From Candidatus Nanopelagicales bacterium (GTDB lineage: Bacteria; Actinomycetota; Actinomycetes; S36-B12; UBA5976): a DNA stretch of 33,458 bases. Below are positions 1 through 33,458 of this stretch, piece by piece. How positions within the stretch are numbered: position 1 is the stretch's first letter; each line of letters begins with the position of its first letter. Under the pieces are notes generated by a model. The model saw only the letters and a program-made list of their open reading frames with translations. It did no database searches and was not told the DNA's origin. Where the stretch lies: contig JBIIZV010000001.1 of the NCBI GenBank assembly GCA_044346095.1, positions 1-33,458 of the forward strand, read 5' to 3'. The position numbers and the translations under genes were made by a program.

Positions 1-1091
1 GTTCCAATAACTGCAGGAACATCCTTGAAGCTAACTGCACGAGTGGACTTTGAATCACCAAATTCGGCAACGTCGCCAACGAAAGATCCGGATGGGCGAT
101 CGATTCCAATGCGAACTAATTCGCGCTGGGCCTCGGCAATGTCAGATGCCTTGTCGGACATTAGAACTAGCTGCTTCTCATAAGGGAACATCCAGCCGAA
201 GTAAGTTGCCATAGAGCCATCAATGCCAAATGACATTGTGCCTGGTACGTGTGCAGCAGCCCATGAACTTCTTGTGCGAAGATCAACGATCCACGCACCA
301 GACTTCATCGCCTTCATTACTTCCTCAGTAGACATCCGAGCCAACTCAGAAAGATCAATTGGTCCTGGGCCGGCATGATTCGCTGGACCCATGTGCTTGT
401 AGTAGGCAGGGAAGACATCTAGGCCAGCAAGAGTCTGAACTATGTACGCTTCCTTCTCTAACAGAAGCGCTGGATTTGTCTTCTTCTCATCAGCGATAGT
501 CGAAGAGTCGCCACAAGTTGCAGTCGCTGCGCAGAATGATCCAAAGCCATGGGTTGGATGGACATTTACGCCATCTTCTAGCATTTCTGCGAGTCGATGT
601 AGCGATCCATGTTGTAGTCCGGCAAGTTCACGAGCTTTATCCATGCCAAGTAAGTCAGGACGACCAGTTGAACCGTGCAACATCGAGCCACCGGTGAAAA
701 CACCATGAGCTTTTTCTGCACCATCAAGTAGGGCATATGACATGTGAGTAAACGTGTGACCTGGGGTGTGGAGGGCCTTAACCGCAAAGTCACCAATTGC
801 CTCGATTTGAGTGTCGGCGACGGTAACGCGCTCGAAGGTGACGGGATCCATTTCGCTAACGATGTACTTTGCACCATGCTTCTGGGCAAGTACTAAGCCG
901 CCAGAAACGTAGTCATTGTGCATGTGAGTCTCAACAACTCCACCTAGGATCAGTCCTTCGCGATCAAGAATTGCCTCTACGCGATCAATGTCACGTTGTG
1001 GATCAACCGCGAGCGCAGTCTTGCCGTCATGTGCGATGTAAGAGCGATCGCCCAGTGTTGGTGTATCAATGTTGATTACTGTTAAAGCCAT
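1..1091 (-). CDS. MBL-fold persulfide dioxygenase fused to rhodanese-homology domain (CstB-like), C-terminus runs off the window
   Basis: Hand translation from ATG 1091 (SD GGAGGAATT upstream) is open to position 1 (>363 aa): MALTVINIDTPTLGDRSYIAHDG...ETHMHNDYVSG...HTPGHTFTH..., then a rhodanese-like module (AWIVDLRTRSSWAAAHVPG). It is missing from the ORF track because it has no stop inside the window. It sits directly downstream of sqr. Confidence 0.8.
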   Translation of the reverse strand, partial: MALTVINIDTPTLGDRSYIAHDGKTALAVDPQRDIDRVEAILDREGLILGGVVETHMHNDYVSGGLVLAQKHGAKYIVSEMDPVTFERVTVADTQIEAIGDFAVKALHTPGHTFTHMSYALLDGAEKAHGVFTGGSMLHGSTGRPDLLGMDKARELAGLQHGSLHRLAEMLEDGVNVHPTHGFGSFCAATATCGDSSTIADEKKTNPALLLEKEAYIVQTLAGLDVFPAYYKHMGPANHAGPGPIDLSELARMSTEEVMKAMKSGAWIVDLRTRSSWAAAHVPGTMSFGIDGSMATYFGWMFPYEKQLVLMSDKASDIAEAQRELVRIGIDRPSGSFVGDVAEFGDSKSTRAVSFKDVPAVIG

Positions 1092-1119
1092 AATTCCTCC
1101 ACTTAGATGTTTCAACTGT

Positions 1120-1135
1120 ATACCCTAGGGGGTAT
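1120..1135. promoter_or_regulatory. CsoR/CstR-type operator, ATACCC-N4-GGGTAT (copy 1)
   Basis: ATACCCtaggGGGTAT lies between the sqr stop (1149) and the dioxygenase start (1091). The same inverted repeat recurs at 2417 and 3261, and a CsoR-family repressor is encoded at 5156. Confidence 0.65.
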
Positions 1136-1148
1136 CTAAAGCAAGAGG

Positions 1149-2351
1149 TTAAGCGCGTCCCTTTAACATGAAATTCCAGTACAAAACCGGCAATCCGTGC
1201 TTCTTAACCATGTACATGTCGTAACGTTCTTTCGTCATATCAAGCACTGGGAATGTCGGAGTTCGCTTGAGTTCGTAGTTGAACTCAGCCATGACGCACT
1301 TGTTGACACCTGTGATTAGCGGGCAGGAGGCGTAACCGTCATAGTACTTTGTTGCTGGCTTAGATGCTCTAGCAGCTACCAAATTTGCAACTAAGACTGG
1401 AGCTTGCTTGCGAATTGCAGCACCTGTCTTTGAGTTAGGTGTAGTTGTGCAGTCACCTAAACCAAAGATGTTCGAGTAGCGGGAATGTTGCAAAGTGTGC
1501 TTATCCACTTCTACATAACCGAAGGCATTGTTTGGATCAGCAATTTGGCTGTTCGCAATCCAATCCGGCGCGCTTTGCGGCGGAGTAATGTGCGCCATGG
1601 CGGCCTTAAGTACCTTGGTGTCACCTGTTGGGTTATGGCGAATAGTTATGTCGTTTGTGTTTGCATCCACAGCGATAACTTCGCTCTCGAAGTGAACCTG
1701 GATGCCATAACGATTTACAACTTCAGTAAGGGTTGCGGCAAACTCCGGTACACCGAACATGCCAGGAGTAGGTAGCACCATGTGCACATCAATGTCTTTG
1801 AGCGTGCCTTGCTTGCGCCAATAGTCTGCGGCTAAGTAGGCAATCTTCTGCGGTGCACCCGCACACTTAATTGGTCCAGCTGGCATGCTAAAAACGGCAA
1901 CGCCTGACTTGGTGTCCTGGATCGCCTTCCAGGTGTAATCCGTTAGATCGAATCGGTAATTCGTAGAGATATTGTTTTTGCCTAGCGCCTCGGGCAATCC
2001 GGAAATTTTTGACCAGTTCAACTGAATTCCTGCAGCCATGACTAGCCACTTGTATTTAACGGTTTTGCCGCTAGCTAATGTGACCGTATTGGAATCCGGA
2101 TCAACTGCCGTAGCTGAATCCTTGATCCAAGTTTGACCTTTTGGAATTAGGTTAGCTTGAGGACGCACAGAATCAGCAGCTTTAGACTGTCCGCCACCTA
2201 CCAACGTCCATAGTGGTTGGTAGTAATGATCTTCGCTTGGTTCAATAATGGCAACGTCCTTGATGCCAGCGCGCTTTAGGCGAGCTGCAACCGTGATGCC
2301 AGCAGTTCCGCCACCTACAACAACAACATCGTGCATTAATTCATTAGACAT
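1149..2351 (-). CDS. sqr: sulfide:quinone oxidoreductase, type II-like (FAD-dependent)
   Basis: N-terminal Rossmann VVVVGGGTAGI. GPIKCAGAPQK and GLGDCTTTPNSKTGAA Cys motifs are typical of SQRDL-type SQR. SD GGAGGG lies before the ATG. Confidence 0.85.
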   Translation of the reverse strand: MSNELMHDVVVVGGGTAGITVAARLKRAGIKDVAIIEPSEDHYYQPLWTLVGGGQSKAADSVRPQANLIPKGQTWIKDSATAVDPDSNTVTLASGKTVKYKWLVMAAGIQLNWSKISGLPEALGKNNISTNYRFDLTDYTWKAIQDTKSGVAVFSMPAGPIKCAGAPQKIAYLAADYWRKQGTLKDIDVHMVLPTPGMFGVPEFAATLTEVVNRYGIQVHFESEVIAVDANTNDITIRHNPTGDTKVLKAAMAHITPPQSAPDWIANSQIADPNNAFGYVEVDKHTLQHSRYSNIFGLGDCTTTPNSKTGAAIRKQAPVLVANLVAARASKPATKYYDGYASCPLITGVNKCVMAEFNYELKRTPTFPVLDMTKERYDMYMVKKHGLPVLYWNFMLKGRA

Positions 2352-2416
2352 TAGCCCTCCAAGACTTCAAAAAATTTATAGATTCGAGACCAAAAGCAAT
2401 GTACTAGAAAACCTGC

Positions 2417-2432
2417 ATACCCTGGAGGGTAT
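2417..2432. promoter_or_regulatory. CsoR/CstR-type operator, ATACCC-N4-GGGTAT (copy 2)
   Basis: ATACCCtggaGGGTAT, 66 nt upstream of the sqr start and 10 nt past the methyltransferase stop. Confidence 0.65.
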
Positions 2433-2441
2433 TTGGAAAAT

Positions 2442-3215
2442 TTATTTATCCCACCAAATCGTGGCCAAAGCCCTTGATTCCATTGGCTCCTGAGCCTCGA
2501 GGAACTCTCTGATTTCGGCGTCTCTTGAACTGTCTAGGCACAAACGAATCCGCAGAAACCGAACATCGTCCTCAATATCCAGCGGCCGCAGCTTTGGTCC
2601 GTTCCACAATTCCAAGTTGGCAGATATTCCCATTTGAGCCAGCACTTCAACTAAATCTTGAGGAGTTGGATTAACCGGGCGCTCTAGTTCCCAAAAGTGC
2701 TTCCAAGAATTGCGCATTGTTGCAAGCGGGTGCTGCTGTGGCAGTTCGATTACTACCCGCTTTGTGGCATGAGAATTTAGAGCGGCCAGGAACGGTTCAA
2801 TTGCAGCCACGTTGTATGCCACGTGGTGACAAGTAACAACATCAGCGCTTGGAGTCTGAGGCGCAACATCTGGCCAGTCGCCCAAAACTTCCGTGTGTTT
2901 GAAACCTTTATCGTCTGCGGATTGCGCAAACATTTTGAGCATCTCACCCTGGTGATCAACTCCGATAACGGTCCCTGCCGGTGGCGCAATCGCAAACGCG
3001 GCAATCCCGCCTCCACAACCAATGTCCAGGACGCTTCCGCCAGCAGGTACCGCTTCGCGCGCCCGTTGGTGTGATGGACTATCCGGAATTTCACTTGGCA
3101 AAGTAAACATTGCAGGTGGATGGATCCATGGAGATTCGGGTGCCTGAGCCATGATGTTTTCAGGTATTGCCCATTCAGCTAGATCTTCTGCCCATTTTTG
3201 TGCTGCGTTACTCAT
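2442..3215 (-). CDS. class I SAM-dependent methyltransferase
   Basis: Motif I VLDIGCGGGIAAFA. The ORF-track start at 3227 is TTG inside a GGAGAG SD, so ATG 3215 (MSNAAQKW...) is preferred. Confidence 0.8.
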   Translation of the reverse strand: MSNAAQKWAEDLAEWAIPENIMAQAPESPWIHPPAMFTLPSEIPDSPSHQRAREAVPAGGSVLDIGCGGGIAAFAIAPPAGTVIGVDHQGEMLKMFAQSADDKGFKHTEVLGDWPDVAPQTPSADVVTCHHVAYNVAAIEPFLAALNSHATKRVVIELPQQHPLATMRNSWKHFWELERPVNPTPQDLVEVLAQMGISANLELWNGPKLRPLDIEDDVRFLRIRLCLDSSRDAEIREFLEAQEPMESRALATIWWDK

Positions 3216-3260
3216 AGTGCTCTCCAAAACTTATTACGGGTGTCCCCAGAAGTTCTAAGT

Positions 3261-3276
3261 ATACCCCTAGGGGTAT
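3261..3276. promoter_or_regulatory. CsoR/CstR-type operator, ATACCC-N4-GGGTAT (copy 3), in divergent promoter region
   Basis: ATACCCctagGGGTAT is a perfect 16-bp palindrome. It lies 46 nt from the methyltransferase start and 39 nt from the rhodanese-lipoprotein start. Confidence 0.7.
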
Positions 3277-3314
3277 GTTATAGTTTCCTAACACCAGATT
3301 AGAGGGGACGTTAA

Positions 3315-3710
3315 ATGAAGAAGGCAGTAGCACTTGCGGTAGCAGCGATTGCATCCGTAGGTCTTTTGGCTGGTTGCTCCAGTAGCAATGAAGCCACCAA
3401 GAAAGTTGATCCAGTCGAGTTCAGCGAAGTAATTGCGCAACCGGGTGTAATCATCCTGGACGTTCGCACTCCAGAAGAGTTCAATGCTGGACACATTGAA
3501 AATGCAATCAACATCAATGTTGCAGACTCAAATTTCTCTAGCGAAGTTTCAAAGCTAGATAAGAACGCGACAGTTGCTGTGTATTGCCGCAGTGCTAATC
3601 GTTCAGCCGTAGCAACAAAAGAAATGGCTGAGCTTGGATTCACAGACATGTATGACATGCAGGGTGGAATCATCGATTGGGAAGCTGCTGGCGGACCAGT
3701 AGTTCAATAA
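3315..3710 (+). CDS. rhodanese-domain sulfurtransferase, predicted lipoprotein
   Basis: Signal peptide with lipobox MKKAVALAVAAIASVGLLAGC. Active-site loop VYCRSANRS. Confidence 0.85.
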   Translation: MKKAVALAVAAIASVGLLAGCSSSNEATKKVDPVEFSEVIAQPGVIILDVRTPEEFNAGHIENAININVADSNFSSEVSKLDKNATVAVYCRSANRSAVATKEMAELGFTDMYDMQGGIIDWEAAGGPVVQ

Positions 3711-3748
3711 GACTTTTAATCAATTAACTAATAGAAAAAGGAAATCAG

Positions 3749-3922
3749 ATGTGTAGTCGAGTTAACTGCCGTAAGTGCGGCAAGGTTACATACAGTGGCT
3801 GTGGCCAACACTTAGACATGGTGTTTGCTGGCGTGCCAATGAGCAATCGTTGCGATTGCGCTTCAAAGAAAAAGGAATCGGGCGAAAAGTCATCATTCTT
3901 CGGAAAGCTTTTTGGTAAGTAA
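3749..3922 (+). CDS. 57-aa cysteine-rich small protein (6 Cys + 1 His in first 37 residues), function unknown
   Basis: Not in the ORF track (<60 aa). Sequence MCSRVNCRKCGKVTYSGCGQHLDMVFAGVPMSNRCDCASKKKESGEKSSFFGKLFGK. SD AAAAAGGAAA lies upstream. Its stop overlaps the next start (TAATG at 3920-3924). Confidence 0.6.
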   Translation: MCSRVNCRKCGKVTYSGCGQHLDMVFAGVPMSNRCDCASKKKESGEKSSFFGKLFGK

Positions 3923-4428
3923 TGACACCGACTTGCTTAACTGCAGTAATGCTGTGGCCTGCTAGAAGGTGGGTCACAGCAATTGCTGTGGCGATCGCAA
4001 CTTTTTTCATTATTGGAATTCCAACTGCAGTTATCGAAAATCCCGTATTTGGCAGAGCAGTTGGCGTCACTCCGTGGTCCGTGCCCGTTTTGATCGCAAC
4101 TTCTGTTCTGTCAGGGATGCTCTTCGCTACCTACGTGCGGATGGATGCGGTTATCACAGACGAGAGCTCGGCAAAAGTTGGTTCAATAGGTGGCTTCCTT
4201 GCGTACCTAGCCGTTGGCTGCCCAGTGTGCAACAAGTTGGTGTTGATTGCACTTGGTTCAACCGGAGCAATTCAATACTTTGGTCCAGTTCAGCCCTATT
4301 TAGGCGCGGCTGGACTCCTGCTTTTGATGTACGCCCTGCGCAAGCGACTGGTAAATGAATCCCAGTGCGCATTACCAAAGCCGAAAAAAGTTAAAGAACA
4401 ACCTCAACTAGACGAAATAAATCGATAA
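3922..4428 (+). CDS. 4-TM membrane protein with intramembrane CPVC motif, function unknown
   Basis: Four hydrophobic segments. GCPVCNKLVLIALG lies in predicted TM3, with additional Cys5 and C-terminal QCALP. Translationally coupled to the small Cys-rich ORF and followed by thioredoxin. Confidence 0.7.
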   Translation: MTPTCLTAVMLWPARRWVTAIAVAIATFFIIGIPTAVIENPVFGRAVGVTPWSVPVLIATSVLSGMLFATYVRMDAVITDESSAKVGSIGGFLAYLAVGCPVCNKLVLIALGSTGAIQYFGPVQPYLGAAGLLLLMYALRKRLVNESQCALPKPKKVKEQPQLDEINR

Positions 4429-4434
4429 GGGAAA

Positions 4435-4815
4435 ATGATGGCAACTCTAGAGTTAACCAAAGAAAATTTCGAAGCAACAGTTACTGGATCAGGCATTGTG
4501 CTGGTTGATTTTTGGGCAGAATGGTGTGGCCCATGCCGCATGTTTGGACCAGTATTTGAAGCCGCTTCAAATGAACGCGAGCACATTAAGTTCGGAAAAG
4601 TAGATACTGAAGCACAGCGAGAAATTGCGGCCGCCGCAAACATCACATCAATTCCAACCCTGATGGCATTTCGCGATGGAATCTTGGTTTTCAGCCAACC
4701 AGGTGCTTTACCTGCGCCAGCATTCAATGAACTTCTTGACGCCGTGGAAGCGCTCGACATGGAAGAAGTTCGTGCCGAGATTGCTAAACAACAAACTCAG
4801 ACAACAAACGCTTAA
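4435..4815 (+). CDS. trxA: thioredoxin
   Basis: VDFWAEWCGPCRM active site and typical length. Confidence 0.9.
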   Translation: MMATLELTKENFEATVTGSGIVLVDFWAEWCGPCRMFGPVFEAASNEREHIKFGKVDTEAQREIAAAANITSIPTLMAFRDGILVFSQPGALPAPAFNELLDAVEALDMEEVRAEIAKQQTQTTNA

Positions 4816-4847
4816 ACTAATTACACCCCAAGGAATCGAGGATAGTG

Positions 4848-5159
4848 ATGCAAGAGATTTCAGCCGTTGAATTAATGGCCTTGTACAAAAACGTTTCAGT
4901 CGTAGACGTTCGCGAAATGGATGAGTATGTTGATGGCCATGTGCCTGGTGCAAAGCACATCCCACTTTCCATGATTCCAGTTCGAAATAATGAAATTGAT
5001 AAGGGAACTAAGCACTATGTAATCTGCGAGGCAGGTGGCAGATCTGCTCAGGCTTGCGCATTCTTGGAGCAACAGGGATTTGATGTAGTCAACATTGCTG
5101 GTGGCACCGGCTCCTGGCGAATGATGGGTGCACCTTTGAACACAGGAGAGCAAGCGTGA
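4848..5159 (+). CDS. single-domain rhodanese sulfurtransferase
   Basis: Active-site loop CEAGGRS. GAGGA SD is 5 nt before ATG 4848; the track start GTG 4845 is too close to the SD. Confidence 0.85.
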   Translation: MQEISAVELMALYKNVSVVDVREMDEYVDGHVPGAKHIPLSMIPVRNNEIDKGTKHYVICEAGGRSAQACAFLEQQGFDVVNIAGGTGSWRMMGAPLNTGEQA

Positions 5160-5446
5160 GTGCTGTAAAGAAGCCAACACATGTTGTCGAAGACGAGTTA
5201 GCTCTAGATGATTTTGTTAAGCGAATCCGTAGGGCTGAGGGTCAAATGGGTGGAATTCTTCGCATGGTCGAAGAAGGTCGTTCCTGTGAAGACATAGTTA
5301 ATCAGCTTGCTGCAGTTTCTAAAGCGATCGACAAAGCAGCCTTTAGCTTGATTTCTGCTGGACTTAAAGAATGTCTAACTGATGGCAAGAAGAACCATGA
5401 AGAAGTTTCTGCGCAATTGCAAAAACTTTTTCTAACTATGGCCTAG
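5156..5446 (+). CDS. CsoR/RcnR-family repressor, CstR-like (two Cys, no His at the metal position)
   Basis: DUF156-type helical protein. Cys in GRSCEDIV and in LKECL. The residue 4 positions before the second Cys is Gly rather than the Cu-ligand His of CsoR. GTG start overlaps the preceding stop (GTGA). Confidence 0.8.
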   Translation: MSAVKKPTHVVEDELALDDFVKRIRRAEGQMGGILRMVEEGRSCEDIVNQLAAVSKAIDKAAFSLISAGLKECLTDGKKNHEEVSAQLQKLFLTMA

Positions 5447-5958
5447 TCCGCAAAGGTTGATGCTACTGCGTCATTTAGTCGGCTCACCAGGTTCGGTGCT
5501 ACTGCAACTGCATCGGCTGAATCATGGGTTCGGTAACGAAGCGCATTTAGATTTTGGCCAGTGCGTAAAACGGCACTCACAATCCGCACGTCACGTCTCT
5601 CTGGATGATCAGAGGCGGCTTGCACAAGTGCAGAGTCATCATTTGAAGGTAAATCTGATTCTGCAGATGGTGGCAAAACAATTCGCTCCAAAACCACAAT
5701 TGCTCCAGCTACGTCCTCTGGCCAAGCAATGGTTGCCAGTAATTCATCCAGCTCTAGGGCATCCTCAATTTCCTGCTCCACGGAAGTAAGAGGCATATCT
5801 GCGCTGATTCCTAGCTCTCCAGCCAGATCTGGATTGGCTGACAGCAGGCTGGCTGTGGGCACTAAGGCAAATAGCCGAACTGGTTGATCCCAACCGGCAC
5901 TGGCTACGTGGTCTTCGACTTCCCGAATCAAGGGTTCTAGGTTTGAAGCAAAATCCAT
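5443..5958 (-). CDS. conserved actinobacterial hypothetical protein (possibly the PPA1309 family that pairs with UPF0182)
   Basis: 171-aa acidic soluble ORF divergent from UPF0182. Family name is recalled from memory and not verified. Confidence 0.55.
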   Translation of the reverse strand: MDFASNLEPLIREVEDHVASAGWDQPVRLFALVPTASLLSANPDLAGELGISADMPLTSVEQEIEDALELDELLATIAWPEDVAGAIVVLERIVLPPSAESDLPSNDDSALVQAASDHPERRDVRIVSAVLRTGQNLNALRYRTHDSADAVAVAPNLVSRLNDAVASTFAD

Positions 5959-6009
5959 AGGGTAAGTCTGCCGTATGTGGATTGCGAAATTTCAACGTAA
6001 GGTATTTAA

Positions 6010-8910
6010 GTGAGCATAAATTCAGAACGTCCTCGTCGTAGCCCTCTCGGTATAACCCTTACGGTTCTTGCCGGCCTTTTTGTCGCATTTTCAATATTTG
6101 CTGGCTTCTATACCGACTGGCAGTGGTACGGCTCGGTAGGGCGAACCGATGTGTTCACTCAGCAGCTCACAATCAGAGCAATCCTGTTCATCTCAGTGAC
6201 AGTGTTGACAGCTCTCAGCCTTTGGGGCGCTGCCACCCTGGCTTATCGCTCCCGTCCGATCAACTTGCCATCAACACCTGAGGAATTCGCGCTACAGAAG
6301 TATCGGGAAAGCCTTGATCCGTTTCGTCGTTTAGTTTTCATTGCTGGACCAATTGCGTTTGGTGTTCTGACTGGACTTTCGGCGGCAAGTCAATGGAAGA
6401 CTTTCATGCTGTGGAGCAACTCCACTCCTTTTGGCCAGACCGATCCACAATTCGGAAAAGACATTTCGTTCTATGCTTTTGAGCTTCCATTCTTGAGATT
6501 CTTCTTAGGATTTGGATTTACCATTCTGATCATTTCTTTGATCGTGAATGTTGTCGTTCACTACATCTATGGCGGACTAAGCACAAAGATTTCTCAATCA
6601 ACAGATTCTGCTCGCCGTCACTTGATGTTTTTGCTTGGCACGCTTGCTCTACTAAAGGCCGGCGCCTATTCGATTGATAAGTATTCTTTGGCAACGAAAT
6701 CTGATGCCTTAATTACGGGACTTAAGTACACGGATGTAAATGCTGTTGTTCCTGCTAAAACAATCTTGACTTACATTGCGCTAGCAACTGCAATTCTGTT
6801 TTTTGTCGCAATCTTCAGAAAAGGATGGGCGCTGCCATTTATTGCATTCGGTGCAATGCTAGGTGCATCGTTTGTGATTGGTGGTCTGTATCCAGCTTTC
6901 GTTCAGCAGTTCCAAGTTAAGCCCTCGGAATTGCAACGTGAAGCTCCGTACATTCAGCGAAACATTGACTCCACGCTTTCTGCATATGGCCTGAACGACG
7001 TTAAGTTCACCGACTATGCAGCAATTGATAACCCATCATTAGCCTCGTTGGCCGAAGATGCTGGAACGCTTTCTAACATTCGTTTACTTGACCCAGCTCT
7101 GAATTCGCCAACGTTTAGCCAGTTGCAACAGATTCGTGGTTTCTATGCTTTCCCAGAAACGCTTGACGTTGACCGTTACTTAATCGATGGCGTTAAGCGA
7201 GGAACTGTTATTGCAGTTCGCGAGGTAAATCTTGAAGGTCTAGCTGACGATCAGCGAAATTGGTTTAACGACCACATGGTCTTTACCCATGGCTATGGTG
7301 TCGTTGCAGCTTATGAGAATACGGCTGAAGCAGATGGTGCTCCTAAGTTTGCAGAGAGCAACATTCCACCATCAGGCAAGCTAGACATTGATCAACCGCG
7401 AATCTATTTCGGTGAGCAATCTCCGGCTTACTCCATTGTTGGTAGCGATGGCAGTCAGCCACCAATCGAACTTGATTTCCCAGACGACAAGAGTGCAAAT
7501 GGCCAAACCAACAACACCTACACAGGTGCTGGTGGTGTCCCAATTGGAAACATGATTCAGCGTGCAATCTTTGCGTTGAACTACCAAGAGACAAACATTT
7601 TGTTGTCGAATCAAATCGGTTCAGAATCAAAGATTCTTTATGATCGCGATCCAAAGATACGTGTTGCAAAAGTTGCTCCGTGGCTAACTCTTGATGGCGA
7701 TCCGTACCCAGCCGTTATTGATGGCAAGGTGCAATGGATTGTTGATGGTTACACAACTACAAATGAATTCCCATACTCAGCTCGCATCTCATTACGTGAT
7801 GCAACTGCGGATTCAGTAAACACTCAATTCGAATCGATTCCACTTAGTGCTGGAAACATCACTTACATTCGCAATGCCGTGAAGGCAACTGTGGATGCAT
7901 ATGACGGAACTGTAAATGTTTACGCATGGGATGAAAAAGATCCGATTCTACAAACTTGGAGCAAAGCATTCCCAGGCGTAGTTCAGCCTAAGTCTGCAAT
8001 TCCTGCTGGAGTACTGGATCACATTCGGTACCCAGAAGATATGTTCAAGGTTCAGCGCGATGTGCTTGCTAAGTACCACGTAGGTGACCCACAGGCCTTC
8101 TACTCTGGTCAGGATTTCTGGATCGTTCCAGAAGATCCAACTAAGCCAACTGTTGGTCAAGCTCAGCCGCCTTATTACTTAACGTTGCAGATGCCAGATC
8201 AAGAGGCACCTACCTTCTCGTTAACAACTACGTATGCGCCAACTAAGCGTCAAACCTTAGCTGCATTCATGTCGGTTAACTCGGATTATGGGGACGACTA
8301 CGGAACGATTCGAGTTTTGCAACTTCCGCGAAATACGACAATTCCTGGACCTCGTCAGGTGCAGAATAACTTCGAGTCTGACCCTGAAGTAGCAAAGCAA
8401 CTTTCCTTGTTGCGAAGTGGTGGGTCCGATGTTGTTCTAGGTAACTTGCTTTCGTTGCCAGTCGGTGGCGGTTTGCTTTACTTCGAACCGGTCTACGTTC
8501 GAGCGTCCCAAGGCGAAGGTTATCCATTGCTTCGTAAGGTGCTTGTGTCCTTCGGATCCAAGGTTGCTTTCGAAGATGATTTGGAAACCGCGCTGAAGAA
8601 GGTGTTCACCGGACAAACCACAATTCCAGTAGATCCGGCTGATCCCGAAGCTCCTGCGGCACCAGTAACAACGCCAGAACAAGATCTGGCGAAGGCAATT
8701 ATCGACGCTAACAAGGCCTACACCGACGGTGTAGCGGCGTTGGCTGCTGGTGACTTTGCCGCTTACGGTGAAGCGCAGGATCGACTGTCAGAGGCGCTAG
8801 ACCGTGCTACTACCGCGGGTAGTCAGATTGCGGGAGAGAGCCTGGCGCCAACGCCAGCTCCATCCCCAGTCGCGACTCCGGCTCCATCTCCAAGCCAACC
8901 AGCAAGTTAG
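6010..8910 (+). CDS. UPF0182 family large membrane protein
   Basis: 966 aa with an N-terminal multi-TM region (YTDWQWY...), a large extracytoplasmic body and a Pro/Ala-rich tail. The architecture is typical of actinobacterial UPF0182. GTG start. Confidence 0.8.
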   Translation: MSINSERPRRSPLGITLTVLAGLFVAFSIFAGFYTDWQWYGSVGRTDVFTQQLTIRAILFISVTVLTALSLWGAATLAYRSRPINLPSTPEEFALQKYRESLDPFRRLVFIAGPIAFGVLTGLSAASQWKTFMLWSNSTPFGQTDPQFGKDISFYAFELPFLRFFLGFGFTILIISLIVNVVVHYIYGGLSTKISQSTDSARRHLMFLLGTLALLKAGAYSIDKYSLATKSDALITGLKYTDVNAVVPAKTILTYIALATAILFFVAIFRKGWALPFIAFGAMLGASFVIGGLYPAFVQQFQVKPSELQREAPYIQRNIDSTLSAYGLNDVKFTDYAAIDNPSLASLAEDAGTLSNIRLLDPALNSPTFSQLQQIRGFYAFPETLDVDRYLIDGVKRGTVIAVREVNLEGLADDQRNWFNDHMVFTHGYGVVAAYENTAEADGAPKFAESNIPPSGKLDIDQPRIYFGEQSPAYSIVGSDGSQPPIELDFPDDKSANGQTNNTYTGAGGVPIGNMIQRAIFALNYQETNILLSNQIGSESKILYDRDPKIRVAKVAPWLTLDGDPYPAVIDGKVQWIVDGYTTTNEFPYSARISLRDATADSVNTQFESIPLSAGNITYIRNAVKATVDAYDGTVNVYAWDEKDPILQTWSKAFPGVVQPKSAIPAGVLDHIRYPEDMFKVQRDVLAKYHVGDPQAFYSGQDFWIVPEDPTKPTVGQAQPPYYLTLQMPDQEAPTFSLTTTYAPTKRQTLAAFMSVNSDYGDDYGTIRVLQLPRNTTIPGPRQVQNNFESDPEVAKQLSLLRSGGSDVVLGNLLSLPVGGGLLYFEPVYVRASQGEGYPLLRKVLVSFGSKVAFEDDLETALKKVFTGQTTIPVDPADPEAPAAPVTTPEQDLAKAIIDANKAYTDGVAALAAGDFAAYGEAQDRLSEALDRATTAGSQIAGESLAPTPAPSPVATPAPSPSQPAS

Positions 8911-8954
8911 CGATTTGGTTGGGCTGGAATCCTCGCGTATCCTTGAAAAACCGA

Positions 8955-9028
8955 CGCGGGGTGGAGCAGCTCGGTAGCTCGCTGGGCTCATAACCCAGAG
9001 GTCACAGGTTCAAATCCTGTCCCCGCTA
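8955..9028 (+). tRNA. initiator tRNA-fMet (CAT)
   Basis: Folds as a cloverleaf: acceptor CGCGGGG/CCCCGCU with a 1:72 mismatch. Anticodon stem CUGGG/CCCAG has three consecutive G-C pairs, loop CUCAUAA, T-loop UUCAAAU. No encoded CCA. Confidence 0.9.
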
Positions 9029-9035
9029 CTAAAAA

Positions 9036-9066
9036 GAAAAGACACCTTCGGGTGTCTTTTCTTTTT
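9036..9066 (+). terminator. intrinsic terminator (A-tract/T-tract flanked, potentially bidirectional)
   Basis: GAAAAGACACC-ttcg-GGTGTCTTTTC is an 11-bp stem followed by TTTTT. Confidence 0.75.
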
Positions 9067-9184
9067 ATCTAAGTAAGTGAGCCAGGATTTGGGACGAGTA
9101 ATTTGCGGGTGTAACCGCAAATTAGGAGGGGTCCTGTCCCTTCCTTGGTGGAAACAATAATCCGCAAACTTTTTGGTTCCCCAA

Positions 9185-10273
9185 TCAATCACTCAAAATC
9201 TCAGTGATCTTTTCCGCATCACGCAAAATCGATCCACCGATCAAAAGTGGTTGAGTGTCATCTAGATTTCTAAGCTGAGTGATGGCCTTCTGGCGTTGGT
9301 CCTGCCAGTCTTCAAGATCTTCATGCTGAACGTCAGCAGGGGAGTCCTCGGCAATTTCAGCCTGATCAGAAATCACTTCCGCGGTTGCACTAAGCACTCC
9401 AGCTAAAGCGGCAGCCAATAGGGCAGGCAACTGTTGCGAGCTGCCCGAAGTAAGTACCAGCTCGCGACAGATGTTTAGCACAGTGCTAGCTGTGGCCTCA
9501 GTAAGTTCAATTTGTTCAACTACCGCTTTAGCTTCCGCATGATCGATAGCAGGCGACCAAGCAGATCCAGCTAATGCGGATTCAGCATTAGCCTTGATCT
9601 CAGCAATTTCATTTGCGATGAATTCAGCACGAGCCAACCATTTACTAGCAATTTTCGGATCAACTGTGCCGTCATTTTCAGTTAATGCCTTAGCGATTGC
9701 GTTAAGCAATGCTGACAAAGCGAACGACTGCTCAATACCGGCCTTCAGTGCGCGGTCTTGTGGTGAGCCTTTTCGCACGAAGTATGAGGCAAAAGTAGCA
9801 AGAGTCGCTCCGAGTAGCACACCGAAAAAGCGTTCCTCAATGGTGCTAGCAGTAACGCTTGGGCCGACTACCAAAATCACCGTAACGGCAATTGCGATAG
9901 CCCCTTCTTCACCAAGTTTTAACAACCGCGCTGTAACAAAGCAGGTGAATATTGCAAACATGACTACGACGGAGTTAAATCCGACAAGTCTCATCGCAGC
10001 AAATGCAACCGTGCCTCCGATAACAACGCCGAGAATTTGGAGGAAGCTTCCTTGAATTGAGTCATGGAAAGTATGGCGAACCGAAACGATCGCCGTGATT
10101 GCTGCGGTAACACCAGAAACCATTGGAAGATTTGCACCAATGAAGTAAGCCAATGTGCCAGCAATAGTGGTTAGGGTTGCTAGTCGAAAGTACGGTGCAT
10201 TAATGATGTCAATGAGTGTGACTTTTTCACCCGCTACATTTCGCGGGGTAAAGAAATCCTTTACTTTGGACAT
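9185..10273 (-). CDS. membrane protein, FUSC/aromatic-acid-exporter-like (tentative)
   Basis: About 5 N-terminal TM segments followed by a long helical cytoplasmic domain. The family call is by architecture only. Confidence 0.45.
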   Translation of the reverse strand: MSKVKDFFTPRNVAGEKVTLIDIINAPYFRLATLTTIAGTLAYFIGANLPMVSGVTAAITAIVSVRHTFHDSIQGSFLQILGVVIGGTVAFAAMRLVGFNSVVVMFAIFTCFVTARLLKLGEEGAIAIAVTVILVVGPSVTASTIEERFFGVLLGATLATFASYFVRKGSPQDRALKAGIEQSFALSALLNAIAKALTENDGTVDPKIASKWLARAEFIANEIAEIKANAESALAGSAWSPAIDHAEAKAVVEQIELTEATASTVLNICRELVLTSGSSQQLPALLAAALAGVLSATAEVISDQAEIAEDSPADVQHEDLEDWQDQRQKAITQLRNLDDTQPLLIGGSILRDAEKITEILSD

Positions 10274-10336
10274 GGCTTGCTTTCTGATTGAGCTACCTTA
10301 ATTCTACCCAATTCGGACAACAAGATTTCCGATGAA

Positions 10337-10774
10337 CTAAATGGTTATGGTTGCCAGATCGTTTTGCGAATTGGCATCAATCGAGACTTGCATTCCGTCT
10401 TGTAGTTGCTCATATTCTGCTGTTTCAAGTTCAACAATTGGCAGACTAATGTCATAAATCTCTGCAGATACCAGTGCACCGATCACCAGGATTGTGTCGC
10501 ATTGCAGCATCACAATTGCTAGGGGACCATCGCCAGTTCTAATCAATTCCGCCAAAACTGCAGTTGCGGAACTTGAGCCACGTCCAGAAGGCATAACCAA
10601 AATCTTGTTAGTCATCTTGGCTTTGTGCTGGGCATGGTGCACATCAATTATTACGCCATGATGATCCACGCCGCCCCAAAATGAAACAGGTTCGGTCAGT
10701 AACAGCACTTCACCCTCGGCCACCCCGGGATGAGAAATCTTGCCTGTCAATACTTTTGCCATGATTACGACCAC
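10337..10774 (-). CDS. aconitase X swivel-domain subunit (DUF126)
   Basis: About 140 aa directly after the DUF521-like ORF, overlapping it. Motifs GEVLLL...SFWGGVD...ILVMPSGRGSSS. An alternative ATG start at 10762 lies 2 nt after the upstream stop. Confidence 0.75.
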   Translation of the reverse strand: MVVIMAKVLTGKISHPGVAEGEVLLLTEPVSFWGGVDHHGVIIDVHHAQHKAKMTNKILVMPSGRGSSSATAVLAELIRTGDGPLAIVMLQCDTILVIGALVSAEIYDISLPIVELETAEYEQLQDGMQVSIDANSQNDLATITI

Positions 10775-12045
10775 AAACTTTCATCACGGACGACTTTGCC
10801 AGCCCGGGCGGATGCCACACATTCCGCAAGACTGCCCAGCACGGTGTCGATGCCAAGGTTTCCAGGCGCGTACCAGGCCCACTTACCTGAATTAGTCATC
10901 ACATTCTTTACGTCACGATTAAGTACTGGTGTTACGTAAGTACAGGTATCTGTCACAACACGCCCGCCAGCGTTGAGGAAAACATCTAGATATCCCAACT
11001 CTTTGGAGCGCGCCATTACATCTCTGCTGGTTGAAATGTAGAAATCAATTTTCTCGGCAAACTTTGGACCATCACCAATAACTTCAGCCAACAACCTGAA
11101 CTCATCAACTGAAAAGTGGGGTGTTCCAAGACTTACCGCATCTAGCTTTTCACTTGATGTTGTACTCAACGTGTCTCTGGCTTCCCTTACATCAGCAGCT
11201 GTAATCTTTAAGTACTCAGCATTTGGCGCAACGATAGCTTCCAAGGTTGGTGCTTCTGGAGTTACGCCAACTACGTGAAATAGTCCAACGCCACCAGCCG
11301 AAGCACTGGTTGCCCCCATTCCCTTCAGGCGATCTTCGGTAACGCCACCGTCGGACAGATCACCAGGCAGGCCAACCATGGCAGCAACTCGAGTGCCAGC
11401 TCGATTACCTAAGATCACGCCAAGTGCTGCCCAGGCAGCGTCTTCAGAAAACACTTTTGAGTCAATCTCGGAAAAATCTAAAACCAAAACGGCCTTACGT
11501 GCCTCGTCATGATGGAGCCCACCAAATGGAACTCGTCCTGTAATTGCAGCCGATAAATCTAGAAAGTCCCCATATCTATCAGAACGTGCACCAAGGACCG
11601 AATTAACAAAGGCAATCGCATTTGACTCCGCCCAAGCCACGTGACTGCCGAATGCTGGACGATGGCCAGCTTGATAAGGCGCGCATGACCATGTCGGTTC
11701 ACAACCAAGAGCAATGTGCGCATCCATCAAGCGGCGGCCATGCGCCATTAAGGTTTCGTCGCCATGAACCAAATTGGGGTGCAATAAATCTAGAGAGCCA
11801 ACATTGGTTGTGGTCTTTACTTTCACCTTGCCACCAAGCTCAACAAGCTTTTCAGTGAAATCTAAGCCCGCTTCACCGTGATACAAAGTTCCATCGGCAT
11901 GGACTGATTCAATTTCAATTAACTTCTCGGCGCCGTTGGCCCGAGCAACACCAACGATGATTCGCATACACATTGCGACTGCTGGACCATGTTCACCGTC
12001 AAGCATGGCTTGCTCCTCGGAAGTAAGAGTGAGCGGTGTTGACAT
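10765..12045 (-). CDS. aconitase X catalytic subunit (DUF521)
   Basis: N-terminus LTSEEQAMLDGEHGPAVAMCMRIIV and 426 aa length are typical of the DUF521 large subunit. Paired with a DUF126 ORF. Confidence 0.8.
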   Translation of the reverse strand: MSTPLTLTSEEQAMLDGEHGPAVAMCMRIIVGVARANGAEKLIEIESVHADGTLYHGEAGLDFTEKLVELGGKVKVKTTTNVGSLDLLHPNLVHGDETLMAHGRRLMDAHIALGCEPTWSCAPYQAGHRPAFGSHVAWAESNAIAFVNSVLGARSDRYGDFLDLSAAITGRVPFGGLHHDEARKAVLVLDFSEIDSKVFSEDAAWAALGVILGNRAGTRVAAMVGLPGDLSDGGVTEDRLKGMGATSASAGGVGLFHVVGVTPEAPTLEAIVAPNAEYLKITAADVREARDTLSTTSSEKLDAVSLGTPHFSVDEFRLLAEVIGDGPKFAEKIDFYISTSRDVMARSKELGYLDVFLNAGGRVVTDTCTYVTPVLNRDVKNVMTNSGKWAWYAPGNLGIDTVLGSLAECVASARAGKVVRDESLWS

Positions 12046-12108
12046 GTTAACTCCGATAAGTAAGTAGGCGTAATAAGACTATCTCTAGCAATACGGCACA
12101 ATAGGGTT

Positions 12109-13047
12109 ATGACTTTGCCGACGCCAATAGTTTTAGATTGCGATCCTGGGCACGATGACGCGATGGCGATTTTGTTGGCTGCAGCGCACCCCGCGATCGA
12201 ACTTTTGGGCATCACAACTGTTTCGGGCAATGGTTCGTTAGAAAAAGTTACCTACAATGCTCAACGAATTTGTGCGTTAGCGAACATAACGGTTCCAATT
12301 GCTAAGGGTGCAAATGACCCAATGGCTGGCAAGGCAAGTGCTGCGCCAACCATCCATGGTGCAACTGCTCTGGATGGCGCGGAGTTGCCAGAACCAACCT
12401 ATGAACTAAGCCCGCTATCGGCCGTTGAGTTGATTGCAGACCTAATCAGGAATTGCGATCGAAAAGTTACTTTAATCCCAACTGGTCCACTGACAAACAT
12501 CGCCTTGTTCTTGCAGGCATATCCGGAACTTCATGACCGTATCGAACACATTTCGTTTATGGGCGGCAGCACTGAACGTGGTAACTGGACTCCGTATGCA
12601 GAATTCAATATCTGGGCAGACCCGGAAGCTGCAGACATTGTGCTTCGAAGTGGATTGCCTTTGATTATGTCCGGCTTGAACATTACTCACCAAGCGCTGG
12701 CAACTTCGGAAGTCTTGGATCGCATCTCAAAACTGGATACAAAACTGGCGCACACAATTGTCGACTTGCTTAAGTTCTTTGCCGATACCTATCGGGATGT
12801 TTTTGGAATGCCAGATCCTCCGGTTCACGACCCAGTTGCCTTGGCAATCATCATTGACATGACCGTAGCCAAACTAGTTTCAGCGCCTGTCTCCGTTGAG
12901 TTGAGTGGCGAACTCACCCGAGGCGCTACTGTCGTTGACTTGCATGGCACAACAGGCCAAAAAGCAAACGTCGACGTGGCAATGGAATTGGATGTTGAAA
13001 AATTCTGGGACATGTTGGTCGACGCGATTGATGCATTGGGAGCCTAA
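12109..13047 (+). CDS. nucleoside hydrolase (IUNH family)
   Basis: N-terminal DCDPGHDDAMAI aspartate cluster; 312 aa. Confidence 0.85.
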   Translation: MTLPTPIVLDCDPGHDDAMAILLAAAHPAIELLGITTVSGNGSLEKVTYNAQRICALANITVPIAKGANDPMAGKASAAPTIHGATALDGAELPEPTYELSPLSAVELIADLIRNCDRKVTLIPTGPLTNIALFLQAYPELHDRIEHISFMGGSTERGNWTPYAEFNIWADPEAADIVLRSGLPLIMSGLNITHQALATSEVLDRISKLDTKLAHTIVDLLKFFADTYRDVFGMPDPPVHDPVALAIIIDMTVAKLVSAPVSVELSGELTRGATVVDLHGTTGQKANVDVAMELDVEKFWDMLVDAIDALGA

Positions 13048-13072
13048 AGTCTTGCGCCGATAGAGTTAGGGC

Positions 13073-13966
13073 GTGACTACACGCCAGCTAAACATGTACT
13101 TCTGGACCTTTATGTTCTGGGGACTTTCCTTTGTTTGGCTAACCAAAGTGGTTGAAACCTTTGGCTGGGTTGGTGGCGTAAGCTTTCGGGCGTTTACAGC
13201 AGTTCTAATCCTTTTGGTTCTGGCCAAGATTATGAAGGTTGCACTTACTTACGATGTGAATGACACCAAGCACTATGCGATATTGGGCGCCACTTCAGTT
13301 GCCATGAATCTTGGCGGCATGACATATGCGCTTTCAAAACTTGGAACTGCGCTTACTGCAATTCTGGTAACAACCATCCCGCTTTACAGTGCGCTAATCG
13401 AAAGAGTTTGGGGCAAAGCGAAGCACACCAAGTTAATGATCTTGGGTTTGTGGATAGGTTTTGGGGGAGTAGTAATCCTGATCGGCCTTTCTTCACAGGC
13501 CCTAGATTTAGACTTCCTACTTGGATTTATCGGATCAACTATTGCCTCATTTGGATTCGCACTCGGTGGTAACTATTCCAAGGTCAGGGCGCAACATATT
13601 GGTGCGTGGGAGCAGACCATCGGAACCTTCACATTTGGCGGACTTTACCTTTTGCCATTTATGTTTGTAGTACCTATCGTTAAGACCCCGACGTTTGCAT
13701 CATTCGGATGGCTCTTCTTATTAGCCGGCACAGCAAGCTCATTGGCTTACATTTTGTACTTCCGCCTAGTAGCCGAAATTGGTGCGACTAAGGCCCTTAC
13801 AACAGAATTTATGGTTCCAGTGGTGGCCGTAATCGTTGGCGCAGCATTCCTAGGGGAGGCCGTAACCGTCACAGACCTAATCGGTGCAGCCTGCATCTTA
13901 CTTGGGAGCGCATTAGTTCTGGGACTTTTGCCACTGCGACGTGACGCCAAGTCGATTGCTGCCTAA
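13073..13966 (+). CDS. DMT (EamA-like) family transporter
   Basis: About 10 TM segments in a two-repeat arrangement. GTG 13073 or ATG 13094 are possible starts. Confidence 0.7.
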   Translation: MTTRQLNMYFWTFMFWGLSFVWLTKVVETFGWVGGVSFRAFTAVLILLVLAKIMKVALTYDVNDTKHYAILGATSVAMNLGGMTYALSKLGTALTAILVTTIPLYSALIERVWGKAKHTKLMILGLWIGFGGVVILIGLSSQALDLDFLLGFIGSTIASFGFALGGNYSKVRAQHIGAWEQTIGTFTFGGLYLLPFMFVVPIVKTPTFASFGWLFLLAGTASSLAYILYFRLVAEIGATKALTTEFMVPVVAVIVGAAFLGEAVTVTDLIGAACILLGSALVLGLLPLRRDAKSIAA

Positions 13967-15301
13967 ATGTCTGGCAACAAGATGCCAAAGCGATATGGCT
14001 GGAACACTCCAGTAACGGCGGTTGGTCCACAAGGTGGGTCAATGCTTCGAAACATAAAGAACATAACGTCTGATCCACTCACATATCTCGAAGCAACTTG
14101 GGCCGAGTTTGGCGATGTAGTTCAGTTTCCAATTCCAAAACCTGCTACCTATTTGGTTACCAGCCCAGAAGGCGCAAAGGAAGTCCTAGTTAATCAACAT
14201 AACGAAACTTCTAAACGAACTTTGCAATACAACAATCTTTCACTTGTAACTGGAGATGGATTGCTGACTGCTGATACTCAAGCTTGGCGACCTAGACGAA
14301 GAATGCTGCAGCCAGCTTTTCATAAAGAGATGGTTGCCCTCTCCGAACATCACATTGAAGCTGGATTAGTCAAACTAGATGCTCAGTGGACTGAATTAAC
14401 TTCGGAAGGTCCAGCGATAGTTGACATGGATCACGCAATGATGAGTTTGGCGCTTGAGATCACATGCGGTGCACTCTTTGGAATCGAAGTCGATGACGAT
14501 GTCGATGAGATAACCTCCGCGACATTAACCGCACTCCACGGAGTTGTAGCGCGAGCCCGAAATCCGATTTCATTGCCATTAGTTATTCCAACTCAAGCAA
14601 ATCTGAAGATGAAGCGGGCAATTAAGCGACTCGATAAAGCAGTTGATGCAATCTTGAGTTCTCGGACTTTAGATAAACTCCCAGACGATGCTCCAATTCG
14701 TGACATGTTAGATGTTTTGCTAGATCCTGATTTAGAAACGCCATTAACAAAGCAACAAATCCGCGACGAGATAGCAACATTTATTGTGGCTGGCCATGAA
14801 ACGGTTGCTAGTGCCCTCACCTGGGCTTGGCATTTGTTAGTTGCTAATCCAGATGAATTGCAAAAGCTAAAGAAGGATCCAACGCGAGCTCAAATGGTTT
14901 TCGACGAATCTCTGCGGCTTTACCCACCGGCTTGGGTTATTACGCGTCGGACATTAAGTGACTTAACGGTCGATGATGTCCTGATTCCAGCAAATTCTCT
15001 TGTGATTGTGAGTCCGTGGTTGGTGCATCGAAATCCAAAAGCTTGGGAAAATCCAACTGCATTTATGCCTGACCGGTTTAAAGCAGGTACTCCACAACTT
15101 GGCTACATTCCGTTTGGTGCGGGCGCTCGCTTATGTATTGGAAAAGAAATGGCAAGACTTGAAGGTTCACAAATCTTGGCCCATATCGCGACGACGTGGA
15201 ACATTGAAGCAGTGCACAATTCGCCAGTACCGATTGATGCTTCGGTAACTTTGCGACCAGTGGCTGGGATGCCAGTACGAATCTCGCGCTTAGTTAAGTA
15301 A
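13967..15301 (+). CDS. cytochrome P450
   Basis: I-helix AGHETVA, K-helix ESLRLYPP, PDRF, heme loop FGAGARLCIGKEMA. ATG abuts the DMT stop (TAAATG); an internal ATG at 14042 is also possible. Confidence 0.9.
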   Translation: MSGNKMPKRYGWNTPVTAVGPQGGSMLRNIKNITSDPLTYLEATWAEFGDVVQFPIPKPATYLVTSPEGAKEVLVNQHNETSKRTLQYNNLSLVTGDGLLTADTQAWRPRRRMLQPAFHKEMVALSEHHIEAGLVKLDAQWTELTSEGPAIVDMDHAMMSLALEITCGALFGIEVDDDVDEITSATLTALHGVVARARNPISLPLVIPTQANLKMKRAIKRLDKAVDAILSSRTLDKLPDDAPIRDMLDVLLDPDLETPLTKQQIRDEIATFIVAGHETVASALTWAWHLLVANPDELQKLKKDPTRAQMVFDESLRLYPPAWVITRRTLSDLTVDDVLIPANSLVIVSPWLVHRNPKAWENPTAFMPDRFKAGTPQLGYIPFGAGARLCIGKEMARLEGSQILAHIATTWNIEAVHNSPVPIDASVTLRPVAGMPVRISRLVK

Positions 15302-16060
15302 CTTTAAAACTTGATCATGCAGCAAGGCATTAGTGGTAATTGCATGACCAGCCTGCATAGGGCTTTGACCCTTTATTCCTGTGACCCTACAGCCAGCTGC
15401 ATTAGCAATCGCTATGAACGCTGCCATGTCATAGTTTTGTAATTCTGGTTCGATTGCGATGTCGACTGCACCTTCGGCAACGAGAAGGTGCGACCAAAAG
15501 TCACCATAGCCTCTGGTACGCCAAACTGCATTCGTAATCTTTGCAAGTGAGTCTTTGCCGAGTAAATCCCAGCCGATTGGATCTGAATAAGAAAATGATG
15601 CATCGCTTAGCGATTGCACTTTTGACGGTGAAATCTTCCGTACAGAACCATCAACATCTTTAGTAAATGCCCCATCTTCAGGACTAGCCCACCAACGCCT
15701 TCCCATGGCGGGCGCAGATACCACGCCAACAACTGGCTCACTATCGATTGCAAGTGCGATAAGGGTTCCCCATACTGGAACACCTCGCACATAATTCTTA
15801 GTTGCATCGATTGGATCAATAATCCAAGTTCGCGATGCGGATTCATTGGTATTTGGAAACTCTTCACCGATCACGCCATCGGCGGGACGATTGCTAGCAA
15901 GTAATTCACGCAGCTTAGTTTCAACTGCGCGGTCAGCTTCTGTGACAGGAGTGAAGTCTGGCTTGGTTTCGATACTGAGATCTAAAGCGCGATACCTAGA
16001 CATAGCCAACTGGTCTGCGACCGCAGCCATTTCCAAAGCCAATTCAAGATCTGAGTTCAT
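15290..16060 (-). CDS. hisN: histidinol-phosphatase, IMPase family (HisN-like)
   Basis: KPDFTPVTEADRAVE...GEEF and WIIDPIDATKNY motifs. Its position next to rsgA/aroA is as in other Actinobacteria. Confidence 0.75.
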   Translation of the reverse strand: MNSDLELALEMAAVADQLAMSRYRALDLSIETKPDFTPVTEADRAVETKLRELLASNRPADGVIGEEFPNTNESASRTWIIDPIDATKNYVRGVPVWGTLIALAIDSEPVVGVVSAPAMGRRWWASPEDGAFTKDVDGSVRKISPSKVQSLSDASFSYSDPIGWDLLGKDSLAKITNAVWRTRGYGDFWSHLLVAEGAVDIAIEPELQNYDMAAFIAIANAAGCRVTGIKGQSPMQAGHAITTNALLHDQVLKLLN

Positions 16061-16105
16061 GACTTTACGCTACTGGCAAATTCTTGTGGACCGAAATTTG
16101 GCACT

Positions 16106-17137
16106 CTAGCTCGATGGCGTTTGAAGTGCGAATAGCAATCTTCGAAGTGAAGTCAGACGACCTTCGCCTGCGCTGCCAGCATGGTTTTGAGTTACCCATT
16201 CGTCGAGTGCGCAGTCCGGAGGGGATTGTCCAACAGAATTAACGTGCGTGCAGGCTCGTGGACACTCATTGGCGCCATCAACCAACTCCGGGAACGACTC
16301 AATGATGTCTTCAGGCTTAACGTGCGCCAGTCCAAATGAGCGAAGTCCTGGAGTATCAATCACCCAACCTGAATCATTTGGAAGGGGAATGGCTCGGGCT
16401 GAAGTTGATGTGTGCTTACCGCGCCCAGTGACATCATTTACTTCACCAGTTGTTCGTAGCGCGTCAGGGACCAGGGAGTTCACCAAAGTTGATTTGCCCA
16501 CTCCAGAGTGCCCAAGAAACACAGTAGTTCTTCCTGATAGCGCTGCTCTAACTTCAGAGATTCCTGCGCCACTCTGTTGATTCACTTCAATGTGTCGCAA
16601 GTCCATTCCGGAATAGTTATCAAGAATCGCTTGCGGTGATCCTAGGTCAACTTTGGTAATGATTAAAAGTGGTTCAAGTCCAGCTTCGAATGCAGCCACT
16701 AGCGCACGATCAATCAAGCCAATTCGAGGCTCTGGATTTGCGGCTGCAGTAACAATCGCCATTTGATCAGCATTAGCGACGATCACTCGTTCAACCGGAT
16801 CACTGTCATCTGCAGTTCGAGTTAAAACCGTTTCTCTCTCAATTATCTCTACCAACCGCGCCAAAGTATCAACAGCGCCAGAAAGATCACCAACAAGGCG
16901 AACTCGGTCACCGATAACTACGCCCTTACGTCCGAGCTCGCGGGCCTTAACCGTTGTAACTTGAACTTGGTTTTCAAATAGTTCACCCGCTGGAAACAAG
17001 CAAGTTATTCGGCCACGATCAACACCAATTACTTGGCCAATCTCAGCTTTAGAAAAATCCGGTCGATCTTTAGTTCGACGCCTGGAGTTACCTCGGGTAG
17101 GTCTGCCCGAGATGGAATCTTCGTCGAATTGACTCAC
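16106..17137 (-). CDS. rsgA: ribosome small-subunit-dependent GTPase A
   Basis: Circularly permuted GTPase: TKVDL ... GHSGVGKSTLVNSL. C-terminal Zn-site Cys/His (ECPRACTH). Confidence 0.9.
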   Translation of the reverse strand: MSQFDEDSISGRPTRGNSRRRTKDRPDFSKAEIGQVIGVDRGRITCLFPAGELFENQVQVTTVKARELGRKGVVIGDRVRLVGDLSGAVDTLARLVEIIERETVLTRTADDSDPVERVIVANADQMAIVTAAANPEPRIGLIDRALVAAFEAGLEPLLIITKVDLGSPQAILDNYSGMDLRHIEVNQQSGAGISEVRAALSGRTTVFLGHSGVGKSTLVNSLVPDALRTTGEVNDVTGRGKHTSTSARAIPLPNDSGWVIDTPGLRSFGLAHVKPEDIIESFPELVDGANECPRACTHVNSVGQSPPDCALDEWVTQNHAGSAGEGRLTSLRRLLFALQTPSS

Positions 17138-18414
17138 GCGTTAACCATTTCTTGCCACATGTTTGCAAAGTCCGGCAACGTCTTACTCGTAGTTGCAATA
17201 TCTTCAATCACTAAATCTGAAACAGCTAATCCAAGTACGGCACCGGCCATTGCCATGCGATGGTCAGAGTAGGTAGCGAACTGGCCGCCATGAAGTGGTG
17301 CGGGTTCGATATGGATGCCATCTGGAGTTTCAGTGGCATTCCCACCTAACTTGTTGATCTCAGTAACTAGAGCTGCAAGTCGATCTGTCTCATGTCCACG
17401 TAAGTGGGCGATTCCTCGTAGCGTAGACGGACCAGAGGCAAGCGCACATAGTGCGGCAATCACTGGAGTGAGTTCGCCAACATCGTGCAGGTCAACATCG
17501 ATCCCGTTGATTTGTGATCCGCCGGTTACTACTAAATCATTTCCAGTTCGAGAAACAGTCGCACCCAGTTTTGGCAGCAGATCTAGAAGCGCGTTACCGG
17601 CTTGCGTTGTTTGGGTTGGCCAATTGGGAATTGCCACCGATCCACCGCAAACTAATGCAGCCGCAAGAAACGGAGCTGCATTTGATAAGTCTGGTTCAAC
17701 AGTTACATCGAAGGAACGCGGCACTCCGGGGTGAACTGTCCAGGTGGCACTTGTTGAATCCTTGATGTCAACATCGACGCGAATTCCAAGTTCTCGCAAA
17801 ACTTCAACAGACATATCTATGTGTGGCATTGACGGCAATGCTGTGCCCGAGTGAATTACGGAAACTCCTGCGTCATACCTGCATCCAGCCAAAAGCAATG
17901 CGCTAACAAACTGTGATGACGCAGATGCATCAATGGTTACGGCGCCACCAGGTACAAAACCTTTGCCAACAACTGTAAATGGCAATGTGCCGCGACCATC
18001 ATCCGTTACTTCAACATCCAAGTCTCGAAGCGCAGAAATAATCTGATTCATTGGACGAATTCGCGCTTGCGGATCACCATCAAAGCGAACGGTGCTTGAA
18101 CAAAGCGCGGCAATGGGTGGAACAAATCTCATGACAGTTCCAGCTAATCCGCAATCAACTTGCGTCGCTTCGGAAGTTCGGCCAGGAGTAACCACAAAAG
18201 CGTCATCCTGGATCTCAACTGAACTGCCAAGGGCCACTAGCGCCTGAGCCATAAGCAGAGTGTCGCGCGCTTGTAGTGGGTGATTGATTCGGCACTCGCC
18301 ATCTGAAAGGGCAGCTAGAACTAGCCAGCGATTAGTTAAGGATTTCGAGCCAGGGATTCGAACATGCGCAGCTAGCGGATCGGTCCGGTTCGGAGCATTC
18401 CATAGATCAGGCAC
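17134..18414 (-). CDS. aroA: 3-phosphoshikimate 1-carboxyvinyltransferase (EPSP synthase)
   Basis: IPGSKSLTNRWLVLAAL and other EPSPS motifs. Start set at GTG 18414 (M-PDLWNAP...), matching the usual actinobacterial N-terminus. The track start 18537 would overlap the divergent SRAP gene. Confidence 0.9.
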   Translation of the reverse strand: MPDLWNAPNRTDPLAAHVRIPGSKSLTNRWLVLAALSDGECRINHPLQARDTLLMAQALVALGSSVEIQDDAFVVTPGRTSEATQVDCGLAGTVMRFVPPIAALCSSTVRFDGDPQARIRPMNQIISALRDLDVEVTDDGRGTLPFTVVGKGFVPGGAVTIDASASSQFVSALLLAGCRYDAGVSVIHSGTALPSMPHIDMSVEVLRELGIRVDVDIKDSTSATWTVHPGVPRSFDVTVEPDLSNAAPFLAAALVCGGSVAIPNWPTQTTQAGNALLDLLPKLGATVSRTGNDLVVTGGSQINGIDVDLHDVGELTPVIAALCALASGPSTLRGIAHLRGHETDRLAALVTEINKLGGNATETPDGIHIEPAPLHGGQFATYSDHRMAMAGAVLGLAVSDLVIEDIATTSKTLPDFANMWQEMVNA

Positions 18415-18448
18415 ATCTCTAAGCCTAACGGCTGGCAGACTAGGGAAT

Positions 18449-19177
18449 ATGTGCGGAAGATTCACGCTAAAGACTGACCCAAAGGTAATAGCCAGCCAGT
18501 TTAAGGTCAGCTCAATTGCAGTCCTTGAAGGGCGCATTGCCGATTTAACTTCACCTGTAAAGAAAATTGATCAAATTGAATCAGAACCATTCCAACCAAA
18601 TTTCAACGTTGCGCCAACGCACCAAATCCCAGCCATAGTTTCGCAAGTCGAAGGAAGACTCCTGGCTGCATTTACTTGGGGTTTAGTACCAGGTTGGGCA
18701 AAGGATCCGGCAATAGGTTCCCGAATGATTAATGCGCGAAGTGAAACCGCTGCTGAGAAACCTTCCTTTAGATCGGCACTAGGAAAGCGAAGGTGCATCG
18801 TTCCGGCTGATGGCTGGTACGAATGGCAGGGAAGCCCTGGCAAGAAGACACCATATTATTTTTCAGCAACAAGTGAAACTGTTTTAGGTCTGGCAGGAAT
18901 CTATGAATCTTGGAAACAACCTGATGGACATCTGCTTTGGACCGCAGCAATTTTGACGCAAGAGGCACGGCCGGATTTTTCTTACATCCATGATCGAATG
19001 CCAGTGCTATTGACTCCAGAACTGCACAATACCTGGTTAAATTCACCGACCAACCCACTGCCGGAAGTTTTAGAGTCAGCGCCAAATGTTGATATTCAAG
19101 CTTGGGAAGTTTCTCCCGCAGTAGGAAATGTCAAAAACAACAACGCTGAATTAATGACAAATCAGACCCTGTTTTAA
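18449..19177 (+). CDS. SOS response-associated peptidase (SRAP/YedK family, abasic-site DNA-protein crosslink)
   Basis: Canonical N-terminus MCGRF with catalytic Cys2 at ATG 18449. The upstream 55 aa of the track ORF are antisense to aroA. Confidence 0.85.
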   Translation: MCGRFTLKTDPKVIASQFKVSSIAVLEGRIADLTSPVKKIDQIESEPFQPNFNVAPTHQIPAIVSQVEGRLLAAFTWGLVPGWAKDPAIGSRMINARSETAAEKPSFRSALGKRRCIVPADGWYEWQGSPGKKTPYYFSATSETVLGLAGIYESWKQPDGHLLWTAAILTQEARPDFSYIHDRMPVLLTPELHNTWLNSPTNPLPEVLESAPNVDIQAWEVSPAVGNVKNNNAELMTNQTLF

Positions 19178-19276
19178 CCCTTACCGCTTGGATTCGACCT
19201 GATTTGGGAGCAGATTTCCTCCAGTAACGGTTACCCCGTATTCTGTATACCTAAGCTAAATCGCAAGGAGCACCCC

Positions 19277-19351
19277 ATGAGCAAGCGCGGCCGCAAAAAG
19301 CGTGATCGTAAGAAGAACAAGGCAAACCACGGCCGTCGTCCAAACGCTTAA
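19277..19351 (+). CDS. 50S ribosomal protein bL37 (24 aa)
   Basis: MSKRGRKKRDRKKNKANHGRRPNA with AAGGAG SD 6 nt upstream and a terminator downstream. It matches, from memory, the actinobacteria-specific bL37 mini-protein. Too short for the ORF track. Confidence 0.7.
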   Translation: MSKRGRKKRDRKKNKANHGRRPNA

Positions 19352-19362
19352 GCCTATTTGTC

Positions 19363-19392
19363 AAAAAAAGTCTGGTTCGCCAGGCTTTTTTT
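19363..19392. terminator. bidirectional intrinsic terminator between convergent bL37 and biotin-protein genes
   Basis: AAAAAAA-GTCTGG-ttcg-CCAGGC-TTTTTTT: a short stem (one G-U pair) with A-tract and T-tract on either side. Confidence 0.6.
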
Positions 19393-19416
19393 ATGCCCAG
19401 AAACTTTGTCCCTGGA

Positions 19417-19629
19417 TTAGGAAATCGAGACGATTAAATCGCCTTCTTGAACCACATCTCCAACGCTAACTGCGACTCTCGAGATGGTTCCAGATTCTTC
19501 GGCGATTACTGGAATTTCCATTTTCATAGATTCCAGCAAGACAATTGTGTCGCCCACATTTAACGTGGCACCTTCAGTGACATAAATTTCCATCACATTT
19601 GCGACCATATCCGCGCGCACATCTGACAT
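19417..19629 (-). CDS. small biotinyl-domain carrier protein (TB7.3-like)
   Basis: 70 aa with the LESMKMEIPV biotinylation motif. Confidence 0.85.
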   Translation of the reverse strand: MSDVRADMVANVMEIYVTEGATLNVGDTIVLLESMKMEIPVIAEESGTISRVAVSVGDVVQEGDLIVSIS

Positions 19630-19670
19630 ACCTCAACGGTAGCCCATGTTGAATCGACTTCGGTTAGTGG

Positions 19671-19964
19671 CTAAGGGTTAGGTAAGTCAGTTTCAAATAC
19701 GTGCGGAGTTGGCTCTAGGCCACGAGCCCGAGCTCGCTGGGCACGTCGCTTGATAGCACGACGTTCATCTTCACTAGTTCCGCCCCAAACACCAGAATCT
19801 TGACCAGTTTCGAGTGCCCATTTCAGGCAAGGTTCAATAACCTTGCAGCGACGGCAAACAGCCTTCGCTTCCTCGATCTGTAAAATTGCAGGGCCTGTAT
19901 TGCCAATTGGGAAGAAGAGTTCTGGATCTTCGTCACGGCAGGCTGCCTCATGGCGCCAGTCCAC
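19671..19964 (-). CDS. whiB1: WhiB1-like Fe-S transcription factor
   Basis: DWRHEAACRDEDPELFFP...CRRCKVIEPC...GVWGGTSEDERR. GTG 19964 has a GGAGGA SD 5 nt upstream and gives the canonical MDWRH N-terminus; the track start is TTG 19976. Confidence 0.9.
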   Translation of the reverse strand: MDWRHEAACRDEDPELFFPIGNTGPAILQIEEAKAVCRRCKVIEPCLKWALETGQDSGVWGGTSEDERRAIKRRAQRARARGLEPTPHVFETDLPNP

Positions 19965-20062
19965 GCGATCCTCCAAGATGTAGTTACGGATAAACGGTCA
20001 ATTTGCGATTTTTGTTCTGAGGTTTCCCTTGGATCCAATCTGCAGTCTCCAGTTTCTCACTT

Positions 20063-20078
20063 CGTGACTGTTTTCACA
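20063..20078. promoter_or_regulatory. candidate CRP/Cmr-family binding site in whiB1 leader
   Basis: cGTGA-N6-TCACA lies ~100 nt upstream of the whiB1 start. A weaker TGTGA-N6-ACCCA is at 20109-20124. Confidence 0.4.
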
Positions 20079-20171
20079 AGGGTTTTAGCCAATAAAATCG
20101 GAATTTTTTGTGACCTGCGACCCAGTCAGTTCTAAAAGTCTTGAAAATCGTCAAGATTCAAATGATTGGGT

Positions 20172-21113
20172 TCACAAATTGGCAAGCACTCTAAGTGCAT
20201 TTGGGACATGAGTAGCCGTTAGTTCTGTTGACTGAGTTAGAACATCGCCATCAACTTGAATCCAAAGTGGACGATCAGATTGAATATGGACCTGCTTTTG
20301 ATTTGTAAGTGCAATCACATTTCGCTCATTCTCAGCAGATTTTCCAGCGATTGCGCGTCGAACTAGCCTCAAAATGGCTCGGACCTTAAGGGAAGTAGGC
20401 GCGTACACATCAAGTGCCGTGTGGTGGCTAGCTGATGGAAGTGGATTCAATGGCTTTGACCCCAAGTAGGCCCAAGGTGCCAAATTCACGATCAGGGCGA
20501 AATGTGCATTTCGATGAACCTCACCTGAGTCAGAGACCAAACTGAGCCCAGCGTTCTTACGATCCGTTCTGGCAAACAACTCTCGTAGTGCCAGCCCTGC
20601 GTAGGCCGCATCGCTGACCATTTTTCCACCAGCTCTGCGCACTTCCATTTCCGCAATTACCGCAGCGTCTAATCCGATACCGGCATTGAAAAGAAACCAG
20701 CGCGAAATATTGTTTGTCGCAATCTTGCCAACACCAATGCTCTTAAAGTGGCGAGCTTCAAGTGCATTTAGAATTTGTGCCGTTGCTTCAAGTGGATTCT
20801 CGGACAGCCCCATGTTCCGCGCAAATACATTTCCATTTCCGCCTGGTATCGCAGCAAGTAGTGGACCATCGGGGTTTGGTCCATCTAGAAGAAGTCCGTT
20901 TGCAATTTCATTAACGGTGCCATCACCACCCAGACCAATTACCAGTTCGAATCCTTGTTGCTGAGCCGATCTAGCAATCTCTATGGCATCGTTCCGAGCC
21001 CTGGTATTCACAACGGTAATGTCTAGGTGCTTTGAAAGTTCATTCACTACTTGGGTTTGAATTGCATCATCAGTGGTAGTTGCAAATGTGTTTGCAACTA
21101 AGAGCGCCCGCAT
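20172..21113 (-). CDS. diacylglycerol/lipid kinase catalytic-domain protein (YegS/LCB5 family)
   Basis: GGDGTVNEIANGL motif; 313 aa. Confidence 0.85.
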   Translation of the reverse strand: MRALLVANTFATTTDDAIQTQVVNELSKHLDITVVNTRARNDAIEIARSAQQQGFELVIGLGGDGTVNEIANGLLLDGPNPDGPLLAAIPGGNGNVFARNMGLSENPLEATAQILNALEARHFKSIGVGKIATNNISRWFLFNAGIGLDAAVIAEMEVRRAGGKMVSDAAYAGLALRELFARTDRKNAGLSLVSDSGEVHRNAHFALIVNLAPWAYLGSKPLNPLPSASHHTALDVYAPTSLKVRAILRLVRRAIAGKSAENERNVIALTNQKQVHIQSDRPLWIQVDGDVLTQSTELTATHVPNALRVLANL

Positions 21114-21160
21114 GCCTCAACTCTATCTGCGAAGTTTAAGGAATCCGATATGGTGGTTAT

Positions 21161-21523
21161 GTGAAGAAAACGACTTTAGTGATCGGCGCGATCGAATCTG
21201 GCGCCATTTTCCTTTATGGCTTAGTGATTGTCATCAGGGGAACTTTGGAAGAAAGCACGGTAGGTTCACCGTTAGTGCAGTTCATTATTTACACCGTTTT
21301 TGCACTCTCACTTGCAGCCTGCACTCGCGGAATTTCAAAGCAACAGAACTGGGCACGTACGCCGTTCTACTTGCTGCAACTGTTTATCGTAATCGCTGGG
21401 TACACACTTTTATATGGCACGTTAATGGTTTACAAAGTTGTCGGAGTTATTGTCGGCGCGGTTGGCATAGCGGGATTTGTGGCACTGCTTAGAACACCAC
21501 AACAAGATCGATTAACTAACTAA
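21161..21523 (+). CDS. hypothetical 4-TM membrane protein
   Basis: Hydrophobic 120-aa ORF with GTG start. No family recognised. Confidence 0.45.
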   Translation: MKKTTLVIGAIESGAIFLYGLVIVIRGTLEESTVGSPLVQFIIYTVFALSLAACTRGISKQQNWARTPFYLLQLFIVIAGYTLLYGTLMVYKVVGVIVGAVGIAGFVALLRTPQQDRLTN

Positions 21524-22264
21524 GCCTTCTCGCAAGTGACTTAGAACTTTGTTCAAGATTCGCGAAACATGCATCTGCGAAATACCTAGCTCAGCTGCTA
21601 TTTGACTTTGGCTTTGGTTTTCAAAAAATCTCATCTGCAGAATTCGCTTTTCGCGATCGTCCAGTTCAGCAAGTAATGGCTTGAGAGATTCGCGGTACTC
21701 GACTCCTTCAAGCGCCTCATCTAAAGCCCCGAAAGTATCACCAATGCTTGTTGAAGTGTCTGTTGTTACATCCAGGCTCACCGTGGAATAGGCTGCGTTC
21801 GATTCCAAAGCTTCGGCAACTTCGTCAACAGTTATTCCCAGATGCTTGGCGATTTCTTTTGGTGTAGGTGAGCGATCAAGTTTGTGCGTTAGCTCAGTAG
21901 TTGCTTTAGTAACAGAGGCTCCTAGTTCCTGAAGTCTTCGGGGAACTCTGACTGCCCAAGTCTTATCTCGGAAATGTCGTTTGATTTCACCAACAATGGT
22001 TGGTGTGGCAAAAGTGGAGAACTCAAATCCCTTTGAGATTTCGAACCTGTCGATTGCCTTTATCAATCCAATAGTTCCTACCTGGATCAAGTCATCAAGT
22101 GGTTCACCACGATCCGCAAACTTTCGTGCCATGAAGGTAACCAATGGCAAATGTCGCTCAATCAACGCAGCACGAAGTATCTCGTGTTCATTGGTACCTG
22201 CTTCTAGAGCTGCAAGTTGCTCGAACATCTCACGATCGGCTGACCGTAAGTCGTCTTTAGGCAC
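21512..22264 (-). CDS. group 3 sigma factor, SigB/SigF/SigG family
   Basis: Region 2 DLIQVGTIGLIKAIDRF, region 3, and region 4 SQSQIAAELGISQMHVSRIL. Confidence 0.9.
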   Translation of the reverse strand: MPKDDLRSADREMFEQLAALEAGTNEHEILRAALIERHLPLVTFMARKFADRGEPLDDLIQVGTIGLIKAIDRFEISKGFEFSTFATPTIVGEIKRHFRDKTWAVRVPRRLQELGASVTKATTELTHKLDRSPTPKEIAKHLGITVDEVAEALESNAAYSTVSLDVTTDTSTSIGDTFGALDEALEGVEYRESLKPLLAELDDREKRILQMRFFENQSQSQIAAELGISQMHVSRILNKVLSHLREGLVS

Positions 22265-22628
22265 TTGCCACCACTTTGGCGGTTAGCAACAAAGTCACTA
22301 AGCCTGCCGGAGAAGTATGAGTTGAAACTTCGTGCACCAAGGCACTAAGTACTGTCCAAGCAAAAGATGATTTGTCTGGGGGAGGGCTGCCAGCTGGACC
22401 AGTTAGTTCAATGTCTAACTTCTCAGCATGGATCTTGAATTGAATGGTGACAACACCAGACTGCGGCTTATGTGCAATCAGAACTGCAAAGGCTTCGTCG
22501 ACGGCTAATCGCAAGTCATCAATGGCATCTATGGTTAAGTCCGCATGTGCAGCAATGTGCGCAGCAGTGCTTCGAATTAACCCAACATATTCTGGTTCGG
22601 CCGGAACGGCTAAATCTATTGTGTTCAC
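22257..22628 (-). CDS. RsbW/UsfX-like anti-sigma factor, apparently lacking ATP-lid G-boxes
   Basis: Its 3' end overlaps the start of the sigma gene (22257-22264). The N-terminus LAVPAEPEYVGLIRSTAAHIAA...DDLRLAVDEAFAVLI resembles the HATPase_c N-box region. No DxGxG/GxGxG motif is visible. GTG start. Confidence 0.6.
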   Translation of the reverse strand: MNTIDLAVPAEPEYVGLIRSTAAHIAAHADLTIDAIDDLRLAVDEAFAVLIAHKPQSGVVTIQFKIHAEKLDIELTGPAGSPPPDKSSFAWTVLSALVHEVSTHTSPAGLVTLLLTAKVVASA

Positions 22629-22674
22629 GTTACGACGTTAACCTATCGCGGCGCCGTAACGGGTAATCGCCCAA

Positions 22675-23232
22675 CTATTCGCTGGCGAGATCCTTAAGTT
22701 CTTGACCTGAGACCCTGTATACCGTCCACTCATCCATTGCTTTCGCGCCCATGGCTCGGTAAACCTCAATGGCCGGCTGATTCCAATCTAAAACCCACCA
22801 TTGGAATCTTGAGTAGTCATTTTCGACACAGACTTGAGCAAGTCGTTTCATTAAGGCTTTGCCTATACCTTGCCCGCGGAATTGTGGTCGCACATAAAGA
22901 TCTTCTAGGTAGACACCATGGGTGCCATCCCAAGTGCTGTAGTTCAAAAACCAAATTGCCATTCCAGCAAGTTGGTCTGCATCTTCTGGATCCTCGACCA
23001 CAAACGCGTAAAGCGCAGGTTGACCATGTGGTGTATTTGCAATCCCAGCTGGAGCGATACTGTCGTGCTGATCGTATTCAGCGGAAGAAAAATCGCGACC
23101 GAACAATGCCTTCATCAGGTCATGTTCGGTCGCGATTACTTCTTCTGGAGCTTTTTCGTACTCTGCTAACTCATTAATCATTTGGTGCATTTGCGCTACG
23201 TCTTCCGGCGTTGCCTCTCGCACCAAAATCAT
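22675..23232 (-). CDS. GNAT family N-acetyltransferase (diamine acetyltransferase-like)
   Basis: RPQFRGQGIGKALM acetyl-CoA motif. ATG 23232 lies 10 nt after the sodN stop; the track start 23274 would overlap sodN. Confidence 0.8.
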   Translation of the reverse strand: MILVREATPEDVAQMHQMINELAEYEKAPEEVIATEHDLMKALFGRDFSSAEYDQHDSIAPAGIANTPHGQPALYAFVVEDPEDADQLAGMAIWFLNYSTWDGTHGVYLEDLYVRPQFRGQGIGKALMKRLAQVCVENDYSRFQWWVLDWNQPAIEVYRAMGAKAMDEWTVYRVSGQELKDLASE

Positions 23233-23242
23233 AAGTTGAGTC

Positions 23243-23635
23243 TTACTTCTTTGAGTCTGCGAAAATTGCTGCAATTTCGTCGATCTTTGCGATCAACTGG
23301 TCAGCAACTGCTACATCATTTGTTCCCTTGGTGCCACCGGCGCCAGCAAGCTTTGTAGCTTCGTTGAATAGTTCGTTTAGATTTGGGTACTTCTCAAAGT
23401 GAGGTGCCTTGAAGTAGTCAGTCCAAAGAACCCAGAGGTGTTCTTTAACCTGGTGTGAGCGATCTTCTTTGATTGCAACTGCACGAGCCTTGAAGTCTGC
23501 ATCATCGGATGCGTGGTACTTCTCCATGCAGGCCTTTACAGAAAGTGCTTCGATCCGAGCCTGAGCTGGGTCGTAGATGCCACAAGGTAGGTCGCAGTGA
23601 GCATTCACTGCAATTGTTGATGCGAAAAGCTTCAT
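23243..23635 (-). CDS. sodN: nickel superoxide dismutase precursor
   Basis: A 12-aa leader precedes the Ni-hook HCDLPCGIYDP. Confidence 0.95.
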   Translation of the reverse strand: MKLFASTIAVNAHCDLPCGIYDPAQARIEALSVKACMEKYHASDDADFKARAVAIKEDRSHQVKEHLWVLWTDYFKAPHFEKYPNLNELFNEATKLAGAGGTKGTNDVAVADQLIAKIDEIAAIFADSKK

Positions 23636-23688
23636 AATTCCTCCGAAGATATAGCGGATGTCCGCGTACCTAAAGATTACCGCCGCTG

Positions 23689-23716
23689 GTTCCAGCCTGC
23701 AGATTAGGGCTGGAAC
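23689..23716. promoter_or_regulatory. 9-bp perfect inverted repeat in sodN/sodX divergent region
   Basis: GTTCCAGCC-N10-GGCTGGAAC ends 10 nt before the sodX ATG and starts 54 nt upstream of the sodN ATG. Confidence 0.4.
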
Positions 23717-23725
23717 AATAGGAAT

Positions 23726-24028
23726 ATGCGTTATCGAATGGCAGTTGTTTCAGGCTTAAGCATGATTCCTACCTTGGCCCCAGGGGAACGCCTTCTGGTG
23801 CGCCTGGATGGCCCAATAGTTATCGGTGACATCGCGGTGTTTCAGCGCGCTAATCAGTTCGACGTAAAACGAATTTTACGAATTGAAGCAGACGGGGTTT
23901 TTGTCCAGGGGGACAATGACCTAGTCAGCACCGATTCCAGGACATACGGACTTATCCCACATGACAACGCAATCGGTGTTGCAACCTATCGACTCTGGCC
24001 CAAGCCAGGACGAATCAAACAGGAATAA
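23726..24028 (+). CDS. sodX: NiSOD maturation protease (S26 signal-peptidase family)
   Basis: SGLSMIPTL catalytic-Ser motif, ~100 aa, divergent from sodN. Confidence 0.85.
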   Translation: MRYRMAVVSGLSMIPTLAPGERLLVRLDGPIVIGDIAVFQRANQFDVKRILRIEADGVFVQGDNDLVSTDSRTYGLIPHDNAIGVATYRLWPKPGRIKQE

Positions 24029-24776
24029 GCGTGTTTGCAAAGATCTGCCAAGCTAGCAGTGACTTTGCAACCAAACTCAACACAATGTAAATGCGCTCGC
24101 CGTGTAAGTAGTTGCTCCATTTACCTTTGGCTTTGTATTGCTTGTATTGAACCCAGGCGAATGAATTAAACAGCACAAAGATAGTCACGATAATTCCGTA
24201 CACAAAAGCTGGTGCACTTGCATCGGATGGGTTACCCGGAGAAATTACGTAAATCGCAACTGCTAGCCATGGCACCATACCTGTGATGCAACCAAAAATG
24301 TAAGGAACCCAGCCGCCATTTCCTGGCTGTTCGTACTTCTCTTGCAACCAACCGAAAAGAATCATGGATGCATTCACACCGAAGATCGCAACAAGTGCAG
24401 TCACATCTGCGATGCCGGTAATTTGTGCAATCAAAACGATCATCACAGAAGAGCTAATTGAGTACTCAACCCAACGGAAGTAGTTGTGCTTTTCTTCTAA
24501 GCCCTTGCCATAACGACCAAAGAATTGTGGGCTAGCAACAATGAAATGAGCTAGTGCCGAAAGTCCAAGGAACAATGCCACCATCAAGGCAAGTGGTGTT
24601 TCAAAAACAACTACAGGATCGGAGTACACCGACCCAGGCGGACCAGCCATGTATGTGGCTGTTACTGGAAGACTGAAATCTGTTGATAGCGCTAGTACTG
24701 CAACCATCTGCAACAGGTGCACAACGCCTGCAATCAAATTGAATCGACGTAGGCCTGGAATCGTTAGTTTGCTCAT
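24015..24776 (-). CDS. heliorhodopsin
   Basis: 7 TM segments. Lys238 in SLVAKSLLAWQIF (last helix), Glu104 in FRWVEYSISSSVMIVLIAQ, His20 and His77. The K/R-rich N-terminus predicts N-in topology. Long motif identity, from memory, to heliorhodopsin 48C12. Confidence 0.93.
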   Translation of the reverse strand: MSKLTIPGLRRFNLIAGVVHLLQMVAVLALSTDFSLPVTATYMAGPPGSVYSDPVVVFETPLALMVALFLGLSALAHFIVASPQFFGRYGKGLEEKHNYFRWVEYSISSSVMIVLIAQITGIADVTALVAIFGVNASMILFGWLQEKYEQPGNGGWVPYIFGCITGMVPWLAVAIYVISPGNPSDASAPAFVYGIIVTIFVLFNSFAWVQYKQYKAKGKWSNYLHGERIYIVLSLVAKSLLAWQIFANTLIPV

Positions 24777-24848
24777 AACTCAAGCGTACTTAGCGGTACG
24801 TCAATTCAATTGATTTAAGTTACTTTATTTGTCCAATTAAGCAACGAG

Positions 24849-25811
24849 TTACGGGACTATTACAAGCTTTCCTTGGATTTCGCCCTGTTCCATGAGTTCG
24901 TAACCTTGCTTTGCATCCTCAAGCGAGAACACTTGTTGAATGTGTGGACGTAGTCCAGTTTCACCTAGGAACTTAAGTAAACCTTCAAACTCAACGCGAG
25001 TTCCCATAGTGGAGCCAACTACTTCTAGCTGCAAGAAGAACAGGCGATTCAAATCAGCTGGGGGATTAGCACCACTGGTTGCGCCACAGATAACGATTTT
25101 CCCGCCAGGTCGCAGACTTCGCATGGAGTGTGACCACGTTGCTTCGCCAACACTTTCCATGACGGCATCAACTTTTCCTGGCAATCGCGCACCGGATTCA
25201 AATGCTTCACTTGCTCCGATTGACTTTGCATATTCGCGCTTAGCTTCATCGCGTGAGGTTACCCAAGTTACGAAACCAGCCGCATTAGCAAGTTGAATAA
25301 GTGCAGTAGCAACGCCGCCGCCTGCACCTTGAATAAGTACTGTGTCACCCTTCTTTAAACCAGACTTTGTGAAAAGCATTCGGTATGCAGTTAGCCAGGC
25401 GGTAGGTAAGCAGGCAGCTTCTTCAAAGGAAAGGAAATCAGGTTTTGGAATTACGTTGTATGCCGGAACGGTTACATACTCAGCATGGGTACCGTCGTGT
25501 ACTTCACTAAGTAGTGATCTCTTCGGATCCAGGGTTTCATCACCTTTGGAAGGATCACCCAAAACAGCATGGACAATTACAGCGGTTCCGTCATCTAGCG
25601 TCCCAGCTGCATCTGAGCCCAGAACAATTGGAAGATTTTCTGGAGCAGTTGCAACGCCACGAAGAGTCCAAACGTCATGGTGATTGATCGCAGCCGCCTT
25701 TACGGCAACTCGCACCCAACCTTCAGGTACAACTGGATCTGGATGATCACAAATTGAAAATCCTTCAAATGGATTTTCTAGATTTCCACTTACAGCAACT
25801 ACTGCGCGCAT
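24849..25811 (-). CDS. MDR-superfamily NADPH:quinone oxidoreductase-like protein
   Basis: GroES-like N-domain plus a GAGGGVATALIQLA Rossmann motif. No catalytic-Zn GHE motif is evident. Confidence 0.8.
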   Translation of the reverse strand: MRAVVAVSGNLENPFEGFSICDHPDPVVPEGWVRVAVKAAAINHHDVWTLRGVATAPENLPIVLGSDAAGTLDDGTAVIVHAVLGDPSKGDETLDPKRSLLSEVHDGTHAEYVTVPAYNVIPKPDFLSFEEAACLPTAWLTAYRMLFTKSGLKKGDTVLIQGAGGGVATALIQLANAAGFVTWVTSRDEAKREYAKSIGASEAFESGARLPGKVDAVMESVGEATWSHSMRSLRPGGKIVICGATSGANPPADLNRLFFLQLEVVGSTMGTRVEFEGLLKFLGETGLRPHIQQVFSLEDAKQGYELMEQGEIQGKLVIVP

Positions 25812-25993
25812 CAGACATCTTCCTCATCGTCGTCGAGACGAGCCAGCCAAGTTGCTAGTCGCTCAGTTGGTATTTCAAAGTCAGGGAAGGTATCAACAAA
25901 TTCCCGCATGCGTTCTGCTAACCATTCAAACGTAACTTCTTCTTCGCCACGTCGCTTTTCTAGCTCTTCAATTCCTCGGTCAGTAAAGTACAT
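25811..25993 (-). CDS. small acidic conserved actinobacterial protein (DUF6104-like, from memory)
   Basis: 60 aa, MYFTDRGIEELEKRRGEEEV...LARLDDDEEDV. Its stop overlaps the next start (ATGA). Confidence 0.55.
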   Translation of the reverse strand: MYFTDRGIEELEKRRGEEEVTFEWLAERMREFVDTFPDFEIPTERLATWLARLDDDEEDV

Positions 25994-26017
25994 AATCAGT
26001 CCTTCCGAGAAAATCGA

Positions 26018-29000
26018 CTAGCTAAATGCCTGGGCAACAAGGGCTTGCTGTTCCAATTCACTGCGGTGGTGGGAACCAACAGCTGGTGAACTTGAAGCCG
26101 GGCGAGAAATTCCGGTGATTGCGCGGTTTATCAAAGCTGGCAGATTCATTGCCATGAAACTCCATGCACCTTGATTCGCTGGCTCTTCTTGAACCCAGCG
26201 AACATTCTTCAGGTTCTTGTAGCGCTCAAGTTCTGGCGGCAGTGTGATTGCCGGCAGTGGGTAAAGGCGTTCGAGTCGAACAATTGCGACGTCTTTACGG
26301 CCTTGCTTTTCGCGCTCGGCAGCTAGGTCGTAGTAGACCTTTCCGCTACATAGCAATACTGAAGTCACATCATCTGGATTAACTGCTGTGTCACCAATGA
26401 TTGCCTTGAAAGTGCCTTCGGTAAAGTCGCTAACTTTCGAAGTTGCAAACTTCGCCCGAAGTAATGACTTAGGTGTAAACACTACAAGTGGTCGAGTCAA
26501 AGTGGACTTTACTTGCCAGCGCAACAAGTGGAAGAAACTTGCTGGAGTTGTTGGCATTGCAACTGTGATGTTGTCCTGCGCACATTGTTGCAAGAAGCGT
26601 TCAACGCGGGCGGAAGAGTGATCCGGTCCTTGACCTTCATAGCCATGTGGAAGCAACAGGACAACGCTGCTCTTTTGCGCCCACTTTTGCTCACCCGTTG
26701 TTATGTATTCATCAATGATGGTTTGCGCACCATTTGCGAAGTCACCAAATTGGGCTTCCCACATAGTTAATGCTTCTGGGCGAATTACTGAGTATCCGTA
26801 CTCAAATCCCATTGCTGCGTATTCACTTAGCAAGGAATCATAAACATCAAGTTTCGCACCGGCTTCGTAACAAGTCTTAAGTGGCTTGTACTGCCAACCA
26901 GTTTGCTTATCAACAATCACAGCGTGACGATGGCCAAAGGTTCCGCGGCGACTGTCTTGCCCAGCTAGGCGAACAACGGTGCCTTCAGTAAGTAGCGATC
27001 CGATAGCTAATGCTTCGCCCATACCCCAATCGATTGCATCTGTTGCAACCATTTCGGCACGGCGAGCAAGCTGTGGCGCTAGACGCGGATGAACGGTGAA
27101 CCCTTCAGGCATATTCGTTTGGCTTGCCACAACGCGATCAATAACTTCGCGACTGATTGCCGTTGGAACTTCCCAAGTTGGAGTTTGTGGTGCCAGGGTT
27201 TGCTGACCATGGGAAATAACCTCAGATGCTGAAGCATTGAAGTGTTCCGCTGATTCAGACTTAGTTGCTTGGAATACACCTTCAAGTTCATCTTGGTAAT
27301 GCTTAAGCGCTGCCTCAGCTTCTTCCAAAGTGATGTCACCACGACCAACAAGCGCTTCGGTGTAAAGCTTTCGAACCGAACGCTTCTGATCGATGATGTC
27401 GTACATAAGTGGCTGAGTTAGTGATGGGTCATCAGCTTCGTTATGTCCGCGACGACGGTAACAAACTAAGTCGATGACAACATCTTTGTGGAAAGCCTGG
27501 CGGAAATCGTAAGCCAGTTGCGCAACGCGAACTACTGCTTCTGGATCATCGCCATTGACATGGAATACTGGAGCCTGGATCGTGCGAGCCACGTCAGTTG
27601 AGTAAACACTTGTGCGGCTGTATCTAGGTGAAGTTGTGAAGCCAACTTGGTTGTTGATAACCAAGTGAATGGTTCCGCCAACTCGGTATCCCTGCAATTG
27701 ACTCATCTGAAGTGTTTCGGCAACTACACCTTGACCGGCAAATGCGGCATCACCGTGCATAAGCAATGGCAATACGGAGTACTTTTCTTTAGATCCTTCG
27801 CCGGACTGAGCAATTATGTCCTGCTTAGCGCGCACAATTCCCTCGAGCACTGGATTAACCGCTTCTAGGTGTGAAGGGTTTGCAGCTAGATAAACCTTTA
27901 CTTCTTCGCCGCCAGCAGCCTTGTATGTGCTCTTGGTTCCCAAGTGATACTTAACGTCGCCAGAACCTTGGACTGATTCCTCGCCATAGTTACCTTCAAA
28001 TTCATTGAAGATTCGGCCGTATCCCTTGCCAGCAATATTTGCCAGCACGTTTAAGCGGCCACGGTGTGGCATACCAATGCAAACTTCATCAAGTTCGTCT
28101 TTAGCTGCTTCGATCAAAATCTGATCAACGAATGGAATGGCGCTTTCGCCACCTTCAAGACTGAAGCGCTTTTGTCCTACGTACTTTGTTTGCAAGAAGC
28201 TTTCAAAAGCCTCAGCTTCATTTAGCTTGCGAAGGATTCGCAACTGTTCATCGCGATCGACTTTGTCCTGCTTGCGTTCTAGTCGATCCTGAATCCACTT
28301 ACGCTGTTCTGGATCTTGCAGGTGCATGTATTCGATACCGATTGTGCGGCAGTAAGCGTCACGAAGTGTTCCCAAGATGTCGCGCAGCATGGCAAATGGG
28401 CGACCACCAAATCCACCTGTGGCAAACTCACGATCCAAATCCCATAAAGTCATTCCGTGATTGGCAATATCTAGATCTGGGTGGGATCGCTGGTGGTATT
28501 CAAGCGGATCAATGTCAGCCAATAAATGACCACGCACGCGGAACGCATGGATCATCTCTTGAACTCGAGCAGTTTTATCTAGATCAGCATCATGAGAAGT
28601 AGCTAGGTCTTGTGCCCAACGAATTGGCTCATATGGAATTTGCAAGGAACGGAAGATATCATCGTAAAAACCATCGGTGCCAAGCAGTAACTGATGAACT
28701 CGACGCAAGAAATCACCTGATTGCGCACCTTGAATTACTCGGTGGTCATAAGTGCTAGTGAAAGTCATGATCTTGCTAACGGCATTTCTAGCTAACGCAT
28801 CATCTGAAGCGCCTTGCCATTCAGCTGGGTAATCCATTGCGCCAACGCCAATGATGACGCCTTGTCCTGGCATCAATCTAGGAACTGAGTGAACGGTTCC
28901 AATTGTTCCTGGGTTTGTCAGGCTGGCTGTGGTTCCTTGAAAATCTTCAACAGCAAGTTTGCCGGCGCGAGCTTTACGAATTACCTCTTCATACCCAGCC

Positions 29001-29680
29001 CAAAAAGCTGCAAAGTCCATGGTGTCGGCTGACTTAATGCAAGGAACAAGTAACTGACGAGAACCATCTTCTTTTGCAAGGTCAATTGCAAGTCCCAGAC
29101 CAACTTGTTGGTGACGAGCAATTGCAGGCTTACCTTCAACGGTTGTATAAGACACATTCATGTCAGGCATTTCGCGCAAGGCACGAACAATTGCAAAACC
29201 AATGATGTGAGTGAAACTAACTTTGCCACCACGCCCGCGAGCTAAGTGATTGTTAATTACGATGCGGTTATCGACCATAAGTTTCGCAGGAACAGCGCGA
29301 ACTGAAGTTGCCGTTGGAATTTCAAGGCTGGCTTCCATGTTTGTTACAACGCGCGCTGAAGTTCCTTTAAGTTTTTCAATGACATCATCAGCAAGTGAAG
29401 CAGGTGCTGGCTTGGCAGCAGGGGCAGTGCCTTCGTTAGTTGCTGGAGCAGGTGCTTGAACAGTGGCGACAGGCTGAGCGACTGCAGGTGCAGCTGCTGG
29501 TGCAACTGGCGCAGCAGGCTTTGTTGCTGAAGCATGAGGCGAGTGGTCAGCGGGAGAGTAGTCGGCGAAAAATTCCCACCAGGCTGGATCAACTGATTGC
29601 TTGTCTTCTAAAAACTGTTGATATAACTCGTCAACGAGCCAATCGTTTGCACCAAATGGACTATTTGTTGGTCCGGACAC
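26018..29680 (-). CDS. kgd: multifunctional 2-oxoglutarate decarboxylase/dehydrogenase E1 with fused succinyltransferase domain (Kgd/OdhA type)
   Basis: NSPFGANDWLVDELYQQF N-terminus, Ala/Pro linker, E2-like catalytic core (STYDHRVIQGA) and ThDP E1 domains. GTG 29680 has an AAGGAAGG SD ~10 nt upstream; the track start is ATG 29758. Confidence 0.93.
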   Translation of the reverse strand: MSGPTNSPFGANDWLVDELYQQFLEDKQSVDPAWWEFFADYSPADHSPHASATKPAAPVAPAAAPAVAQPVATVQAPAPATNEGTAPAAKPAPASLADDVIEKLKGTSARVVTNMEASLEIPTATSVRAVPAKLMVDNRIVINNHLARGRGGKVSFTHIIGFAIVRALREMPDMNVSYTTVEGKPAIARHQQVGLGLAIDLAKEDGSRQLLVPCIKSADTMDFAAFWAGYEEVIRKARAGKLAVEDFQGTTASLTNPGTIGTVHSVPRLMPGQGVIIGVGAMDYPAEWQGASDDALARNAVSKIMTFTSTYDHRVIQGAQSGDFLRRVHQLLLGTDGFYDDIFRSLQIPYEPIRWAQDLATSHDADLDKTARVQEMIHAFRVRGHLLADIDPLEYHQRSHPDLDIANHGMTLWDLDREFATGGFGGRPFAMLRDILGTLRDAYCRTIGIEYMHLQDPEQRKWIQDRLERKQDKVDRDEQLRILRKLNEAEAFESFLQTKYVGQKRFSLEGGESAIPFVDQILIEAAKDELDEVCIGMPHRGRLNVLANIAGKGYGRIFNEFEGNYGEESVQGSGDVKYHLGTKSTYKAAGGEEVKVYLAANPSHLEAVNPVLEGIVRAKQDIIAQSGEGSKEKYSVLPLLMHGDAAFAGQGVVAETLQMSQLQGYRVGGTIHLVINNQVGFTTSPRYSRTSVYSTDVARTIQAPVFHVNGDDPEAVVRVAQLAYDFRQAFHKDVVIDLVCYRRRGHNEADDPSLTQPLMYDIIDQKRSVRKLYTEALVGRGDITLEEAEAALKHYQDELEGVFQATKSESAEHFNASASEVISHGQQTLAPQTPTWEVPTAISREVIDRVVASQTNMPEGFTVHPRLAPQLARRAEMVATDAIDWGMGEALAIGSLLTEGTVVRLAGQDSRRGTFGHRHAVIVDKQTGWQYKPLKTCYEAGAKLDVYDSLLSEYAAMGFEYGYSVIRPEALTMWEAQFGDFANGAQTIIDEYITTGEQKWAQKSSVVLLLPHGYEGQGPDHSSARVERFLQQCAQDNITVAMPTTPASFFHLLRWQVKSTLTRPLVVFTPKSLLRAKFATSKVSDFTEGTFKAIIGDTAVNPDDVTSVLLCSGKVYYDLAAEREKQGRKDVAIVRLERLYPLPAITLPPELERYKNLKNVRWVQEEPANQGAWSFMAMNLPALINRAITGISRPASSSPAVGSHHRSELEQQALVAQAFS

Positions 29681-29794
29681 GGCTTGGGGGCCTTCCTTGT
29701 TGAACTCGAGATACTGCTCTATAGGGAAATCGTATCGCCCATCTGACAAGGGCTTCAACGTGCATAAGCCTTGGGGCTAGGGCAGGGTAAGAGC

Positions 29795-30550
29795 ATGACA
29801 TCATTACCCAATTCCGATTCGAATCAATCCGACCTTGCCGAAAAAGTGGCAGTAATCACAGGCGGTTCTCGTGGAATTGGTCTGGCTGCTGCCAAGGCAC
29901 TCGGTGCACTCGGTGCCACAGTTGTACTCGTTGGCCGAAATTCGGACAACCTAAGTTCTGCAGTCTCAGCCCTTTTGGATCATGGCGTAGACGCTGACAG
30001 CGTATGCGTTGATGTTTCCGATGGGGCGAAAGTCTCAGAAAAAGTTGGTCAGCATTCGCTAGCGCCACAAGCAGACATATTGATTAACTCAGCTGGCGTG
30101 ATGAGCGAGAAAATGGCCAAAACTCTGCGCACCTCAAATGAAGAATGGCATCGAGTTATGGGAATAAATCTGGATGGCACTTTCAATATGATTTCTGCGA
30201 TTGGGCCTCAAATGGCACAACGCAAATCTGGTCGGATTATCAACGTGTCAGCATGTCTAGGCAGATTCACCGGACCAGGTCTTGCCGGTGGACTAGCTCC
30301 ATATCGAATTTCGAAAACTGCAGTCAATGCATTAACCAAGAACCTAGCCGCGGAACTTGGAAACGGAACTCGAGGAGTTTTGGTTGATGCAATGTGTCCT
30401 AATCACACCAGGACAGACATGGGTGGGCCTGATGCACCACGCAGCCCCGAAGAAGCAGCAGACACAATCGTTTGGCTGGCTACCAGAGAACACACTCCGG
30501 AAACCGAGACCGGATTGCTTTGGGAAGATCGCCAAGTAGTTCCCTGGTAA
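29795..30550 (+). CDS. SDR family oxidoreductase
   Basis: ITGGSRGIGLAAA and YRISK motifs. ATG 29795 is preferred over the track TTG 29771. Confidence 0.85.
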   Translation: MTSLPNSDSNQSDLAEKVAVITGGSRGIGLAAAKALGALGATVVLVGRNSDNLSSAVSALLDHGVDADSVCVDVSDGAKVSEKVGQHSLAPQADILINSAGVMSEKMAKTLRTSNEEWHRVMGINLDGTFNMISAIGPQMAQRKSGRIINVSACLGRFTGPGLAGGLAPYRISKTAVNALTKNLAAELGNGTRGVLVDAMCPNHTRTDMGGPDAPRSPEEAADTIVWLATREHTPETETGLLWEDRQVVPW

Positions 30551-30557
30551 TTCGGTA

Positions 30558-31124
30558 TTACTGTCCTTGCATATGAATATGTGCAGCTCGCTTCACATCA
30601 TGTAAGTCAAAGTAGGAAAGTTCGCGAGCTTTCCAAAGCAGCATTTCATCACGCACACCTTCACCGTCTCGTTGCACAACGCGATCCAGAAGCAAATGAT
30701 CATCAGCTTCCACCCAAATTGCTTGCGAGACGCATTCGCGAAGCGAACTATGACCTGAGCCAACACCTTCAATAATGACGACTGGAGTCAGAGGTAACTC
30801 AGACCAACTCGCATATTTACCTTGATGCCAGTCGTACTTAAGAAAATTAGGGCCTAAACCATTTCTAATTGGTGCCAAAATCCAAGCTTCAATGCGATCA
30901 AAAAGTTTCTGACCTAAAGCGTCATCCCAACCTTCATAGAGTTCATCCATGTGAACAACGCTTATTATTCCGCTGGCATGCCTCAACTCACTTGCAAGTT
31001 CATTTGCCAAAGTTGTTTTGCCAGAACCAGCCGGACCATCAATTGTGACAATTTTGGTATCTCCGCATTGGGCATCACTGCTTTCAATCGCAGCCATTAC
31101 TGCGGAAAGATCAAAGTAAGCCAT
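30558..31124 (-). CDS. P-loop nucleoside/uridine-kinase-like kinase, substrate unknown
   Basis: Walker A GPAGSGKTT and hydrophobic-EG Walker B-like VVIIEGVG. Starts 7 nt after the PnuC-like stop. Confidence 0.7.
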   Translation of the reverse strand: MAYFDLSAVMAAIESSDAQCGDTKIVTIDGPAGSGKTTLANELASELRHASGIISVVHMDELYEGWDDALGQKLFDRIEAWILAPIRNGLGPNFLKYDWHQGKYASWSELPLTPVVIIEGVGSGHSSLRECVSQAIWVEADDHLLLDRVVQRDGEGVRDEMLLWKARELSYFDLHDVKRAAHIHMQGQ

Positions 31125-31131
31125 GAATCAG

Positions 31132-31740
31132 TTACTGGCTGTCAGTGCGTTGCAGTTTTTGCCAGTTGATCCAACCGCGTAGCGCGATGGCGGCAAAGAC
31201 CACGTATAACAACGAAGTGAACTTGAGGTCTTGAGACCAAAACAGGGCCACGTAAACAATGTTGACAACAAACCAAACCGCCCAATTATCGCGGAACTGC
31301 AAAACCATGAGGACTTGAGCAATGATGCTAAAGACTAAGCCGAAAGCATCTGGGAGCGCTGCTGCTGCACCAAGCGAAACCAAGAACGGTGTAATCAGTA
31401 ACCAGATCACAGTTCCTGTACTCAAGATAGCTGCGCGCATTGCCCAGGATAAGTTTCGTGAGACGGCGCCTTGTGGCCCCCAGCCAAACCAGCCCCAAAT
31501 TGCTGCAGCGATGAATACCAGTTGAAGTGATGCGCTGGCATAAAGCTCGTAATTGAAAAATAGCCAGCCGTAAAGAACTCCGCTTACTCCGTACCACGGC
31601 CACATGATTCGTTTACCGGTTGTACCTAGCCAAACTCCCGTGGCAGAGGCGATAACTGCTGTTAACTCAAGCAGAGTCACCTGGTAGCCCAAGACTGTAA
31701 ATAGAACAGTGCTAACAAATTCATTGATTTCTGAAAACAT
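31132..31740 (-). CDS. PnuC-family vitamin transporter (PnuT-like if the leader is a TPP riboswitch)
   Basis: WPWYGVSGVLYGWLFF...LQLVFIAAAIWGWFGW Pnu signature. Start set at ATG 31740 (MFSEINEF), 10 nt after AGGAGG; the track start 31803 reads through the structured leader. Confidence 0.8.
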   Translation of the reverse strand: MFSEINEFVSTVLFTVLGYQVTLLELTAVIASATGVWLGTTGKRIMWPWYGVSGVLYGWLFFNYELYASASLQLVFIAAAIWGWFGWGPQGAVSRNLSWAMRAAILSTGTVIWLLITPFLVSLGAAAALPDAFGLVFSIIAQVLMVLQFRDNWAVWFVVNIVYVALFWSQDLKFTSLLYVVFAAIALRGWINWQKLQRTDSQ

Positions 31741-31744
31741 AGAT

Positions 31745-31860
31745 TGCATTCCTCCTGCAATCCGCATTACCGGACTGGTTAAACGGTCGGTGTGATGATC
31801 CAAAGATCGGACACCCTCTCAGCCCACCTTGTTGTGGACTCCCGTGTCTTGCTCCTTCCA
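31745..31860 (-). promoter_or_regulatory. THI-box / TPP riboswitch-like leader
   Basis: Minus strand: ACGGGAGUCCAC-aacaa-GGUGGGCUGAGAGG-[GGUGU..ACACC hairpin]-GACCGUUUAACCAGUCCGGUAAUGCGGAUUGCAGGAGG. It carries the CUGAGA core, ACGG/CCGU P2 closure and a UCCG-guaaug-CGGA P5. The SD AGGAGG is embedded at the 3' end. Confidence 0.55.
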
Positions 31861-31931
31861 CTGTACGTCACCTTTACCGATTACGGGGCTAAATTGCTGG
31901 CACTGATAAAGTCACACAGGCGGTTAGTTTT

Positions 31932-32004
31932 GCCCGCGTAGCTCAGTGGATAGAGCGTCTGCCTCCGGAGCAGAAGGTCGAAGGTTCGATTCCTTTCGCG
32001 GGCA
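31932..32004 (+). tRNA. tRNA-Arg (CCG)
   Basis: Cloverleaf: acceptor GCCCGCG/CGCGGGC, D-arm GCUC-AGUGGAUA-GAGC, anticodon arm UCUGC-CUCCGGA-GCAGA, T-arm GAAGG-UUCGAUU-CCUUU, discriminator A. Confidence 0.9.
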
Positions 32005-32038
32005 CGTGAATGATCAACGACCTTCCAGAACCAGATAC

Positions 32039-32938
32039 ATGGTTCGCCGCGCGCTTGTGTTCGGATTAGCGCTTTTGGGTCTGATCGTCATTCTGCGGCT
32101 GGTATCAGGAACAATCTCATCCCAACCTGCGGACGGTACTGCAGCACCAATTCCAGTACCCGTATTCACGCCCGCATTTGACTGCGAGGCCAATGCTCCG
32201 ATCCCACAAACTTTTGTTGACGCCTGGTCTGCTGAGTTCCAGCCAACAAACTTCAATGTGACAGTTATTGATTTAGTCGAAGGCTGCACATATTCAATAG
32301 GGGATAGCGCAGCAACCTTCCCAACTGCATCAACTGGCAAAGTAATTGTTGCCACCGGCGTTCTGGAAATGGTTGCAGCTGGAACTTTGGATTATGCCTC
32401 GGTTGCTCCCGACTTAGAGTTAATGATTATTGAGTCAAATAATGATTCAGCTAATCGACTTTTTCGCGCGATGGGCGAAAACATTGGCATCGCTTCAGTG
32501 ATCCAGAGGTATGGGCTTACTTCGACAAACATCGGCAGAACTTGGGGAATGATTCAGACAACTTCAAGTGATCAGGCGCTACTTTTGAATCAAGTGGTTG
32601 GTACTTCCGAGAGTCCACTACCTGAAGCGCAACGCGTTATTCTGCGCGACCTGATGATCAGGGTAAATCCGGAGCAAGCCTGGGGAGCAGGAAGCGCAGG
32701 TGGCATCCCTGTTGGGTGGTCAGCTGCTGTAAAGAATGGTTGGTACTTGTCAGTAGAGGGTGATCAGCCACCTGTAGGTCTTTGGCGAATAAACACCGTG
32801 GGCTACGTGTGGGATGCAGAAAAATCTCCACGCTGGATATTTACTGGATATTCAGATACTTGGCCAACAGAAGAAACTGGGGAATTGGCTTGGAGTTCGA
32901 TAACTAAGCAGCTTTCTGAAACATTGGGCATTCGCTAA
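32039..32938 (+). CDS. membrane-anchored class A beta-lactamase-like serine hydrolase
   Basis: N-terminal TM ALVFGLALLGLIVIL. Motifs STGK (SxxK), ESNNDSAN (SxN) and KNG (KTG-like). The start is trimmed because the track ORF begins inside tRNA-Arg. Confidence 0.7.
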   Translation: MVRRALVFGLALLGLIVILRLVSGTISSQPADGTAAPIPVPVFTPAFDCEANAPIPQTFVDAWSAEFQPTNFNVTVIDLVEGCTYSIGDSAATFPTASTGKVIVATGVLEMVAAGTLDYASVAPDLELMIIESNNDSANRLFRAMGENIGIASVIQRYGLTSTNIGRTWGMIQTTSSDQALLLNQVVGTSESPLPEAQRVILRDLMIRVNPEQAWGAGSAGGIPVGWSAAVKNGWYLSVEGDQPPVGLWRINTVGYVWDAEKSPRWIFTGYSDTWPTEETGELAWSSITKQLSETLGIR

Positions 32939-33458
32939 GAAGCGTAAGGTTCCATCACAGGGCAAGATTGTCCAGGAGCAACTAGTGGTTCAAAATGCCA
33001 CCACTCATTTTCATAACGGCGACATAGTCCATATTTGTAACCGTTCTTTTCTAACCAAGCTGCTGCTTTCTTTCCTTTAGTTCCGCCAACGCCGTAGTTA
33101 ATGTCTATTGCTAAGCCCCAAGGATGATTCGATTTTTCTGGCGGCAGCACCCACTTACTTGCTGCCTCTACCGATCCATGTCGTTTTATTGCCCTTTGAA
33201 ACAAAACCTCTTGACGTTCCAGGCTTCGGTAGCCACTTGTAATGGCAAGGTTGTGACCCTTTTTCTTGGCTGCTGCCTTTGCAGCTTCGTACCGGTTCTT
33301 AAACTGTGGAACTAAAGCACTGGGGCGCGCTTCCGAACGAACGATAGGTGTGGCGCCAAGGGACCGCTCGCTTTTGCTGCAAGTCCCTTCAGTAATGGCT
33401 CTGACTTTGCCGCTGGATTTCTTTGCACAAAAATCGATCACCGGAGCTTCAGTTGCAC
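32935..33458 (-). CDS. M15 family D-Ala-D-Ala carboxypeptidase (VanY-like), probably 5'-truncated by the window edge
   Basis: SGYRSLERQEVLF, SNHPWGLAIDI and EWWHFE zinc-site motifs. The frame stays open from GTG 33441 to the window end and no signal/TM segment is visible yet. Confidence 0.8.
   Translation of the reverse strand, partial: ATEAPVIDFCAKKSSGKVRAITEGTCSKSERSLGATPIVRSEARPSALVPQFKNRYEAAKAAAKKKGHNLAITSGYRSLERQEVLFQRAIKRHGSVEAASKWVLPPEKSNHPWGLAIDINYGVGGTKGKKAAAWLEKNGYKYGLCRRYENEWWHFEPLVAPGQSCPVMEPYAS

Follow-up and report, generated by a model that had tools for sequence, protein, structure and literature searches.

Heliorhodopsin 48C12 (PDB IDs 6SU3, 6SU4, 6UH3 and 9LJJ) comes from a Lake Kinneret actinobacterial fosmid and follows a ‘positive-inside, negative-outside’ rule (Kovalev et al., PMC7049168). 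AbHeR, from Actinobacteria bacterium IMCC26103, belongs to the same order (acI/Nanopelagicales) and the same subfamily as the protein described here; it binds and light-activates glutamine synthetase (GS) through lysines of its third cytoplasmic loop, where K216, K217 and K220 are needed for binding and K216 is critical. TaHeR (Thermoplasmatales archaeon SG8-52-1; PDB IDs 6IS6, 7U55 and 7CLJ) shares the fold family (E=5e-58) but is much more distant in sequence and has an archaeal host. The heliorhodopsins measured so far absorb at 530-556 nm, with AbHeR at 556 nm, and regulation of a partner has been demonstrated for only three of them, each with a different partner. According to the literature heliorhodopsins are restricted to monoderm hosts. 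The type-1 rhodopsins (bacteriorhodopsin, actinorhodopsin; PF01036) likewise have seven helices, with retinal bound to a lysine in helix G and a carboxylate in helix C as the counterion.

Identity of the heliorhodopsin gene

The gene studied here lies in a 33-kb window, by which we mean the whole stretch of 33,458 nucleotides that was analysed, and was taken from the open reading frame (ORF) listing and its translation:

24015-24776, minus strand: heliorhodopsin coding sequence, 253 amino acids plus stop, ATG start

An earlier note on this DNA had called the ORF a heliorhodopsin and proposed a profile search and an alignment to 48C12 as checks, and both gave the predicted outcome. The call is borne out by full-length profile matches, to PF18761 in Pfam (E=3e-98; 328.4 bits, cut-off 26.7; all 242 profile positions, 1-242, covered) and to the NCBIfam heliorhodopsin equivalog NF038020 (344 bits, cut-off 100), and by an alignment to the PDB chains of 48C12 (6SU3, 6UH3 and 9LJJ; E~1e-112, structure at 1.5 Å) that shows 70% identity over 247 residues (6-252) with zero gaps and a constant offset of +3. 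Profile and PDB matches at these E-values are far beyond chance, while the type-1 rhodopsin model PF01036 scores 14.1 bits, below its cut-off of 24.6. Moreover, the dN/dS of the gene against close relatives is 0.012-0.035. The peptides quoted in the earlier note occur in the translation exactly as given (IVLSLVAKSLLAWQIF with K238 and FRWVEYSISSSVMIVLIAQ with E104), H20, H77, K3, R10 and R11 are all there, and the three blocks that it named match the 48C12 chains, namely IAGV[V/F]HLLQM, FGVNASMILFGWLQEKY (identical in both) and KGKWSNYL[H/R]GER[I/A]YIVLSLVAKS. Its background, that is the freshwater actinobacterial fosmid of 2018, the lack of pumping and the proposals of partner enzymes, agrees with the literature.

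The genomes closest to the locus are Candidatus Nanopelagicales/Actinomycetota MAGs and the window has a fused Kgd of the actinobacterial type, both pointing to a monoderm host, and nothing contradicts membership of the ORF in the heliorhodopsin family. The identification is therefore correct, but it is not new, because heliorhodopsins are already known as a regular part of the gene set of the Nanopelagicales, which are abundant in freshwater. We could not uphold the gene's rank as the most remarkable in the window, as all Nanopelagicales isolates are reported to encode a heliorhodopsin and NCBI, JGI and ENA already contain this exact protein. The best explanation overall, and a very probable one, is that the ORF comes from Candidatus Nanopelagicales (acI) and specifies a functional heliorhodopsin belonging to the 48C12 (actinobacterial) subfamily, a non-pumping, slow light sensor, with the functional part of this reading drawn by homology.

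Retinal site and membrane topology

The ungapped alignment places the residues of the retinal site at the following codons, each invariant in 80 of 80 Nanopelagicales homologues:

24063-24065, minus strand: K238, retinal Schiff-base lysine in helix G (K241 of 48C12)
24075-24077, minus strand: S234 (S237 of 48C12)
24465-24467, minus strand: E104, Schiff-base counterion in helix C (E107 of 48C12)
24546-24548, minus strand: H77, lining the Schiff-base cavity (H80 of 48C12)
24717-24719, minus strand: H20, lining the Schiff-base cavity (H23 of 48C12)

Because the alignment is ungapped with an offset of +3, K238, E104, H20 and H77 are the equivalents of K241, E107, H23 and H80, as the earlier note had expected. 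K238 and S234 form an SxxxK motif in helix G (S234-L-V-A-K238) that replaces the DxxxK of type-1 rhodopsins, and helix C reads R101-W-V-E104-Y, confirming that the RYxDW pump motif is absent. The proton-donor carboxylate of the type-1 proteins is also missing, with M112 (M115 in 48C12) at the position of bacteriorhodopsin D96. The description of E104 as a single buried Glu holds insofar as it is the sole acidic residue in helix C, but other membrane-proximal ones are conserved, namely E227 (E230 of 48C12), which lines the Schiff-base cavity, and E146 (E149). In all, 43 of the 45 residues listed as structurally important in 48C12 (Kovalev et al., PMC7049168) are identical in the ORF and most of these positions are invariant among the 80 homologues; the identical set includes E104, S73 and S108 together with H20, H77, N98, Y105, N13, E227, R101 and Y89. 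By homology, all-trans-retinal would be bound through a Schiff base to K238 within S234-x-x-x-K238, E104 would serve as counterion held by S73 and S108, and the last eight residues named would line a polar, water-holding Schiff-base cavity. From 48C12, TaHeR and AbHeR we would expect absorption of green light near 550 nm and a long photocycle.

Similar to 48C12, the protein has the Schiff-base lysine, SxxxK, the Glu counterion with its serines, both histidines and the cavity residues, as well as the aromatic residues of the retinal pocket, the region around E149, the charge asymmetry and, on the extracellular side, the dimer contact Y179-D127. It departs from 48C12 at F79, which is A76 here as in TaHeR and Cv06, at L202 and F162, which are I199 and Y159, both as in TaHeR, and at S201, which is Thr; among the retinal-pocket residues listed for 48C12, only L202 is changed. 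A76, I199 and Y159 thus have the TaHeR states, whereas Q213 of 48C12 is kept as Q210 and is Met in TaHeR. The cytoplasmic dimer contact Y151-D158' of 48C12 cannot form here, since all 80 Nanopelagicales sequences have Gly at position 155. Among the heliorhodopsin loci compared, none exceeds ~71% identity to 48C12, so that the lineage of 48C12 itself was not found there.

Seven hydrophobic helices had been read from the letters, and the ungapped alignment with the solved structure gives the same number, although hydropathy by itself separates six blocks, as no more than four residues (ADVT) lie between helices C and D. The hydropathy blocks are consistent with a fold of seven helices and a long extracellular A-B hairpin, in which P37 (P40 of 48C12) is invariant in the Nanopelagicales homologues. 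With the Schiff-base lysine excluded, 13 Lys and Arg residues lie on the predicted cytoplasmic side and 0 outside, where there are 5 Asp and Glu; the 13 sit in the N-terminus, in loops B-C, D-E and F-G and in the adjoining helix ends, and the other loops and the C-terminus have 0. This distribution, the same as in 48C12, supports a cytoplasmic N-terminus as proposed earlier, with all basic loops predicted to face the cytoplasm. The charge asymmetry is the reverse of that in type-1 rhodopsins, and the topology is therefore predicted to be inverted relative to theirs.

Ion pumping would not be expected, both from the characterised relatives and because hydrophobicity is kept throughout the extracellular half and Met occupies the proton-donor position. 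A protein acting mainly as a light harvester or transporter, whether a two-chromophore rhodopsin with xanthophyll uptake via a lateral fenestration or a proton transporter like the viral V2HeR3, is one that we regard as highly improbable here. The residues at the five fenestration positions are retained, as is the conserved Asn (Y159, C163, G166, F203, A207 and N204, equal to the TaHeR set), and a preprint of 2025 makes the case that carotenoid binding is common to most heliorhodopsins, but this case consists of docking and structure comparison and not of binding in 48C12-type proteins. Viral heliorhodopsins can transport protons (PMC9448325); however, 48C12, TaHeR and Cv06 show no transport, and none of the residues that differ from 48C12 adds a charge to the outer half of the helices.

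The retinal itself would have to come from genes elsewhere, since no retinal or carotenoid biosynthesis gene, and no second rhodopsin, was found within the window. A 400-amino-acid FAD protein at 1149-2351 was considered as a lycopene cyclase and rejected, its Lycopene_cycl match covering only the N-terminal nucleotide-binding stretch. Some Nanopelagicales are reported to be without blh, which, together with the lack of such genes in the window, counts against the functional part of our reading.

The third cytoplasmic loop and glutamine synthetase

The most likely role of the protein is that of a non-pumping, slow-cycling light sensor acting on a cytoplasmic partner, with the light-driven conformational change relayed via the cytoplasmic face, and mainly its third loop, to a soluble protein. 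By comparison with AbHeR and its loop lysines, this loop is likely the docking surface:

24105-24143, minus strand: third cytoplasmic loop, residues 212-224, KQYKAKGKWSNYL, lysine-rich

The AbHeR residues K216, K217 and K220 correspond to K215, A216 and K219 here, with extra lysines at 212 and 217, and the stretch that reads LQYKGKGKW in 48C12 is KQYKAKGKW. Compared with the GS-binding type represented by AbHeR, the loop has K212 and not Leu, A216 and not Lys, and N222 and not Asp; outside it, His225 stands in place of Arg, and E94 in place of Ala in the first cytoplasmic loop. Heliorhodopsins found in a GS context are 65-74% identical to this one.

That the protein regulates glutamine synthetase as AbHeR does, with the enzyme encoded elsewhere in the genome, seems to us unlikely. 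AbHeR is from an acI strain and two of its partner-binding lysines, including the critical one, are kept here (K215, K219), while the mutation D223N made AbHeR bind more tightly, with a Kd about half as large, and N222 is the native residue in our protein. Moreover, 26 other Nanopelagicales species keep the published arrangement of NAD synthetase, GS and heliorhodopsin. Against this, Ala stands in place of AbHeR K217 and the loop has changes specific to this clade, no GS gene was found within the 33-kb window, and Cho et al. limit GS binding to a subgroup of heliorhodopsins.

Promoter, neighbouring genes and synteny

Genes of the AbHeR type lie behind those of NAD synthetase and GS in the same orientation, whereas the gene studied here follows an MDR-type oxidoreductase gene and faces sodX:

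24849-25811, minus strand: medium-chain (MDR-type) dehydrogenase (Zn-ADH/quinone-oxidoreductase-like; PF00107, PF08240, PF13602), upstream of the heliorhodopsin gene
24777-24848, minus strand: AT-rich spacer of 72 nt between the oxidoreductase and heliorhodopsin genes (ORF listing, sequence)
24783-24788, minus strand: -10-like hexamer TACGCT (TANNNT), ending 6 nt before the ATG (sequence)
23726-24028, plus strand: sodX-like S26 peptidase (nickel superoxide dismutase maturation protease; PF10502), convergent
23243-23635, minus strand: sodN, nickel superoxide dismutase (Ni-SOD; PF09055, E=9e-42; TIGR02753, 134 bits against a cut-off of 90)

In NCBIfam the dehydrogenase is closest to the model of the PIG3-type quinone oxidoreductase but stays under the cut-off of that model, and the sodX-like peptidase scores 47 bits with TIGR02754, below the cut-off of 63. 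The sodN product has the N-terminal Ni-hook HCDLPCGIY after a 12-amino-acid propeptide. Upstream of the heliorhodopsin gene lie Kgd (the actinobacterial-type fused form), DUF6104 and the oxidoreductase, and downstream sodX, sodN, GNAT, rsbW and sigF, the RsbW/SigF genes being 1.4 kb away.

A sigma-70 consensus scan around the gene found no promoter upstream of it, the 24777-24848 spacer included, and an intrinsic terminator scan found no terminator-like hairpin between it and sodX; hits of these scans were at or below the shuffle expectation. An actinobacterial-style search for the -10 element alone was informative where the sigma-70 consensus scan was not. A TANNNT hexamer stands 6-7 nt before the ATG in 57 of 79 heliorhodopsin loci, against 8 expected by shuffling, and has this placement in ~20% of the other genes whose upstream region is free. 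There is no Shine-Dalgarno sequence before the ATG, and the gene is thus probably transcribed from a promoter of its own into a leaderless mRNA. The parts of the literature reached by our search contained no pairing of heliorhodopsin with leaderless transcripts.

For synteny, 11 neighbouring proteins were searched by tblastn against 80 heliorhodopsin loci and the neighbours then clustered. The order ADH-heliorhodopsin-sodX-sodN-GNAT-rsbW-sigF is kept in 22 related species genomes, in which SodX falls to 48% identity, and the MDR oxidoreductase gene adjoins the heliorhodopsin gene in 19 species genomes. Several smaller groups of loci have other, unrelated contexts. Our literature search, which covered PMC8591293 and PMC12008989 and otherwise titles and abstracts, returned no report of heliorhodopsin next to superoxide dismutase. 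We considered the Ni-SOD link as family-wide functional evidence and rejected it, as the arrangement occurs only where the heliorhodopsin is at least 84% identical to this one, and even there with four exceptions (84-88% identical, sited elsewhere); the link is clade-specific and therefore says little about function. A signal of partner specificity was likewise set aside, since the 16 positions fixed differently between the SOD- and GS-context groups show no enrichment in the cytoplasmic loops, where 4 of 47 positions are affected, against 12 of 206 elsewhere.

These data bear on whether the protein is wired to photo-oxidative-stress neighbours and, on sensing light, modulates the upstream quinone-oxidoreductase-like enzyme, the maturation of Ni-SOD (sodX/sodN) or the RsbW/SigF stress switch, which we consider quite unlikely. 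The persistence of the gene order in the 22 genomes despite the divergence of SodX speaks for such wiring, as do the overlap of the convergent heliorhodopsin and sodX 3' ends by 14 nt (24015-24028) with no terminator found between them, and the observation by Bulzu et al. that redox genes are enriched near heliorhodopsins, from which they proposed a role in light-induced oxidative stress. However, the arrangement is limited to one clade, with the 26 GS-context species, the smaller groups and the four close exceptions all differing; the fixed differences are not concentrated in the cytoplasmic loops; sodX is on the opposite strand; and the heliorhodopsin gene appears to have its own promoter. 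Nanopelagicales genomes are small and streamlined, and the gene order may therefore persist by descent alone. A more specific version, in which a photo-oxidative-stress module of this clade has taken up the heliorhodopsin as its light input, acting on the adjacent quinone-oxidoreductase-like enzyme or coupled to Ni-SOD maturation by convergent transcripts that overlap with sodX, is in our view distinctly improbable.

We keep to the reading of a non-pumping light sensor. The acI/Nanopelagicales are the most abundant freshwater bacterioplankton, and given this abundance any new clue to the role of heliorhodopsin would be useful, although this locus adds little. Its value is modest and comparative: a clade of 22 genomes has its heliorhodopsin gene between an MDR oxidoreductase and the Ni-SOD maturation pair, and not behind GS. 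The third cytoplasmic loop of the clade is correspondingly different and offers a natural contrast to AbHeR for assays of heliorhodopsin-partner binding. Were recruitment into a stress module true, it would add a fourth kind of heliorhodopsin partner and put the oxidative-stress hypothesis of Bulzu et al. directly to the test.

Identity, chromophore site and topology

The gene under study, HeR (24015..24776, minus strand), is an ATG-started open reading frame of 762 nt encoding 253 aa. Our searches bear out what the earlier note saw in it and support its interpretation as a correctly annotated heliorhodopsin. We found that the Pfam model PF18761 (Heliorhodopsin) matched across its entire profile (1-242 of 242, E=3e-98) with 328 bits, where the gathering score is 26.7, and that the NCBIfam equivalog NF038020 ('heliorhodopsin HeR') gave 344 bits (cut-off 100); in the profile search the type-1 rhodopsin model PF01036 reached 14.1 bits, below its cut-off of 24.6. 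When all PDB chains were searched, the top matches were three sets of structures of 48C12, the founding heliorhodopsin (9LJJ; 6SU3/6SU4; 6UH3; E from 8e-112 to 1.5e-110), followed by the archaeal TaHeR (6IS6/7U55 and 7CLJ, E ~1e-58) and then the eukaryotic Cv06 (9VFC, E 7.5e-39). BLASTP aligned HeR to 48C12 residues 9-255 with 172/247 identities (70%) and no gaps, and because the offset is constant at +3, the predicted equivalents K238=K241, E104=E107, H20=H23 and H77=H80 are exact. These four residues, together with K3, R10, R11 and the peptides quoted in the note, were all found as claimed, the K238 and E104 codons lie at 24063-24065 and 24465-24467 on the minus strand, and the note's three heliorhodopsin sequence blocks proved correct against the 48C12 chains. 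The seven helices claimed for the protein are recovered through alignment to the solved structure, although a simple hydropathy scan alone yields six hydrophobic blocks, since helices C and D fuse across a spacer of only four residues (ADVT).

Kovalev et al. (PMC7049168) list the 48C12 residues of the Schiff-base region, the water-filled Schiff-base cavity, the hydrophobic barrier, the E149 region, the retinal pocket, the surface polar clusters, the dimer contacts and the conserved basic residues. We mapped 45 of these onto HeR and observed that 43/45 are identical, the departures being S201 to T198 and D158 to G155. The catalytic-core positions are invariant among 80 aligned Nanopelagicales homologues, and the SxxxK motif described as heliorhodopsin-defining in a 2025 study of cultivated Nanopelagicales is present as S234-LVA-K238. 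Three further pocket or cavity positions, A76 (F79 in 48C12), I199 (L202) and Y159 (F162), are in the TaHeR state. Similar to 48C12, HeR has a Met (M112) where bacteriorhodopsin has its proton donor D96, and its substitutions relative to 48C12 introduce no charged residue into the outer half of the helices, whose uncharged character Kovalev et al. (PMC7049168) tied to the lack of pumping. Apart from the Schiff-base lysine, HeR has 13 Lys/Arg, and with helix limits taken over from 48C12 every one of them lies on the same side, in the N-terminus, in loops B-C, D-E and F-G or at the adjoining cytoplasmic helix ends; the C-terminus and loops A-B, C-D and E-F contain five Asp/Glu and no Lys/Arg. 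This is the 'positive-inside, negative-outside' pattern of 48C12 (Kovalev et al., PMC7049168), and the computed split of 13 inside to 0 outside, backed by homology, supports the cytoplasmic N-terminus proposed from the positive-inside rule. Against close relatives with unsaturated dS (0.3-1.2), dN/dS is 0.012-0.035, and HeR is therefore under strong purifying selection.

Judged from its sequence, then, HeR carries the chromophore site, counterion, cavity and charge asymmetry of the family, maintained by purifying selection. The best-supported reading is that it would act as a photoreceptor that binds retinal, absorbs green light, pumps no ions and has a long photocycle; its light-driven conformational change would be passed via the cytoplasmic face to a soluble partner. 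Its colour, lack of pumping, photocycle and partner regulation we infer from 48C12, TaHeR and AbHeR, an acI heliorhodopsin that regulates glutamine synthetase (GS); measured heliorhodopsins absorb at 530-556 nm, and AbHeR at 556 nm. It has alternatively been suggested that such proteins harvest light with a carotenoid antenna, and HeR does retain the fenestration residues Y159, C163, G166, F203, A207 and N204, but this hypothesis is itself built on docking in a preprint.

Gene neighbourhood

In minus-strand reading order, HeR is flanked by the following features:

26018-29758, minus strand, fused Kgd/OdhA (Kgd), first in this order
25811-25993, minus strand, DUF6104 gene, between Kgd and the medium-chain dehydrogenase
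24849-25811, minus strand, medium-chain dehydrogenase of quinone-oxidoreductase type, immediately upstream of HeR
72-nt spacer between the dehydrogenase and HeR
23726-24028, plus strand, sodX-like S26 peptidase of 100 aa, resembling the Ni-SOD maturation protease SodX
23243-23635, sodN, with the Ni-hook HCDLPCGIY behind a 12-residue propeptide
beyond sodN, a GNAT acetyltransferase, then an RsbW-like anti-sigma kinase, then a SigB/F/G-type sigma factor

HeR and the sodX-like gene are convergent, and their coding ends share 14 nt (24015-24028). The Ni-superoxide-dismutase pair is complete at 23243-24028, with sodN divergent from the peptidase gene; the peptidase scores 47 bits, under the NCBIfam Ni-SOD maturation protease cut-off of 63, and retains the signal-peptidase family's SM..P and KR box motifs. 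At 21512-22628 the RsbW-like kinase gene shares 8 nt with the start of the SigB/SigF/SigG-family gene, an overlap that suggests translational coupling; we saw no anti-anti-sigma (STAS) gene adjoining them, and the strand opposite the pair has a conserved 120-aa ORF (21161-21523) that no Pfam model matches. The mechanical Kgd/OdhA ORF has a TTG start and 1246 aa, of which NCBIfam PRK12270 covers residues 31-1245; as the public gene calls for the identical contig divide it into 63-aa and 1106-aa products, one of the two versions probably has the start wrong. The genome, which should be a streamlined one, also encodes in the window an aconitase X with two subunits (AcnX large and swivel) and a cytochrome P450 (10337-12045 and 13967-15301). 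The 33-kb window holds no carotenoid, retinal, photolyase, glutamine-synthetase or second rhodopsin gene; a 400-aa FAD-dependent oxidoreductase (1149-2351) with a weak N-terminal match to the lycopene cyclase model is no evidence for a carotenoid gene, the match being confined to the dinucleotide-binding stretch.

Context across species and the partner question

We compared HeR neighbours in 80 species-level loci, the best 80 of 178 relatives. With ADH denoting the oxidoreductase gene, 22 species share the order ADH-HeR-sodX-sodN-GNAT-rsbW-sigF, and in all of them HeR is at least 84% identical to that of the window, while SodX identity falls to 48%. In 26 other species, with HeRs 65-74% identical to ours, the order is NAD synthetase-glutamine synthetase-HeR, the arrangement of the polycistronic transcripts in Bulzu et al. 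and of the AbHeR study. In minor groups HeR lies beside a DUF4287 protein, an AI-2E transporter, an APH-type kinase or an NmrA/DUF2867 protein, and four HeRs 84-88% identical to ours (L025, L029, L030 and L031) lie in unrelated neighbourhoods, e.g. adjoining an NmrA/DUF2867 protein, which indicates relocation or transfer within Nanopelagicales, or a second copy. Given these GS-context species, smaller groups and exceptions, the Ni-SOD link is clade-specific. One rival reading would couple HeR to its adjoining redox and stress genes; the context fits the enrichment of redox genes near heliorhodopsins (Bulzu et al.), a fit that does not prove a functional tie, and the adjacency could stem from plain inheritance of gene order.

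Another rival reading is that HeR regulates a GS encoded at a distance. In AbHeR the third-loop residues K216, K217 and K220 are needed for GS binding, and D223N roughly halves the Kd, i.e. tightens binding (AbHeR study). The loop reads KQYKAKGKWSN in the window's clade versus LQYKKVGKWSD in the GS-context group; the critical K216 is K215 in HeR and K219 is retained too, whereas K217 is replaced by Ala and D223 by Asn. The SOD- and GS-context groups have fixed different residues at sixteen positions, and because these are not concentrated in cytoplasmic loops (4/47 loop positions versus 12/206 elsewhere), they give no clear sign of a partner change.

Transcript start and place in the Nanopelagicales

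A Shine-Dalgarno sequence is absent upstream of the HeR ATG, as in most Nanopelagicales HeR genes (L009-L088), and a TANNNT hexamer (TACGCT, 24788-24783, minus strand) ends 6 nt before it. Among actinobacterial promoters, leaderless mRNAs are marked by a lone -10 element some 7 nt ahead of the point where transcription starts. Such a hexamer ends 6-7 nt before the ATG in 57/79 HeR loci against 8 expected by shuffling, independent of which gene is upstream; once HeR genes are removed, ~20% (71/364) of the genes in these loci that have a free upstream region show it. These patterns suggest a leaderless mRNA made from HeR's own promoter whatever the upstream gene, and since HeR probably has its own promoter, operon-based inference of a partner is weakened. 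No terminator-like hairpin was found between HeR and sodX, so the two transcripts should overlap and be mutually antisense at their 3' ends; across relatives the spacing of the two coding ends varies between an overlap of 14 nt and a gap of 29 nt. Our literature search found no paper joining heliorhodopsin with leaderless transcripts.

The exact protein is present in NCBI, JGI/IMG and ENA, and falls in a 90%-identity cluster of 269 members, one labelled 'Heliorhodopsin' by its source. At least 18 metagenome contigs encode it, with identical neighbours in the eight listed. A scan with one genome per species gave 178 relatives, the best 80 of which (63-99% identity) are nearly all Candidatus Nanopelagicales, Planktophila or Actinomycetota, both MAGs and isolates. 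The window itself has ~48% GC and holds the actinobacterial fused Kgd/OdhA and housekeeping genes. The 2025 study of cultivated Nanopelagicales reported that all isolates encode both actinorhodopsin and heliorhodopsin, and that de novo retinal synthesis is confined to Planktophila and Aquilimus. Heliorhodopsin is thus a standard component of Nanopelagicales, and HeR represents a gene type that was already known and deposited, present in the host one would expect. Only two points are mildly new: in one clade HeR sits in a Ni-SOD/oxidoreductase context and has a variant third loop, and most Nanopelagicales HeR genes share a leaderless-type start.
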